DNA of 64,000 nucleotides from IMG/VR virus record IMGVR_UViG_3300031951_000113, positions 4,915-68,914 of that record. One strand, 5' to 3'. The notes under the pieces are model-generated. The model had not been told where the DNA came from and ran no database searches. It was given only the letters and a program-made list of their open reading frames with translations. Below are positions 1 to 64,000 of the stretch, in pieces. Each line of letters opens with the position of its first letter. Within the stretch, counting starts at the first letter, position 1. The stretch comes from a virus. A program made the translations under genes and the position numbers.

Positions 1-2
1 AC

Positions 3-515
3 ATGGCTATTATGGGAGCTCCTTTGGGGGACTATGGCAAATCTTGTTACGCAAGATGGCTGGCTTACTCTACTGTAAAAGGAAACTTGAGTTTCTCAGT
101 ATCAGATTACGATGTTTTTAACAGAGATTTTTTGGAGATTAGACGGGATAAGTTAACTTTTTTTAATCATAATTGTCCTTGTTTTGCTTACGGAAGCCCC
201 AGCCAATTTTTAAATTTTTGCAAAATAATGGCATTTGTAGCGGGTCAAAATCTACAGAATAGACTAGAAAAACATGATTTTAGGCATTTTAACGATCAAG
301 AGTTTCTTTGTTTGTTTGGTCGAGACTTTCCCGACGCTTTTGAGTGCGTACCGTGGAAAGACAGAATCGTGTCTTTATACGGAGAGCTTGATAAAAGGGA
401 ACTGGTGCACATAGCTCATATAGCTGTGCATGATATGAAAATTAAACACCCTAACATATACGGAGGGGTTAACTCGGACGCACTAAGAGTCCATTTCTCT
501 AGAGACTTTATTTAA
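3..515 (+). CDS. hypothetical protein (may extend upstream of window)
   Basis: 170-aa ORF at the window edge, 8 nt upstream of the next gene; no recognisable motif. Confidence 0.55.
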   Translation: MAIMGAPLGDYGKSCYARWLAYSTVKGNLSFSVSDYDVFNRDFLEIRRDKLTFFNHNCPCFAYGSPSQFLNFCKIMAFVAGQNLQNRLEKHDFRHFNDQEFLCLFGRDFPDAFECVPWKDRIVSLYGELDKRELVHIAHIAVHDMKIKHPNIYGGVNSDALRVHFSRDFI

Positions 516-523
516 GTAGAGCT

Positions 524-1471
524 ATGGGGGACAAAAAAAATATACCCGTTTTCCTGCACATTCCTAAATGTGCTGGCATATATGTTAGAAGTTGCCTGTT
601 GTCGTTTTTAAGACGTTACTGCTGGTATAAGTACAGGGAAGTGCCAAAATTTGTATGCGGATACATAGAAGTAGGCCACTTTTATAGCGCCCCAGTCAAA
701 AAGAAACATCTAGTATCTACAATTGGTGGGGCTCATATTGAGTTTGCGGCATTCCCACCTATTTCTGCTGATTTTATTGCTTACGTGGTGTTTAAAAGTC
801 AAGTTCCAGAGCAGTTCAGGGTCGATGGATTGCATTTTTCTATGACGCACGACGAATTTTTAAACATGTTGGAGTCTGACGATTTGGACGTGTTCGCTGC
901 CGTTGTTACGTCTGAAATGCTAGCTAACAATTCGTTTGAGACTTTAGCTGCTGTAAATCAACTTGTGCCGTACAACTTAACCTATTTTGCTTCAGTAAAA
1001 ACCCCATTTGAGCGGGCGCTTTCAATGTACTACGTACATAAACAACAAGGGGATTCTATACCCTCTATGATGCTGCTGCCTTTTTATGAATACTCTTTTA
1101 GCGAGTTTAAGTCTTTCTTATTGTCTAGCGACTCAGAACCTGGGTGGGTTACCAAGTTTTTAGTGGGAGCTTTAGGAGATGACCTGTCTGCCGTGGATTT
1201 TTTAGCCTACCCAATCCAAAGAATAAACGAGCTCCTATTTAGAGTGTTCTCTGATGCGTACGACTTAGAAGTTATCCCAGAAGAGTTCAAACCTTCCGAA
1301 AATGGTATACTGGGGTATCCGAAAGTAAACGAAACTAGCATAAAGTACAAATACAAGTTAGAAGATTTGTCTTTTGAAGAAAATTCTAGGTATTTGGACT
1401 TGCATTCGGAAGATTTAGCTGTAATAGATTTTTTACAAAATGCGCCATGTTGCAAACTGAACCATAACTAA
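524..1471 (+). CDS. sulfotransferase family 2-like protein
   Basis: FLHIPKCAG (5'-PSB loop) and KTPFERALSMYY (3'-PB motif), C-terminal D..D.. helix. Confidence 0.7.
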   Translation: MGDKKNIPVFLHIPKCAGIYVRSCLLSFLRRYCWYKYREVPKFVCGYIEVGHFYSAPVKKKHLVSTIGGAHIEFAAFPPISADFIAYVVFKSQVPEQFRVDGLHFSMTHDEFLNMLESDDLDVFAAVVTSEMLANNSFETLAAVNQLVPYNLTYFASVKTPFERALSMYYVHKQQGDSIPSMMLLPFYEYSFSEFKSFLLSSDSEPGWVTKFLVGALGDDLSAVDFLAYPIQRINELLFRVFSDAYDLEVIPEEFKPSENGILGYPKVNETSIKYKYKLEDLSFEENSRYLDLHSEDLAVIDFLQNAPCCKLNHN

Positions 1472-1479
1472 TAAGAATA

Positions 1480-1689
1480 ATGCACAATATTAAACTGAGC
1501 GACAAGCAAGCGGGACTTCTAAAACTTTTCCTAGGGCGAACTGTTATTCAAGGAAACGAGGTTGTTAAATTTATGGATCTAGCTAAAGCCATAGGTCAAG
1601 CTGAAGTTGTGCCTGACCCTATAGATATTGATGCTTTAGAGGGTGTGAACTCTGAGACTTTAGAGAATGCGGTTTCTCCAGAGGGGTAG
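1480..1689 (+). CDS. small hypothetical protein
   Basis: 69-aa ORF tightly packed between neighbours. Confidence 0.6.
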   Translation: MHNIKLSDKQAGLLKLFLGRTVIQGNEVVKFMDLAKAIGQAEVVPDPIDIDALEGVNSETLENAVSPEG

Positions 1690-1691
1690 CT

Positions 1692-2363
1692 ATGACTGCT
1701 TTAGACGCCTACACCTTATTGGCCAAGTATGTGAAGGCTCCGGAGCCTGAAGTAGATCCTATAACTGGAGATTTGCTGCCTGCTGTGGATTTACCGTTTT
1801 CTGACTTTGCGTTAGTTTTAAATGTCGTATTGAATAGATTCTACAACTCAGGTAAATGGAAGGGTCTAACGACAGAGTCTGTTGTAAACTTAATCGGAGA
1901 CCAAACGGAGTTTGACTTACCCGCCACGTGTGAATCTATCCTTGGTGCTCAAGTGGGAGGGGTTCCTGTAGTGGTGTTTGGAAGGTTCCACCAGTTTCAA
2001 CCTGGCGGGCCCGGGTCTTCAAACTCAGGGGTGCTGAGTATTTCCGACCAGGGGGACCGTAGCTACAAAGTTGTTGGAAAGTACGATTCTGATACTGAAG
2101 TTAAGCTGTTGTGCAAAAGAAGGTTTATACCTATAACAGATGAGAGCGATCCGGTGCTCCCAGATAACGAAGCTGCTTTGAAAATGGGGTTGCTGTCTTA
2201 CTCTTACGAGGATAACAACGATCTAGAGCGGGCAGATCAGTATTTTACCAGAGCTTTAGAAATTCTTAACGGTGAGGCTAGGGAAGCTCGCGGAGCTGCT
2301 CAATACATGCTCCAGCAATCTCCTCACGGATTAAATTTAGGACAGCTTAGAAACTTGTACTAG
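1692..2363 (+). CDS. putative head-tail adaptor / tail tubular protein A-like
   Basis: Size and layout (helix, 'FDLP..CESI' beta core, 'ALKMGLL..YE' C-terminal helices); lies before internal virion genes. Inferred. Confidence 0.45.
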   Translation: MTALDAYTLLAKYVKAPEPEVDPITGDLLPAVDLPFSDFALVLNVVLNRFYNSGKWKGLTTESVVNLIGDQTEFDLPATCESILGAQVGGVPVVVFGRFHQFQPGGPGSSNSGVLSISDQGDRSYKVVGKYDSDTEVKLLCKRRFIPITDESDPVLPDNEAALKMGLLSYSYEDNNDLERADQYFTRALEILNGEAREARGAAQYMLQQSPHGLNLGQLRNLY

Positions 2364-2366
2364 CGT

Positions 2367-3308
2367 ATGGACACCATAACTCAAAACTATAAATCGAAGC
2401 CTCTGTTTGAAGAGTCTGAAGAAGAAAAACGCAGGCGGGAAGCGGCTAAAAACTACCTATCTGCTAGAAGCACTTATGAAAAAGCTGGAATAGGGGCCGC
2501 AAATCCTTACTCAATGTCCAGAGACGCGTACAGGTCGTCTGACCCGGCCGTTGCTAGTAGTTTAACTGGGTCTTTAAAAACCGCTACAGAATCGGCTTTA
2601 AAAGCTGGTATTGGGGGCCCTGTCATGGCGAACGATGTTTTAAATAAAGGTCAAGCCAGAATTGTTGGGGATACTCTTGTTGGGGCTGCCGCTGGCATTT
2701 CTTCTTCTGAATGGGATAAGCGCGACAAAGCTGTTGCAGCGGGCGGAAAGCCGCCGATGCCTACTCGGGAAATGGTCGAGGTAGCGCCTGGCGTTAAGAT
2801 GGGTCTAGATACTGCTAGGAACTACTACGCATCAAGAAACAACACGATTATGCAAGAGAACCAGACGGCCGATCGGCAGAGGAAGGCTGCTGATACGGTG
2901 AATACGTCTATAGCTCAAATGCGCCAAGCCGCAAAAGACAGGGATGCTTTGTCAAAACAAAGATCGGAAAATTTTTTCGCTGGGATTGCGCAGCGTAAAA
3001 GTGACGAGGCTTTAGCCAACCAAAACTTACGAGATACGAGACGTGCTGCTTCTAATGCAAGGCTCGTAGAAAGCGCAATGAAGGATGCCTTGCGCAGATA
3101 CAGGTTCACTAACGGTAAGGAGGGCGCTTTAGTTACCCCAGACGCTATGGAAAAAGCTTCTAGCTTTCTGGCTGGAAGCTTAAAAGGTCTTGGACCCTAC
3201 GACAACGAAGACGCTAGACGCAAATCTTTTGTGAAAGGGGTCCAAAATGAGCGAGAGCGTAAACAGAAAGAGTTGGCTCGCCTCAATCCTTACCAAGGTT
3301 CGATTTAA
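2367..3308 (+). CDS. putative internal virion (ejection) protein
   Basis: Ala/Gly/Arg-rich, coiled-coil-like; position in the structural module. Confidence 0.45.
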   Translation: MDTITQNYKSKPLFEESEEEKRRREAAKNYLSARSTYEKAGIGAANPYSMSRDAYRSSDPAVASSLTGSLKTATESALKAGIGGPVMANDVLNKGQARIVGDTLVGAAAGISSSEWDKRDKAVAAGGKPPMPTREMVEVAPGVKMGLDTARNYYASRNNTIMQENQTADRQRKAADTVNTSIAQMRQAAKDRDALSKQRSENFFAGIAQRKSDEALANQNLRDTRRAASNARLVESAMKDALRRYRFTNGKEGALVTPDAMEKASSFLAGSLKGLGPYDNEDARRKSFVKGVQNERERKQKELARLNPYQGSI

Positions 3309-3610
3309 GGCTCCTCGAAATTAAGGACGTTGTTCTGCTCTAAGATAAGGAGCTGCGAGTCCAGCGTTTCGCTTTGCTTTTTTAAAATAGCAACTTCCTC
3401 CTGCACCCCGACAGTGTGGCGTTCCCCTTCTCCGCTCAGTTTTGCAGTTATGATAGTAGCATACTCTGATTGAAAGTCCGAATACACGTCGTTTTCTCCA
3501 TTAAAATTGAACGGTTTAGACGGGGACACTAGTAGAGCATCTGATGCTGATTGCGCAAATGCGTCACCTGCGACGTTGGCGATTGCCAGCAATACGATTA
3601 GCTTTTTCAT
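3305..3610 (-). CDS. secreted/periplasmic protein (moron-like)
   Basis: Signal peptide MKKLIVLLAIANVAGDAFA; antisense to the late module; own candidate promoter. Confidence 0.6.
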   Translation of the reverse strand: MKKLIVLLAIANVAGDAFAQSASDALLVSPSKPFNFNGENDVYSDFQSEYATIITAKLSGEGERHTVGVQEEVAILKKQSETLDSQLLILEQNNVLNFEEP

Positions 3611-3619
3611 ATAAGATAG

Positions 3620-3689
3620 AGTTTATTTGTTGTTTTTGTTTTTGCAACTATATTTTCGCCTTGCGAATGTTTTTTTGTTCGTCCATACT
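3620..3689. promoter_or_regulatory. divergent sigma70-type promoters
   Basis: Minus: TTGCAA-16-TAAACT (3647 to 3620). Plus: TTGCGA-17-CATACT (3661-3689), ahead of the ATG at 3701. Confidence 0.5.
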
Positions 3690-3700
3690 GTTTTGATTTT

Positions 3701-4726
3701 ATGGGATACCTATTTGAAGACACCGCTGCAGATTTTGGGGTAGCCTCTCCAGAAGCCGATTACAACGAGGAGATATACGCCCCTGTTCAACTTTCTAACA
3801 CCACTAAACGCATAACCAAGCCAGTAGACTTGGCTCAAGAGCAAGTCGATTACTATTCTATGTCTGGCAAGCTAAACAGAGAGAAGGAAGACTACGAACG
3901 TAAACGGCAAGCCGACTTGTTGCAGATAGATAAGATGCAAGACGAGGCTTACGATAGGCAAATTGAAATGCGCGCTAAAGCGGCTCAATGGAACGACAAA
4001 GTTAAAGCTCAAGAGCATGGGTCGGCTGTATCTGGAGCTTTGACTTCGTTAGACCCCACGGACCCGGAATACCAGTCTAAGGTTGACTCTTTGATCTCTC
4101 AGTATCCTTTAGCCCCGTTTGACGCTAAAATTAAGAGTGTACTGGATTCTAAAAAAGCTCTTTTTGACAGTGTAAAAACTGAGCGGGATAAAGTTAGGGA
4201 CGCTGCGATTGCTAGGTCTAATTCCGACTATAACGCTCAGCGACAATTAGAGGTCAACAAACTTACAACTGACTACTCTAACGAAGTGAAAACTAGAGAT
4301 GACGTATCTAAGATGTCAAAAGAAGCTAGATCCGCGTTTAACGAATCTATGTCTGCGGATGGGTCTAACATATATGAAGCTAGAGGCGCGGCCAATGATG
4401 TAGCTTCTACTGAAGTGACATTTAAAGATTACGATACAGCGTTGGAGCGAGTCAACGATTTGGGGCGTACAATTAAAGCGTACCGTACTGAAAAAGATAA
4501 GCTGGCTACAAATTTGGCCGCTGACCCAGCTACCGTAGAAAAACTTTCTGCGGCGTACGATGCTGACATAGAAGCCATGCAGAAAGAAATGAGGTCTAAA
4601 CAGCTGAGGTTTATAGACCCATACGAAAAGAAAAAAGGTGGGGATACACAAGAGCGCCCTGAACCAAGCTCTTCTGCTAAGCCGTCTCGGATGTCTGTTA
4701 AATCACTTTTACCCGGCTCTAAATAA
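3701..4726 (+). CDS. putative internal virion protein (coiled-coil)
   Basis: 341 aa, helical and charged, directly upstream of the giant gene. Confidence 0.5.
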   Translation: MGYLFEDTAADFGVASPEADYNEEIYAPVQLSNTTKRITKPVDLAQEQVDYYSMSGKLNREKEDYERKRQADLLQIDKMQDEAYDRQIEMRAKAAQWNDKVKAQEHGSAVSGALTSLDPTDPEYQSKVDSLISQYPLAPFDAKIKSVLDSKKALFDSVKTERDKVRDAAIARSNSDYNAQRQLEVNKLTTDYSNEVKTRDDVSKMSKEARSAFNESMSADGSNIYEARGAANDVASTEVTFKDYDTALERVNDLGRTIKAYRTEKDKLATNLAADPATVEKLSAAYDADIEAMQKEMRSKQLRFIDPYEKKKGGDTQERPEPSSSAKPSRMSVKSLLPGSK

Positions 4727-4728
4727 AT

Positions 4729-7700
4729 ATGATTATTGAAGATGAGGAGACTAGCGAACTAGAAACTTTGGTGCCTCCAAGTTGGGACGAGGTAGAGGCT
4801 GACGAAGAGTATAAGGCCTTAAGTCCATGGAAAAAACAGATGGCGCTGGGTAACTGGGTTACAGCTGTAAACAAATACGCTAAGACTTCTGGTGAGTATA
4901 ATGACGACCCTCAGGCAGGGAAAGCAGTGCAAAGCTTTTTCAAAAGCAAATACGACGAGCTGAACAAAGACTTAGACCTTGCGGTAGAGTCTGGGCAATA
5001 CGAAGACAATTTGTGGGGCGGGGCTAAGCGCTTACTAGACAGGGCTACACTTGGAGCCTCACAAATCGGCCCTAACGCTATCTCAATGGCCAACCGACTC
5101 GGGGAATTCGCGGTTGAAGCTCCGGGCGCTATGGGGCAGCTTTTAGATAGTGTGGGCCTTAATAAGCTTTCCCCAAGCGAAAAGGTGCAGCAGGAAGGGT
5201 TTCTTAAAAGCTATCGGGACTTTAGTGCCCCAGTTAGAGAAACTTTCAGACAGACTGCCGATTACTATAAAGGCAAATCTAACGAAATGGCGGAAGCTGG
5301 AGCCGCGCTTGGCGGCGGGTTTGTGGGAGAAGCCGTGCAAGCAGCAGTGCCTGCGGCTGCTGAGGCGGTTCAAGATATGGCTCTAGCTGTAGGGTCTGGT
5401 GGGGCTTCTATACCTCAAACTTTGGGGCGGCCTATGGCCGCTGCTATGCGGTCTCTAAACGTTAGCACAGTTCTTTCAGGAATTAGGTCTTCGGTGGCTA
5501 CTTTAGACGAGGCGGAGTCGCAGTACATGAAAGAAGACCCCTCTCTTACTAGAGAGCAGGCTCGTCTTAAAGCTATGCCGGAGGCTTTAACTTCCGGGGC
5601 GTCTACAGCTCTTATAACTCGCCTTGGTGGTTTTACAGGTATTGAAAGTGTGTTGCTAAAAGGAGGCCCAAAAAGCCTACGCGGTAAAGTTTGGGAAGTC
5701 CTCAAAGAAGCTAGTGGCGAAGGTTTGGAGGAAGCTGCTGACCAATCTCTGCAAGATCTTTCAGAGCGGTTCTATCGAAACCCAGAAAAAGCTTGGTCGG
5801 ACACATATAAAGAACTAGCTATGGCGTACTCGTTGGGGGCAGTTCTTGGCGGCGGGTTCTCTGCTGCTAGCCAAACATTAAACTCAGCTGCTGACAAAGC
5901 GAAAGACGCTGGGGCTCCCCAAACAGCCGCCGCTTTGCGAGAACGAGTAGAAAAAGAAGCGGCGATTAAAACTACTCAGCTTTTCGGAGACTCTGAGTCT
6001 TCTTCCGAAGCAGACGCACTCGCCGATGAGCTGCTTGGTGAAATGGAGGGAGAAGACGAAGTTGAAGGCCCGTCAACACAAGACGCCCAGAACGCCTACG
6101 ACGAGAAACCCGAGCAAAAGTTCACTCCGATTAACGAGGGTGTAATATCTCAGGACACTACCAAGCAAGATCAGCAGACATCGGAGCCGACTGTAACGAC
6201 TCCAGAGCCGACTGTAACGACTCCAGAACCGACTGTAACGACTCCCCCCACTTTGCGTGAGTCGGTAATTGCCTCTGGAATCCCTGAAGAAGCGGCCGAC
6301 TCTTACATCTCCAACCTGCAAGCCGAAGGCATATCCGACGAGCAAATTCAAGAGATGGCCGACAATGGTCGCGCCCTTCGAGAAGAGACTGCTAAAAGAA
6401 ATGAAGCCGAGGCCCAGGCTAAAAGCGATTTAGCGCGGCGAGCCAGAGCGGGAGACCCAGAAGCGCGAGCTCAATTAGAGCGCGAACGCGGCGTTAATGT
6501 AACGACTCCCTCCCCTACCCCTGTAGCAGAAACTGCAACACCCCCTACAGTCACAGAAATTTCCCCACAGCAAACTACCCCCCAAAACATCGAAGGAGGT
6601 GATTCTAATGAGTTGCGGATGCGGAACCAAGAAGAAGGGCAAGGGCGGACGGAAGCACTAAACGCCGATTCTGGAGCTGGAGCCGAGGGAGCTGTGGCTA
6701 CACCACTTCCCGCCGAAGCTCCAGCTCCGCTTTCCGAAACTCCGGTTGCAAAACTTCAACAGAAGCGTGCAGAATCAAATCCTGAGGAGTTTGAAGACCT
6801 AGACCCCGAAACCCTGCTATCTGACCTCCCTGCAACGGAGGCGGTCGACTTACTGCGACAAGTTGGTAGCACCTATGAGGCCCCTGCGGTTGAAGGTGAC
6901 GAGACTTTTGCGGACTACATTGAGCGAACTGGTGTGTCAGTATACGATTTCGACACGCGTCCGACTGTACTAAACGAGCAAGAACGGAGGTATGTCCAAC
7001 AAGGTAAAGACCCATTTGAGGGGCTCAAAGACCTAGCGGCTGGGCGTGCTAAACCTGAGGACTTTTCGCCTGCGGTGCAGGCTGTGTCGCAGGACACTCC
7101 TGAAGAAGCCGAGAGGCAGAAAAAAGCTAAGGAGACCGAGGAGTTTTACGCTAAGGTCGGCCAAGAGTCTGAGCAGAACGAAGCTAACGCTGCAGGTAAG
7201 CCTATAACGGCAGAACAAATTGTTAAAGCTCCAGTTGAACTCAAAGGCGTTAAGGGGGAGGTAAGCGGAAAAAGTCTGCCTGTTCGACAAGTCATCACTG
7301 ACGAAGTAGACGATCGCGGAGTTGCAATAACAAAAGTTGTCCCTGGTTTTGTCAACGACGCAAACACTATGGCTGAGGTACTGAGCCAAGATAAAGGCGT
7401 CAACCGAGTCTACGTGCCAAAAGAAGACGTAGCTAATATAGACCCAGAAGACATTTTTATTAAGTACGATGAGAGCGGGAATCCGTACGTTGTTGCTGCT
7501 AGGCATGGAAACTACGGGGTAGTTTATTCCGGCACGGGCCTTACTCAAAATGGGGAATCGCTCGCCGATCTCCACGAGCCTACTCGACAAAAGAACAGTC
7601 AAGCTCAGATACAGGGTAAAAGGGCTAAAAAGTTAGCTAAGCAAGCGGGGGTTTCAGTAGACGAAGTCGCTATTCCCGAGATGACCGACAAGTTTACTGA

Positions 7701-10700
7701 ACGGGTAAACAACGCGCCTATTTCTAAACAAGAAACAGAGAAGCCTGAGGCAGTAGCCAAAACGTTAAAAGCCATACAAGACAAAGCTATGGCGCTGTCT
7801 GGTGAAGCCGTTACAACTGATAACGGTTTAGTTGTAACTATTGATGCCGAACTAGCCGATAAAATCGGAGTTGCAGCTACTAATTTGTACATGGCCCGTT
7901 TGCGTGGGGTGGACCGGAAGGGCAAGTTCAAGGACGCTTCTGGAGTTGTAGCAGACATCAAAAAGAAAGTTGTCGCGAAACTTAAAAAGCGACCAGGAGC
8001 CAGATCTGGCGTTTCGTTAGATCAAAATGTGGGGGACGGTAGTTCTACCGTTGGCGACTTGATGGGCCAGACGGATCAGAACTTAGACAATATGGGGTAC
8101 GCGGACGTGCCGCTAGATACTCAGGTATCGCAAAATGCAGACGCTCCCACTCAGGGCCCTACGACCACTACAAACAATGCACCTGCAGGAGCGCCAGAGC
8201 TTAACGAGTATGATAGTATTGCTGCTAAGGCTATGTCCGAGGCTGAAAAGGAGCTGGGGGATTTAGACTTAAAGAACGGCACAAAGAATTTGGCGGTCTG
8301 GAAAGAAACTCTCGCCATGCTTAATGGCGGTAAGAAGCGGAAAGACCTCACCCCAACACGCGCAAAGATTGTCAAAGAGATGGACGCACGGATGCGCGAA
8401 AGAATGCGCGATCTTATTTCTCAGCAAACGGTAGAAGTTGACACTAAAAAAGCTAAAAGCGTTTTATCTGCGGAGCCTCAAGCCGTTTTAAATCAGGAAG
8501 AGAAGCGCACTCTAATCAAGACAAACGTAGATAAAATTATAGATTGGAACGGCGGTGCTACCCAAGAAAAGTTTGACATTAAACGTGTGCTTTTGGGGAT
8601 AGCTGAAGACCCCAAGCAACCTCAACTTGTAAAGATTTTTGCAAAGTTTATCGGGTCTTCAAACGTAGATTTCTCTGGAGTGTCGTTTGAAACTCTTGCC
8701 AGCCTGCAAAAAGACAAGAACTGGGCGGGACTCTATACTAGCGGGGACAGCTCAAGCACTGGTAAAATTCAGGTCAACGTAGGTAGCTTTCATCGCGGGT
8801 CGATAGGGCAGACAATTGTTCACGAAGCCCTACACCATGTAGCTTTCCACAAGCTCCGCCCTTCGTACAACAGAACTGGAGTTGAACGCGAAGCGTACCG
8901 AGACCTTACAAAGATTCTTACCCACATTCGCCGTCAGGTGCTAGAGCCAGAAAAAGGGCAAACGCTTTCTCAAGCAGCTCGCAAGATGTTTAGCCGAGGC
9001 GACGACATGTTCTATGGGTTGTCAGACCTTGACGAGTTGTTTACGGAAACGCTTACGAACACGCGCTTTTCGGTATGGATGAGCACTCAAGCTCCTTTGC
9101 CGGACATCAAGCTTAAAAACACAAACATTTTTAAGAACCTCTACGAGCAAGTAAAGCAGCTGTTTAAAAATCTTATTGGCGGTCAAAATGTCCGACCCGA
9201 CAGTTTGCTTAGTCAAGCGATGGACAACATCTTGGCGTTGGCTCAAGACCCTCAAGATGACGCTAAAATTCGCGACTACCAACAACGAGCTACGGGAGGC
9301 GAGAAAAAAACAGCGGAGTCTAAATCAAAACAGGCTAAACCTGTTAAAAGTCGCTTGGAGACCGAAGCAGAGAAAATTAAAACTGGGAGAAATTACTGGG
9401 TAACTCCCTACGGTAAGGTCATTGATGTTTTTGAAGAAGCCACTTCAAGAGATGATGAAGGGGCTTCTGCGGCTTCGCATGGTCTTTACATTAAACAATG
9501 GGTAGCAGACAGGCTTCGAAATTACACTCCGGATAAAGATGAAAAAGGCATGGCCGTTATTATCGAGTCAAAAGTCAAAGACTTGGTACGAGAGCAGCCC
9601 TCTCTTAAAAACGAAACCACTGATTCCGAAATAGAAGACCAGTTTCAAGAACAGGTGTCTATGGCGGAGGTTTACGGCACGGAGCCACCAGATCGTGACG
9701 AGTTTTTCTCTCAAGCAAAAAAAGCCGCTGGGCCATCCCCACTGGCGTATGTACAAGCGGCTCAGGAATCAGGGTGGATTCGTATAACTTCTGACGCTTC
9801 CGTTGCAAAGATTCGTGGTGCGCGAACCGGAGCGGCTTTTGGGGGAAACATCCATGTAGAAACCTACGGTCCTGCCCTTTCTCTCGATGGGAAATCGTTT
9901 ATTTCAGCGCTAACAAAAGCCAAAGATGGAGTTCGTGTCGTTTCGCAAGGAGCGGTTCAGAAAAAACAAGCGGAGCGGCCTACTCAGATTTTAGCGTTTA
10001 GACAAATGTTCGGAAGAGAAGAAGGGTACATGGCTTACAAAGGCAGCTTAAAAGATGTCCAAGACTCTAGAGTAGCTGCTGTAGAAGAAATGGTTCAAAA
10101 CGCCATCGGATCTATACGCACTCCGGTAAAATCTGAGAACCTTAACGGGCATCCGGCGCAAGCCAGAATGGGTGAGTCGGGGGAGCTGGAAATTGTATAC
10201 GATCCAGAAGCAATAGCTATTGAGACCGAAGGTCTTAACGACGAGGAAGCCGCTAAAACTATATCTAAGCTGCTTGGTCACGAGAACCTCCACATCGCCG
10301 GAATGATAAATGACTATTCGACTCCTGATAGCAAGGGTCGCATTGGACGTCAAAAAATTGAAGCGTTTCACGACGAAGTGATGACGGACGAAATGCGACA
10401 GGAGACAGCTGACGCTTACGTTCGCAGGTTCGACGGCATGACTGACGCCGAGTACCTAGAAAGAAGGAACAACTTTTTGTCGGATAAAGTAGCCGTGGCG
10501 GGCGAATACAAGCGCATGTTCACAGAGCGTTATCTTACTGGAGAGTCTTACGAAGACTCCCTTAAAACCCTAGAGAATAAAACAGGGGATAAGTTTTCTG
10601 ATATAGTTCGCAGCATAGCAGACTATCTTATGGGGCGCATTCGTATGGTGCTGGCTAGATACCAGCTAACCAAAGACCCTAGGCTCGCTGCCGTAATTCT

Positions 10701-13700
10701 TAATGACAGCCAAATGTTACAGCGCCTTAACTCTGCAACAGGGTCGCTGGGCGACAATGTCACAGAGATAAGGTCAGAAACACTCAACGCCTCTAAAGTA
10801 AACTCCCAGAAATTAGCAGATATTCGGCTCGATGTTAGAGGGAGTAAGCCTCACTATTCTGGGGAACGCGCAGGGCTTTGGTACCCCAAGATAGTAGACG
10901 GGAAGATAACAAATATAGATGCAATTCCGGATGACCCATCTTTGAGATTTGTACACAACGAAGGGATGCTAGGGAGCGATGTGTATACTGCGGGGGAATT
11001 TAAAAATTTCTTATATAGCAGAAGTGAAAGCCTTAGATTTTTTAATAGAAACACATACTCAGTCTACAAAGTCGGTGACCCTGTCTCTCAAGAACTGGCA
11101 GACGAGATCGGCATAGACCCGTTGAACGCCTCTAAAGCACAAATCCGCCGAATGAAAAGGAACTCTGCTGGATGGAAAGCTAGCGGTTGGTTTGGACAGG
11201 GGCTTATGGATCAGAAAGTATTTAACAGGATAGCCCAACAGAACGCGGAAATTCGAGGCGCTAATTATAGGGTTCAAGAGACGGCTAAAAAGTTCCAACG
11301 TCTTGTGAAGGAGCACAACCCTAACCCAACAACGCTCCAAGAAGCTCTGGGCAGCACCGACAACGTGTTAACAGACGCTCAATACGACAGCTGGAAAAAG
11401 ATGGTTAAAGCGGCGAAAAGCGAAACAGATCTGGCAAAACGTCAGTCGGCTATAGCGGCTGCGGATAACTACCGGATTAGTCAAGTGCAAGCCAACAATG
11501 TACAAAGGAAAGCCGATAGACTATCTGCTCTAAACCAACTACCACAAGACTTGAGGGATGTGGTAGAAACTATGCGACAGCACATTGACCAGCTTAGCAA
11601 AACAATGATTTCAGAAGGCATAGTAGGCAAGAATCTACAAGCCACTCTTGGGGCTAACATGGAAGTATATTTGAACAGGTCGTACGAAGTGTTCGATAAC
11701 CCTGAATGGGCTAACTTTATACTAACTGATAATTCGGAAGATTCGCAAAGGATACGTAACAATGCGGCTACAATGTTTAGGGCTCAGCTTGTCGCGGAAG
11801 AAGCTCGAAAAATTCGCAGAAACGCCCGCATTAACAATCAAACTGTGCCTACAAGACAGCAAGCTCTAGCAGCAGCTCAAGCTACAGTTGCCGACACCGA
11901 CGTTCAAAATCTTATGGAAGATTACCTTAGGGTTGGTGACGATAGCGCAGCAGACATGTTTTTAGGAGGCAGGGTGCCAGGAAAAAAAGACACGTCTATA
12001 ATCACTTTGCGGGGCCAAGTCCCCAAAGAGCTCCGCGAGCTTATGGGTGAGTACAAAGACGTCGGGGTTAACTACGCCAAGTCTTATCTAAAGATGGCGA
12101 GCTTTATAGCCCACCATAATTTCCAACAAGATTTTTTAGATATGGGGCTTACTAGAAGCACCCCTTTCCTTTGGAAAGAAGGTGTTAGCCCGGGTAGACG
12201 CCCGCTGGGGTGGGTGAAAGTGTACTCAAGCATGTCTGACTCCCCCAACCCAAATCCTATGGCAGATGTGTACGGGCCTCCTATAATTGGAGAGGCTTTT
12301 ACCGAGCTGAATAAGACGTACGAACAAAAGCCGATAATGCAATGGATTACAGGGCTAACCGGAATTGCAATGGCGTCTAAAACTATTTATAACCCGCCAC
12401 AAACATACGTTAGAAACTTTGCGGGCAACGGACTGTTGATGTTAGCCCAAGGGTACGTAACAAACGACATATCTAAACTAGGTTTCTTTAAGCGTTTTGG
12501 CAACTCAATGTATACTACAGGAGAAAGACTTGTGGGAATGCAGCCTGAGCGTTCTAATCAAGTAGTAGACTATATCGAAAGGCTGGTAAAGCTGGGCGTT
12601 ATGGGTGACAACGTTAAAGCCACAGTCATTAAGGATCTTACGTCTGTAATTTTTGACAGGGACCCTAAAAACGCTTTTAACGAAAAGCTTTCTTCCCTGA
12701 TGAGCCTTGCAAAAAAAGGTAACGATAGGCTTGTAGACGCCTACTCAGCTGGGGATGATTTTTGGAAGATTTTGGCTTTTGAATCAGAACGAGCTACCTT
12801 TGAAAAAGCTTACCCGAAGGCAACTCCTGAAGCCTTGGACAGAATGGCGGCTGACAGAGTCAGGGCGGTACTTCCGACGTATAGCGAGATCCCCAAGTTT
12901 GTAAAAGACATAGTCAAAGGGCAGCCGTACTTAGCTCCGTATATATCGTGGACTAGCGAAATTATACGTACAAGTCTAAACACACTTAAGACTGGGTGGG
13001 ACGATGTCAAAAGCGGTAACCCAGTATTGCAGAAATCTGGGTTAGTGCGTATGGGCTCTATGCTTGTAGCGCAGGGGCTTCTTGTGGCGGCGGCTGGGAC
13101 AATCCGTTCATTTGCACAACTGGACGATGATGACGAAGACGCCTTGCGAAGATTCCTGCCTGAATGGCAGGTTAACGCTTTAGTAGCTCTTACAGGTAAA
13201 ACAAAAGACGGTAAGGTTTCTTTTTGGGACCTAAGCTACCTTAACCCGTTTGATGTGATACAAGAGCCTTTCACTGCCATGACAAACGAGTACAAGCAGG
13301 GCGGTTCTGGTTGGGATGTGGCGGCGGCTGGGCTGGACAAGGCTATGGCTCCTTGGACGGGGGAGCAATTGTTCTTTGGGGCCGTTGCGGACGTTGCGCG
13401 TGGATACACTAAAGAAGGGTATCCGCTGTACGAAAAAGCAGATTCAGACTGGAACAACTTTAAAAAAGGGGCTGATAGGATTTGGTCAGCTGTTAAGCCT
13501 GGAGCTGTCAATTTTGCGGAGCGTATAGTCAAAGCTTATAAAGGGGATGTGTCTCCTAGCGGGAAGGTCTACAACATTGAAGACGAGCTGAAGGGGGCTA
13601 TCCTGGGCCAGAAACCGAGTGAAGTAGACTTGCTGCAAGTTTTCCAGAACAAAAAACTTGGAGCATTTAACCGAATGCTAGAGTCGTCTACAAATCTTGC

Positions 13701-14046
13701 TACGAAAGAGTACCGTACAAGGGGGACAGCCGACCTAGATAAAATAAAAGATGACTATAGGCAATCTAACGACTCTAGGATGAAAGCGTTTGTAGAGATT
13801 CGCAAAGACGTCGACGCTTTAATTATGATGGGCGTCCCTAAACACAAAGTCTACGGAGCTATGCAGGCTCGCGGGGTTAGCAACGACGACATCAATCAAA
13901 TAGCTGGCGGTAAATACGTGCGCAGGTTTCCTGGGAACGAGGCGTTAGAAAACGCTGTGGGGACCCCTAATTTTAGAGCGAGGATTCAGGCTTTAAGAGA
14001 TGCGAAAGACTCTTACCCGCAAGTCCAGTCGATTATTTCGGAATGA
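4729..14046 (+). CDS. large polyvalent internal virion protein with two zincin-like metallopeptidase motifs
   Basis: 3105 aa; Gly/Ala membrane-like N-region; HEALH..DELFTE (nt 8821) and HENLH..GEY (nt 10279); helical C-terminal region typical of large ejection proteins. Confidence 0.75.
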   Translation: MIIEDEETSELETLVPPSWDEVEADEEYKALSPWKKQMALGNWVTAVNKYAKTSGEYNDDPQAGKAVQSFFKSKYDELNKDLDLAVESGQYEDNLWGGAKRLLDRATLGASQIGPNAISMANRLGEFAVEAPGAMGQLLDSVGLNKLSPSEKVQQEGFLKSYRDFSAPVRETFRQTADYYKGKSNEMAEAGAALGGGFVGEAVQAAVPAAAEAVQDMALAVGSGGASIPQTLGRPMAAAMRSLNVSTVLSGIRSSVATLDEAESQYMKEDPSLTREQARLKAMPEALTSGASTALITRLGGFTGIESVLLKGGPKSLRGKVWEVLKEASGEGLEEAADQSLQDLSERFYRNPEKAWSDTYKELAMAYSLGAVLGGGFSAASQTLNSAADKAKDAGAPQTAAALRERVEKEAAIKTTQLFGDSESSSEADALADELLGEMEGEDEVEGPSTQDAQNAYDEKPEQKFTPINEGVISQDTTKQDQQTSEPTVTTPEPTVTTPEPTVTTPPTLRESVIASGIPEEAADSYISNLQAEGISDEQIQEMADNGRALREETAKRNEAEAQAKSDLARRARAGDPEARAQLERERGVNVTTPSPTPVAETATPPTVTEISPQQTTPQNIEGGDSNELRMRNQEEGQGRTEALNADSGAGAEGAVATPLPAEAPAPLSETPVAKLQQKRAESNPEEFEDLDPETLLSDLPATEAVDLLRQVGSTYEAPAVEGDETFADYIERTGVSVYDFDTRPTVLNEQERRYVQQGKDPFEGLKDLAAGRAKPEDFSPAVQAVSQDTPEEAERQKKAKETEEFYAKVGQESEQNEANAAGKPITAEQIVKAPVELKGVKGEVSGKSLPVRQVITDEVDDRGVAITKVVPGFVNDANTMAEVLSQDKGVNRVYVPKEDVANIDPEDIFIKYDESGNPYVVAARHGNYGVVYSGTGLTQNGESLADLHEPTRQKNSQAQIQGKRAKKLAKQAGVSVDEVAIPEMTDKFTERVNNAPISKQETEKPEAVAKTLKAIQDKAMALSGEAVTTDNGLVVTIDAELADKIGVAATNLYMARLRGVDRKGKFKDASGVVADIKKKVVAKLKKRPGARSGVSLDQNVGDGSSTVGDLMGQTDQNLDNMGYADVPLDTQVSQNADAPTQGPTTTTNNAPAGAPELNEYDSIAAKAMSEAEKELGDLDLKNGTKNLAVWKETLAMLNGGKKRKDLTPTRAKIVKEMDARMRERMRDLISQQTVEVDTKKAKSVLSAEPQAVLNQEEKRTLIKTNVDKIIDWNGGATQEKFDIKRVLLGIAEDPKQPQLVKIFAKFIGSSNVDFSGVSFETLASLQKDKNWAGLYTSGDSSSTGKIQVNVGSFHRGSIGQTIVHEALHHVAFHKLRPSYNRTGVEREAYRDLTKILTHIRRQVLEPEKGQTLSQAARKMFSRGDDMFYGLSDLDELFTETLTNTRFSVWMSTQAPLPDIKLKNTNIFKNLYEQVKQLFKNLIGGQNVRPDSLLSQAMDNILALAQDPQDDAKIRDYQQRATGGEKKTAESKSKQAKPVKSRLETEAEKIKTGRNYWVTPYGKVIDVFEEATSRDDEGASAASHGLYIKQWVADRLRNYTPDKDEKGMAVIIESKVKDLVREQPSLKNETTDSEIEDQFQEQVSMAEVYGTEPPDRDEFFSQAKKAAGPSPLAYVQAAQESGWIRITSDASVAKIRGARTGAAFGGNIHVETYGPALSLDGKSFISALTKAKDGVRVVSQGAVQKKQAERPTQILAFRQMFGREEGYMAYKGSLKDVQDSRVAAVEEMVQNAIGSIRTPVKSENLNGHPAQARMGESGELEIVYDPEAIAIETEGLNDEEAAKTISKLLGHENLHIAGMINDYSTPDSKGRIGRQKIEAFHDEVMTDEMRQETADAYVRRFDGMTDAEYLERRNNFLSDKVAVAGEYKRMFTERYLTGESYEDSLKTLENKTGDKFSDIVRSIADYLMGRIRMVLARYQLTKDPRLAAVILNDSQMLQRLNSATGSLGDNVTEIRSETLNASKVNSQKLADIRLDVRGSKPHYSGERAGLWYPKIVDGKITNIDAIPDDPSLRFVHNEGMLGSDVYTAGEFKNFLYSRSESLRFFNRNTYSVYKVGDPVSQELADEIGIDPLNASKAQIRRMKRNSAGWKASGWFGQGLMDQKVFNRIAQQNAEIRGANYRVQETAKKFQRLVKEHNPNPTTLQEALGSTDNVLTDAQYDSWKKMVKAAKSETDLAKRQSAIAAADNYRISQVQANNVQRKADRLSALNQLPQDLRDVVETMRQHIDQLSKTMISEGIVGKNLQATLGANMEVYLNRSYEVFDNPEWANFILTDNSEDSQRIRNNAATMFRAQLVAEEARKIRRNARINNQTVPTRQQALAAAQATVADTDVQNLMEDYLRVGDDSAADMFLGGRVPGKKDTSIITLRGQVPKELRELMGEYKDVGVNYAKSYLKMASFIAHHNFQQDFLDMGLTRSTPFLWKEGVSPGRRPLGWVKVYSSMSDSPNPNPMADVYGPPIIGEAFTELNKTYEQKPIMQWITGLTGIAMASKTIYNPPQTYVRNFAGNGLLMLAQGYVTNDISKLGFFKRFGNSMYTTGERLVGMQPERSNQVVDYIERLVKLGVMGDNVKATVIKDLTSVIFDRDPKNAFNEKLSSLMSLAKKGNDRLVDAYSAGDDFWKILAFESERATFEKAYPKATPEALDRMAADRVRAVLPTYSEIPKFVKDIVKGQPYLAPYISWTSEIIRTSLNTLKTGWDDVKSGNPVLQKSGLVRMGSMLVAQGLLVAAAGTIRSFAQLDDDDEDALRRFLPEWQVNALVALTGKTKDGKVSFWDLSYLNPFDVIQEPFTAMTNEYKQGGSGWDVAAAGLDKAMAPWTGEQLFFGAVADVARGYTKEGYPLYEKADSDWNNFKKGADRIWSAVKPGAVNFAERIVKAYKGDVSPSGKVYNIEDELKGAILGQKPSEVDLLQVFQNKKLGAFNRMLESSTNLATKEYRTRGTADLDKIKDDYRQSNDSRMKAFVEIRKDVDALIMMGVPKHKVYGAMQARGVSNDDINQIAGGKYVRRFPGNEALENAVGTPNFRARIQALRDAKDSYPQVQSIISE
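6184..6246 (+). repeat. 3 x 21-bp in-frame tandem repeat (EPTVTTP)
   Basis: gagccgactgtaacgactcca x2 plus gaaccgactgtaacgactccc; partial copy near 6498. Confidence 0.95.
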
Positions 14047-14278
14047 CCAAGTCGCCAGTGACCCAGCTAGATAATAAGAACGGCAAAGGTATGCCTACCG
14101 CGACAATCATAATAACCGAGGTCTGTACTACAGGAGCCACTGCAGACTCCAAGTCAAATTTAGTCTTTAAGAACACCCAACCGAAAGCGAATAAGCAGTA
14201 CCAGCAAATAAGCAGTTTGAAGTAATAGGCCTCAAAAGCATACGCAACATAGTTTGAATAATATACGATGAACTCCAT
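14033..14278 (-). CDS. small membrane protein (moron-like)
   Basis: Two hydrophobic segments; fills the gap after the giant gene; start uncertain. Confidence 0.4.
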   Translation of the reverse strand: MEFIVYYSNYVAYAFEAYYFKLLICWYCLFAFGWVFLKTKFDLESAVAPVVQTSVIMIVAVGIPLPFLLSSWVTGDLVIPK

Positions 14279-14282
14279 AAGA

Positions 14283-14867
14283 ATGTATTTTGTTAATAAA
14301 TCGTTGGTCCCGTCTGGTGGGTTTAGATACACCGAACCTGCCAGCGGGGTACAGTTTCGGTCTCTTTCGTGGAACGATCTGGCGTCTTCCGTAAGAAAAC
14401 ACCGTATCGCAAATGGTTACCCTCTGCCTCCTGGTTGGGAGAAGGAGTTGGAAGCAGAGGTTTGCAAACAGTATGAACCTGGCACTTGTATGTATGTTGA
14501 TGAGACACCGAATGCCGAGGTTCGTTCAATTACAGTATCAGATGTAAAAAACTTTTTGTTAGTAGCATCTACTTGGATGGCTAAGGGGGGTAAGTTTGTG
14601 GAGCAGTCGGAAGCTGAGCGCCGAGCAAACATATGCGTAAGTTGCTCTAAAAACCAAGAAATTGTGGGATGCTCTGGGTGCAATAACTTAGTGTCAACTA
14701 TTTCAGGGGTGGTGGGCGGCAGGGGCACAGGGCAAGACCCGTTTCTTAAAGGATGCGCTGTTTGTAGTTGCAGTAACAAAGCGCAAGTGCATCTTCCTTT
14801 AGAAATCCTACACAAGGGAGTTACGGATAACATGGAGTTTCCGGAACATTGTTGGAAAAAATTATGA
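14283..14867 (+). CDS. Cys-rich hypothetical protein
   Basis: CxxC clusters CVSC, CSGC, CAVCSC and terminal CW; start could be 14268. Confidence 0.7.
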   Translation: MYFVNKSLVPSGGFRYTEPASGVQFRSLSWNDLASSVRKHRIANGYPLPPGWEKELEAEVCKQYEPGTCMYVDETPNAEVRSITVSDVKNFLLVASTWMAKGGKFVEQSEAERRANICVSCSKNQEIVGCSGCNNLVSTISGVVGGRGTGQDPFLKGCAVCSCSNKAQVHLPLEILHKGVTDNMEFPEHCWKKL

Positions 14868-15082
14868 GAGACTACAAAGAAGAATATAAAAACTACCAAG
14901 GAACGCCTATGCAAAAAAAACGCAGGGCTAAAAGAAACGCCGCACGACGTCGCATGGTTCGCGAAGGGAGAGCACGAAAAGGAGATGGAAAAGACGTTGA
15001 CCATAAAGACTCTAACCCGATGAACAACTCACCATCAAACCTGCACATGATGTCGGCTAGCGCTAACCGAGCTAAGAAATAA
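14864..15082 (+). CDS. small HNH endonuclease-like protein
   Basis: RDYKEEY..KRRAKRNAARR..DGKDVDHKD..N..SN..S..NR; ATGA overlap with upstream gene. Confidence 0.75.
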   Translation: MRDYKEEYKNYQGTPMQKKRRAKRNAARRRMVREGRARKGDGKDVDHKDSNPMNNSPSNLHMMSASANRAKK

Positions 15083-15083
15083 T

Positions 15084-15276
15084 ATGGCTACTGGGCTTGT
15101 ACTGATCTTTGGTAAAGGGGTGCAGGGACGGGAGCGCGCTTCCCTTTTCAGATGTGGGCGTTCGGGAGTCAAGGGCCGATAAGGCCGCCCAGTCCCACCG
15201 AGTAGAACGCTTCTTTGAGAGGCTCTCGGTCGTGTCATCCATCTGCCTGCTGTAATTATCGTAATTGCTAAGCCAT
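15084..15276 (+). ncRNA. candidate structured RNA between converging arms
   Basis: Closing stem ATGGCT/AGCCAT, nested stems, G-U pairs favour the + strand. Confidence 0.35.
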
Positions 15277-15281
15277 GCGTG

Positions 15282-16118
15282 TCAATTTTCTAGAGACGAC
15301 TCAGGCACTATGTCTATAGTGGGGTCTCGAATTAAATCAATGTCACTGGGCAGAGTTATATTAGGGAGCATATCGTTTACAAAACTAAACTTTTTAATGT
15401 TTAAGACTTTGCTTTGAGAAGGGTATCGCAAATATTCTCTATAGGATTCGTCTACAGTCTCTCCGATAGCCGAAAAGAAATTTGCTACAAACTTAGCCCA
15501 GTAAACCCCAATAGGATGATGGTGGCACCCAAATAATAGATCGCTTTTCCAATTGCTTTCGATAAAAGAGGTCATGTCAATTTTGATTGAACTTGAGTGC
15601 GCTTTTTCTTGAAGCCTTTTTTTGTTGTCTTCTATGCTAACAGAAGCTTTATCTAAAAGTATTTCACTGAATTTAGGGTCTTTTTCATTTACCAAATACT
15701 CGAATATGTCTCGCCTATTTTTAGTCACTTCTTTGTATATGTACTTTAATACCGGAGCCAGGGATGCTTCGCATACAGGATAGCCAAAGAACCTATTGTT
15801 TGGGATGCATATTGAAGCCCCCGTAACTATATTTTCAATTAAGTAATTTGTATGCAATGCTTCACACGCAGCTTGCTCTATAGGCTGATAGATGAAGTAA
15901 TCTGCTTTTTTAACGCACTCATGCACTTTATCAGCGTAGCTTGTTTGCCTATAAACGCTGTCCACCCATACGGCGAAATTTTTATAGGTTCCGTGAAAAT
16001 CTAAAAGCCCCGAACTTTCTGAGTCAATAACTTCATATTTGTCAGAGTAATACGTGTTTACCCACGTGGCTATTGTGGACGCATGGCAATTCCCATAAAA
16101 TAGTAGTTTCTTTTTCAT
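15282..16118 (-). CDS. WcbI-like polysaccharide biosynthesis protein
   Basis: LLFYGNCHA N-motif, DYFIYQP, LF..HHP C-motif. Confidence 0.65.
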   Translation of the reverse strand: MKKKLLFYGNCHASTIATWVNTYYSDKYEVIDSESSGLLDFHGTYKNFAVWVDSVYRQTSYADKVHECVKKADYFIYQPIEQAACEALHTNYLIENIVTGASICIPNNRFFGYPVCEASLAPVLKYIYKEVTKNRRDIFEYLVNEKDPKFSEILLDKASVSIEDNKKRLQEKAHSSSIKIDMTSFIESNWKSDLLFGCHHHPIGVYWAKFVANFFSAIGETVDESYREYLRYPSQSKVLNIKKFSFVNDMLPNITLPSDIDLIRDPTIDIVPESSLEN

Positions 16119-17371
16119 ATATCAGTAAGCCCTGGTCTTTTATTGTCTGATTTAATGGCGCACAGCCAACAATGGGTAACCGCAACTTGGTTATCCCACC
16201 ATACCGTTTCGTTTCTAAAAATCTGAAACTTAACTGTAGTGTTTCTTATGTACTTCGCTTTTGACGATTGTGTGTAATACCAAAAGCTGTTTTCATTCCA
16301 AAAGCTTACATGAGTTGGGTCTTGCCAAGCTCCTCTCCCATCTGTGGACGGAACTTCAATCATAGCCCACCCCCCGTCGGCCAAGACCCGATGTATCTCG
16401 GACATAGTTTTAATAGGATCTCTCAAATGTTCTATGATGTGGCTAGCATTTAACACCCCAACAGAGTTGTCTTTTAGAGGTATCCCTTCGTTCAAATCGC
16501 AAATAATATGAGCGTCTTTTTGGTCTATAGATATGTACCCTGGTTTTGGGTCAATCCCACCTCCTAGATCTACTTTAAGTAAGTTTTTCAACTCACAATC
16601 TCTTTCAGCTAGCCTAAACGCGTATTCTTTAAATATTCTAACCGTCTCTGTCTGAATCTTAGAATTTTTCTCCAACCAAGTGTTGTCTCCGGTGATACGA
16701 TAAACATAAAGTGGCTTAGGTATATGAGCCATTTTTGTTTTAAGGTATGTCCTAATCATCAGTTCTTGGTCGTCACAAATTTCGAGATTTGGGTTATGCC
16801 CCCCAACCTCATTGTAAACAGTTTTTCTCCAAGCACGAACGTGATCAGGAGCGTACCAAATAAATGCTACTGATCGACTGGACGGTTCGAAACTGTGCAT
16901 TCTAAAAAGTTCTTTTTCTCGCCATTTAACTTTGTCGTACGTCCACCCATGCTTGGGGTTAAACGGGTAGAACTTATCCTGCATATGAAGTTTTAAGTCG
17001 TCAGAGTACACAAACCCGACCTCTTCATCTGCAAACGCTTTATTAAGCTCCTCCAAGCAGTTCTCAATAAGAATGTCATCATGGTCCATTTCTACTAAGA
17101 CATCTCCCGACCCTCTAGAAAAAGCTTCAAACTTGTGGAAACCAACAAAGTTTGGGCCTTGTGGGGCTTCATAAATCTTTATTTTATCTTCGTTTTTTTC
17201 GGCAAAACTTAAAATACTATCTGGCAGCCCTGACTTAGTCACAGATCCATTTAACCATAAAACCCACTCCCAGTTCGAATGGGTCTGGGCAACTATGCTA
17301 TCAAATAGTTCAAGCAAATATGGGTTTTCTTTATGAGTAGGGGTGATTAAACTAAACTTAAGATTGTTCAT
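16115..17371 (-). CDS. glycosyltransferase family 2 fused to SAM-dependent methyltransferase
   Basis: SLITPTH, EMDHDD, YVYR (GT2); VDLGGG, HIIEH, HRVLADGG, DPTH (MTase). Confidence 0.85.
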   Translation of the reverse strand: MNNLKFSLITPTHKENPYLLELFDSIVAQTHSNWEWVLWLNGSVTKSGLPDSILSFAEKNEDKIKIYEAPQGPNFVGFHKFEAFSRGSGDVLVEMDHDDILIENCLEELNKAFADEEVGFVYSDDLKLHMQDKFYPFNPKHGWTYDKVKWREKELFRMHSFEPSSRSVAFIWYAPDHVRAWRKTVYNEVGGHNPNLEICDDQELMIRTYLKTKMAHIPKPLYVYRITGDNTWLEKNSKIQTETVRIFKEYAFRLAERDCELKNLLKVDLGGGIDPKPGYISIDQKDAHIICDLNEGIPLKDNSVGVLNASHIIEHLRDPIKTMSEIHRVLADGGWAMIEVPSTDGRGAWQDPTHVSFWNENSFWYYTQSSKAKYIRNTTVKFQIFRNETVWWDNQVAVTHCWLCAIKSDNKRPGLTDI

Positions 17372-17377
17372 TTTATG

Positions 17378-18016
17378 TCACTTAATATTAAAAAAGAACA
17401 GTTGCACTAAACGCTCCGTCTCTTCTGAGTATTCGCTTGCAGAATGGATTAGTTTTGCGTCCCAAAGAACTAACCTATTGTACACCGATCCTACCTTGTC
17501 TACTAACTCCCAATAAGAGGGATCCAACAAAGAGTCTTTCGTGAACACTACTTCGTTAGAGCTTCGTTGCTCGGAATTCTGGACTTCCAGGGGGTGCTCA
17601 GGAGGTCGCCTACACCCTGTTTTTTTGTGCTTCCACATAGACGTTCCCATAGAAGGGGGCAGGTTTGGGGTTAAGTAGACTGCTCCAGCGTAGTCTTGGC
17701 TATCGGCGTGGAACACCAAAGGGTCTTTCTTAAGGGTCTTCTGAAAAATACCGTTTGCACTTTGGCCCAGCCAATCAGAAATCTCTACCCCAAGTAACCT
17801 TTCAAACTCTTCTTTTACATAAGGCAAAAGAAGTGTGTCCTGGGACCTTAGCCCTTTGTAAAACTGCAAGTTTTCTCGGAAAGGTTGTTTTAAAGCGTGC
17901 TCTCTAATTTTATCTGGGTTGTCATAAAAGTTATCTACAATTAGAATGCTGGGTTTATTTTTATTAAACACCGTGCGGAAGTTGCTGTTAATGGACGGTA
18001 GCTCGTATTGTATCAT
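17378..18016 (-). CDS. 2OG-Fe(II) oxygenase-like (DUF6445-like) protein
   Basis: IVDNFY..PD, HAD (HxD), AVYL, NRLVLW..HSA, R.VQLFFF. Confidence 0.75.
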   Translation of the reverse strand: MIQYELPSINSNFRTVFNKNKPSILIVDNFYDNPDKIREHALKQPFRENLQFYKGLRSQDTLLLPYVKEEFERLLGVEISDWLGQSANGIFQKTLKKDPLVFHADSQDYAGAVYLTPNLPPSMGTSMWKHKKTGCRRPPEHPLEVQNSEQRSSNEVVFTKDSLLDPSYWELVDKVGSVYNRLVLWDAKLIHSASEYSEETERLVQLFFFNIK

Positions 18017-18017
18017 A

Positions 18018-18212
18018 TTATTTTATAGTTATTTTTTGTTTTGTTTTCTTTTCAAACCACTTGTTAAAATGCCCAAAGTCCCGTGGTTCTGTGACTTCGG
18101 CATTGGTTTCGCAAACGTCGCATTTGCCGTAGTGCCAGCACGAGACGGCCCGCTGCTGGGTGCCGTTTTCCTTGCCGCATGGTAGGCATGTCCATTTTGG
18201 GTAAGGCTTCAT
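18018..18212 (-). CDS. small zinc-binding protein
   Basis: CLPC..CDVC..VTEPRDFG. Confidence 0.65.
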   Translation of the reverse strand: MKPYPKWTCLPCGKENGTQQRAVSCWHYGKCDVCETNAEVTEPRDFGHFNKWFEKKTKQKITIK

Positions 18213-18224
18213 ATTGTGCGACGG

Positions 18225-18473
18225 TCACTTTTTAGACTTTTTAAGTGACAAACAGACTTTATGGAGCACTTGAGCAACCTCATCAGTAATTGAGGACGGG
18301 TTTATCTCTTTTCTACTGTTGCTAATCACATCTCTTACAAGAGGCTCTCCGAAAAAACCTAATAAACGCCGGAACTCCAAGTTCGGGGCGTACCATTTTC
18401 CTTCGTATTTAAATAGCGCTCCACATTCGGAAGCGTCTCCTTCGTATTCTGATGCTGGGTATTGTTGTGTCAT
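18225..18473 (-). CDS. hypothetical protein
   Basis: ATG at 18473 overlaps the stop of the 52-aa upstream ORF (ATGA). Confidence 0.55.
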   Translation of the reverse strand: MTQQYPASEYEGDASECGALFKYEGKWYAPNLEFRRLLGFFGEPLVRDVISNSRKEINPSSITDEVAQVLHKVCLSLKKSKK

Positions 18474-18628
18474 AAATCGCAATTTTCGCAGTAGGGGCGC
18501 CCGAACCGACACGCCCTAAGCGCGCCTCCGCAATCGGGGCATAGGCCCAATGCAACAACAAACTTTTTCCAATGGAACTGGAGTAGTTTTTTGATGATAG
18601 TGATTTGCGGAGGCGGCTGTTTACTCAT
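18470..18628 (-). CDS. small zinc-ribbon protein (not in ORF track)
   Basis: Translated by hand: MSKQPPPQITIIKKLLQFHWKKFVVALGLCPDCGGALRACRFGRPYCENCDL; ATGA overlaps at both ends. Confidence 0.7.
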   Translation of the reverse strand: MSKQPPPQITIIKKLLQFHWKKFVVALGLCPDCGGALRACRFGRPYCENCDL

Positions 18629-18987
18629 TCGATAGGGCGTAATGTAGTTCCGTCGAATCCGAAATGTCGGATTATTGTCTGAACTTGGGGGTCTTCTATT
18701 TCGTCTTCGTGTACTAGTAGAAGCCTTAAGTCCTTTGGACGAAACATAGAGACTACTGGAGGGCTATCTTCTTGATTGTAGACTCGTATGGAGGGGGTTT
18801 CGTCCAGCAAGGACGAAACGCTTAGCATAATGCTGTCTAAATCATCCGAGTCACCAGGGTCTCCGGTTATAGTTTTCTCGATGAGTGAACAGATATGTTT
18901 AGCGGAGTTTCTCTCCCGCATCTTTGGGCTAAGCCCAATCACATAGTCTGTATCTGGGTCAATGTCGTCGTCTGGGTTTGTATTCAT
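18625..18987 (-). CDS. hypothetical acidic protein
   Basis: ORF in the minus-strand operon; likely start MNTNPDDD. Confidence 0.55.
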   Translation of the reverse strand: MNTNPDDDIDPDTDYVIGLSPKMRERNSAKHICSLIEKTITGDPGDSDDLDSIMLSVSSLLDETPSIRVYNQEDSPPVVSMFRPKDLRLLLVHEDEIEDPQVQTIIRHFGFDGTTLRPIE

Positions 18988-19012
18988 TGGAGTTTTCTGT
19001 TGGTGTGATTGT

Positions 19013-19210
19013 TTAAAATGTCGCACGTTTTATGTGCGACAAAGATTTACCGTCTTCAACGATAGGCAGCACATAAGTCACAGGCGATGTAACACCTGAG
19101 TCTAAGTAACCTATAAGTCTGTTTAAAAGTAAAGCCGCTGCTGCGCATAGCAAGAGGGCTATAATCATAGCGGTAGCTTTTACAGCGAGGGACTTTAAGT
19201 GATATGTCAT
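19013..19210 (-). CDS. small membrane protein
   Basis: One hydrophobic segment; ATGA overlap. Confidence 0.5.
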   Translation of the reverse strand: MTYHLKSLAVKATAMIIALLLCAAAALLLNRLIGYLDSGVTSPVTYVLPIVEDGKSLSHIKRATF

Positions 19211-19386
19211 TGTAATGTCTTTCCTTTCGATGGGTGGTTTTTGATTTCTTGAACTACAGCGTTCCTTACAGCTCCCTCAATCCTGGCAACAAACGATGTG
19301 CCAACTCGTTCGAAGGGGTGATGAGGACGTAGTTGTTTGACTTGAGCGAGGATATACTCGCGAACTGCTTTCTGGTTTATTAGCAT
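19207..19386 (-). CDS. 59-aa protein, possible minimal histone fold (not in ORF track)
   Basis: MLINQKAVREYILAQVKQLRPHHPFERVGTSFVARIEGAVRNAVVQEIKNHPSKGKTLQ; TAATG and ATGA couplings. Confidence 0.65.
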   Translation of the reverse strand: MLINQKAVREYILAQVKQLRPHHPFERVGTSFVARIEGAVRNAVVQEIKNHPSKGKTLQ

Positions 19387-19577
19387 TATGGTAAAAGGTT
19401 TGCCAAAGTGTATAGCACCTTAGATAAAAGATTGCTGGGTCGCAGGGTTGAAGGCTCGGCCTTTCGGCGGTTCTCCAACCGGATCATAAGTTCCGCCATG
19501 ATTAGCGGATGAATGCAGGGATTGCTCCCGTAATAGTGTTTGCCCATCAATTCGGATCTGTGTCTCAGATGTTCCAT
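19386..19577 (-). CDS. hypothetical protein
   Basis: 63-aa ORF; 13-bp motif directly before the ATG. Confidence 0.5.
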   Translation of the reverse strand: MEHLRHRSELMGKHYYGSNPCIHPLIMAELMIRLENRRKAEPSTLRPSNLLSKVLYTLANLLP

Positions 19578-19590
19578 AGATATTATACCT
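19578..19590 (-). promoter_or_regulatory. 13-bp repeated operator-like motif (representative copy)
   Basis: AGGTATAATATCT; other copies at 6138, 23414, 26668, 29195, 34640, 37654, 38885, 41561, 42151, 42443, 43911, 44087. Confidence 0.7.
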
Positions 19591-19598
19591 TGTCAAAT

Positions 19599-19853
19599 TT
19601 AATTGTTTTCGGATAGCTGCTCGAACTGTTTTCGAACGAACGGCTCTGTTGTCTCGTCGTCGTGCTCTACTAATGCGTCGAGTGTTGTAGTTAGCATACA
19701 GGCTAACGGAGCTGCTTTGTCTGCCAGCTTAGCCATCCTACGGATGTCAAGCATAGCAGCTTGGGCGGCTTCGTCGTTGTCTCCATGAATTAACTCAAGG
19801 AGTGTTGGTGTTATTTCTTCCCATGATGGGGTTTCGTTTGTTGTGTTTTCCAT
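19599..19853 (-). CDS. hypothetical protein
   Basis: Likely start MENTT; motif TPSW..L..RMAKLAD. Confidence 0.6.
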   Translation of the reverse strand: MENTTNETPSWEEITPTLLELIHGDNDEAAQAAMLDIRRMAKLADKAAPLACMLTTTLDALVEHDDETTEPFVRKQFEQLSENN

Positions 19854-19861
19854 AATTTTTT

Positions 19862-20047
19862 TTATTGTTGGTAGGGCCGTAGGGCGTCTTTTAATTCTTC
19901 CATAACTTCGTCTATTGTTTTGTCGCACTCCCAGAAACGTGAGTAGGTGACGTGGGAGTGGCCGATGTTCTCGATTTCTAGTTCGTGCAGTGCACGTTTA
20001 CTTGCTTCTAGTAATGTCTCTAGGTCTTCTTCAGTTGGTTTTCTCAT
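19862..20047 (-). CDS. hypothetical protein
   Basis: 61-aa ORF coupled to upstream gene. Confidence 0.55.
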   Translation of the reverse strand: MRKPTEEDLETLLEASKRALHELEIENIGHSHVTYSRFWECDKTIDEVMEELKDALRPYQQ

Positions 20048-20676
20048 ATTAAATCTCCGTGTTCGTCGTAGCGCCAGCCGTTAGCATGGCTCAATTCGGC
20101 TACGTTTTCTTCGCTTGTTTGGTAGTCATACTCTGCGTTTAAAGCAGAGTATAGGTCTTGAGCTAAATCTTTAGCTTTATGCAGCACGGCGTCTAGCAGG
20201 CTGTGAGACATCGAGTCTACGAACTCAACTATTGGATCGTGAGATCCTTCTGATACAGGATATACATCTCCGCTAACCCCCATTGTATTCTCGTGGCTGT
20301 AATGACCGCTCTGCGTTATTTTGCCAATGATCTCCAACTCTGGGTTGGCGTCCTCATCGTCCATCTTTAAGATAACTTTAAGGGCTATAAACTTAGCAAC
20401 GTCTTCTGGCTGCAGCCATTTCAAAGCTGCATCCCCAACGTAATTAAAGTCCGCTGTAAATGAAGCTCCGTCGCCCTGACTGTGGAATCCGGAGAAGTTT
20501 ATGACGGCGTCTGTGAACCCGTGTTCTTTGAGCTTGTCTTCCCACTCTTCTATAATGTGAGAATGCCAATCGCCCCAGACAGACTCGAAACATCTATCGA
20601 CTGCGCGGGCTTTGGAAGCATCGCTTAGCTCGTGGAATTCGAATTCTGTTTTAACATCATCTTGTTCAGCAATCAT
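20044..20676 (-). CDS. acidic phage protein with FSGFxSQGDGASF motif
   Basis: Recurrent phage early-gene motif; very D/E-rich. Confidence 0.65.
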   Translation of the reverse strand: MIAEQDDVKTEFEFHELSDASKARAVDRCFESVWGDWHSHIIEEWEDKLKEHGFTDAVINFSGFHSQGDGASFTADFNYVGDAALKWLQPEDVAKFIALKVILKMDDEDANPELEIIGKITQSGHYSHENTMGVSGDVYPVSEGSHDPIVEFVDSMSHSLLDAVLHKAKDLAQDLYSALNAEYDYQTSEENVAELSHANGWRYDEHGDLI

Positions 20677-20679
20677 AAT

Positions 20680-20967
20680 TTATTTGATAACTGCGTGTGG
20701 CACCCCAGCCACATCGAGGATTTCAATTGTTGTTGCTTTGCCGCTCATCACGCATCGGGGTTGTGACTTGCGATTTCGAGTGGCAATCGGAACTTTGCAG
20801 CTTAAGCCTTCTACAAAGTGGCACGCGTCTTTGAAGTGGATCGACAGGACATTCCTGCCTTTCTGCATAGAGAGCGGTTTATTGTAGTGGAAAAAGAAGT
20901 TGAACAACTTCCCTGGGACTTTAGCTGTGAAGGAATATGGTCGTTTGAGTGGGCGGGTTACTTTCAT
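20680..20967 (-). CDS. hypothetical basic protein
   Basis: FFFHYNKP..QPR.VM.G; coupled ORF. Confidence 0.6.
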   Translation of the reverse strand: MKVTRPLKRPYSFTAKVPGKLFNFFFHYNKPLSMQKGRNVLSIHFKDACHFVEGLSCKVPIATRNRKSQPRCVMSGKATTIEILDVAGVPHAVIK

Positions 20968-21368
20968 ATAAGTTTCTTTTTAAGTTCAATACGTCTTTTA
21001 GGTATCACCCCCACTAAAGCCTGCGCCTTGGTCTCGGCGTCGGTATGTTGGGGTGTGCGGTGCATCCATTCTTGGGGTTGGATGCTAGAGCACCAGTCCT
21101 GCAATGAAGGGATGAAGCCCATGTCCTCGCGGACATGTTGCTCACCGATATAGCGAGTAGGCAACGTAGTGCCGTCGCTGTTTGTGATTGTTACTCCGAA
21201 CTTCTCTTCGCAAGCATAGATGCCTTCCGAGTGATGCCGAAGCACACGATGCCGGAAGTCGGCGTAGTGTCGCTTGCTCTCGTCAAACCAGTGATGGATA
21301 GCGAGGTAGTCTTCAGGCTTGCCGCCGAACTTCTTGGCGGACGATAACGAATGATGATACGGGTGCAT
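20964..21368 (-). CDS. DUF6915-like protein
   Basis: HPYHHSLSS.KKFGG..DY..IH.WFD..HR..RHH..G..EQHV.ED. Confidence 0.7.
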   Translation of the reverse strand: MHPYHHSLSSAKKFGGKPEDYLAIHHWFDESKRHYADFRHRVLRHHSEGIYACEEKFGVTITNSDGTTLPTRYIGEQHVREDMGFIPSLQDWCSSIQPQEWMHRTPQHTDAETKAQALVGVIPKRRIELKKKLI

Positions 21369-21369
21369 G

Positions 21370-21771
21370 TTATTGGAGCGAGATGGTTTTGTCGTCGCAA
21401 TCGTTTTGTACTTGCTCGTAGTAGTAGGAGGTCAGGTGCATTTCCCCTTCCGCAAGGTCTACCGTAAGCGTCCCACCGCCACCGTCGTTGTTAACCCAGT
21501 CGCAGGATGCTTCGTCGTATACTATTTTGTATACAGGGTCGGTGTTGAAATGAGGTTTCATCTCTGGGTTGGGAAGGCCCGGAAGATATTCGATATGGTC
21601 GATGTCTCCGCTGTCCCCTCCTCCGCTGAATTGAAACTCAATCTTTTCTACGCTTGGGAACTCTTTGACCAACTTGATTAGTTGGTCTACAAATTCGGGG
21701 TATTTTCCCGACATCTTTGATGCTACTAAAGTAGCGATAGTATCTTTGGCTGGCGATTTTTTCTTAGGCAT
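21370..21771 (-). CDS. DUF6878-like protein
   Basis: FSGGGDSGDI..DWVNNDGGGG; likely start MPKKK. Confidence 0.7.
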   Translation of the reverse strand: MPKKKSPAKDTIATLVASKMSGKYPEFVDQLIKLVKEFPSVEKIEFQFSGGGDSGDIDHIEYLPGLPNPEMKPHFNTDPVYKIVYDEASCDWVNNDGGGGTLTVDLAEGEMHLTSYYYEQVQNDCDDKTISLQ

Positions 21772-21802
21772 AATACTGTAATTTAAGATAATAAGTTTTA
21801 GG

Positions 21803-22675
21803 TTAAGCAGCCATTTGGGTTGGCTGCGTGATGCCCATAGCAGCGAGGATGTCTCCGGCTGTCTTGTGGGCGGTTTTGCGGACAGTTTCATCCGCACGAA
21901 TCTGATCTGGCTCAAGGCTGGCAATCTTCTCGGTCTCACCGACAAGGCGCAGGATTGTCTCGTCGCCCATGACGTTGAGCTTGGGGATCTGAACGCACAG
22001 CTCCCGAAGGTTAGTGATGAGGGTGTTACGGAACACTTTGTCGCTGTCGTCGAGGCGTTCGACAACTCGACCGAGAGCGTCTCCCAGTCGGGTGTAGAGA
22101 GCATCGCTAGCTACCTTGAGTGACTCGGATACTCCGGAGTCAATCTCGGCGCTGAGTTGCTGGCGCACTTCTTCGGGGAGGTCTACTCGGAAGTCGGCGC
22201 TGTCTGGCAGGGGGAACCATGACACACGGACAGCAAACTTAGAGCGGACAACCTCGACTGGCGGGTAGTCGCTCTCGCTGAACAGCCCGTTGAGTGCGGC
22301 CTTGGCCCTGTTGCGGTGAGCATCGTAGTTGACCAGAAACTCGCCGACAGCCTCGTAGAACTCACGCTTAACCTCGCGCTCTTCGTTGGCGAAGTCTTCC
22401 CACGCAGCGGACGGAAGGATGCGAATGCCTTCGTCGCGCCACGGCAGGGTGTGCTTATAGAACAGAGCGCGCAAAGCGCCCTCGCTCTTCTTGACTCGGT
22501 CGATGGAGCCGTCGGGCAGGAGGTTCTTGATGAACGCGCCAGCCGACGAGGATGCGCCGTGCTTGATCAGAGTCTCAAGCGTGGCTGTGGTGTCTTTCTT
22601 CTTGGGGTTCCACACGCTGATGTTGAGGGTTACGAGCATTGCGCGGGAACGGAGGTCTTGTGTGTTGGCAGTCAT
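21803..22675 (-). CDS. DUF3150-like protein
   Basis: AMLV.LNISVW..K.L..TLPW.D.G.RILP..F..DYP..KF; found with AAA/VWA modules. Confidence 0.6.
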   Translation of the reverse strand: MTANTQDLRSRAMLVTLNISVWNPKKKDTTATLETLIKHGASSSAGAFIKNLLPDGSIDRVKKSEGALRALFYKHTLPWRDEGIRILPSAAWEDFANEEREVKREFYEAVGEFLVNYDAHRNRAKAALNGLFSESDYPPVEVVRSKFAVRVSWFPLPDSADFRVDLPEEVRQQLSAEIDSGVSESLKVASDALYTRLGDALGRVVERLDDSDKVFRNTLITNLRELCVQIPKLNVMGDETILRLVGETEKIASLEPDQIRADETVRKTAHKTAGDILAAMGITQPTQMAA

Positions 22676-22691
22676 ATGTTTGTTGTTTGGG

Positions 22692-23384
22692 TTAGTTGGT
22701 TGCGAATCTGAGTGCAACGAGGTCGGCAGCGATCTCGTCTCGGTTGATTTGTCCAAGGATTTCTTCGGGGGCTGGGGTGGTCCGCTCCTTCTTAGCCTTG
22801 GGTTTATTGTCTTCTTCAAGCCGCTTACGGCGGTCTTCGGGTAAGAAGTTGACCAGCTCTGGCCAAACCTTGACGGCTTGGTTAAGCGAGCGGCATGTCT
22901 GCAGGAACTCTTTTACTTTTTTGCCAGTCTCTTCCCAGCGGGTAGCTACCTCACAACGAGCCTTAAGTTGCTCGAAAACATAGGTAGGCATTGGGCTTTT
23001 GTCAGAGAGAGTTTTATACAAAGTAAGTTTATCGTCCCATTGATTTGTATTTGGCGGGGCTTTATAAGTAAGCCCCTTCGTATCAATCGAAAACCTCAAT
23101 GGGATTTTAGGATACGCTTCGTTTTTAATACGCAGCTCTGAATATCCATAAGAATTTGAAGGGCTGCATTTAATATTGGAGCACCACTTGTCCGGCATCT
23201 GATCTCTGAGGTTTACTTTGTCGCCCCAATACACTTTATCTGCGAAGTCTTTGTCTTCGTGACAAATGTAAATTGGTATGTGCTCATTGCTTGAACCGAA
23301 CTCGGATTTAATAGCTGTCTTGCATAGTTCTTTGATATGCGCGTTGATGTCTTCGATTAGTTTGTCTGTGATTTGAATAGCCAT
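22692..23384 (-). CDS. Nmad5-like (nucleotide modification associated domain 5) protein
   Basis: C-terminal CRSLNQAVKVWPEL..FLP motif. Confidence 0.55.
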   Translation of the reverse strand: MAIQITDKLIEDINAHIKELCKTAIKSEFGSSNEHIPIYICHEDKDFADKVYWGDKVNLRDQMPDKWCSNIKCSPSNSYGYSELRIKNEAYPKIPLRFSIDTKGLTYKAPPNTNQWDDKLTLYKTLSDKSPMPTYVFEQLKARCEVATRWEETGKKVKEFLQTCRSLNQAVKVWPELVNFLPEDRRKRLEEDNKPKAKKERTTPAPEEILGQINRDEIAADLVALRFATN

Positions 23385-23427
23385 AATTTTATTTGGTTGG
23401 TTTGTTGTTAGTTAGATATTACACCCA

Positions 23428-24015
23428 TCACACGGCAACAGCGCCGTTGTGAGCAGTGTAACAGGGGTGAAGGGTTGGTATGGGGGTTGAAGTTTGGTCA
23501 ACTTTTTGTTTGAACATCTCTACAACAAGGAAGTCCAAGTATCCTTGTGGCAGGGCTGCAGGGGTGGGCATCTCTACGCTGAATTCTTCAGCGTATCGCG
23601 CAGCCCTGTTAAAATACTCTACCGAGTAGCCCGTCTTGAATGGTCGGTTAGTTCTGGCTTTTTTAGCCTCTTGGAATAAACCGCGAGCAGCTTTAATACT
23701 AAATTCTACCCATTCTTTAGGGCCGCCTTGATCGAGTGTTGGCACAGGTATTACATTGTAAAACAGGCTTCCCAACGCGGAGGCTACAAGGTTTCTATGC
23801 TTTGCAGTTGATACAGAATATTTTCGCTCAGTTAATAGGATTGTGTTCCCGTCAATTTTCTTGGCGATGCAGAAATGACGACCATAGGAGTAAATACTCT
23901 TATGGTCACACATCATAGTAGATGACTTAAAAAAGTCGCCTTTAGGCGACAATGTCCCTTTTGACCATGCGGTTACAAGGGTATGGTGAGAACCATATAC
24001 AGATTTATATCTCAT
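23428..24015 (-). CDS. early protein, paralogue family copy 1
   Basis: YKSVY..LSPKGD..IYSYGRHF..FKQKVD. Confidence 0.7.
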   Translation of the reverse strand: MRYKSVYGSHHTLVTAWSKGTLSPKGDFFKSSTMMCDHKSIYSYGRHFCIAKKIDGNTILLTERKYSVSTAKHRNLVASALGSLFYNVIPVPTLDQGGPKEWVEFSIKAARGLFQEAKKARTNRPFKTGYSVEYFNRAARYAEEFSVEMPTPAALPQGYLDFLVVEMFKQKVDQTSTPIPTLHPCYTAHNGAVAV

Positions 24016-24296
24016 AAGTTGAATTTTTTAATGGTTGCTAGTGCGTTGATTAACTTGTTGAAGTCTTTGTCGGTTAGTGTGAGAGCGTTGCAGTATTGCT
24101 TGGTGACGAATATTCTGTAGCGGGCGCGGCCGCGATTTCGATCCCACCCCCAAGCCCAATGAGAGAAGTGGCACGACCATTTTAGCTTACGAGCTCTAGT
24201 TGTCCGCATGTCGCATGTCGAACGAGCAAAGAACTCAGATGGCTCTGACAATAATTTGGTGAACTCAGATAACGTTTTTTTAGGGTGCAGCTCCAT
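24012..24296 (-). CDS. hypothetical protein
   Basis: 94-aa ORF with ATGA overlap. Confidence 0.5.
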   Translation of the reverse strand: MELHPKKTLSEFTKLLSEPSEFFARSTCDMRTTRARKLKWSCHFSHWAWGWDRNRGRARYRIFVTKQYCNALTLTDKDFNKLINALATIKKFNL

Positions 24297-24379
24297 AGTC
24301 TATGTTGATGTTGCGGCACAGGGGGTCGGACCCAGCGCCTATTAGCACAACTACACAGGAGTAAACTTATTCTTTACAG

Positions 24380-25576
24380 CTAGTCTTTGACGTGAACCAC
24401 ATCGCCAAAGGGCACATTGTCGCACTCCGACCAGCAAGCCCACAAAACGGGGTAGCCAGGAGAGGCTGTAGGGAAACTGCCATAGAGGTCAGTCAGATAT
24501 ACTAGGGCCTTGCAGTTGATGCCCTGCTTCTTGACCCAGTCAAAGACTGGAGTGAAGTCTGTTCCGCCGCCGCCCTGCGGAGAAAAGATGATAGTATCGT
24601 CTGGTCCGAACTCTGCAGTGTTGTGAACTGCAGCGTCACAAGCAACGCAGTGCGTTTTGATAGGGCGTATTGTTTCATGGATGGCGTTAACCTCGGCCAT
24701 GAACGCAGCGAGCATGTCTTGATCAATAGACCCAGAGGTATCGAAGGCGATAACAATCTCGCCAGCAGCTTCTTCATCGCCGATGTCGGGGATGTAGATG
24801 TCGTCGGGCAAGAAGCGGCGGTCGGGTTTCATCCAGTCGTAGTCGTTCTTGATGATCTCGGTAAGGAAGCGGCGAAGCACGGTGCGCCAAGGAACCTTGG
24901 GGGCAAGGATGCTATCGACGAGACGCTCGACGCCAGCAGGGAGGTTGCCCTGCATACGAGCAGCTTGAGCGGCTTGGGCCAGCTTGCCTTTCCACTCAGC
25001 GGCCATGTCACCGCTGGACTTCTTCTTGCCAGTTTTGGGGTCGGGTGGTGTTGCGCCGTCGAGGACTTCACCGAAGCCGCATTGACCACGTCCGCCTCCC
25101 CCTGGTGGTGGCGGTGGGGGCGGTGGCAGCTTGGCGTAGATTTCCTCCCAAGCCATACCTGCATACTGAGGGTCGAGTAGACCGCCAACAGGCATGGAAA
25201 GGTTACGACAGCCAGCTTGAATGATGTCGTCGAGGATCTGGTTGATGGCGTAGTCCATAGCCATGTTGGACTTGACATGGTCGCGATCTCCCTTGCGCCA
25301 AGGGTGACCGAGAGCGCAGTGCATAGCCTCGTGGACATGAGTGAACAGGATGTCAGAGTCTGAGCAGTCTTTGACAAACTGAGGGTTGATGAAGATGTCT
25401 ACACCATTGGTAGCCATCGTCTCCACTTCGTCGGTGTAGACGCGGTTGAGGTTGAGGAACAGAGAAGCGAAGAACGGGTGGCACATGACCAACTCGACTA
25501 CTTGTTTCTCTGACCGCTTGATCTGCTCGCTGATCTCGGCTTGAGTCAACGGCTTAGGTTGTGGCATTGGTTGCAT
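24380..25576 (-). CDS. DUF2201-type metallopeptidase plus VWA domain protein
   Basis: MATNG, HEAMH, N.AMD.AIN; MIDAS DTSGS, GGGGTDF, LTDLYG. Confidence 0.9.
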   Translation of the reverse strand: MQPMPQPKPLTQAEISEQIKRSEKQVVELVMCHPFFASLFLNLNRVYTDEVETMATNGVDIFINPQFVKDCSDSDILFTHVHEAMHCALGHPWRKGDRDHVKSNMAMDYAINQILDDIIQAGCRNLSMPVGGLLDPQYAGMAWEEIYAKLPPPPPPPPGGGGRGQCGFGEVLDGATPPDPKTGKKKSSGDMAAEWKGKLAQAAQAARMQGNLPAGVERLVDSILAPKVPWRTVLRRFLTEIIKNDYDWMKPDRRFLPDDIYIPDIGDEEAAGEIVIAFDTSGSIDQDMLAAFMAEVNAIHETIRPIKTHCVACDAAVHNTAEFGPDDTIIFSPQGGGGTDFTPVFDWVKKQGINCKALVYLTDLYGSFPTASPGYPVLWACWSECDNVPFGDVVHVKD

Positions 25577-25584
25577 AAATTATG

Positions 25585-26631
25585 TTACAGCAGGACATCC
25601 TTGTGGTCGGTCGCCCATTTGATGAAGTCCTTGGTTGAGGTTACCTCGGAACGCTTGAGCTTGTAAGCGAGGCGCACACCGAAGGTTGTGAACTCCATTG
25701 GCAAGCGGTCAAGGTAGGTGAGGATACGACCGAAGTTCTTACCAGTGACACGCTGACTGAGTGCGGCACACACAGCGTAGCGGGGCGACGGGGTTTCAGG
25801 AACCTCAGCACCGGATGGATCGAGCAGGATAGCGTCGATCGAGGGCAGCTGTTCGTAGGTGTCGAGGAACGCACCGAACTCAGCGGCAGGGCCAGCGCCG
25901 AGGATACCCTCAAGCATTGGCACACGCACCGAAGCGGGCGGGTCTTTCTGTATCAAGCGGGACGCCGCTTCCCAGCTACGGGGAGAAGCGAAGCCACCCT
26001 CGCCGTCCCACTTCTGCGGGTCAAACGAGTGGAGCAAGTCGGGGCGGAAGCGGAGGAAAGCGATGACACGAACATCGACGCCGTTATCCAGAGCCCACTC
26101 GCACCAGTCGTCGAGGTCAGGCACAAGGTTGATGAACATGACACGATTGGCTAGCGCAGAGGATAGCTTCTCGACATGGCAGCGGTCACTCTGGCTGTTA
26201 CCAGACAGGATGATGAAGGTGTTCTCGGGGGCTACCCACTCACCGACGCGGCGTTCCAAGGATACTTGGAGCGCAACGTTCTGACTCTGCTTGGCGGCAT
26301 TGGGCAGCTCGTCAAGGTGGAGCGTAGAGTTAGGTTCGCTGGGCAACAGGGCTGGGACGGAGAAGCGCATGACATTCTTCTCGCGGTCGATGTAGGGGAA
26401 GCCGCACAGATCGGTGGGTGCGATCTGACCGAGATACACGGGCTTGTATTTGCTGGGGTCACCGGAGCGCATCATGGAATACTGGCGACCGATGGACGAT
26501 TTGCCGAGGCCGGGAGGCGACAGCACGAAGGGAACCAGATTGGCTTGATCGCAATACTTGAGGATCTCGATAAGCTGGCTGGGTTTGACGGTGGCTTTGG
26601 TGGATACTTTAACTGTGTTTGTCTTGGACAT
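25585..26631 (-). CDS. MoxR/CbbQ-like AAA+ ATPase
   Basis: Walker A PPGLGKS, Walker B LHLDE, GN, ALANR, SPRSW. Confidence 0.9.
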   Translation of the reverse strand: MSKTNTVKVSTKATVKPSQLIEILKYCDQANLVPFVLSPPGLGKSSIGRQYSMMRSGDPSKYKPVYLGQIAPTDLCGFPYIDREKNVMRFSVPALLPSEPNSTLHLDELPNAAKQSQNVALQVSLERRVGEWVAPENTFIILSGNSQSDRCHVEKLSSALANRVMFINLVPDLDDWCEWALDNGVDVRVIAFLRFRPDLLHSFDPQKWDGEGGFASPRSWEAASRLIQKDPPASVRVPMLEGILGAGPAAEFGAFLDTYEQLPSIDAILLDPSGAEVPETPSPRYAVCAALSQRVTGKNFGRILTYLDRLPMEFTTFGVRLAYKLKRSEVTSTKDFIKWATDHKDVLL

Positions 26632-26684
26632 ATGTGTTGTGTGTTAGTTGTGTGTTTGTGTTGCCTCGGATATGATACCCAAGG

Positions 26685-27329
26685 TCAGGCGGCAACGGAT
26701 TGACTGGGTGAAAGGGTTGAAGTGTAATAGGGCGACAGGGTGTGGTGCTCTCTAACGAACGCCCCGTCTGCCTTTAGCTTGAATGCTACGATCGCTGGCC
26801 ATGCTATAAAGTCTTCGGGTATGTCGTTCTTACTAGGCGGCATTAGCTGGAAGACATTAGCAAAGTCTATGCACTCATTGAACAAGTCTACAGCGCAGTT
26901 GTAGTAATACATCTGGTTGTGAACCCTAGCCCGTTTGCTTCGGGCGAATGTCTTGTGAGCGCACAAGAGTTGCTTCTGCAGCATCTCCTCGTGGGTGTCG
27001 AGCGGAGCTAACTGGTAGATGCGCCACATGTAAGGGAGCGTCTTTTTACTAGGCTCACCGACATCGGTCATCACTTTGTAGATGGTGGTGTAGTAATGAG
27101 TGTTTACAGCTTGCCACAAGGGTTGCTGCCCGTCCCCAGCATAGCGGGTCTTGAACAATGTGTTGCCTTCCCACCTAGCTATGAACTGAGTAGGAGTGCG
27201 AATGGTTGTGTGGGTAGCTGTTGACCCGTGTCTGGATCGGAACAGATCGCCTTTAGGCGAGAATGCTTTAGCGCTGAACGCTTGTCCCAGAGCTGTTTCG
27301 CTCGGGTAAACTGATTTGTATTTGCTCAT
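26685..27329 (-). CDS. early protein, paralogue family copy 2
   Basis: YKSVY..FSPKGD..FKLKADG; likely start MSKYK. Confidence 0.7.
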   Translation of the reverse strand: MSKYKSVYPSETALGQAFSAKAFSPKGDLFRSRHGSTATHTTIRTPTQFIARWEGNTLFKTRYAGDGQQPLWQAVNTHYYTTIYKVMTDVGEPSKKTLPYMWRIYQLAPLDTHEEMLQKQLLCAHKTFARSKRARVHNQMYYYNCAVDLFNECIDFANVFQLMPPSKNDIPEDFIAWPAIVAFKLKADGAFVREHHTLSPYYTSTLSPSQSVAA

Positions 27330-27431
27330 TGGTTTCTGTTTCTGTGTCGTTTGGGAGGAAGGGAAACGCTTCCTCCAGTGAATTGTAGATAGGGAGGACC
27401 GTGCCATCCTCGAAGTTTAGTGCGGACATAA

Positions 27432-28115
27432 CTACGCGGCCTTTAAGAAGGCGGGTGTATAGTAGTTATAGTTGCTTCGCCAATAGTCGGGCTGGTAACC
27501 ATCTGCTTTCTGCTTGAACAGCTCAACTGCTAAGGCGTTCTCAATAGCTTCAACACGCAGTTCATCCCTAGTAAGCTGCGGCAAACCAATAAACTTGAGC
27601 GTGTTGTTCGCGATATTGGTGTGATGCCAGAATTGGGAGCTGATCCAGATCGCACTCTTTCGAGCCAGCCTGTTCTCAATGAGAGACTCGTAGTAAAACT
27701 GCAGAGATTCTACCCAGTCGGCTCGCCAATCGCTAGGCGTGCTGTTCGGAACGACCCTAGCTACTTCAAGGATCGGGATGCCGTGACTGGTATGCAGTAT
27801 AGGATCAGTCTCAGCCCGTCTATAGAAGTGCTGGTATTTTCGCTCCTGTTCATCAAGATCTCTACGCATGGCGTTGTGCAACGCGGTAGTCACATACGCA
27901 GGTTCATTGGTGTTGTTTCGCACTAGGAAGTAGGGCGAACCATCGAGGGTAATCTTGGCGGCGAATGTGGTATCGAACGCCCAGAATCTATCCGGTGTAG
28001 CGAGACAGGAGTTACCGACGCTCACGATGCTGGGAGACAGGGTTTCATCGAAGAACGCACGGGCCATGCCCGTGTCGCTGTAATGTTTCTTAACGCGTTT
28101 CTTTTTAGTTTTCAT
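27432..28115 (-). CDS. early protein, paralogue family copy 3
   Basis: AF..TLSP..LAVELFKQKADG. Confidence 0.65.
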   Translation of the reverse strand: MKTKKKRVKKHYSDTGMARAFFDETLSPSIVSVGNSCLATPDRFWAFDTTFAAKITLDGSPYFLVRNNTNEPAYVTTALHNAMRRDLDEQERKYQHFYRRAETDPILHTSHGIPILEVARVVPNSTPSDWRADWVESLQFYYESLIENRLARKSAIWISSQFWHHTNIANNTLKFIGLPQLTRDELRVEAIENALAVELFKQKADGYQPDYWRSNYNYYTPAFLKAA

Positions 28116-28150
28116 TGGCGGGGTGACTTTCCGTTAGGTGTCATTGCAGG

Positions 28151-28390
28151 TTAAGGGTTATGTTTAACGATTCTTTTCGCCGATAGTATTAGGTTTCTCG
28201 CTTTAAGCATATGGACATACGCTCGTTCCAGCATCTTCGTAGCGGCTTTGTGTTGTTTCTTAGCGTATCTGAACTCGAATTTGACTTGGTCTCTAGCCAG
28301 CTTCCTGTTCTCTGTTAATAAACCGTAGTAATATGCGGCTGTTTGATCTGGCGGAACGCTTGGGTTAGTCGGAAGGTTAAGGTCTGGCAT
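28151..28390 (-). CDS. hypothetical basic protein
   Basis: 79-aa ORF in operon. Confidence 0.55.
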   Translation of the reverse strand: MPDLNLPTNPSVPPDQTAAYYYGLLTENRKLARDQVKFEFRYAKKQHKAATKMLERAYVHMLKARNLILSAKRIVKHNP

Positions 28391-28393
28391 AGC

Positions 28394-28609
28394 TTATTGC
28401 AGGTTAAGGGTTAGCTGTTGGCCTCTTGAAAGGTGGGTTGCTGGGTCGGGGACAAACTCAACCTCAAGACCGAGGTCTTGCAGATGGCGGACATCGGCGA
28501 GGTCAAGGGTCTTTTTCTTGGTGAGTGCGGTTAGTAGCCCCGCTTCGGGGCCGACTGGATAAATGGTCTGGCGACCATAGACATTGCGTTCGTATACTTG
28601 GATTGGCAT
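28394..28609 (-). CDS. small phage protein
   Basis: NVYG..IYP..LT.KKTL..LG pattern seen in phage early genes. Confidence 0.7.
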   Translation of the reverse strand: MPIQVYERNVYGRQTIYPVGPEAGLLTALTKKKTLDLADVRHLQDLGLEVEFVPDPATHLSRGQQLTLNLQ

Positions 28610-28641
28610 AAGGTTAATTTTTATAGGGGTTTATTTGTTGG

Positions 28642-28998
28642 TTATGACATTCTGTTTGCGACCATCATGGCGATGGTCTGTTCGTGGGTTGGGAGACGGT
28701 CCATGTTGTCGGCGAGATGGTCTAACATTCTTGCCACGGCACGGAGCCAGTCGGAGTTGTGTGCGGTGTTGTTCTCGTCGCCAAATGTTCCGGACAACTT
28801 TATGTCGGCGTTTCCTAGAACTGCGCTGTTCCTGTTCTTTCCTCTAATGCACAGCTCTGTGATGGCGCATAAATGCGCCGACATCTCAACAGTTAGTTTG
28901 GCGCTAAGGCTTAGCTCTATAGAGCCGCCCTTACCGGAAGTTGCACATGAGTCTGCCACCTTCAGATTGTATGCGGTGTTGCCTAATGATGCGCTCAT
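28642..28998 (-). CDS. hypothetical protein
   Basis: 118-aa ORF in operon. Confidence 0.55.
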   Translation of the reverse strand: MSASLGNTAYNLKVADSCATSGKGGSIELSLSAKLTVEMSAHLCAITELCIRGKNRNSAVLGNADIKLSGTFGDENNTAHNSDWLRAVARMLDHLADNMDRLPTHEQTIAMMVANRMS

Positions 28999-29000
28999 GG

Positions 29001-29165
29001 TTAGATGTTGGGGTCAATGAGGACGGCTACCACTCCGAGAATCAGAGCGGCTAGGGCAGAGATAAGCGCGGCGTGTATGCCGAGCGACAACAGGGCTGCA
29101 GGGACAAACCCGAAGGAAGCGACAGCGAACAGGGCGATTAGCCCTGCGATTTTGTTTCTGGTCAT
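29001..29165 (-). CDS. small two-TM membrane protein (not in ORF track)
   Basis: MTRNKIAGLIALFAVASFGFVPAALLSLGIHAALISALAALILGVVAVLIDPNI. Confidence 0.6.
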   Translation of the reverse strand: MTRNKIAGLIALFAVASFGFVPAALLSLGIHAALISALAALILGVVAVLIDPNI

Positions 29166-29233
29166 GGCAGTTTCTTGTTACCAATATGTCTATTGGATAT
29201 TATACCTCATAGACAATAAGTTTTTTGATTCGT

Positions 29234-29497
29234 TCAAATCTTTCCGTAGCACTCGGTCAAAGTCTTGCCGTCGAACGAGGCATACAACAGATCCATAGGC
29301 CGCTCGCCTGGACGCCACTCTTCCAGCTTCAGATCAGAGTAGCTCACCCACTCCACAACAAACGGGTATTTGCGGGTGAGTGTTTGGAGGGACTGCTTGA
29401 TGTCGTGGCGTGAGCCAGCGAGGTTGATCTGCTCGATGATCGAGTCGGGATCAGAGTTGTCGATGGTGCGGGATGCTGTGTTGTCTAGCGTTATCAT
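29234..29497 (-). CDS. hypothetical protein
   Basis: 87-aa ORF with C-ending codon bias. Confidence 0.6.
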   Translation of the reverse strand: MITLDNTASRTIDNSDPDSIIEQINLAGSRHDIKQSLQTLTRKYPFVVEWVSYSDLKLEEWRPGERPMDLLYASFDGKTLTECYGKI

Positions 29498-29585
29498 GGC
29501 TTTACTTTCTGTGTAGTTTGCTTCTGGTTTGTTTGGATACCTGCTGCCCTGCAGAAGCGGGACAGGGCGACAGGGTGAAAGGGTT

Positions 29586-29855
29586 TTATAAAGGGTTTTC
29601 CTCTTGCCACATGCGGTAGTTATTGTTTGCTTGGAAAGGGTTAAAAGGTTTCTCAGGTAGGCCTAAGTCCTTGGATGTAGAAGGGGAAACTCTAATACCA
29701 GCCTCCGCAAGTCTCCGAAGAATAGTGTCCAAAGCAGGGCGGTGGTCTTCCCACTCTCCAAGACGGCACAATTCTATGGTGGTCGTTACATGTTCTACTT
29801 TGTGGATGACTAGCATGGCTTTGATTAAAGCCTCTTGCGTTTCTTTTAGGTTCAT
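29586..29855 (-). CDS. hypothetical protein
   Basis: Likely start MNLKETQ. Confidence 0.5.
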   Translation of the reverse strand: MNLKETQEALIKAMLVIHKVEHVTTTIELCRLGEWEDHRPALDTILRRLAEAGIRVSPSTSKDLGLPEKPFNPFQANNNYRMWQEENPL

Positions 29856-29880
29856 TGGTTGTTGGTCTGCGGGTTGATGG

Positions 29881-29909
29881 TTGACAGGGTTGCAGGGTAA
29901 TGACATACT
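29881..29909 (+). promoter_or_regulatory. sigma70-type promoter for terS-like gene
   Basis: TTGACA-17-CATACT, 13 nt before ATG 29923. Confidence 0.6.
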
Positions 29910-29922
29910 CAAGTCGTTACTT

Positions 29923-30450
29923 ATGCCTGCAGCACTTGACCGAAATTGGGATGCTATACGCATCGAATTCTCACATGGGATGTCAATCCCTTTACTTGCA
30001 GTGAAATACGATGTGCCTGAAGGGACTCTTAAAGCTCGTTCAGCTAGGGAAAAATGGATGGAGATGCGGCCAGAGACCCATATAACCGAGGTTGCATCTC
30101 ATGCAACAAAGGTGCAACCGACCATTTTGGAGACCCAAAAACAGGCCGCAAAGCAGGTCGGAAAGACATGGGCGGAGCGTGGTGAGGCGTATCGTAGTAT
30201 GATGTTCGAGAAAACCTCTGAACTTATGCAACAGGCTACGCTCGCTCCTCCCAAGAACTGGAAAGATGCGGATATTGTGGATAAGATGGCTCGCAGGGCG
30301 GCAGGGTTGGACAATCTCGAAACACAGGTAAATACAATAATAGGCATTGGTAGTCTTGAGGACGGGCCTGTTAAGGCTGATTTCGAGGGTGATTTTGTCC
30401 AGAGTGTGTCATTACTCGACAGCCCTGCAGAGGGTGAGCCTACGGGTTAG
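29923..30450 (+). CDS. putative terminase small subunit (N-terminal HTH)
   Basis: WDAIRIEF..G.S...LAVKYDV..GTLK.RS.REKW HTH typical of TerS; lone + strand gene in the early arm. Confidence 0.6.
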   Translation: MPAALDRNWDAIRIEFSHGMSIPLLAVKYDVPEGTLKARSAREKWMEMRPETHITEVASHATKVQPTILETQKQAAKQVGKTWAERGEAYRSMMFEKTSELMQQATLAPPKNWKDADIVDKMARRAAGLDNLETQVNTIIGIGSLEDGPVKADFEGDFVQSVSLLDSPAEGEPTG

Positions 30451-30710
30451 CAACCCGTCAACTGAGGCCAAGTGGACTCTATCTCAGCGATTCTGGCCAC
30501 AGCTTTAGCTACCGCTTGTTCGCGGAGCCAGCCAGCTCGTGAGAGATCAGCTTTGAACAAGGCGATCTCCATGCGGAGACGCACCTCGCTTGGGTCAGGC
30601 AGCTTGGACTTTGGGATGTATTCGGCTCGTTCACTGCGATAGAGCCTGCATATCTCTTCAATCTGAGGGTAATTAGAGCGGACAGATCCGCTGGGCATAT
30701 AGGTTTTCAT
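30447..30710 (-). CDS. hypothetical protein
   Basis: 87-aa ORF convergent with the terS-like gene. Confidence 0.55.
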   Translation of the reverse strand: MKTYMPSGSVRSNYPQIEEICRLYRSERAEYIPKSKLPDPSEVRLRMEIALFKADLSRAGWLREQAVAKAVARIAEIESTWPQLTGC

Positions 30711-30720
30711 AAGACTACAA

Positions 30721-30742
30721 CCCCTCCCCCGAAGGGGAGAGG
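30721..30742 (-). terminator. cUUCGg hairpin (terminator or processing site)
   Basis: Minus strand cctctcccc-ttcg-ggggagggg; poor U-tract. Confidence 0.4.
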
Positions 30743-30763
30743 CTAGGTGTCTGACGAAATCCG

Positions 30764-31183
30764 TTAGGATTGTGGGGCCACAAGTGCCTTGAGTTCAGCA
30801 AGCTCCGCTTGGAGTGCGGCAATCACGGCATTCTTTTCGGCGACATCCGACGCAGCAATGAATTGCTGTTCAGGGCGGACATAACGAGTCGTCATAGAAG
30901 TGCCTTTGGCACTTGCGTCGGTGTAATCTGGAACGAACCCATTGCTTCTAGCAATAGACACAATCTGCTCGTGCTTAACCCAGCGAACATCAGCTTCACC
31001 GGAGAGGATTTCATTGACCTTATAGGTCAACTCTTTGCCCTTGAACCCAGATTCCCGAAGGGAAGCACGGATTTCACTTGCGGTTTGATTGCCATTGTAT
31101 GCAATCCTTGAGCCGAGGTCTTTGCCTTTAGCAGAAAGACGATTAGTGATGGGGCCGACATTAGCTAGTTCTTTAGTGATCAT
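30764..31183 (-). CDS. hypothetical protein, probable first early gene
   Basis: 139 aa with C-terminal coiled coil; follows the long non-coding region. Confidence 0.7.
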   Translation of the reverse strand: MITKELANVGPITNRLSAKGKDLGSRIAYNGNQTASEIRASLRESGFKGKELTYKVNEILSGEADVRWVKHEQIVSIARSNGFVPDYTDASAKGTSMTTRYVRPEQQFIAASDVAEKNAVIAALQAELAELKALVAPQS

Positions 31184-31199
31184 AACTTTACTCCTGATA

Positions 31200-31810
31200 A
31201 TGGAATCCTCCTACTTGACTTGGCTCCAACTCTCCAACGGAGAGCGGTGCATAGGAGAACTCCAGACAGGAGTTGTGCAGGGTGTATTGATATTGAGGCA
31301 AACTGCCGTAAATACACTTCAGAAAACTTCTTACTGCACAACTCAAGTGATGAGTTTACATTTCCCATACTTTAATCCGGCGTGGGGTGCTCGCTGATAT
31401 GTTCCACATATCTTCCGATTTCGGCGAGGCTTTCTGTTCTGCGAAACATACTTACCCTGATCGCTACGGCATGGTCACGGCTTAATATAGATTAAATCTA
31501 TAAAGTCTTTCGACGCTACCAGTCCCATCATTTCCAGAGCGGACTAACCCTTTCGGGTTTCTCTGTTCCTTCGATCCTATCCATTCTCTTTTCCGACTTT
31601 TCGCTTGCAAGGTGCATCAGTTCTTCCATCCACATCATCTACTTCCGTTTGGGATCTATCCTGATGTCTTGCTTCGAGTTTGCCGAGGCATTCAGACCGA
31701 TTCGATTGTCGGCAGGGCTTCCATCCTGCACTGCAAAGAGCGATGCCATTCGACCGAACCGATCGACGGCAAACCAACCCCCCAACCCTCAGCGAAGCTG
31801 AGGGCCTGCG
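31200..31810 (-). ncRNA. candidate large structured RNA or leader
   Basis: More than 10 nested inverted repeats; two GAAA tetraloops on the minus strand; no credible ORF. Confidence 0.45.
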
Positions 31811-32014
31811 TGCGCGGGCCGCGCTACGCGGCGTGCATCATGCGCGCACACACCACGCGGGTAGGGGGGTGGGGCCGTGGCGCAGGATCGAGCACTATAC
31901 ATAGATAGGTTGAAAAATTTTTTTCCGAAAAAGCCTGCAACCCCGCTCGGGAACAAATCAAAGCATCCGCGTAAAAATGGAACAAAACTTCCCGCTCGGG
32001 AGGGCGGCAAAACC

Positions 32015-32312
32015 AAGTGGTGATGTGGTGAGGGTTGGTGAAGGCATTTTTGAGCAGGCATCACCACACTTAAGTCGTTGATAATTTTTATACTTATATT
32101 TAAAATGGTGATGGTGGTGATGGTTTATAATAAAAAGGGGGGTATAATAGAGAAATAGAGAAAGCCCACACGCCTGACGGACGGAACAGCGAAAACAGCG
32201 CCGGAAGCACGGTATAGCCAAAAACCATCACCACCATCACCATTTGGGGTCATCCCTTTCGCCCTGTTGCCCTTACATTGGTGGGGGATGGTTTGGTGGG
32301 GTGATGGTTGCC
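32015..32312. repeat. GGTGATGG repeats with perfect 24-bp inverted repeat; putative replication origin
   Basis: aaatggtgatggtggtgatggttt (32103-32126) and aaaccatcaccaccatcaccattt (32222-32245); AT-rich flank; downstream of primase-helicase. Confidence 0.6.
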
Positions 32313-32465
32313 CCGCAACCTTGGATACTATGATGCGTTTAAGCGTATATGTCGAGTTTATGCGCTGAACGCTATTCGCGAATGGCGATTAGTGCCTAGT
32401 CTGCTTAGAAACTGGGCTGCAAGTCTAGCGTGACTTGAACTACTAGGCTTTTCCTAACAGTTGCC

Positions 32466-34628
32466 CTACGGCTTGGAGATTATCCAGAGAGTCTTCCGGG
32501 CCCTGCCTTCCCTGCGACCCAGCCACGGGGCTGCATTGCTTTTGTGAACTTGAGCCAACCATACGCCCATTTGCGCTGCACTCGCCCTGGTAGCAAAGAA
32601 GTCCTTGCCGATTCGGAGTAGGTCTCCTGAGGTGCCCTCCCACACCTTCGCCCCATCTATGAACAGGATGCTGTCCTTCAGGTGTCGCAGGGTGTCAATG
32701 TCTTCTCGGAGGTGGGTGGCTGCTGCGAGACTCTGGCTGTGAGCCAGGATTTCTGGGTGGTGGAAGGACTTCACTCCATAGCGGCTTCGTGATGACGATG
32801 CCATGATGCAGGGTGGCGGGGTCCACTGGGAGAGCCACCTTAGAAAGAACGGCAGTTCTGCATTGACCTGTGCCTCGATGACGTGGTTAGGTGGGAAACT
32901 TGGATACCATTCTCCGAGTTTAAACAGCATGAGTTTATCTGTGATTGAATTGTCCGTGGTCGGGACGATCGAGAGAGACTCTTCGTCCGTGTTACAGGTG
33001 ACGACTACCCTACCCTGCCACGGAAGCTTCGTAGCATCTTGGAACTTTGGATGGTAAAGGATCTCGGTTTGAGCGACGACCTTTTTAACGTTAGCTGAGA
33101 AAGTCTTTCGGCTAGTCCCGTCGATAGTGGCCATACCGTCGTCAACGCTCCACACTCCGACTTCGACTAGCTCCTTATTGAAGTCCCCTCCCCCTAGCAG
33201 GTATCCGCTCGCATCGCTATGTCCCCCTGAAATCTGGCCCATGATGAACGAGGATAGAAAGGTCTTACCCTGTCCCGCGCCTCCGGCGATGAACACCATT
33301 TGACCCGAAAGCAGCCGTCCCGCTCTGCCCGATTCCCAGAATCTTTTTAACCAAGCTAAGAAGTAGTCTCTTTGGCCGACTCCGTTTTCATCCACGGCGC
33401 TATCCCAGATACCAGGCTCCAGCAAAAACTTCTTGAGCCAGGGGAAATCCCCATCCTCTGCAGCGGGCTCCATCATTTTGCGTTGGCTGGTGTTTAGGTA
33501 CTTGGCTCCATTGAAGTCTAGAATTTCGACCGGATTGTAGACGAACGGCGCTACGCACTGCACCCGCTTGGTCTGTTGGATTGCGACCATAGCCTTATCT
33601 ACTTCGCTTGCGGTGTCCTTGTTACCGTTCTTGCTGGAAAGCCTGTACAGGACTTTCAACCGACGGCCCATCTCCTCGCTGACGAGTCGGCACCATAGGT
33701 CGTTGTCTTTGACCCAATAGGCGCGTCCGTCATACCAGAAGTCTGCTGCGGCAGCTCCGGTGCGCTCGGCTTCGTATTCCGAAACAAACTTTTTACCCAG
33801 TATCTCTACCCACGGCACAAAAGACTTACCTGCGCGGTCCGAGAAACATATAACCCCGTGCTCTCCCATGACTGCACCGACACGGTCAATCCCGTCGTCG
33901 ATCCAGAACAGCGGCACGCGTAGACCTTCTCTAATGTCGCCCTGCAGCTTTCCTGGGAACTGTTTCTCGATCTCGGCTGCGATGCGATCGTATGGGATTG
34001 AAGTATTGTTATCCGATACCTTCTTGGCTTTAAGCGCGGATTCGGCCAGCCAATGATGGACCACATTACATGAGATCGGAAGGGAACCTGGAATCTGCTC
34101 CCAGTCGCTACCGATCTCGAACACCTGGTTTGACTTTAAGGAGGTCTCGTCAAAATGTGGCAGCAGTTTCTTTACACGCAGTTCTTTTGCTGCGTAAGCC
34201 ATGAAAGACTCGTAGAGACCCTTGTTGTCCAACATCAGCGGCTCTTCGAACTCCCACACCACACGAATCCCCCCGCTGAATGTTTGAGAGATTCCTGTGG
34301 GCTCCAGCCCAGCCGGGCAGTTGTTAGCGAGGATCTGCTTCGCGTCGGCGATGGGAACTACCGAGTCATAGTCGGCAATAATGCCGTGTTGGTACTTGAC
34401 CGGATTTGTTTCCGAAACTCTTAGGGATGGGGTGAGCCCCTCTGCAAAAGTATAGAAGACCCAGTCGGTGTTTGGGTCGGAGCACCAAACCCGATAAGCT
34501 TCTTTAGTCGCCCCCGACTGGAGTCCTGGGCGCGGCGGGATACTGGCTTCCCATGGCTTGCCTCCGATGTCGAAGGCGTCGTTGCTCCTGAGGTTCTTGA
34601 TTGCGAGATAGGTCGTCTGTGTTGGCAT
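32466..34628 (-). CDS. primase-helicase (AEP-like N-term, SF3/DUF5906-like C-term)
   Basis: IIADYD, TFSGG.RVVW; Walker A GGAGQGKT, VDD, TCN. Confidence 0.8.
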   Translation of the reverse strand: MPTQTTYLAIKNLRSNDAFDIGGKPWEASIPPRPGLQSGATKEAYRVWCSDPNTDWVFYTFAEGLTPSLRVSETNPVKYQHGIIADYDSVVPIADAKQILANNCPAGLEPTGISQTFSGGIRVVWEFEEPLMLDNKGLYESFMAYAAKELRVKKLLPHFDETSLKSNQVFEIGSDWEQIPGSLPISCNVVHHWLAESALKAKKVSDNNTSIPYDRIAAEIEKQFPGKLQGDIREGLRVPLFWIDDGIDRVGAVMGEHGVICFSDRAGKSFVPWVEILGKKFVSEYEAERTGAAAADFWYDGRAYWVKDNDLWCRLVSEEMGRRLKVLYRLSSKNGNKDTASEVDKAMVAIQQTKRVQCVAPFVYNPVEILDFNGAKYLNTSQRKMMEPAAEDGDFPWLKKFLLEPGIWDSAVDENGVGQRDYFLAWLKRFWESGRAGRLLSGQMVFIAGGAGQGKTFLSSFIMGQISGGHSDASGYLLGGGDFNKELVEVGVWSVDDGMATIDGTSRKTFSANVKKVVAQTEILYHPKFQDATKLPWQGRVVVTCNTDEESLSIVPTTDNSITDKLMLFKLGEWYPSFPPNHVIEAQVNAELPFFLRWLSQWTPPPCIMASSSRSRYGVKSFHHPEILAHSQSLAAATHLREDIDTLRHLKDSILFIDGAKVWEGTSGDLLRIGKDFFATRASAAQMGVWLAQVHKSNAAPWLGRREGRARKTLWIISKP

Positions 34629-34660
34629 TTTTGTTACTGTGATATTATACCCCTGCTAAA

Positions 34661-34933
34661 TTAAAATGGCGGCTCGTCTGGGTGCGCGTGGCTATCGCCT
34701 TCCATTCTTGCTAAAAGTGACATCATTTCTTCAAAAGCAGCGTCAAATTCAGCATGGATGTCTTCTTCGTGAGCTCCAGCGTCTATGGCTTTTCGTATAG
34801 GGCTTTCTGCGTCATCTACAGCCCAGTTGAAAAATATCTGCTGCCTATCGTACCTAGACCATAAAGGCTTGTTTCTGTATTCGGCTTTGTGCTCGACCAC
34901 AGCCCACTTTGAAGCGTATTGTGCGATTGTCAT
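34661..34933 (-). CDS. hypothetical protein
   Basis: Start MTIAQY overlaps the polA stop. Confidence 0.55.
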   Translation of the reverse strand: MTIAQYASKWAVVEHKAEYRNKPLWSRYDRQQIFFNWAVDDAESPIRKAIDAGAHEEDIHAEFDAAFEEMMSLLARMEGDSHAHPDEPPF

Positions 34934-36681
34934 TTTCCGTATTTGTCCTCGATACTTCCTTCGGCGGCGAGAGGCAGCCCAGGCATCCATTCCGGAGTCT
35001 CAGACATTATTTCGACAATATTTTTTAGAGATTGTTCAGCCTCTTCTTCGCGAGTTAGACACACTACCTCATCATGGACGGAAAACAAAATCGTGTGTCC
35101 GGCAGCCTCTATATTAAGTAGCTTTTCAGCAAATACTTCTCTTGCGGTAGCCTGTGTTAAATTTTCTACAAGCAGCCCATACCAGTACTTCGAACGCATC
35201 ATTTTTCCGTTTCGGCACGTGACGGCGGTGAGCCCTCCCCCTGCGTTGCTGGCCGACCAATAGGTGATCTCTCTTCCGCTCGGAAGCTCTAAGCTGAAGT
35301 CGGCCCCCCGCGAAGCGTGCCGCTTCATCGAGGTCTCCAACGCCTTCCACAGAGCCTTAAGCTTTGGGTTTTTGGTCCTGAACAGCGTTGTCAGTCGCTC
35401 TGCCTCGGCCGCCTCTGTCCCTGAGACCATGCTAAACTTGGATGCCGACATACCGTACCCCAAGCCCAAGTTCAGCTGCTTAATCATTAACCTTTTTGCA
35501 GGGTTTTTACGTAGCGGGTCCGGCCCTTCGTGCAGGCCCCAAGCTCGCGCCTGAGCGTCATAAAGGTCGTCGCTTTGACGGATATAGTCTATGAGATTTG
35601 CGTCAGAAGACAGGAAAGCAAGACAACGAGGTTCAATCTGGCTTAGATCGACCGCTACAATCTTGGTGCCTTTTGGGGCTTTGATGAGCCCGCGTAGGTC
35701 TACCCCGTATAGCTCTTTCCTATTCAAGTTTTGGAGGTTCAACCCTGCATCCCCGCTCCACCGTCCCGTAGAGCCAGCTCCAAAGTATTTTAGGGAAAAC
35801 GGCATCCACCCATCCGGCTTGGTTCTGTTGATAAAAGTGCATACTTTTTTCAACAACATATTGCAGCGTCTCCAATCTCGCATGGCTCCGACCCAAGGAT
35901 AAGTTTCTCCGTATTTGTCCTCCCACCGCTGGCACTCTTCGCTATCCACGGCCAGCGACTTTGGAGGCTCGATCCCTACTTTACGGCATTCTTCTGCCAG
36001 CGCTTTTGGGGATAGAATCTTAGCGTCCTCTTCTTTAGCCCAAGGGATGCTTTGTTCCGCGTTCCAGATAAGCCCCTCTAAATGCTTTTTGTATTGCTGA
36101 GCTTTTTCTATGTCCACAGGAACTCCGCGCATTCCTATCTCCCTTGTTTGCCTAGACAGCTCCCTTTCGTGCCACGGCCATTTGTGTCCGAACTCCAGCC
36201 ACAGTTTCAGAGTCATCTCAGCGTCCTTGATGGCGTAGTCGGTGACTTCTTTTTTGAACTCCGCCGACATCGTCTCCCACTGCTTGCCCTTCATGTTGGC
36301 TCGGGTCTTTTTGTCTACCTCGATGCCAAGCAAGCTTTGTGATGCTCCAGCCAGCGACCCTGGACGCCCCATATATCTAGCCATGTCTAGGACATCGACG
36401 ACCTCTTTAAACCCGAGATCTTTTGGTATGTTCCCCTTCTCCCCTTCAGCCTCTAGAACTGTGAGGTCGTAGCCCGCGTTGGCCATGACTATAGTCTTAC
36501 CTCTCAGGATGCCCCAATCGAAATCTTTTGGGTTTCCTGCGTACTTAAGCCCATCGGACCCCGAAATTGTGAGCATGTAATTTTCGGAAGCCCGCGTGTA
36601 CTTCCACGCTCCCATTGTGGTTATACTGAGTTCTGAATCGTAGTAATTTTCAGTATCAAGGGAGTAGATAACATTTTGCAT
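34930..36681 (-). CDS. polA: DNA polymerase family A with 3'-5' exonuclease
   Basis: LDTE (ExoI), NAGYD, YAIKD; TGRWS..NLQN, DLSQIEPR (A), KQLNLGLGYG (B), VHDE (C). Confidence 0.92.
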   Translation of the reverse strand: MQNVIYSLDTENYYDSELSITTMGAWKYTRASENYMLTISGSDGLKYAGNPKDFDWGILRGKTIVMANAGYDLTVLEAEGEKGNIPKDLGFKEVVDVLDMARYMGRPGSLAGASQSLLGIEVDKKTRANMKGKQWETMSAEFKKEVTDYAIKDAEMTLKLWLEFGHKWPWHERELSRQTREIGMRGVPVDIEKAQQYKKHLEGLIWNAEQSIPWAKEEDAKILSPKALAEECRKVGIEPPKSLAVDSEECQRWEDKYGETYPWVGAMRDWRRCNMLLKKVCTFINRTKPDGWMPFSLKYFGAGSTGRWSGDAGLNLQNLNRKELYGVDLRGLIKAPKGTKIVAVDLSQIEPRCLAFLSSDANLIDYIRQSDDLYDAQARAWGLHEGPDPLRKNPAKRLMIKQLNLGLGYGMSASKFSMVSGTEAAEAERLTTLFRTKNPKLKALWKALETSMKRHASRGADFSLELPSGREITYWSASNAGGGLTAVTCRNGKMMRSKYWYGLLVENLTQATAREVFAEKLLNIEAAGHTILFSVHDEVVCLTREEEAEQSLKNIVEIMSETPEWMPGLPLAAEGSIEDKYGK

Positions 36682-36818
36682 AGGTCTTTACATCTGTTAG
36701 CATTGTATTTTATTACGCATTCCTGCAGCCAAGCCCGTCTGTATTCGGGGTTGTGTATACAAAGCCATCTGTGGCAAGCTCGTTCTGTAGCTTCTAAAAG
36801 CTTTTTATCGGAGGACAT
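36621..36818 (-). CDS. hypothetical protein
   Basis: Start MSSDKK; overlaps the polA 5' end. Confidence 0.35.
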   Translation of the reverse strand: MSSDKKLLEATERACHRWLCIHNPEYRRAWLQECVIKYNANRCKDLCKMLSTPLILKITTIQNSV

Positions 36819-36923
36819 TTTAGGGGAGTTCGAAGTGGGGTGATCAACAGAGGGAGCCAATGCAGTTAACCCTAGTCGCAGAACATCTCTGCGCTCTACG
36901 CCCCCACTTCGAAATTTCTTGTT

Positions 36924-37727
36924 TTAGGAATTCAACTTCAGGATCGAGGCAAAGAACTCAGCCGCTTCCGGAGTGTGCCTACCTGCAAACGTAGCACGTG
37001 GCGCATACCATGAGTTACGCGCGTTCTTCCTGATCTCGCTGCCCACAAGGTAGTGCCCTGTATGCAGACCGTTTCGGAGAGTCATCGCCGAGTCGCTAAT
37101 GATTCGTTTCCCAAGGGCCGTGTAACTGGAGCTAGCCACAGTCCACATTGCGACCGCATAAAGAGCGTCCGCGAACTGGTGCGGGAACAGGTCTGTAAGT
37201 TCGTCCGGAGCTTCGATATTCTCAGGCAGCTTGACCGCAAACGCAATGTGGGCGATCTCCTGAAAGTAGTTCTCGTCACCGTATTGCAACGAGCCCCCGG
37301 CCTCACGGACTTGTTCAGCAGTGTCGTAGACCTCTGGCTGCTCTGTGTTGTCGCCTTCACCCCAAGCGGTCTTTTTCTGGTATTGCTTCCTGAGTTGCAG
37401 CGGAGTCAGGTCCAACGTGTTTTGGGGCTTACCGTCCGACAGCACGAACGTCTTCTCAAACACAATGCTGCCAGGTTGGAAGTTGTCTGCCAGCGAGCCT
37501 ACTTTCTGCACCAAGTTGAGTCGTGGAAGCTTGATGTCACGCATAGAGACTTCTCCAACGATGCCTGAAGCCACGGCTGGCCCTTTAGGCACGGCTACCG
37601 CGTTGTTGAATCCCTGGTCTACTACAGCCAGCGAGCTTTCTGTCGTGTCACTAGGATATGATACCTCCTGCGCGACTGTTTCTTGTTTCTTTGTTGGGGG
37701 CTTAGCTGCGAATGATATGGACGCCAT
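36924..37727 (-). CDS. putative ssDNA-binding / replication accessory protein
   Basis: DIKLPRLNLVQ motif; between nuclease and polA; start MASISF. Confidence 0.55.
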   Translation of the reverse strand: MASISFAAKPPTKKQETVAQEVSYPSDTTESSLAVVDQGFNNAVAVPKGPAVASGIVGEVSMRDIKLPRLNLVQKVGSLADNFQPGSIVFEKTFVLSDGKPQNTLDLTPLQLRKQYQKKTAWGEGDNTEQPEVYDTAEQVREAGGSLQYGDENYFQEIAHIAFAVKLPENIEAPDELTDLFPHQFADALYAVAMWTVASSSYTALGKRIISDSAMTLRNGLHTGHYLVGSEIRKNARNSWYAPRATFAGRHTPEAAEFFASILKLNS

Positions 37728-37764
37728 ATGTTTTGGATGTTTGGATTTTTGGTTGTTTGGGTTG

Positions 37765-40212
37765 TTAGTTTTTCTCTTGCTTGAGGACAAATGTGGTGCC
37801 CTCTTGCTTGAGACAGCCTGCGTCCGTAAGTCGGTCGACAAGCTGTTGTTTTGCTTGGCCTTTCTTCCCTTTTGGGACCGACTCAGCAAAATAGTCTTCT
37901 AGGTCCGGCACACTTACTTTTGTGCAGGCCGCTAGAAAATCTGTGAGCGACACAGTATCTTTAACTGCGTCGTATGCTTGAATAGCTGATGTAATTTTTC
38001 TTGGGAGCTTTTGCTCTTGCAGACGGAACCCAGGAAGCTCCCACCCCTCGTTAACAGCCCTTTCTCTGGATAGCTCTCTAATCCCTGCAGCCCAGCTCTC
38101 CATTATGGGGGCCAACTTCAAAAGTTGCGCCAGCTCCTCAGAGTCGGCCTTGTCTCCGGTAATATCGTTTGGAACCTCAAAACCTGTCTCGGGGTATTTA
38201 TTGGCAATAAGAAGCGCCTTCTTAGCTAGTGCTGGGCACTTGGCTTGGTTTCCGCAGTAGTCGCATACCCCTGCTTGCGGGTTAAAGATCTTCCCGTCTT
38301 TCGCTCTCTTAATAATTGTTTGGAGCCGAAGTTGCATCTCAGGGAGTTGCTCCCGTTTAAATACCGCGTAGCTAACCTCATCACGCACCGGCATAAGGAA
38401 GTAAAACTCAATAGTGTCTACATCAAACTTTTGAAATGCACCAATTGTGTAAGCCCAGGCTTGGGTGTTTATCTCCGCGTCTTCGACAGCTCCGTAACCT
38501 GTTTTGTGGTCTACCAATCGCATCAGTTTTTTCGGAAACCCAAGACAAAGATCGACGGTTCCAAAAGTGCTTTCTCCACCACCCAAATCTATGTCGAATC
38601 GTACCTCTTTGTGTTTAAAAGAGTGGCCTGATTCCAGTTGTGCTACATAGTCGTAGCACTTTTGCGCGATGGCTTGTTCGTCTGGGTCGACAAGCCTAGA
38701 AATATCTTCTGCTTCGAGAGCCTCGTGGATTCTAGTTCCGCGCTCTGCCGCCCAGTTAGTCCCCTCTCTTGGGAGGTATCCTGGGCAAACTTCAAAATTC
38801 TTTAGTGCTGAGGGGCTATGTTCTGCGTGAGCTCGCGAAGCGTGATCTATTTCTGGCATTGGTGATGTTACTGTGTTGTCAGCTGGGTAATATACCCCAG
38901 CTCCGTCTTTAGACAACGAACTTTTAGATCCGTTCAAAATTTCTTGTGCTTTAATTTTTTCTTTTACAGATTTCGCTACTTTCTCTTCAACGGTGCCCTC
39001 GGCGACTAAAATTCTTTGAATGGCTGGGCTTTTTCCCCCCGCTCTATGGATTCTCCCTAGAACTTGCACCATAGATTTTGCGTTAAAGCTCGGGCTTATA
39101 AGTGCGGTTCTCGGCCTTTCTCCGGTTGTGTCGTGTAGAGAGACTCCCACTCCCCCAGCCTCCATGTTGCAAAGTATCACTCTTGAGGTGTTATTTTGGA
39201 ACCTCAAGATAGAAACTTCCCTTTCTTTTTCAGACTGTTTCCCGCGTATTACAGAAACTGTGCTTTCTGTTTTTTGCAGTCTATCTAAAATAGCGTTTAT
39301 TGTGGCGTCAAAGTTGACAAATACCGCAACATTGCGGTGTTCGTCGTTAACAATCTCCTCAATTGTATTACAAATAAGAGGCACTTTGTATAACTCCACT
39401 GCTTGCCGTGCCCTGAGTTGAGCAACCAAAGCTTTTGCTGCTGGGTTGTCGCTGTCGTCGGCCATCTCTTTTTTCAACCCCTCAAGCTCAAGCTCCATTT
39501 CCTCGTACAGCTCTTTAATTTTACCGTCGTCCGAGAAGTCTAGCGGGTCATCTATAATGAAGTTGTCCGCGAAGTGCCCTTTCATGTCGTCTACAGTCAT
39601 TCTGCCGCCCTTATTTGGCATTATTTGGTTGTGGATTTTCTCTAAAGCCCCCGTTTTCCGTCTGTCGAACTCCATTGCGCCCCATGGATTAGGTCGACAC
39701 CCGTGCGATCGGCACCAGTTCCAAAATTTAGGCAGCTCGAACAGCCCTAATAAGAACCCAACCCCCCTCAATTCGGTTGGGTCGTCTGCGATTGTCGCCG
39801 AAAGCATCAAGTTGTAGTGGCTTTTTGATGCAATCAGCATTTTTGTGTTTTGAGCGGAGGGGCTTTTGCACCTATGGGCCTCGTCCCACACTATTAAATG
39901 CTCTTCGTTTAGGCCCCACTCCCATTTTTTACTGTTCCATGCGCCTAGACCAGACTTTCCAGTGCGTAACTTTTCGTAATTTATCACGGCAGCCGAGGGA
40001 ACCCCCTGTTCTTCTAGCTCTTTTCTCCAAGCGGGGATAACTGCTTTTGGGCACACTACAACGACTGGTCTACCGAGCTTTTTGGCGACCATTATTGCGC
40101 ATAATGTTTTTCCAGTCCCCGTCGCTGAGGCATCTAAAGCCGCCTTGTTCTTTACAAGAGAACTATACAGCAGATTTATGTGCGACTGTTGTACTGGGTA
40201 CGGAGTTTTCAT
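37765..40212 (-). CDS. SNF2-like SF2 helicase fused to Cas4-like PD-(D/E)XK nuclease (DUF2800-like)
   Basis: [23 protein letters not shown]; then SPS..CPG, GT.IH, GTVD, DHKTG, Q..AY, CDYC..C. Confidence 0.85.
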
Positions 40213-40477
40213 TATCTAATTTAGCCATTAGTCGTTGCAGCCAGTTAGATTCGCTTGTCCTAACTTTTTTAGGGCGCGCCTTAGGGCCGGGTTTTTTCTT
40301 TTTTGGCACTTTGTCGGGGCCTGAGTTTCTGTAGGGGTAGAGATCTACGTATTCGTAGGTGGTAAACTTATTTCCGCAGAACTGGCATTCTCTTCGACGG
40401 CGTTTTCTATCTCCCGTCATCCTGGAGTCCGTAATCTTAGTCGATGTTTTTTTGACGTTGCAGTGAGGGCACGTCAT
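40163..40477 (-). CDS. NrdR-like zinc-ribbon protein
   Basis: [21 protein letters not shown]; no ATP-cone. Confidence 0.75.
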
Positions 40478-40674
40478 AGTTTGTCGGGCCCAAAATCGTC
40501 TTGCGAAAACATCGGCTTTCCGTTTTGATCTAGAAAAGGGAAATGCCTAAGGCACGAGTATGCTTTGTCTTTAAACTCTTGAGAGGTTTTGGGCCTAGTT
40601 TTAGAGACTAGAAGCTCTCTAAGAAACTCTCTAGTTTTTTTAAGCGCGTGGTATTGTTCGTGCCTTAAGCTCAT
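40474..40674 (-). CDS. hypothetical protein
   Basis: [16 protein letters not shown]. Confidence 0.6.
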
Positions 40675-40835
40675 TTTTTTATCCGCCCGTTTGCGTCCCA
40701 CCTCCCCAGATCGCTAAGCTCCTCTGTCTTTTCTCTCCACTCTTCTCTAGACATTGTGCCTGCTATGTACATGTCGTTTATGTACCGCTGTTCTTCAGCT
40801 CTGGTTCTGTTTGGGCCCGAATCTTTTTCGTTCAT
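40671..40835 (-). CDS. hypothetical protein (not in ORF track)
   Basis: 54 aa MNEKDSGPN..RIKK; ATGA overlaps at both ends. Confidence 0.55.
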   Translation of the reverse strand: MNEKDSGPNRTRAEEQRYINDMYIAGTMSREEWREKTEELSDLGRWDANGRIKK

Positions 40836-41089
40836 AGTTCCCAGCCTGTAGACTTAGTGTAAGTGGTGTTTGTTGTTGGGTTGTATAACCAGTCTTTGCG
40901 CGGCCTGCCCCTTCTTTTTTTTGCTATCAATTGTGGGGATTTCTCCTCTGGGAAGTACCTAACAGAGTCGTAGATTCCTTTGAGCCACATTTTAAATCGC
41001 TGCTCTATGGTCTGATGCTTCCAGACTATTTGATATAGATCTGGGGTTTGTTTTTGGGTTTTGTATTTTTTTCTAGTTTGTGTTTTCAT
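40832..41089 (-). CDS. hypothetical protein with AT-hook
   Basis: KRRGRPRK. Confidence 0.6.
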   Translation of the reverse strand: MKTQTRKKYKTQKQTPDLYQIVWKHQTIEQRFKMWLKGIYDSVRYFPEEKSPQLIAKKRRGRPRKDWLYNPTTNTTYTKSTGWEL

Positions 41090-41553
41090 TTTTTTCTTTC
41101 TTGTAAATCTGCATGTCTAAATATTAGAGCTGCATCCGCGTTTGATAGGGTTATTTTTTGTGTCGGGTAGAGCCTTTGAGCTTCTGATTTTAGTTTATTT
41201 TTCCATTCGGGTTTGCTCATTCCTTTGCTGCTGCCCATTCCTAGTGCTTTTTGCCACGTTTGAGGCGTGACTAACACCAGCTGAAACTTCAAAGCCATGA
41301 GCATCCCTTTTAGCACTCCCCAGTTTGAGGCGTATGTAGCCATAGCTGAAGACGGCATTGGGTTGCCTGTAAACTTAACTAAGTTTTCTAGGTAGCATAT
41401 CCGCTCATCAGCTTCCGACATGCTGATCATTTCTATCAGGCTTAGTAAGTCCCCTTCGGTTTCCGGAAGCGGCCCAGTTAATGTTGTACCACCGCCAAAC
41501 CGGACCATGTAACCTCCGTTCGCCCCTGGGTCTATTCCTACGAGAGTTGTCAT
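41086..41553 (-). CDS. RuvC-like Holliday junction resolvase
   Basis: VGIDPG..G, YLE, TPQTWQK, ADAALI. Confidence 0.8.
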   Translation of the reverse strand: MTTLVGIDPGANGGYMVRFGGGTTLTGPLPETEGDLLSLIEMISMSEADERICYLENLVKFTGNPMPSSAMATYASNWGVLKGMLMALKFQLVLVTPQTWQKALGMGSSKGMSKPEWKNKLKSEAQRLYPTQKITLSNADAALIFRHADLQERKK

Positions 41554-41557
41554 GTTA

Positions 41558-41890
41558 TTAGGATATTATACCCAAAGCCCTCGTTGCCGCCCTTCTAGCG
41601 GCAACGGAGCATCCTTGGTCGAGCCACCACTTAATGTCCGACTCTCGGAATTTAGGTCTTCCTGCGTTCCTGATGAAAGGTAGCGGGTTTTTCTTTTGCG
41701 ACATAAAATTGTCTATGGACCTAATAGTGGTGCCCAGCCTGTTTGCTGCGCCTTTTTTGTCATAAAGGACATCATCCGCCGTTAACTCTCCGGTTGCGTC
41801 CTCCATGCTAATCTCTACGCGGCCTCCTTGGAGAACTTTTACTCTGAACGATCCGGCGCATTCCACCACTAGCTTTGGTGATATTGTCAT
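41558..41890 (-). CDS. excisionase-like HTH protein
   Basis: YDKKGAANRLG.T.RSI...LPF.R..G..KFRESDI..W. Confidence 0.7.
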   Translation of the reverse strand: MTISPKLVVECAGSFRVKVLQGGRVEISMEDATGELTADDVLYDKKGAANRLGTTIRSIDNFMSQKKNPLPFIRNAGRPKFRESDIKWWLDQGCSVAARRAATRALGIIS

Positions 41891-42072
41891 ATGACTGCGT
41901 GGTAGTGCCCTTTTTTGTCGGTTCTGATCTCGTTTAAAAGCCGCCTGAGAGCTTCCTTTGCGATTTGATCGCGAGTCAGCCCTGTTGTTTCGGAGGCTTC
42001 GTCTAATACGGTTTCATGGTGTTGTGGCAGTTCGATTGATACGCTTGTTTGTGTGTAGTGTGGAGTTGACAT
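41887..42072 (-). CDS. ribbon-helix-helix protein
   Basis: VSIELP..LDE....GLTRDQI.KEAL..L. Confidence 0.65.
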   Translation of the reverse strand: MSTPHYTQTSVSIELPQHHETVLDEASETTGLTRDQIAKEALRRLLNEIRTDKKGHYHAVI

Positions 42073-42196
42073 GTTGTGCTAGAACAGTTGAGTGTTAGGG
42101 TGCTATTGTCGGCTTGGGTTTGTGTTATCGTGGTTCATTTTTTGTATTTGGGATATTATACCAAAATCAATAAATAATTTTGGACGCATTAAATAT

Positions 42197-42412
42197 TTAT
42201 TTTGTTGTGTGACCTTCATCTGGGCGGGGTTGTCTTTCTAGAATAGTCTTGCCTTCGGTTCTGAGCTCTTTGGCAAGCCGGTATACTGCCTCTCGAAGTA
42301 GGACTGATGCGGTGAACCCCATCATTTTTGCGTAGTCTTCTAGGTCTTGATAATCTTTGCTGTCGACGATGAAGACCGCTCGCCGACGATCATCTGCTAG
42401 TTTATTTGGCAT
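42197..42412 (-). CDS. ribbon-helix-helix protein, candidate repressor
   Basis: AVFIV..Y..LE.YAK..G.T.S.LLREAV; flanked by two motif copies; downstream of int. Confidence 0.6.
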   Translation of the reverse strand: MPNKLADDRRRAVFIVDSKDYQDLEDYAKMMGFTASVLLREAVYRLAKELRTEGKTILERQPRPDEGHTTK

Positions 42413-42500
42413 GTTAGTGTTTGGTTTTCTGGTTTGATACCTGAATATGATACCCAGATATTTTTCGTGTCAACAGTTTTTTTTGGTGTTGACGGTTCTC

Positions 42501-43673
42501 TTATTTTGTACCTTTCTTTTTTGGTTTGATCGCAAACCACTTTTTAGCCTCGCTCTCAAGAGCGTTGGCCTTGTAGTTCGCTTGAACTTGTTCGGGAGAG
42601 TTTCCGCATTGCTCCGCTACTTTTGCGGCGTCTCGGAGGATTGCCATTTGGTAGGACACATATGAGTGCCGAAGTCCGTTGTGTTTCCATAGTACCTTTG
42701 CATCTTTAGACAACCTGTTCGTCATTTTGTTCGGATTTTTTGAGGGGCATATGGGGCCCTCTTTTTTTCCGCTGTAACTTTTGAGCCACAAAACGAGGTT
42801 GTCCGGCATTTGCGCAACTCTTCGGCGCTTTGTTTTTGTGTGCCTGGCGTCGAGCACAATTACTTTTTCGTCGAACAACACCGACTCCCACTCTAGTCGA
42901 GGAATCTCAGCAGATCGAGGCCCCGCAAACGCGGCGATAGCGATGTATGGCATCCAATCTTCTTCGACAGTGTCGAGAAGTTTTTGTAGCTCGGAAGGTG
43001 TGAAAATTCCTGGGGATCCAGTCGTCTCCGATTTGTATGTGGACGATTTTTCTACGGGGTTCGCCATGTTGGATGGCAACCGTTCTTTTTCTATCGCCCA
43101 GTTGAAAAGCCGCATGATCGAACTTCGATGATTTATGCGCGTTCGATTTGACCAGCTCTCATGCCCCTGAAGATACCTATCAATATCAACGGCCCGTATT
43201 GACTCCATCGGAACCTTCATGCAGTCGGCGAATTTGTTTAGGTGCCCCCTAAGCGTGGAGATGTCTCGTGGCTGGTTACCAAGTTTTTTCACGCCCTCCA
43301 TAAATTCGTCTTTGACTTTCTGGAGGGAAACTCCCGATTTAGTCTCACCGTGCATCCGCATGTAGTAATCTACGGCGTCTAGTAGAGACACGCCGTTGAG
43401 CTTTTGTTCACAGGTCTCGTAGTAGAGAGCCTTGCTGGATGAAATCGCGGTGGCCAACTGCTCTCCTTTTTTGAACTGCTCCTGCACGAGTTCGGCGTGA
43501 TTTAAGGCAGCCATCTCGTCGGAGAAACTGAGACGATGCCTTTTTCTGCCTATTGACCAGGCCACCACATACACTACCCAAGCCCCCCGGTTGGAGTTTT
43601 TATAAATGTGAACCTTCCCGTAGCGAGAAACCAGATGCTTCGGGTATTCGCCGTTTGATTTTTGTTTTGGCAT
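42501..43673 (-). CDS. int: tyrosine integrase
   Basis: AGPRSAEI (R), KTK (K), NGLRHSY, GNS, ANY (Y); likely start MPKQK. Confidence 0.9.
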   Translation of the reverse strand: MPKQKSNGEYPKHLVSRYGKVHIYKNSNRGAWVVYVVAWSIGRKRHRLSFSDEMAALNHAELVQEQFKKGEQLATAISSSKALYYETCEQKLNGVSLLDAVDYYMRMHGETKSGVSLQKVKDEFMEGVKKLGNQPRDISTLRGHLNKFADCMKVPMESIRAVDIDRYLQGHESWSNRTRINHRSSIMRLFNWAIEKERLPSNMANPVEKSSTYKSETTGSPGIFTPSELQKLLDTVEEDWMPYIAIAAFAGPRSAEIPRLEWESVLFDEKVIVLDARHTKTKRRRVAQMPDNLVLWLKSYSGKKEGPICPSKNPNKMTNRLSKDAKVLWKHNGLRHSYVSYQMAILRDAAKVAEQCGNSPEQVQANYKANALESEAKKWFAIKPKKKGTK

Positions 43674-43929
43674 AAAATTTTCTGTGCTAGTATTGACACC
43701 ACATGACAAAAAATGTTCAACGGTTTTTTTGACCGCTACCGCGATTAAAACCCCTAGTAACTCGTTGAAAGTATAGACGGACTAATGACGCAAAATACCA
43801 GAAAATTGGCGAAAAAACGGTACTTTATAACATCCTAGTGACATTCAATAATATACCACTTTTTATTTTAAATGTTTGATTTTGATATTTTTAACTTAGG
43901 TGTATTTCTAGGATATTACCCCAGTATAA

Positions 43930-43978
43930 ACGGTTTTGTAAACCGTCGGTCCTCGGTTCGAATCCGAGTGTCGGCTCC
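43930..43978 (+). mobile_element. attP core: 3' half of tRNA-Thr(UGU)
   Basis: Anticodon arm acggt-tttgtaa-accgt, T arm ctcgg-ttcgaat-ccgag, acceptor strand tgtcggc; no 5' half upstream. Confidence 0.8.
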
Positions 43979-43985
43979 CCTCCCC

Positions 43986-44018
43986 AACCCGCATGAATAC
44001 TGGCTCTGCGGGTTTTTT
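43986..44018 (+). terminator. Rho-independent terminator after attP tRNA fragment
   Basis: aacccgca..tgcgggtt followed by T-run. Confidence 0.6.
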
Positions 44019-44064
44019 CTTGTCGGATTTTTTAACCCGACAAAAACACTGACATGACACAATA

Positions 44065-44099
44065 TTGACATGTTTTATTGTTACTTGGATATTATACCT
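44065..44099 (+). promoter_or_regulatory. late promoter overlapped by 13-bp motif
   Basis: TTGACA at 44065; -10 region lies within GGATATTATACCT (44087-44099). Confidence 0.5.
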
Positions 44100-44101
44100 T
44101 T

Positions 44102-45895
44102 ATGAGTTCTATAACCGTAAACCCACCCGCACCCTCTTCAGACGTAGAACTGCAGTGGGGTGTTTGGTGGAAGAAAACTGACAATCAACTCATGCGGCAT
44201 TTGAAGGCGTTCCGGTTAGGGCCTTCAGAGATCCCAGGCGGTCTTGGTAGAGCGGGGCATTTCAAAGCCATCTCGGACATGCTTTGGGGGCCGAACAACA
44301 AAAGGAAAAAATTTGTGTGGCACCCGTGGGCGGAACGAATGCTCGAAGAAGCTTGCGAGGCTATGGAAAAACCAAAAAGTTTTTTGGCGATAGCTGGGGC
44401 CGCCAGCACGGGCAAATCTGATTTTGGGGCCGTGTGGGCAATCGTAAATTTTTTATGCTTGCCAAGCAAAACAATGGTGCTCGTGACGTCGACATCTTTG
44501 AAAGATTCTCGGAAGCGCATTTGGGGAGCTATCCGAGATTATTGGCAGGCGATACCAGGAAGAGCCCCGGGCAAGCTCGTGGACTCCGTCGGATTGATTC
44601 GTTTTGATATGGGGACGAAAGATTCGACTGGTTCAGATCGCAGTGGAATTTCTTTGATCGCTGCCGAAAAAAGTAAGGACAAGGAAGCCTACGGAAAATT
44701 GATCGGGTTTAAGGCCCCTCGCGTTTTGCTGATCGCGGACGAGCTCCCTGAGTTGGGCGAGTCTGTTGTTGGAGCGGCGTATTCCAACTTGGCGGTGAAT
44801 CCTTGGTTTCAGATGGTCGGTCTCGGAAACCCTGCAAGCTACTACGACGCTTTTGGCGTCTTCGCAAAACCTAAAGCTGGCTGGGCCTCGATAAACTCAG
44901 AGAGCGAGGAATGGGAGACTGACCGGGGGAAGTGTTTGAGGTTGGACGGCGAAAAGAGCCCTAACATTTCTGCTGGTTCGACGCTGTATCCGTGGCTGAT
45001 CACTGCAGATTTTCTGGAGCAGCAAAGAGAATCTTTGGGTGAAAACTCTAACGCGTATTGGCGAATGATTCGCGGCTACTGGAGCCCCACTGGTGCGGCT
45101 GATGGGATATATTCCGAAGCGGACATTATAAAATTTAAAGCGGATCAACCCGCGATCTGGCTGACCCCTCCGGTTAAGATTGCTGCTTTAGACCCGGCTT
45201 TTACAAATGGCGGCGATCGAACGGCTCTTTATTTTGGGTGGTACGGAGAGAATGGAGACGGGCTGAAAACTTTGTGTTTCGACCGAGTTGAGTTTTTACG
45301 TGAGGACGTAACCAAGACTTCAGTACCTAGATCCTTTCAAATAGTGCAAACTTTTAGAGACCGCTGCATCAGTAATGGTGTGGCTCCTGAAAATGCTTGT
45401 TTTGACGCCAGCGGGGCCGGGAAGCCTTTTGGGGACATTGTGGCTAGAGAGTGGTCTAATAGGGTGGTTCGAATTGATTTCGGCGGTCAAGCTAGCGAAC
45501 TCCCAGCTAGTGTTTCTGACCCCACACCTTCAAACGAGCGATACGCTAACAGAGTCACTGAGATCTGGTTCGGCGCTAAAGAACTGATGAGGACGGGGCA
45601 GATACGCGGAGTTACAGCTACCCTCGCTAGAGAGTTATGCGCTAGGACTTATTCCACTAAAAAAGGGTCTAACATGAGATTGGTAGCTGAGCCTAAGCCA
45701 GATATGAAAATGAGGATTGGGAAATCCCCCGATGAGGCCGACGCTGCGTTAATGTTAGTGGCGTTGTGTCGCGAAAAGTTTGGGTTTGGGGCGGATAGAA
45801 AGTCTGAAACTAAAAACAGTCCAACTGCTCGCAATTTAGGGGGCCTATTTAGCCGATTGAATCGCGCCAACTTGCCTAAAACCTTGTTAAGATAA
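44102..45895 (+). CDS. terL: terminase large subunit
   Basis: Walker A GAASTGKS, LIADE, LGNP, nuclease ALDPA..GGD, FDASG.G, SPDEADA. Confidence 0.9.
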   Translation: MSSITVNPPAPSSDVELQWGVWWKKTDNQLMRHLKAFRLGPSEIPGGLGRAGHFKAISDMLWGPNNKRKKFVWHPWAERMLEEACEAMEKPKSFLAIAGAASTGKSDFGAVWAIVNFLCLPSKTMVLVTSTSLKDSRKRIWGAIRDYWQAIPGRAPGKLVDSVGLIRFDMGTKDSTGSDRSGISLIAAEKSKDKEAYGKLIGFKAPRVLLIADELPELGESVVGAAYSNLAVNPWFQMVGLGNPASYYDAFGVFAKPKAGWASINSESEEWETDRGKCLRLDGEKSPNISAGSTLYPWLITADFLEQQRESLGENSNAYWRMIRGYWSPTGAADGIYSEADIIKFKADQPAIWLTPPVKIAALDPAFTNGGDRTALYFGWYGENGDGLKTLCFDRVEFLREDVTKTSVPRSFQIVQTFRDRCISNGVAPENACFDASGAGKPFGDIVAREWSNRVVRIDFGGQASELPASVSDPTPSNERYANRVTEIWFGAKELMRTGQIRGVTATLARELCARTYSTKKGSNMRLVAEPKPDMKMRIGKSPDEADAALMLVALCREKFGFGADRKSETKNSPTARNLGGLFSRLNRANLPKTLLR

Positions 45896-45952
45896 AAAAA
45901 ATTTGACAGTTGCTGAAGTGCAGTTCAATAATATCTGTTTAACATACCATCC

Positions 45953-46693
45953 ATGATCATTGTAATTCCCGCATCCAGCGAAGACGCTGTCACAGAAAAA
46001 GGTTTGGAGGCCCTTATCAAATTTGGGCCGTATCAAAACCACGAAGCTGTAGTTGTAGCCAAGCCGTCCGACGAGGCTAACCTTAAAGTCGTGTTTGACA
46101 AGGTCCAGAATCTTTTTTCTAAAGTCTCCGCTTATGTTTTCAGCCAAGACGGCCCTTCCATCCCCCCACTAGACATCAATTTTTGTTGGTTTAACTCTGC
46201 GCATTACTTGAAGTATGTTGCTAATAGCGCGGCCCCCTGGCTTTGGTTTGGAGCTCAGGCTACGCCGTTGAAGTCGGGTTGGCTGGACTCTTTAGAGTCC
46301 GAGTATAACTTAGCTAAAATGCCTTTCTTGGGGGCGCTTGTGGACACTGAGCTAGTATCTGCTGATGGAGCTACGTATAAGGAAGGGCAACACTTAGTCA
46401 GGTCCGCAGTATACTCTCAAGACTACCTCCCTAACTCTTCTTTGGCGGCACACTCCCCGATGTTCCCCATCAATTATGAGGTATTCTGCCAAAACGAAAT
46501 AGTTCCTATGGCTCACAACACTTCTTTAATTCAAGTAGATGGCGATGTTAAACCTTCTTCTGTATTGTACCACGGAGCCTTAAAAGAATTTGTTCTGGAG
46601 CCTACGGAAAGTTCGGTGAAACGTTCGGTGAAACTTTCGGTGAAACGTTCGGTGAAAGCCGAAGAACAACCTGAAAAAGCCGCCGTAGAGTGA
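45953..46693 (+). CDS. hypothetical protein
   Basis: 246-aa ORF preceded by TTGACA at 45903. Confidence 0.7.
   Translation: MIIVIPASSEDAVTEKGLEALIKFGPYQNHEAVVVAKPSDEANLKVVFDKVQNLFSKVSAYVFSQDGPSIPPLDINFCWFNSAHYLKYVANSAAPWLWFGAQATPLKSGWLDSLESEYNLAKMPFLGALVDTELVSADGATYKEGQHLVRSAVYSQDYLPNSSLAAHSPMFPINYEVFCQNEIVPMAHNTSLIQVDGDVKPSSVLYHGALKEFVLEPTESSVKRSVKLSVKRSVKAEEQPEKAAVE
46611..46658 (+). repeat. 4 x 12-bp in-frame tandem repeat (SVKR)
   Basis: (g/t)ttcggtgaaa(c/g) x4. Confidence 0.9.
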
Positions 46694-46702
46694 TTGGCGT
46701 TT

Positions 46703-48940
46703 ATGTCTTCTTCTACAAACGACCTTCTTTTGGAGACGCTTGATGATAGTGGGACTCCCCCTAGAACTCGCATCAAAGATGCAAAGAGTGCGAGGGAGAT
46801 CTACCACAGGCTTTTAAAAGCTGACGAGCAGTCTGCTAGAAACAGGGCGGCTATAGATGAAATGTTTGCCGGGGCCCCTCCTTACGATGATGCTGAGCTG
46901 AGGGCTACTGGACAGGCCGCTAGAGCTAATGTTAACTTTGGGGAAGCTGACGCACTACTGGAGTCTGCTTTGTCTGGGTATGTTGATTTGCTTTCCAGTG
47001 TCGAGGTTTTGATAAACTTCAAGACCAAGTTTGGCGACCCTCAAGAGAGGTTGGATTACGAAGACACTATTAGTGAAGAGATTACTCGTATGCTCCGTGG
47101 GTGGAACTCGTACACACCTAACTGGTTAAGGCTAGCTACACATTTTGTAGCGCACGGCGTCGGTTTTACGTATTTTGAGTCTGACTTGGACTGGCGTTGG
47201 CGCGTCGGTGGGTGGAGCGATTTTCTGATTCCCCGTAAGACTTTAGCTAGTGAGTCTGAGATAGAGGTAGCGTGTTGTTCTAGAGTTATGCAGGCTCAGC
47301 AGTTGTACCGTTTTATAGAAGACGAGCAGAAGGCTTTAGAGTTAGGGTGGAACGTTAGTGCGGTTAAGAAAGCTATCAAGGACGCTGTCTCCAACTCCCC
47401 TGCTTCTGGCGGGCACTCTACTGACTGGGAGGCTATTGTTAGGGAGATGAAAAGCAACGATCTATATGTTGGCGTGGCTACATCGTCTGAAATTAAAGTT
47501 GTGCATATTTGGAATGTAGAGTTCGACGGGACTGTTACTCATTCTATTATCCTTCGAGATGACGCTACTGATAAAGAAGACTTTTTGTATCGCAGAGTTG
47601 GGAAGTTTTCTCGTATGGAGCAGGCGTTTACAATATTTACATATGGCGTAGGGGTTAACGGCCAGTACCACAGTATACGAGGTTTAGGCGCTAAGATATT
47701 TACTGAAATACAAACCAGTAATAGGCTAAGGTGCCAGATGGTCGACGGAGCGCTTCTTAGCAGCAGCGTCATACTTCAACCAGCCAACGAAGACGCTCTC
47801 CAGAATTTGCAGTTGTCTTATTTTGGACCGTACAGCATATTGTCTCCTGGGGTTGAGATCCAAGAGCGGTCTATCCCTAACATGTCTACCAGTGTTCTTC
47901 CTGTGTTACAAGACATGTCTAGGTTGATTACGAATCGTACAAGCGGATACCAGGCTTCCGCTACAGAAGTTGACACACGCCAAAAAACTAAATACGAAAT
48001 ACAATCTCAACAAAGTGACAGAGCTAGGCTTAGCACTTCCGCGCTTTCTTTATTCTACGACCCTCTAGAGCGATTATTTAGAGAGGTTGTTCGTCGTGTA
48101 TGCCGTAGGGATTACTACCCTTCTGAGCCAGGAGGAGACTCTGTTAGAGAGTTTAAAAAGCGCTGTTTTGAGCGAGGGGTGCCTTTGGAGGCGATATATC
48201 AGGTAGATCTGGCTCGTGTAACCGCTGTAAGAGCCATAGGCGCTGGAAGCGAGCAGATGCGTCAGTTAACTTTTGATGAGTTTAGCCAGATAGCCCCGGC
48301 GTTTGACGAGTTTGGCAGACAGAATCTTTTGAGGGATAGGGTGGCGGCTAGGATCGGTTACGCTAACTCCGACAGGTACGTACAGAAACCTACTTCTGAA
48401 AGCCGACCTTTGATGGACGAGAAGTTTGCTAATCTTGAGAATAACACATTGATGGCTGGGACCCAGCTGCCTACCTACCCTAACGATAACCACACTGTAC
48501 ATGCTAAGAGCCATATCGCTGCCCTGTCTCAAGGAGTTAACGGTTTGAATGAGGGCGCTTCCGACATAGCCACCGTGATTCCGGGGTTGGTTGCCTTGCT
48601 AGAGCACGCAACTTTACATATCGAAGCCCAATCTGCAGACCCAACAGTAACTGAAGAAGCAGCTGCAAATAGAAAGATTTTGTCTCAATTAACTGAAGTC
48701 GTCACTAATGGCGCTAAGCATGTTCAGAAATTAAATGAGCAGTCGGCTAATGTAGCTTCTGAGCCTGGTAATTCTGACCAGCAATCGGCTCTAGCTTCTA
48801 AGATAGAAGAAAGCAGAGTTAAGCAGAGGCTTATGATGGAAGAAGCGGACACCAAACGCCAGATTCGTATGGCTGATGCGGCTCAAGAACGGGCTTTTAA
48901 AGACGCCGATAAAGCTCAAGAGATTGCGTCTGGGGTGTAA
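46703..48940 (+). CDS. portal protein (putative)
   Basis: About 745 aa after terL; HGVG, T..EI..Q motifs, helical tail with 'DNH.VH..H'. Confidence 0.7.
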   Translation: MSSSTNDLLLETLDDSGTPPRTRIKDAKSAREIYHRLLKADEQSARNRAAIDEMFAGAPPYDDAELRATGQAARANVNFGEADALLESALSGYVDLLSSVEVLINFKTKFGDPQERLDYEDTISEEITRMLRGWNSYTPNWLRLATHFVAHGVGFTYFESDLDWRWRVGGWSDFLIPRKTLASESEIEVACCSRVMQAQQLYRFIEDEQKALELGWNVSAVKKAIKDAVSNSPASGGHSTDWEAIVREMKSNDLYVGVATSSEIKVVHIWNVEFDGTVTHSIILRDDATDKEDFLYRRVGKFSRMEQAFTIFTYGVGVNGQYHSIRGLGAKIFTEIQTSNRLRCQMVDGALLSSSVILQPANEDALQNLQLSYFGPYSILSPGVEIQERSIPNMSTSVLPVLQDMSRLITNRTSGYQASATEVDTRQKTKYEIQSQQSDRARLSTSALSLFYDPLERLFREVVRRVCRRDYYPSEPGGDSVREFKKRCFERGVPLEAIYQVDLARVTAVRAIGAGSEQMRQLTFDEFSQIAPAFDEFGRQNLLRDRVAARIGYANSDRYVQKPTSESRPLMDEKFANLENNTLMAGTQLPTYPNDNHTVHAKSHIAALSQGVNGLNEGASDIATVIPGLVALLEHATLHIEAQSADPTVTEEAAANRKILSQLTEVVTNGAKHVQKLNEQSANVASEPGNSDQQSALASKIEESRVKQRLMMEEADTKRQIRMADAAQERAFKDADKAQEIASGV

Positions 48941-48952
48941 TATTCAAGTCAC

Positions 48953-49246
48953 ATGACGACAAAAGCAGATTGGGACCGTAATGAGTCTCTTCGAACTAAA
49001 TTAGCAGATATTCTTAACGAAGAGCCGCTGAAACAAGCTTTAGAGGTTTGCCTCTCGATGGAGACAGACATACCTAATCACTTTGTAGGAGCAGTAGACA
49101 TACTACATCAAGCGGCTCTTAGCGGGTCCGCTAGAGAAGGGTATTTCCGGTTTTACCGGAATTTAAAAGCGCTTACAAAAGAGCCAACCAAGCCCCTTGG
49201 TTTTTCGGAACCTTGGGGCCACGTTAAACCAACAAACCAAAAATAA
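48953..49246 (+). CDS. hypothetical protein
   Basis: 97 aa between portal and scaffold. Confidence 0.65.
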   Translation: MTTKADWDRNESLRTKLADILNEEPLKQALEVCLSMETDIPNHFVGAVDILHQAALSGSAREGYFRFYRNLKALTKEPTKPLGFSEPWGHVKPTNQK

Positions 49247-49249
49247 ATC

Positions 49250-50419
49250 ATGCCAGATACAGAACCATCTTCGGATGCACAAACACACCAAGACAGCCAA
49301 GCTACAGAAACTCAACAAAACAGTTTGGGGGAAACGACCTCTCCTGAGCCTAACAGTGAGTATGAGCCGTCTTGGTTTGCAGCTTTAGATAAAGCTTTTG
49401 AAGAGGCCGAGGCCTCTGACGATCAAAAGCCTGAAGATAACGCTGAGGAAGAGCCGTCTAGTGAGGAGGATAAAACTGACGAGTCTACTGTTAAAGAGGT
49501 CGAAGACGAAACTAAGTCTATGACAGCCAACGCTGGGGCTAGGTTTAAAGAGATTAAAGCAGAAGCCAAAGCAGCACGAGCCAGAGTAGCGGAATTAGAA
49601 GCTAAAATCACGCAGCTAGAAAGCGCTAAATCTGAGACTTTGGAGGATCCTGAAAAACTAAAATCTGCGTTGTCCGAAAAAGAGTTGAAGATCTCTGAGT
49701 ATGAAAAGGAGTTGGCCATTTCTAGGTTTGAGGCGACGCAGGAGTACAAAGAGTCTGTTGTCGCACCAATGGCGGCTATTCTAGGCGTTGTGGAAGAACT
49801 TTCTAAGGAGTACGACATTTCTGAGAGAGCTATTTTGAACGTGCTTGAAGAGCCAAACCATAAGAAGCAGGGGCAAATGATCTCCGATTTGGCCGGTAAT
49901 TTTTCTGAGCGCGACAGGTTTAGCTTATATCAGTTAGGGGATGACTATGCTGCTGTAATTGAACAGAGAGATACTCTTAGAGCGAGGGCTTCTGAAGCTT
50001 TAGCTGCTAGAGATAAAGCTTTGCAGCTCCAAGAAAGCAAAAAATCCGAAGAGTCGAAAGCTGCGTGGGGGGATTCTGTTAAATCTGTTTGGGAGACGTT
50101 TAAAAGCAAAATACCAATGCCGGAATCTGCAGAGGAGAGGTCTAAGTTTGAATCTGAAGTGGTTTCTCAGGTTTCTAACGTTAATTTTGACAAGCTTTCT
50201 AATGAGCACAAGGCTTTTGCAGCGTACTCCGGCGCGGTACTCCCAGAAGTTATTAAAAAAAACAAAGCTTTATCTTCAGAAGTATCTGAGCTTAAAAACG
50301 CTTTGAAGAAATATCAGAAAGCCACCCCTGGCGCTGGAGTTGGAAGCGACTCTAAACCTAAAGATGTTGATTCTACGTTAAGTTTTTTGGACTCCATAGA
50401 AAAACATTTCGTCATGTAA
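49250..50419 (+). CDS. capsid scaffolding protein (putative)
   Basis: Acidic N-term, RFKE plus coiled coil, directly upstream of capsid. Confidence 0.7.
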   Translation: MPDTEPSSDAQTHQDSQATETQQNSLGETTSPEPNSEYEPSWFAALDKAFEEAEASDDQKPEDNAEEEPSSEEDKTDESTVKEVEDETKSMTANAGARFKEIKAEAKAARARVAELEAKITQLESAKSETLEDPEKLKSALSEKELKISEYEKELAISRFEATQEYKESVVAPMAAILGVVEELSKEYDISERAILNVLEEPNHKKQGQMISDLAGNFSERDRFSLYQLGDDYAAVIEQRDTLRARASEALAARDKALQLQESKKSEESKAAWGDSVKSVWETFKSKIPMPESAEERSKFESEVVSQVSNVNFDKLSNEHKAFAAYSGAVLPEVIKKNKALSSEVSELKNALKKYQKATPGAGVGSDSKPKDVDSTLSFLDSIEKHFVM

Positions 50420-50427
50420 AAAAAGTA

Positions 50428-50455
50428 TTGACATCATTATGTCTTTACTTATTTT
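50428..50455 (+). promoter_or_regulatory. promoter upstream of major capsid gene
   Basis: TTGACA-16-TATTTT with upstream A-tract. Confidence 0.5.
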
Positions 50456-50584
50456 GCTATCGCGGTCTGGATACCGCTAAATATTCAGGACAATTCAAAG
50501 AGCTTAACGCCCCGCAAGGGGCCCTTCCTTGGCTCGGGAAGGGAAACAACAACCCAACCCAAAATTCAACCAAGAAAGTAATTT

Positions 50585-51775
50585 ATGCCTTTCGATATTG
50601 ATCATCTTTTGGTGAATGAGGCTAACCGTATCGGTCCTGACATTTACCATAAATCCCTTAACACGTCACCTTGGCTTAAGCTTTGCAAAAAAGCTACATG
50701 GCCTGATGAGATGGGCACTTCCATTTCCGTGATGACCTATCAGCGTTCGCTTCCTACTGCAGCTCAGGCGTGGTCTGATGTAGGTTTCAATACTGGCTCG
50801 GGCTCTAACTGCGTTCCTTCTGCCACTGTAGTTGAGTTCGCTCAGACCCTTCGTAACTTCAACCTTCAGCAGACTGCTATCGAGTCTCCGAAGATTTGCG
50901 TAAACGACCTTCGCTTCACTATGAAGCGCAAAGAGCAACTCTCCAACATCTTCCGTATCCTCACTGAGAATACAAGCTATGCGTGGATTGAGCGTTATCG
51001 TAGTGAATACAGCCGCTTGGCTGAAAACAAAGTGCTTCCTGTCACTGTTTCTACGACGGCGCAGTTGGTGTTCGGCACTGGCGGCAACTTCCCCAACGTT
51101 CCCGTTGGAGCTGCTCCTAGCCGCTTGACTCAGGGCATCCTTGATCGCTTGTATATGCGCCTCATTCGCGATGGTGCTGGCAACAATCCTTTCGGCCGCG
51201 AGAATGGCCGTCCTCAGTTCGCCATCATCACTAGCTCGGAGCAGAGCAACGGCCTCATTCTTGAGAACACCGCTGTTCGCGAAGACTACCGCTACAGCAC
51301 CAAGGTTAGCGAGCTCCTCGCTCCTCTTGGCGTTGAGCGCGCCTACAAGGGCTTCTACCACCTCATCGACGACTTCGCACCTCGTTGGAACTGGAGTGGC
51401 AGCGCCTGGGTCCGTGTTCCGCATTACGTTCGTAGCACTACTGGCACCTTTAATACTGGTTCCGGCCGTTGGGACATCAATCCTGACTACCTTACTGCTA
51501 CGTACGAAGATACCTTCGTGTTCCACACTGATGTGTTGGAGTGCATGATTCCCGCCCCAATCACCGCTCCTGGCGGCAACACTAAGTTCGACCCTGTCTC
51601 GTACATGGGCGAGTTTAAGTGGCTCAACATCCGTGACACTGCCGACAATCCTGACGGCACCATCGGATATTTCCGCGCTGTTCTTAGCTCTGGAAGTAAG
51701 CCCGTGTTCCCTGAATGGGGCTATGTGATTCGTCACGCACGTTGCGATTCCTCGCTCGGACTCCTCAGCTGCTAA
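50585..51775 (+). CDS. major capsid protein (putative)
   Basis: 396 aa after scaffold; strong codon bias; downstream hairpin. Confidence 0.8.
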   Translation: MPFDIDHLLVNEANRIGPDIYHKSLNTSPWLKLCKKATWPDEMGTSISVMTYQRSLPTAAQAWSDVGFNTGSGSNCVPSATVVEFAQTLRNFNLQQTAIESPKICVNDLRFTMKRKEQLSNIFRILTENTSYAWIERYRSEYSRLAENKVLPVTVSTTAQLVFGTGGNFPNVPVGAAPSRLTQGILDRLYMRLIRDGAGNNPFGRENGRPQFAIITSSEQSNGLILENTAVREDYRYSTKVSELLAPLGVERAYKGFYHLIDDFAPRWNWSGSAWVRVPHYVRSTTGTFNTGSGRWDINPDYLTATYEDTFVFHTDVLECMIPAPITAPGGNTKFDPVSYMGEFKWLNIRDTADNPDGTIGYFRAVLSSGSKPVFPEWGYVIRHARCDSSLGLLSC

Positions 51776-51798
51776 TAAGTAGCTGCTCTGGCATGAAC

Positions 51799-51827
51799 GG
51801 CCAGCCTCGTTAAACGCGGGGCTGGCC
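51799..51827 (+). terminator. GC hairpin after capsid gene
   Basis: ggccagc..gctggcc; no U-tract. Confidence 0.45.
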
Positions 51828-51845
51828 AAGCCTAGCATAAATTAT

Positions 51846-52142
51846 ATGAAAAGTTCTATTTCTTTTCCCGCTCCTAATGGTTTTTCGGCTCCAGAGGACT
51901 CTAAACCCGGTCAGCCTTTTGAAGTAATGGCCACTGTTGTAATGGGTGGTGACGGGCTATTGACGCTTAGCGCTGTTGATGGAGTACCTGTGGCAAACTC
52001 TGAATACGATGAGGAAGCCGAAAACGAAAGCTCAGCTGAGTCTGAAGCCGAAAACCAGACTGAAACTGGTGAGAATGAGATTCCTCCAGGAGAAGGTTTT
52101 TTGATGGCTATCGAAAAGGGGGCTTCTAAAAGCATGAAATAG
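51846..52142 (+). CDS. acidic hypothetical protein
   Basis: 98-aa ORF. Confidence 0.65.
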   Translation: MKSSISFPAPNGFSAPEDSKPGQPFEVMATVVMGGDGLLTLSAVDGVPVANSEYDEEAENESSAESEAENQTETGENEIPPGEGFLMAIEKGASKSMK

Positions 52143-52163
52143 CGGTCGTAACTCCGTAATTTA

Positions 52164-52730
52164 ATGAACTGGGTTTTTGATCTAGATGAGCGAACTATTT
52201 TGGATGCTGACGAAGGTGGCAAGGTATCTTCTTTCCCTTTGTCGTTTCCGGACAAATACCCAATTAAGATTTCTTTACGTAAGTACAATTCCAACTACAG
52301 AGTTGACGGGAATCTAGCTATTGCTGTTAAGCAATCTAAGTTGCCTAACTCCGATTATCTTGCTTTAGGGCTAATTCCTATTGTTTCTGTTGGGAATAGC
52401 GAATACTTTGGGGAACTAAACTTAAACACTCAGGAGGTCGACGATCTTTTAGACTCAATTGAGTCTAACGCCAGAGTAAAAACTAAAGTTATAAACGCTT
52501 CTTTAGAGGTGACTTTAGTTAGTGATGAAGAGGAGGTATCTTGTCTCCCTATAAAAGCTTCGATCTCGCGACGTAGTTTCATTTCCGGAAACCCAGGGCC
52601 TACTGTTTCTGTAAGCTCTTTAGCAACTCAATCTGAAGCCGAAGCTGGGGTAAGCAATGTTAATTGGATGTCCCCTCTAAGGACATTCCAAGCCATAAGT
52701 AATCGGCTTTCTGGCATCGAGTTTATGTAA
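52164..52730 (+). CDS. putative virion structural protein
   Basis: LNLNT and ATQSEAEAG..MSPLRT fibre-type motif. Confidence 0.6.
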   Translation: MNWVFDLDERTILDADEGGKVSSFPLSFPDKYPIKISLRKYNSNYRVDGNLAIAVKQSKLPNSDYLALGLIPIVSVGNSEYFGELNLNTQEVDDLLDSIESNARVKTKVINASLEVTLVSDEEEVSCLPIKASISRRSFISGNPGPTVSVSSLATQSEAEAGVSNVNWMSPLRTFQAISNRLSGIEFM

Positions 52731-52732
52731 CT

Positions 52733-55048
52733 ATGCCTGTAAAATCTATACAGTTTGGAGTGCCTAGCACTAGCCCGTCACCCCCAACTACAGGAGTGAA
52801 GTTGTTTTATGGGGCTGATGGCGTCTTTAAAACTGTAGCGCCTGATGGGTCTGTAGAAGAAATATCTGGAGGAGGCGGTGGCGGCGGTAACGCAAGTGTA
52901 GTTTTTGGCCCCACCGCACCGGAGAACCCGTATCAAGGTCTAAGGTGGGTAAATACAAGTGATGGTAGAATTTACGATTGGGTTGATTCTTTTTGGGTGG
53001 AGCTAACTGGTGTTGGTGGTGGAGGAGGCGCTCAAGGAGTTCAGGGTTCTCAAGGGCTACAAGGCCCAAGTGGGGGAGCTCAAGGAGACCAGGGCGTGCC
53101 AGGTGTGCCGGGGCCGCAAGGAGCCCAAGGAGATCAGGGTTTTCAAGGAGATCTCGGCGTACAAGGAGCACAGGGAGACCAAGGTTACCAAGGCCCCCAA
53201 GGAGATCAGGGTTTTCAAGGAGATCTCGGCGTACAAGGAGCACAGGGAGACCAAGGTTACCAAGGCCCCCAGGGAGATCAGGGTTTTCAAGGAGATCTCG
53301 GCGTTCAAGGGGCGCAGGGAAGTCAGGGGGCGCAGGGATTTCAGGGAGACCAAGGATCAGATGGCGTGCAAGGAGACCAAGGTAGTTTTGGGCAGCAAGG
53401 CTACCAAGGCGAAACTGGAGCTGGCTTTCAAGGGTTCCAGGGCCTGCAAGGTTCTGTTGGGCTGCAGGGGCTTGTCGGGACTCAAGGCATTACTGGAGCT
53501 CAGGGCGCTCAAGGACGCCAGGGGAGCCAAGGTGATCAAGGCGGGTCTGGAGCTCAAGGATACCAAGGGCAGGGGTTTCAAGGTTCTTCGGGCCCTCAAG
53601 GACTACAGGGCTCTCAGGGGTTGCAAGGCAGCCAAGGAGCTTCTGGGGTTAACGGAACTAACGGGTTTCAAGGTTTCCAAGGTACGGCAGGCCCTCAAGG
53701 AATTTCTGGTTTGCAAGGTTTTGTAGGCGCGCAGGGTTCCCAAGGAAGCCAAGGACTTCATGGGCCGCAGGGTTTTGTTGGGGTGCAAGGCCCAGCAGGC
53801 AATCAAGGCGGTATAGGTTCACAAGGCTCTCAAGGACGGCAGGGAAACCAAGGCGAACAAGGCAATTTAGGTTTTCAGGGCGCTCAAGGTAACCAAGGTT
53901 TTTCTGGGCCTCAGGGCTCCGTCGGCACGCAAGGTGCCGTAGGCAGTCAGGGCTCCGTTGGAGTGCAAGGTTCTCAAGGAAACCAAGGGTCTTCTGGGCC
54001 TCAGGGCTCCGTTGGCACGCAAGGAGCCGTCGGCAGCCAAGGCGTAGTAGGGGCTCAAGGCAGCACAGGGCTTCAAGGCTCTGTTGGTCAACAAGGTTCT
54101 GTCGGCGTGCAAGGCCCAGCAGGCAATCAAGGCGGTATAGGTTCACAAGGCTCTCAAGGACGGCAGGGAAACCAAGGCGAACAAGGCAATTTAGGTTTTC
54201 AGGGCGCTCAAGGTAACCAAGGTTTTTCTGGGCCTCAGGGCTCCGTCGGCACGCAAGGAGCCGTCGGCAGCCAAGGCGTAGTCGGGGCTCAAGGCAGCAC
54301 AGGGCTTCAAGGCTCTGTTGGTCAACAAGGTTCTGTCGGCGTGCAAGGAACTGTAGGTAACCAAGGTGTAGTCGGGGCTCAAGGCAGCACAGGGCTTCAA
54401 GGCTCTGTTGGTCAACAAGGTTCTGTCGGCGTGCAAGGAACTGTAGGTAACCAAGGTGTAGTCGGGGCTCAAGGCTCTCAAGGACGGCAGGGAAACCAAG
54501 GGTTTCAAGGAGATGTAGGCGCTCAAGGAGCCCAAGGCCGCCAAGGTTCTAATGGGTTACAAGGGTCTGTTGGGTCGCAAGGCTCTACAGGCAGCCAAGG
54601 CAGTACTGGGTCGCAAGGTTCTGTCGGACAGCAGGGTTCTGTAGGCGTGCAGGGCGGAGTTGGAAGCCAAGGCACACAAGGCGTTCAAGGCTCTCAAGGA
54701 TCTCAGGGCAAGTCTATTATAGTTTCTAGGTCAAACTCCGTAATATCAGCTGGCGCTTTGAGTTTGGATTTAAGTTCTTCTTCTGTGTTTGTCTCAACTG
54801 TTACTTCCGCTGTAACAGTTTCTTTTGTTAACCCCCCGGCTTCTGGAACTGTTTGTTCTTTTATAGTTCAGCTTAAAGGCAACGGCACTCAGTATAGTGT
54901 TACCTGGCCTGCTTCTGTACGATGGGACCAAAATATCGTTCCAGTGCTGACTTGGACTGCTAATAGAACTGATAATTTGTCGTTTTTCACCCATGATGGG
55001 GGTGTTACGTATTTTGGTTCTTTGATTGGTCAAAATTACTATCCATGA
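52733..55048 (+). CDS. collagen-like (Gly-X-Gln) fibre protein
   Basis: Long, nearly continuous GxQ triplet run with globular ends (W.N.SDG..Y.W; VTWP.SV.W). Confidence 0.9.
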   Translation: MPVKSIQFGVPSTSPSPPTTGVKLFYGADGVFKTVAPDGSVEEISGGGGGGGNASVVFGPTAPENPYQGLRWVNTSDGRIYDWVDSFWVELTGVGGGGGAQGVQGSQGLQGPSGGAQGDQGVPGVPGPQGAQGDQGFQGDLGVQGAQGDQGYQGPQGDQGFQGDLGVQGAQGDQGYQGPQGDQGFQGDLGVQGAQGSQGAQGFQGDQGSDGVQGDQGSFGQQGYQGETGAGFQGFQGLQGSVGLQGLVGTQGITGAQGAQGRQGSQGDQGGSGAQGYQGQGFQGSSGPQGLQGSQGLQGSQGASGVNGTNGFQGFQGTAGPQGISGLQGFVGAQGSQGSQGLHGPQGFVGVQGPAGNQGGIGSQGSQGRQGNQGEQGNLGFQGAQGNQGFSGPQGSVGTQGAVGSQGSVGVQGSQGNQGSSGPQGSVGTQGAVGSQGVVGAQGSTGLQGSVGQQGSVGVQGPAGNQGGIGSQGSQGRQGNQGEQGNLGFQGAQGNQGFSGPQGSVGTQGAVGSQGVVGAQGSTGLQGSVGQQGSVGVQGTVGNQGVVGAQGSTGLQGSVGQQGSVGVQGTVGNQGVVGAQGSQGRQGNQGFQGDVGAQGAQGRQGSNGLQGSVGSQGSTGSQGSTGSQGSVGQQGSVGVQGGVGSQGTQGVQGSQGSQGKSIIVSRSNSVISAGALSLDLSSSSVFVSTVTSAVTVSFVNPPASGTVCSFIVQLKGNGTQYSVTWPASVRWDQNIVPVLTWTANRTDNLSFFTHDGGVTYFGSLIGQNYYP
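53129..54480 (+). repeat. higher-order duplications within collagen gene
   Basis: 72-nt unit at 53129/53201/53273; block at 53783 repeated 324 nt later; 90-nt unit at 54275/54365/54455. Confidence 0.85.
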
Positions 55049-55902
55049 GCGCGGGGACCTCCATACACTCTAGAAACAGGTTTAAGACTTACCAGAGCTC
55101 CCCCAACAACATACCTGGGCTAGTTTTGCTTTTAGACTCGTCTGTGGGGGTCACCGCGTCTGCAGGTGCTGTCTCTAGTTGGGCAGATGTGACCACTGGA
55201 AGGGGTACTGAACTCATTCAGGGGGTCCCCGAGCTACGCCCTTCTGTCGGCGTGTCGTTAAACGGAAAGCCCACTATACGGTTTAGTAGAGACTATTTGT
55301 ACTGCGCTGATTTTACTAAGTTTAATTTAGGCACTAACAGCCTTCTTATGTACGTTGTTTGTAGCTTAGACAGCGGCGGAAGTTCTGGAAGAGTGTCTTT
55401 TATTTCTGGGAAATTTGGTCATTTGAATTACCCTACTGGGACGACCAACGGTGTTGGGCGATATTATATTGGTAAAGACAATAATAACTACGTCTATGGG
55501 GCTTACTGGACTAATGGTTTATTTAATGGCTATGATACTATAGCTAATTTTTCAACCGCATATAGAATTTATATGCTTAATTTGCAACGGGTCTCCACAG
55601 GCACTATGACTAACGGTTTGTACGTTCATGGACGAGCTGCCATGACTACCACAGCTACCGACAATAAAGGAAATTGGGTGCCTAACATGCCTTTTTGCGT
55701 TGGGGCCCCGTGCAAGCATGACGGAACTTTGTACACATCTTTAAATGACATAGCTGTAAACAGCTCAACGAGAGAGTTCATGGCAGGGAATGTTGCTGAA
55801 GTGGGGCTTTTTCAGCGAGATTTTTTATTTAGGGGGGACGAAATCACTTTAATAAATCAGTACCTTGTTCGAAAATGGGGATTATCCGCTTTGTCAGCTT
55901 AA
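55045..55902 (+). CDS. LamG/ConA-like virion protein
   Basis: L.L.LD..VSSW.D, LNG.P.I.F, G.VAEV..YL..KWGL. Confidence 0.7.
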   Translation: MSAGTSIHSRNRFKTYQSSPNNIPGLVLLLDSSVGVTASAGAVSSWADVTTGRGTELIQGVPELRPSVGVSLNGKPTIRFSRDYLYCADFTKFNLGTNSLLMYVVCSLDSGGSSGRVSFISGKFGHLNYPTGTTNGVGRYYIGKDNNNYVYGAYWTNGLFNGYDTIANFSTAYRIYMLNLQRVSTGTMTNGLYVHGRAAMTTTATDNKGNWVPNMPFCVGAPCKHDGTLYTSLNDIAVNSSTREFMAGNVAEVGLFQRDFLFRGDEITLINQYLVRKWGLSALSA

Positions 55903-55925
55903 TTTTTTGTGATACATTTACCATT

Positions 55926-56123
55926 ATGACTATTGACTTTCCAAATAACCCAGTTATGAATCAGTCGTATAGTTTTTCAGGAAAACACTGGAAATGGAAC
56001 GGGTATGCTTGGGAGTCTATAGCAACGCCTTTTGTTCTACCTCCATTGAGCTCCTCAGACATAGAAGATTTTGTCCCTGCTGTTAACGAGGCAATAACCG
56101 AAGTTGACGCGGGGGCATTTTAA
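55926..56123 (+). CDS. small fibre-associated protein
   Basis: IDFP.NP..Q.Y...GK.WKWNG.AW. Confidence 0.65.
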   Translation: MTIDFPNNPVMNQSYSFSGKHWKWNGYAWESIATPFVLPPLSSSDIEDFVPAVNEAITEVDAGAF

Positions 56124-56160
56124 ATGAAAACCCTAACCTACTAATAGACAATAATACACC

Positions 56161-57555
56161 ATGGCTAGTCCTCTAATTAAAATAAAACGTGGCTCTACAG
56201 CCCCAAGCTCAACGCTTTCTGCTGGCGAGTTTGCTATCGATCAAAGCAACCAGAACCTGTATCTAGGTATTGATGACGGAGTATCCGTTAGCAATGTGAT
56301 TATCGCTGGTGAAGGCACTTTTGCTACTAAGACTTTTGTAGCGGACGCCATTGAAGCTGTTACAGACACTCTCGGCACAATGTCTACTCAAGACGCTGAT
56401 AGTGTAGCTATTACTGGAGGGACTATTGATGGAACCGCTATTGGGCAGTCTTCGGCTTCGACAGGCATATTTACAGGGATCGAGTCCACTGACCCTAACT
56501 TGACTAACAAGTTTGTGGGTCCGACTGAGTTTACTTGGGGCCTTAAAGGCAACGGCGTAAATCCCGTGTATGTAAGTAGCACGCTTGATCTTTCGATTGG
56601 CTCTGGCATAATTGAACTGGGGACTTCGGGCTACGGCGCGGTTCGCGGCCTTGGCGAGCCCGCTAACGATAACGACGCGGCCCGTAAAAAATATGTGGAC
56701 GACAAAGTGGCCGCTTTAGGGAGCGTTTTCCGCTATAAAGGAACTGTAGGCCAGTTTTCAAACGCCCCAGGCAACCGATTGCAAGATCTCCCCGATCAAA
56801 ACGCTGGAGCGTATTATCTGGTAGATTTCGTCCCGTCCCAGAATGGCGAGGCTCTTGCCTTTGAAGATGGGAACGGCGGCTCTTGGTTTGCCAAAGTTGG
56901 AGACGCTTTTGTTATGACGTCTCAGAGCGGTTGGCAAAAACTTGACAACGTTGACGTTGTGGTTAGCGGAACTGATAACGAAGTTACCGTAACTGGGGAT
57001 GAAAACACAGGCTACACTGTTGCGTTGGCGACTGCTTTCAAGTCTAGAGTTTCTAACGTAGAGCTCAAGACGCAAAACATTGACCTAGCCTCTACATCTG
57101 CCGGGGCCACTAAAGTAAACGGTAATGTCGATGTGGCTGGCAGGCTGTCTTCTTGTAACGAGAACTTTGTTGTTAACACCAGCAGAGTTGATTTTAGCAA
57201 CCAGGCTGTTTACATCGGCGGTTCTGGGGCAAAGCTTGTAGGCGTTGATGATAGTGGAGCCACCCCCTACATCGAAAACATAAATCACCGAGGCGCTTTT
57301 AAATTGTCTTCTGCGGGAGTATTCAACTCTCCTGATTTTGAGGTAACCAACGGCGGAGAGGTGCGGTTGAACCAGGCTTGTAATTCAGCTGCGGTTCAGT
57401 CTTACGGGACATTTAATATCTCGTCTGGAGGGGGACAATTCACTGACTCCGGGTCTCCGATTGCTTTAAAGGCAAATGGAAACCTCGTTGGGGTCAATAA
57501 TAATTTCGGGGTTCCGTACATCGAAAACTTTATTATTGACGGCGGAAATTATTAA
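56161..57555 (+). CDS. tail fibre-like protein
   Basis: IKIKRG..P..L..GE.A..LY.G N-domain, MSTQDA..VAITGGTI, DAA.K.YVD, IDGG.Y. Confidence 0.75.
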   Translation: MASPLIKIKRGSTAPSSTLSAGEFAIDQSNQNLYLGIDDGVSVSNVIIAGEGTFATKTFVADAIEAVTDTLGTMSTQDADSVAITGGTIDGTAIGQSSASTGIFTGIESTDPNLTNKFVGPTEFTWGLKGNGVNPVYVSSTLDLSIGSGIIELGTSGYGAVRGLGEPANDNDAARKKYVDDKVAALGSVFRYKGTVGQFSNAPGNRLQDLPDQNAGAYYLVDFVPSQNGEALAFEDGNGGSWFAKVGDAFVMTSQSGWQKLDNVDVVVSGTDNEVTVTGDENTGYTVALATAFKSRVSNVELKTQNIDLASTSAGATKVNGNVDVAGRLSSCNENFVVNTSRVDFSNQAVYIGGSGAKLVGVDDSGATPYIENINHRGAFKLSSAGVFNSPDFEVTNGGEVRLNQACNSAAVQSYGTFNISSGGGQFTDSGSPIALKANGNLVGVNNNFGVPYIENFIIDGGNY

Positions 57556-57568
57556 TGTTCAATATTTA

Positions 57569-57599
57569 CCCGCTTCAGGTATTTACTACCTGAGGCGGG
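57569..57599 (+). terminator. intergenic hairpin
   Basis: cccgcttcaggta / tacctgaggcggg. Confidence 0.55.
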
Positions 57600-57611
57600 C
57601 CATTTCTATAA

Positions 57612-58247
57612 ATGGCTTCTACTAAAATAGTACCTAAAAAGTCTGTACAGCAGGGCAAAGTGCCTGAAGCTGGCGATCTATCCTCTGGAGAGATAGCCAT
57701 TAATTATACTGATAAGAAACTTTACGGAAAGAACCCTAGTTCTGGACTTGTTGTTGAGATTGGGGGGCTATCTGCCCACTACCACGATCAGCTTTTTTCG
57801 GTAAACAGAGTTTCTGACTTTGAGGTGTCAGACTCTGGAAGTGTTGTGGTAACTAACGGGTCTGGAGTTTCCACTTCACTTTTACCCCTTAGTTCAGTCA
57901 ACAGGGTATTATCACTCCCTGACAAAAATGGCACTTTAGCTACGCTCGACGATGTCCCCGCTTCAAGCACCATCAATGACCTTGATGAGATGTTTAACTC
58001 TGCCAGAGCCACCTACTACCACGAGGTCGGCTATACGGCGGGCGGGGATGTCTCGGCCATCGAGGTGTATGCCACTAGCGCGAAGGCCACGCACCTTTAC
58101 TCACGCGCATTCACTTACAACGCCTCGGGAAATATCACCCAGGTCCTTACCACCGATCGCCAAAATTCCGGCGTCTCTCTTACTAAAACAATTTCTTACA
58201 ACGGGTCAGGCGACATCGCCACCATGACTCGCTCTTACTCGCTTTAA
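57612..58247 (+). CDS. fibre adaptor-like protein
   Basis: KK....KVP...L..GEIAIN..D.KLY N-domain; LPDK.GTLA; YD-like C-terminal repeats. Confidence 0.7.
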   Translation: MASTKIVPKKSVQQGKVPEAGDLSSGEIAINYTDKKLYGKNPSSGLVVEIGGLSAHYHDQLFSVNRVSDFEVSDSGSVVVTNGSGVSTSLLPLSSVNRVLSLPDKNGTLATLDDVPASSTINDLDEMFNSARATYYHEVGYTAGGDVSAIEVYATSAKATHLYSRAFTYNASGNITQVLTTDRQNSGVSLTKTISYNGSGDIATMTRSYSL

Positions 58248-58250
58248 TTT

Positions 58251-61200
58251 ATGGCTAATATCTCAGTTACAACGGATACTAATTACAGCACGCTTACGAT
58301 CGCCAATGGCGACACAATTAGCGTGGACTCGCTCGCCACTCTCACGATCGACACAAACACCGTTAATATCGCAGGTATTAGTTTCACTGGCACGGGCGGT
58401 AAGGTTGTAGTCAATAACCCCTCCACCACCACTCCGATTTTCGTGAATGTCACAGGCTCGATCCCTGTGAGTGTAGACGGCGAGCTTCGCGCTTTTGGCG
58501 CACCTATCCAGATCGGCACGGGGGATGGCAGCACGGCCACCTTTGCGCTGCCCACAGGCGCGGGCGGCTCGAAATACGATAACATCAGCGTGTGCTGGGT
58601 CGCTCGCGGCGACACTTTCCGCGACGGCACATCCTACCTCCGCACCTACGCCGAGGTGGATTCTTTCACAAATCTCGTCACGGCCTACCAAGACCATTTC
58701 ACGCACGACACGGTGGCGAACACGATCACCTTCCGCAGCGCGCCGTCAGCCGGGGCCGCGATCACGATTCCGAATATCCAAATCCGCGATGCAGGCGGCT
58801 CCACAGGGATGACTTTCTCTGGCCCCACGGAGTTCAACTACACCTCGATCGCTCGGTTCGATAGCATGTCGAACAACAGCAACACGCAGGAACTTACGCT
58901 CCGCAACTGCGGGGTGCGCCACGGCGGCGGAAGCGGCACACTGAATTGGCGGCGCGCACCCGGCACCATCACCATGACAGGCACCGCATTCTTGTGCGAG
59001 AACGCTTCGCTCGATTGCTTCGCGTGCGTCAATATCGTTTTCAAAAACTGCATCTTCACAGGCAAAAATACTTCCAGCGTTTTTTCAGCCCAGCCAGCCG
59101 GGGTGATGAATGTAGAGAAAGTCCTCTTCGCCTGTGCGCTGACCAACGCCACCACGGGCCAAGGCGGGATCGGTTTCGGGGGCAGCGGCAGCACGATCAA
59201 CGATGTGCGGTATGCCGCACCCGTCTCTGTCTCGATGTCGGTCTCCAATAGCTCTTTCGACACGATGCAAATCTCGCCGAAGTTTTACACTACGCAGGTC
59301 AACAACAGCACGGGCTACGCCATGTCCCTCCAGCCCGGTTACGGCGGCAACCTCTTCCAGAGAATCTCCAACCTCAACGACCTCGCCGTGCTCGGGGGTT
59401 ACAGCGTCATCCTCGGCAGTGAATCCACGGCCTACGGCAACACATTCAATGACTGCACATGGTATGTCGGCGAGGGTCCGACTTTCCCGATCACCGATGG
59501 CCTCCGTGCCAGCCATGTTTATGCCATTAAATCTCTCGGCACCACCACGACCGCGCAGTGGCAGGCGATCGGCTACTCGGGCACTCCTGCGGTCGGCGGC
59601 ACCTTCACGGCAAACTCCACCGCGCCCACTGGCACCGGAACCGTGGCGCTCGCCGCGACTTCGACCGTCATTCTGGATCGCGGCCCCGGTAGCCGCTTCA
59701 ATAAATTCCAAATCGTCGGAGCGCATCGCGGCGGCGTGATCTTTCCAGACCCCGACTCTTCAAATTCCGTCTTCTCGAATTGGACTCACGATACGCTCAC
59801 CTCCTTCACCGGAGGCTCGGGGAACAGTTACAACGGGGCCTCGAATATCGTCATAGATCGCGTGCTCATCCAGCACGCCACGCCTGAGACGGCTTTTGGC
59901 CTCTCGCTGACCACAGGCGTCGATACCCCCTCAATGCTGGTTTATCGCAATGTCGCCAAGACCGCAGGCCGCGTGCAGATCGCTCCGTTTTACGCGAAAA
60001 ACAGCACGGCATTCGCGCTCGGCAGCGGTAATGTCGGCCCAGCTTTCACAAAAAGCAGCTTGCGCCTTTTCCTTCGCAACTCTGGCGACTCCGCTACCTA
60101 CGAGGCCCGCAGCTATGGTGGAGTCACGGGTATCACAAATTTTCACTTTCGCGATGCGGGAAACAGCTCACTCCCTGCGACCACCTTTGATGCCGCTTAC
60201 TCGCTCGGTGTCTCCATGCGCCGCCCCGCTGGCACCTACACAGCCACCCGCAGGATGTTTGGCGTGCGGCTCACAGGCTCCAACCAGACCGCGAATTACT
60301 CCGCAGGCCACACCGTCACGCAGGCCCGCACCATCGGCGGCCAAACCGTCACGCTCACAGGCATCGTGGATTCCATTGGCTCTAACGAAATCCGCATCCG
60401 CGACATCACCACCTCCAACGGCACTCTCTGGCCCGTCTTCGCCTCCTCCTCCGTGAGCGCCGCCCCGCTCATCAACGCCACCACCGGATTCACCCCCGCC
60501 TCGAATGTCTGGAGTGGACAGGATGAATATATCCCAGCCTCCGCCCTCACGAGCCTCTCCAGCGACTTGTCGGGGCTCCCCGCCGATTCGCAGAACCGCG
60601 TGCAGTTCCGCCTCACCGTCGTCCGTGCCGAGCGCGCCGGGGCCACCGACACATTCACCGCCGCGTTCCAAGGCGCGGCCCTCGATGTCACGCTCGACCC
60701 CGCCTACGAAGCCGAGTTTTTCGTCAAGCCCGCCACCATCTCCTCCCCCAGCCTCATCGCTGGCACCCGAGTCCGCCTCTACAACGAAACCAAAAACCTA
60801 GAACTCGCCAACGAAACCCTCGCCAGCGCCGGATTCTCAAAGACCTTTGATCTCCTCGGCGCACTCGTCTCCGTGGGCGATACCATCAGCCTCCGCGCCG
60901 CCTACCAAAGCGGCCTCACGGCAAAAACTCCCATCGAATCGCTCGGCATTCTCACCGCCGGGGGGCTCACCTTTGCCACCGAGCAGGAAAACGACGCGAC
61001 CTATATTGCAAACAATATCGACGGCTCTGCCGTTACAGGCATCTCGCTTTCGCCCGACTATACGAATGTTGAGATTGATTTGAGTGACGCCTCGGCACCG
61101 TATGAAGTTACCGCGCAGGCGATCTACAATTACTACATCCATCTCCTGACGACTTCGCAAGGCATCGCCAATTTCTTTGGTGCCATCACACCGATCGACC

Positions 61201-61487
61201 GGATGAACTACCAGATCAATGCCGCAGTCGCTCCGCTCCGGTTCCAGAACACAGGAACTTCCCATGTGGTCATCAACGGGGGGCGCATTTTCCGCGATGA
61301 CAATGTGAGCATCATCAACACTTCAAGCAACACGGGTTCTATTGTCCACGACACGGGCTTCCTCGTTCAGTTCTTGCAACCTCAAGTTGAGGCGGCCTTT
61401 GCGGGGTATGGAGTCGCAAGCTCCTCCGGTATGGACGCCATGGAATCCCGCTTGAAGAAGAAAATTAACCAAGCAGTTTTAATCTAG
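58251..61487 (+). CDS. large tail spike / beta-helix-like receptor-binding protein
   Basis: 1078 aa, T/S/G/N-rich; C-rich codon usage unlike neighbours. Confidence 0.7.
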   Translation: MANISVTTDTNYSTLTIANGDTISVDSLATLTIDTNTVNIAGISFTGTGGKVVVNNPSTTTPIFVNVTGSIPVSVDGELRAFGAPIQIGTGDGSTATFALPTGAGGSKYDNISVCWVARGDTFRDGTSYLRTYAEVDSFTNLVTAYQDHFTHDTVANTITFRSAPSAGAAITIPNIQIRDAGGSTGMTFSGPTEFNYTSIARFDSMSNNSNTQELTLRNCGVRHGGGSGTLNWRRAPGTITMTGTAFLCENASLDCFACVNIVFKNCIFTGKNTSSVFSAQPAGVMNVEKVLFACALTNATTGQGGIGFGGSGSTINDVRYAAPVSVSMSVSNSSFDTMQISPKFYTTQVNNSTGYAMSLQPGYGGNLFQRISNLNDLAVLGGYSVILGSESTAYGNTFNDCTWYVGEGPTFPITDGLRASHVYAIKSLGTTTTAQWQAIGYSGTPAVGGTFTANSTAPTGTGTVALAATSTVILDRGPGSRFNKFQIVGAHRGGVIFPDPDSSNSVFSNWTHDTLTSFTGGSGNSYNGASNIVIDRVLIQHATPETAFGLSLTTGVDTPSMLVYRNVAKTAGRVQIAPFYAKNSTAFALGSGNVGPAFTKSSLRLFLRNSGDSATYEARSYGGVTGITNFHFRDAGNSSLPATTFDAAYSLGVSMRRPAGTYTATRRMFGVRLTGSNQTANYSAGHTVTQARTIGGQTVTLTGIVDSIGSNEIRIRDITTSNGTLWPVFASSSVSAAPLINATTGFTPASNVWSGQDEYIPASALTSLSSDLSGLPADSQNRVQFRLTVVRAERAGATDTFTAAFQGAALDVTLDPAYEAEFFVKPATISSPSLIAGTRVRLYNETKNLELANETLASAGFSKTFDLLGALVSVGDTISLRAAYQSGLTAKTPIESLGILTAGGLTFATEQENDATYIANNIDGSAVTGISLSPDYTNVEIDLSDASAPYEVTAQAIYNYYIHLLTTSQGIANFFGAITPIDRMNYQINAAVAPLRFQNTGTSHVVINGGRIFRDDNVSIINTSSNTGSIVHDTGFLVQFLQPQVEAAFAGYGVASSSGMDAMESRLKKKINQAVLI

Positions 61488-61488
61488 T

Positions 61489-61758
61489 ATGCCTGAGGAA
61501 TTCAATCGAAGAAAATCCGACGAGTTTTTCAAACTTTTCGACAACGCGCTAAAAGTCGGAACTTTCCTAGCTCTTGTCGGCGTAGCCCTTCTAGGCACAA
61601 AATTTGTTACAAAGGAGGAGTTTACAGCGGCCAATTCTCGCATTGAGAAGATTGAACAAGTTTTAATACGTATGGAACAAAATGCAGTTACCGATGCGAG
61701 GCATGATAACCTCCTCAACGATCACGAAAATAGATTAAGAACTCTTGAACGAAAATGA
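61489..61758 (+). CDS. TM plus coiled-coil protein (lysis cassette)
   Basis: One TM; DHENRLRTLE. Confidence 0.65.
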   Translation: MPEEFNRRKSDEFFKLFDNALKVGTFLALVGVALLGTKFVTKEEFTAANSRIEKIEQVLIRMEQNAVTDARHDNLLNDHENRLRTLERK

Positions 61759-62159
61759 CTTGGGATATTCCAGCAATGATAAAGTCGGGCGTCGATCTTA
61801 TCGACAAATTTATTCCCGACACAGACGCAAAAAACAGGGCTAAAGAGGCTTGGCAGCTAAGAGTCCTTGAAATCGCCGCACAAGAAGCCACACAGCAAAG
61901 CCAAACTAATACAACAGAAGCTTCGCATTCTTCCTTGTTCGTATCTGGCTGGCGACCCGCTGTTGGGTGGGTGTGCGCATTTTCTTTTGCTTGGATATGC
62001 TTCGGGCAACCACTTTTTAGCTGGGTTTATGTCTTAACCACAAAACAACCAGCGCCAGTTGTTGAGCTGCCCACAGAAATGCTTATGACGACACTACTAG
62101 GGATGCTTGGGTTAGGGACACTTCGGACGCTAGAAAAAATTAGGGGAGTTAACAGATGA
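61755..62159 (+). CDS. 3TM-type holin
   Basis: IDKFIPD, EA.H...FVSGWRP.VGW, LLGMLGLG..RT.EK. Confidence 0.85.
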   Translation: MTWDIPAMIKSGVDLIDKFIPDTDAKNRAKEAWQLRVLEIAAQEATQQSQTNTTEASHSSLFVSGWRPAVGWVCAFSFAWICFGQPLFSWVYVLTTKQPAPVVELPTEMLMTTLLGMLGLGTLRTLEKIRGVNR

Positions 62160-62242
62160 TCTCTCCTAACCAGCTTTTTATATTATTGGTAGCGGGGTCA
62201 TTAGCGGCAGCTGTATTAGCGTTCTTAACTTCGATGTAACTT

Positions 62243-62755
62243 ATGATTCATAAACTAATATCTATAGCTCAAGCCGAGATAGGCGTTATCGAAATAGGCG
62301 GCAATAACTTAGGTCCTAGAGTTCGGGAGTATCAGTCTTCTACCGACTTGCCTCCCGGTGCGTGGCCTTGGTGCGCCGCGTATGTAGATTACTGCATAAG
62401 AGAGTGGCTTAGAGACCTAGATGTGCTAGACTGGCTTAAACTAACGCGCACTCCTGAAGAGTGGAGGCCAAAAACAGCTTTGGCTTATGGTTTAACTTCA
62501 TGGGCGAAACAACGTACCAAGACCACTAGTATATTTACCGACAAAGACTCTGCACAGCCTGGAGACATAGTAACATTTGATTTCAGTCATGTAGGATTTG
62601 TATTGGAAGACGATGGGAAAAATCTAGTAACCGTTGAGGGTAACACAAATGGGAAAGGTCAGCGCGATAGTGATAGTGGTGACGGTGTTTGGAGGAAGAT
62701 CCGCCCTAAGTCTCTAGCTAAAGACATTATTCGAATCCACCCAAGAAAAGTATGA
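62243..62755 (+). CDS. CHAP-domain endolysin
   Basis: PWCAAYV, PGDIV.F, SHVG.V, T.EGNT. Confidence 0.9.
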   Translation: MIHKLISIAQAEIGVIEIGGNNLGPRVREYQSSTDLPPGAWPWCAAYVDYCIREWLRDLDVLDWLKLTRTPEEWRPKTALAYGLTSWAKQRTKTTSIFTDKDSAQPGDIVTFDFSHVGFVLEDDGKNLVTVEGNTNGKGQRDSDSGDGVWRKIRPKSLAKDIIRIHPRKV

Positions 62756-62827
62756 ACAACGAAATATTAGGGCATTACGCCTCACACCCTGCAACCCTAC
62801 AACTACAAGATCCTCGCGTTAAGATTT

Positions 62828-63139
62828 ATGAGCAAGCACTTAGACAAATCCTTAAAGCCAGACAAATCGCGCACGCGAAGTCGATCGCAAAAGAAGCCTA
62901 CGCCCGAGTTGCAAATAGCTTATCGAAAGCTGGGTAAGGAAAAAGCTAGGGGGCAGTTTATTTCTGATCTAGGTTTAATAGAGATCGACGAGCGCTTAAC
63001 TGGCGAGGAGCACTTGGAGGTTCTAATACATGAGTCACTTCACGCTTTACAACCACATCACGATGAGCTAACTGTAGCTCGTGACGCGGTTAATCTTGCG
63101 CACATATTGTGGTTCGACGGGTATAGAAAAACTGTATGA
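62828..63139 (+). CDS. small HExxH metallopeptidase-like protein
   Basis: IEID.RL..EVLIHESLH..E..V. Confidence 0.7.
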   Translation: MSKHLDKSLKPDKSRTRSRSQKKPTPELQIAYRKLGKEKARGQFISDLGLIEIDERLTGEEHLEVLIHESLHALQPHHDELTVARDAVNLAHILWFDGYRKTV

Positions 63140-63858
63140 GTTACAAAAGATACTTAGCTTGTTCTTGTTCGCACGGAGACTTCATAGACCCTGAGGCCAG
63201 AGACGCTATACTAAAGTTTAAAAAGCTTTGGAAACCACACACAACCCTCCATCTTGGGGATTTTGTCGATTTGGCCGCTCTTCGAAAAGGTGCTCAGGCG
63301 GACGTGAACTCGAAGGACCGAGCTAGGTCTATTTCTGATGATGTGGACGCTGGAGTAGCTTTTCTTTATGAGCTAGGGCCTAACCACATTTTGTTTGGAA
63401 ACCACGAGGCTCGTGTTAGCGAGTTGTCTTCGTCGCCTAACGCTCTTGCTTCTAGAGCCGCGCAGTCTGTTTTGGATGAATTGGACCAGTGCGCACGAAA
63501 ATTGAAGGCCAAGCTCTACCCCTACACAGTTCGTTCCTGCGTAACTCTTGGAGACACTAAGTTTTTGCATGGATTCTTGCATAACGTAGCGGCCCTGAGG
63601 GACACCTCCGAGGCTTTTGGGTGCAGGATTGTTATGGGGCACATTCATCGAACTGGTATCGAAAGAGCTAGAACAATCGCTGGAGCTTCTGGGTATGGTT
63701 GCGGGATGCTTAGGGACTTTACTCCAGATTATGCTGCGACTAAACGGCAGACGCTTGCATGGAGCCAAGGTTTTGTGTTTGGCGAGTATAACGAGCAGCA
63801 CTGCACAGTTAACATCGTAGAGAGGTATTATGGTCAACCGTGGAGGCTTCCGGTATGA
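63136..63858 (+). CDS. calcineurin-like metallophosphoesterase
   Basis: CSHG, GDFVD, GNHE, HG, GHIH, W.QGF. Confidence 0.85.
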   Translation: MSYKRYLACSCSHGDFIDPEARDAILKFKKLWKPHTTLHLGDFVDLAALRKGAQADVNSKDRARSISDDVDAGVAFLYELGPNHILFGNHEARVSELSSSPNALASRAAQSVLDELDQCARKLKAKLYPYTVRSCVTLGDTKFLHGFLHNVAALRDTSEAFGCRIVMGHIHRTGIERARTIAGASGYGCGMLRDFTPDYAATKRQTLAWSQGFVFGEYNEQHCTVNIVERYYGQPWRLPV

Positions 63859-64000
63859 AAAACAAGACCCCCAGTAAGCTTCAACAAGCTTGGGCCCGCT
63901 TTTTTAAAGACGCCGCTGTGGATGACTTGGAAGCCTATAGATCTGACGGCTGGAAGACTGTTGATGAGATAGCCACGCAATCAAACACGTCATTAAGCAC
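63855..64000 (+). CDS. hypothetical protein, truncated by window end
   Basis: ATGA overlap; open to the edge (MKNKTPSKLQQAW..GWKTV.EIA). Confidence 0.5.
   Translation, partial: MKNKTPSKLQQAWARFFKDAAVDDLEAYRSDGWKTVDEIATQSNTSLS

Follow-up and report, generated by a model that had tools for sequence, protein, structure and literature searches.

The pL transcript of phage lambda has a leader that carries nutL and a long RNase III hairpin and is followed by the N gene. Riboswitches and protein-controlled operators act from a cis position, with one strand common to the stem of the sensor domain and to the helix that hides the ribosome-binding motif. GOLLD and ROOL are free-standing RNAs of hundreds of nucleotides, often borne by phages and known from lake metagenomes, in which GNRA loops cap hairpins and helices meet in multi-way junctions, and in Type III toxin-antitoxin systems a promoter, a structured RNA and a small protein gene form a compact module of mobile elements. 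Traits of all these systems recur in a non-coding leader RNA of about 705 nt on the minus strand of a freshwater phage, which we studied in the window (the whole stretch of 64,000 nt that was analysed).

The leader spans about 31888-31184, between a conserved A/T tract with TATAGT hexamer and the first codon of a 139-aa gene (30764-31183, minus strand) that belongs to an unnamed protein family, and the RNA presumably starts near 31888. The ORF-poor gap in which it lies covers 31184-32465. The original prediction was of a hairpin-dense non-coding region of about 600 nt at 31200-31810; its non-coding nature and the minus strand held up, the element itself being larger and passing both of those ends. 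Every hairpin listed for the region was found in the sequence, including the alternative hairpin at 31340-31356. The longest minus-strand ORF wholly inside the region is of at most 66 aa, and a 98-aa plus-strand frame (31612-31908) continues past 31810. In lineage L007, which is 92% identical to the window, 1-nt indels or a stop codon disrupt a 62-aa frame (31180-31368) as well as one of 36 aa, and comparison of the window with its relatives gave no conserved ORF in the leader. These comparisons drew on the window and lineages L002, L007, L008, L010 and L012, four to six of which were usable in a given test.

In the window and these five lineages the A/T tract (31912-31933, minus strand) is nearly invariant and may be an UP-like element, and TATAGT (31894-31899), a hexamer resembling a -10 element, is kept in six of six. 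As a sigma-70 consensus scan did not list TATAGT and a good -35 element is absent, we infer this putative promoter from conservation and position only. Past it the minus strand reads leader, 139-aa gene, a GC-rich hairpin directly after that gene (30721-30742) and an 87-aa ORF (30447-30710), at which point the unit meets a convergent plus-strand HTH gene (30447/30450). A similar hairpin follows the L002 gene. The terminator scan did not call the 30721-30742 hairpin and found no terminator between the leader and the 139-aa gene, its sole minus-strand call (31804-31779) lying near the leader 5' end. The leader thus has the arrangement of a cis switch: it is 5' untranslated, on the same strand as the ORF and without an intervening terminator. 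The RNA had been proposed to head the early transcript; a long transcript of that kind does not fit a unit in which the leader is followed by no more than the 139-aa gene and the 87-aa ORF before a convergent gene is met. Hairpin promoters of the N4 type were also considered owing to a 3105-aa protein, and set aside; this protein matches only a virion structural protein family.

As seen in sequence comparisons, leader and gene are a cassette that is swapped between related phages. The exchangeable segment (30458-31842, minus strand) comprises the larger part of the leader together with the 139-aa gene and the 87-aa ORF. L012, with flanks 94-97% identical to those of the window, and L002, with flanks 69-78% identical, have unrelated sequence between the same two break points, and L007 has a backbone 58-78% identical and a cassette 88-98% identical. 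No close DNA relatives were found among 50,697 GenBank phages, nor did tblastn of these phages with the window protein, P0036 and P0022 give a family member. IMG/VR scans with the 139-aa protein, the alignments A5 and A12, and P0064 yielded no relatives; a scan with P0014 returned two loci, which proved to be an unrelated ATPase-like ORF. A pattern scan for the A/T tract matched the L002 contig and nothing else, a hairpin pattern scan gave two chance matches in coding DNA, and a collection of genomes from 185,579 species, queried with the primase-like protein and A5, held no prophage copy.

Folding energy relative to shuffled sequences, a check suggested with the original prediction, came out in favor of the last 180 nt before the start codon and weakly of the 5' part, with the centre at chance level. 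For the whole 611 nt, with 20 shuffles per strand, the minus strand had z = -4.11 and the plus strand z = -3.10. For 31181-31360 z was -5.94 and none of 200 shuffles was equally stable, 31661-31890 had a weak excess of stability (z -2.2), and for 31361-31660 (z -0.24) 69 of 200 shuffles were equally stable. About one quarter of the leader is thermodynamically unusual. In five of five lineages the last 180 nt were stable (z -5.9, -3.6, -4.6, -3.8 and -5.7); five coding control stretches on the minus strand gave z between -1.9 and +0.6. The strand is indicated by the folding energy of the 3' domain, -65.3 kcal/mol on the minus strand versus -55.3 on the plus strand, by nine G.U versus two A.C cells in the 3' element, and by hairpin caps that read GAAA on the minus strand. 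Over the whole leader the G.U asymmetry is nil for the window and L007 (13 versus 13) and weakly favors the minus strand upon addition of L008 (30 versus 17). The 139-aa gene and the conserved promoter-like site share the minus strand with the leader.

The leader appears to be built of three parts: a 5' domain with a hypervariable insert, a purine-rich centre with a few small conserved hairpins, and a very stable 3' domain of 180 nt. In the last of these a ribosome-binding-like motif, CAGGAG (31191-31196), stands 13 nt ahead of the start codon and pairs with the strand at 31267-31273. Most other genes of the same phage are without such a motif and hence CAGGAG may not function as a ribosome-binding site in the host. 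This helix, the first of our covariance model R1, has seven pairs, two of which changed on both sides, and 85.7% of its cells are paired. An irregular terminal hairpin (31201-31264), with a U-rich triloop and a conserved CCAAG internal loop on its 3' side, contributes helices 2 and 3; across four lineages both partners changed in 16 of their 23 pairs, and 96-100% of cells are paired. Long, irregular and double-stranded, with 23 pairs plus internal loop next to the start codon and kept in four lineages, this hairpin has the shape of a putative RNase III processing site. Taking the 3' element as a whole, with the pairs counted on the sequences from which the consensus was derived, 18 of 30 pairs changed on both sides across the four lineages and 94.9% of cells are paired versus 40-52% when slid; none of 500 shuffles matched the paired percentage or the covariation score. 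Model R1, seeded with the window, L007 and L008, recovered the unseeded L012 (43.3 bits, E 2.9e-11), and L002 matched neither the model nor the leader sequence.

The junction domain (31270-31344) is closed by an 11-bp stem (31270-31280/31334-31344) and contains two inner hairpins with 3-nt loops, the loop of the apical one being GUU. It is present in the window, L007, L008 and L012, and in L008 (9 bp) and L012 (14 bp) the closing stem is unrelated in sequence. The strand at 31267-31273 has 4 nt in common with the 3' strand of the 11-bp stem; as the strand that pairs with the motif also forms the end of the long junction stem, the two folds are mutually exclusive. When the motif was forced open, the junction stem lengthened in all four lineages (to 11, 11, 9 and 14 bp) at a minimum free energy (MFE) cost of 4.7, 5.0, 1.0 and 0.1 kcal/mol. 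Thus, conserved pairing of the motif goes together with an alternative fold that frees it, the folds lying within 0.1-5.0 kcal/mol in four of four lineages. The alternative hairpin at 31340-31356, a competitor of the 11-bp stem over its first 4-5 pairs, is part of the MFE fold, disappears when the motif is opened and is weaker in L007. Switching hairpins around the 11-bp stem had been proposed from the window, and the alternative folds hold in the relatives, in each of the four lineages tested. The ensemble cost of opening was 5.0 kcal/mol for the window, 5.2 for L007, 1.9 for L008 and 1.3 for L012; set against the phage median of 1.13 kcal/mol (17 genes), the L008 and L012 values are ordinary and those of the window and L007 are above it.

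The best reading is that of a new cis-acting regulatory leader, in which the 5' leader of a short minus-strand unit switches translation of the 139-aa gene, and we put its probability slightly above even, at roughly 55%. In the off state the junction stem would be short and the motif paired, whereas in the on state the stem would have its full length and the motif would be free. Whatever stabilizes the junction domain would set the switch, the candidates being a small ligand, co-transcriptional folding, or a protein, for which the 139-aa product is one possibility; the leader may also control the stability or processing of the message. The lambda pL leader offers an apparent analogy in several respects: a promoter-proximal non-coding leader before a small phage gene, a boxA-like motif that would be single-stranded early in the RNA, a long irregular hairpin before the start codon with surroundings that pair the ribosome-binding site, and leader and protein that seem to co-vary among related phages. 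The analogy would be partial, as the present leader is about threefold longer, no boxB-type hairpin was recognized and there is no arginine-rich N-like protein, the 139-aa protein having no Pfam, PHROG or NCBIfam family. Given the convergent gene and the shortness of the unit, long-range antitermination would also lack an obvious target. With riboswitches and protein-controlled operators the leader shares the cis position and the use of one strand for both helices; it differs from both in having no known aptamer and in being several times longer than usual.

The purine-rich centre (31361-31711, minus strand) contains small hairpins at 31546-31559, 31505-31514, 31486-31502, 31390-31428 and 31364-31387 and motifs common to L008. 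The three-way junction is present at 31390-31428, and the hairpins at 31505-31514 and 31546-31559 are capped by GAAA on the minus strand. For the centre together with the hairpins at 31745-31770 and 31712-31729, the consensus structures, derived from the same sequences as were used for the pair counts, showed changes in both partners for 10 of 106 predicted pairs, spread over 6 of 19 helices (slid controls gave 0-1). Invariant pairs made up 81 of the 106, and most of the structure drawn for the centre is predicted. The centres of L008, L012 and L002 were compared by eye only.

The 5' domain is closed by a long-range helix between a C-tract (31859-31874), its 5' strand, and a G-tract (31774-31788), its 3' strand, which appears in the consensus folds and in the MFE fold of six of six lineages. 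Between the tracts lies a hypervariable GC-rich insert (31789-31858) that includes the hairpin at 31786-31804 and an alternating purine-pyrimidine run. It is the part of the leader in which the window and L007 diverge most, ranges from 50 to 230 nt in the relatives, and in L008 has an 82-nt tandem repeat of 2.0 copies. Immediately 5' of the G-tract the window, L008 and L010 all retain a hairpin, with stems that are unrelated. The local hairpin that follows the G-tract (31745-31770) retains all nine pairs in the window and L007 and persists in L008 with a changed top. We abandon the proposed tttgccg/cggcaaa pairing of 31679-31685 with 31767-31773, as the relatives keep this competing local hairpin instead. 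A single-stranded segment at 31731-31742 looks, by eye, like a possible boxA element, the consensus of which may differ in the host; similar motifs stand at matching places in the window, L007 and L012 and, less closely, in L008. The hairpin at 31712-31729 has two compensated pairs (166-181 and 167-180).

Contigs from four of four RNA libraries, from four studies, cover 31370-31766, which bears on the metatranscriptome check suggested with the original prediction; the libraries were chosen for containing this stretch, the contigs are strandless and DNA carry-over is possible. The library RNA is presumably that of the minus strand. No contig of the four runs covered 31184-31369 or 31767-31890, and in three of the four the flanking genes also lacked contigs; since the contigs come from runs chosen for the stretch, these gaps are no evidence of processing or silence. 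That the RNA is uncharacterized agrees with the Rfam search, in which none of 4227 families matched the leader at gathering score. Across the whole window Rfam 15 at gathering score gave only a tRNA (43920-43976). At E<=10 the segment 31000-32600 had four matches, all with E>=3 and 14-18 bits versus gathering scores of 42-83, and the L002 leader had seven, all with E>=0.15. The supplementary tables of PMC10690425 hold 10,006 candidate structured RNAs from IMG/VR 3.0, and this leader may already be among them. A free-standing large RNA like GOLLD or ROOL, the comparison drawn in the original prediction, is not supported, since the leader runs without a terminator into the 139-aa gene and its best-supported helix pairs the ribosome-binding-like motif of that gene. 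The Rfam models of GOLLD and ROOL also give no match, the leader centre has no excess folding energy, and the distribution is narrow (five lineages among the DNA examined).

The 139-aa protein has 16 close homologues, and a profile search with its family reached at least 208 clusters of environmental sequences at E<=0.001. It falls in no family of Pfam, PHROG, PADLOC or NCBIfam and has no match among Atlas or PDB sequences, and five of five tested members of the family have no PADLOC family. Its AF2 model (pLDDT 87.6), an alpha/beta domain plus a long helix, found no fold match in the Foldseek PDB and viral libraries, and a wide VIA-align search with the protein gave a best Z of 4.9.

A second, more tentative explanation is that the leader, whole or trimmed to a processed core, acts in trans as a stable RNA and forms a matched pair with the 139-aa protein. 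As a specificity module, such a pair could provide immunity against related phages, defence or counter-defence, and the pairing near the start codon would be merely a side feature. RNA and protein are always exchanged together, close backbones carrying different pairs and different backbones the same pair. The window and L007 proteins are 99% identical while their leaders differ by 8-13% with compensation; the CCAAG internal loop is kept in four lineages, the proteins of which are only 28% identical; and sequence motifs of the centre that lack thermodynamic structure are conserved in the window, L007 and L008, as expected of protein-binding sites. The contigs of all four RNA runs fall on the centre only, a pattern explained equally well by poor recovery of very stable or GC-rich parts. 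This account is weakened by the absence of a terminator-like site between RNA and ORF, by complementarity to the rest of the window of at most 12 nt, which is chance level, and by the lack of a recognized RNA-binding family or fold in the protein. Type III toxin-antitoxin systems, similar in their compact layout, differ in that the window has no tandem repeats at 31100-31950, the L008 repeat being confined to the 5' insert, and in that no terminator separates RNA and gene and the protein has no PADLOC family. In its boldest form, which we hold with equal reserve, this account has the 700-nt RNA and the 140-aa protein co-evolve as parts of a new kind of RNA-protein machine that passes between phages as a specificity cassette. 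The machine might serve exclusion of related phages, counter-defence or control of the neighboring origin; the action of the RNA would reach past its own message, with the 3' switch only adjusting the amount of partner protein.

We consider it improbable that the region is part of a replication origin, with the transcript priming or activating replication (through an R-loop at the G-tract) or the hairpins acting in single-stranded DNA. The cassette does adjoin an origin-like region rich in GGTGATGG iterons, with a perfect 24-nt inverted repeat whose arms are 95 nt apart, it lies downstream of a primase-helicase-like gene, and the G-tract follows the promoter-like site. L008 and L010 moreover keep iterons, promoter-like site and leader together despite extra genes before the primase gene. 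However, the iterons of L012 are identical though its leader is unrelated in sequence, and hence iterons and leader do not co-vary. Transcription is directed away from the iterons, the best-supported helix involves the start region of the gene, and the cassette is absent from marine relatives whose replication genes are the same. The G.U excess and the 10 kcal/mol strand asymmetry of the 3' domain also fit RNA rather than duplex or single-stranded DNA.

Very little credence goes to a decoy role, in which unpaired GGA motifs of the leader would titrate a host RNA-binding regulator of the CsrA type. GGA is in excess in the window (22 versus 14.0 +/- 2.7 expected), L007 (20 versus 15.0), L008 (14 versus 8.4) and L012 (19 versus 13.0), UCC is depleted in the window (7 versus 11.4), and one covarying hairpin keeps a GGA loop in the window and L007; the enrichment is nevertheless modest (z about 2-3) and seen in four of five leaders, L002 having 14 versus 12.4. 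Known sponges of the CsrB/RsmZ type have a far higher density of GGA. Equally little credence goes to partial translation of the leader, by which an upstream ORF ending on the 139-aa start codon would deliver ribosomes by coupling and RNA structure would matter less: a +1-frame ORF does stop at a UGA overlapping the AUG (window, 62 codons; L007, 58 or 114; L008, 43 with a GUG start), but its peptide is not conserved since the frames differ by 1-nt indels, L012 has no stop codon in any frame from 30 nt upstream to 12 nt downstream of the AUG, the overlap is a consequence of the conserved Met-Ile start, a U-poor sequence would have few stop codons anyway, and the substitutions are compensatory in stems and not three-periodic.

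Long structured phage leaders have been little explored, and this one, best read as a cis-acting switch, offers a defined, testable RNA switch ahead of an unnamed protein family of at least 208 clusters. That leader and gene are so cleanly exchanged between near-identical backbones suggests diversifying selection on their function. Should RNA and protein act together, they would constitute a new phage RNA-protein module; otherwise the locus would be a well-documented case, from uncultured freshwater phages, of a bistable leader that controls translation.

The source virus record (68.9 kb, rated complete; the window spans its bases 4915-68914) has an ORF-poor gap of 1282 bp (31184-32465) between two minus strand genes, one encoding a primase-helicase-like protein (32466-34628; DUF5906) and the other a 139-aa protein (30764-31183). 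The gap contains the leader, a ~705-nt RNA assigned to 31888-31184. Within 31200-31810, the region originally predicted to be non-coding, the longest minus strand frames lying fully inside encode only 36-66 aa. L007, a related viral locus, has 92% identity to the window over 31150-31940; four 1-nt indels fall in its copy of the 62-aa frame, and a stop codon interrupts the 36-aa frame. Hence, the region is indeed non-coding. The leader matched no Rfam family, although it may be among the 10,006 candidate structured RNAs reported from IMG/VR (PMC10690425).

DNA polymerase A, helicase-nuclease and integrase genes lie farther along on the minus strand. Adjoining the integrase gene is a tRNA-like sequence (43920-43976; Rfam 29.4 bits, barely over the gathering score) that ARAGORN did not report as a tRNA and that may be the attachment site of the phage, duplicating the end of a tRNA. 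Elsewhere, a plus strand ORF of 3105 aa (4729-14046) lacks a Pfam family, and its C-terminal third matches a PHROG virion structural protein family (E 4e-31). Below the 139-aa gene, after a hairpin, is an 87-aa minus strand ORF (30447-30710), the stop codon of which abuts that of a convergent plus strand gene (29881-30450). This gene is conserved, has base skews consistent with plus strand coding and is weakly HTH-like, DNA-binding or small-terminase-like (E 5e-5 to 4e-3); its product may regulate the leader region. As the leader's unit meets the convergent gene after the 87-aa ORF, the unit is short. Thus, the RNA, which had been placed at the head of the early transcript, does not head a long operon.

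Searches with the primase-like protein gave relatives at four IMG/VR loci and 15 metagenome loci. A comparable gap was found in five lineages, L007, L008, L010 (where the contig stops within the gap), L012 and L002. In more distant, marine relatives (33-39% primase identity) the gap was 528 bp or absent, and the 139-aa protein family was not found. In all six lineages, including the window, an A/T tract, a TATAGT sequence and about the first 45 nt downstream are conserved, followed by ~600-780 nt having no conserved ORF and then by a ~140-aa gene of a single family. Identities to the 139-aa protein were 99% (L007), 54% (L008) and 28% (L012), and the L002 protein is only a weak family member. 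The TATAGT site did not appear in a sigma-70 scan, so the argument for a promoter is its conservation and position.

All hairpins of the original prediction were found at their expected coordinates, but the description of ~600 nt as hairpin-dense was too strong. The whole 611 nt folded better than shuffled sequences (-203 kcal/mol and z -4.11 on the minus strand, z -3.10 on the plus strand, with 20 shuffles per strand), but the signal was confined mainly to ~180 nt. For 31181-31360 the z score was -5.94 and none of 200 shuffles was equally stable, whereas 31361-31660 gave -0.24 (69 of 200 equally stable) and 31661-31890 gave -2.2; five coding control stretches gave -1.9 to +0.6 on the minus strand. 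The remainder of the leader was therefore judged from its relatives.

The final 180 nt before the start codon was unusually stable in all five lineages compared (z -5.9, -3.6, -4.6, -3.8 and -5.7), including L002, although its sequence gave no match to R1, the covariance model of this 3' element. R1 (97 positions, 30 pairs, spanning 31277-31181) was built from the window, L007 and L008, which scored 110.8, 101.6 and 87.8 bits. In a search of the window plus 15 loci (209,641 bases) it found L012, which was outside the seed (43.3 bits, E 2.9e-11); other matches were weak (E >= 0.72), with none in L002 and no convincing second copy in the window. In the four-lineage alignment 94.9% of cells were paired versus 40-52% with slid partners, both sides had changed in 18 of the 30 pairs, and none of 500 shuffles equaled the alignment in paired percentage or in covariation score. 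The cells comprised 102 Watson-Crick, 9 G.U, 2 A.C, 4 other and 3 gaps. The element consists of an irregular terminal hairpin of 23 pairs, with a U-rich triloop and a conserved CCAAG internal loop on its 3' side, enclosed by a 7-pair helix in which a ribosome-binding-like motif (CAGGAG, 31191-31196, 13 nt before the 139-aa start codon) pairs with 31267-31273.

Immediately upstream is a multi-way junction closed by a long stem, and the 3' strand of this stem overlaps the pairing partner of the motif. Stem length is 11 bp for the window and L007, 9 bp for L008 and 14 bp for L012, in unrelated sequences. The minimum-energy fold has a shortened junction stem, an alternative hairpin upstream (31340-31356) and a paired motif; forcing the six bases of the motif open brought the stem to full length in all four lineages. 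Minimum-energy and motif-open values were -76.7 and -72.0 for the window, -68.3 and -63.3 for L007, -69.9 and -68.9 for L008, and -92.5 and -92.4 for L012, with ensemble opening costs of 5.0, 5.2, 1.9 and 1.3 kcal/mol, respectively. The median cost for 17 other genes of the window phage was 1.13 kcal/mol (range 0.02-11.6). The proposed switching hairpins thus reappear as two predicted folds in four of four lineages, now linked to the start of the 139-aa gene. The best-supported reading is that the leader is a cis-acting regulatory leader, the 3' domain of which would be a bistable translational switch for that gene.

In the center and 5' domain, the consensus fold of the window and L007 (204 pairs) had 17 doubly changed pairs, 12 with a change on one side only and pairing retained, and one lost to a gap. 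When one sequence was folded alone and its pairs were scored on the other, 10-14 were doubly changed versus 0-5 when slid, on either strand. Small center hairpins (31712-31729, 31486-31502, part of 31390-31428, and 31364-31387) are supported because 10 of 106 local pairs, in 6 of 19 helices, were doubly changed versus 0-1 when slid. Of the 106 pairs, 81 never vary; most other structure drawn there is predicted. By eye, the L008 and window centers have motifs in common at the sequence level and, in matching places, hairpins whose stems are completely changed. The minimum-energy folds of all six lineages have a 5' helix between a C-tract (31859-31874) and a G-tract (31774-31788), which closes off a GC-rich insert of 50-230 nt. 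The L008 insert contains an 82-nt tandem repeat (7966-8125; 2.0 copies, 93% matches), and L010 has related repeats. About 15 alternating purine-pyrimidine bases (GT/GC, ~31839-31855) lie at the start of the transcribed region, with like runs in L002, L007 and L012.

We infer that the RNA is on the minus strand, given the gene orientation and conserved promoter-like site, the 10 kcal/mol by which the 3' domain favors that strand, the 9 G.U versus 2 A.C cells of the 3' element and the hairpin caps that read GAAA; G.U asymmetry over the whole leader was almost symmetric between strands. The whole stretch was contained in 14 DNA runs; most of these were from freshwater or lakes, and the source may be among them. 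Six metatranscriptome runs contained part of the stretch. Contigs of 151-307 nt covered 31370-31766 in all four metatranscriptome runs examined (four studies), although these runs were chosen for holding the stretch, and their contigs show neither strand nor ends and could reflect DNA carry-over. One run had additional contigs at 30390-30607 and 32307-32476, and one carried the 31486-31502 hairpin in its L007-type version.

L012 matches the window at 94% identity over 32600-31842 and at 97% over 30457-29873 but has 1106 nt of unrelated sequence between these flanks, and the break points in L002 are the same two. The backbone of L007 has diverged from the window (35-47 of 60 positions identical where aligned), whereas the cassette (most of the leader, 139-aa gene and 87-aa ORF) is common to both (43-59 of 60). 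In pairwise comparison of six segments the cassette aligned only between the window and L007 and between L008 and L010. The shared break points and unlike combinations of cassette and backbone argue that leader and gene are one exchangeable unit, moved together. A similar GC-rich hairpin with a UUCG-type loop lies 3' of the ~140-aa gene in both the window (30721-30742) and L002 (10405-10430), whose cassettes are otherwise unrelated in sequence. Because the RNA and the protein are swapped as a pair, a trans-acting RNA-protein module is still a serious, if less favored, alternative to a cis-acting leader. The 139-aa protein has 16 close homologues and 208 clusters at E<=0.001 in a profile search; all ten clusters looked up were metagenomic "hypothetical proteins", and Pfam, PHROG, PADLOC and NCBIfam gave no family. 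Its confident model (pLDDT 87.6) predicts a beta-hairpin, three helices, a second beta-hairpin and a long C-terminal helix, with no significant fold match.

Immediately upstream of the promoter-like site is an origin-like region (32013-32309) having at least five direct iterons of the GGTGATGGT type, further copies in inverted orientation and a perfect 24-nt inverted repeat (32103-32126/32222-32245, arms 95 nt apart) with A/T-rich DNA alongside. A leader tied to this origin is a less likely reading, given that L012 has the same iterons but a different leader. The repeat is identical in L007, L010 and L012; in L002 the unit becomes GGTGGTGG, shifting together with the primase lineage. In L008 (6201-7355) and L010 (between 2574 and 5469) an insertion of several small genes, one with a CxxC zinc-ribbon-like pattern, separates the primase-like gene from the iterons, and iterons, promoter-like site and leader are still adjacent. 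The 11-nt near-palindrome CCCGCTCGGGA occurs twice in identical form a short way upstream of the A/T tract (31942-31952 and 31991-32001, 49 nt apart); the two copies may serve as operators or as short hairpin terminators for the genes upstream. A protein sponge and an upstream ORF coupled to the 139-aa gene are weakly supported readings.

The closest analogues of a cis-acting leader of this kind are presumably the lambda N leader and riboswitch expression platforms, by analogy rather than class membership. A ribosome-binding-like purine motif is missing before most genes of the phage (12 minus strand starts considered, e.g., 28998, 26631, 24015 and 34628), and thus the host may not depend on one; the 139-aa gene, whose motif the 3' domain would pair or expose, is the exception.
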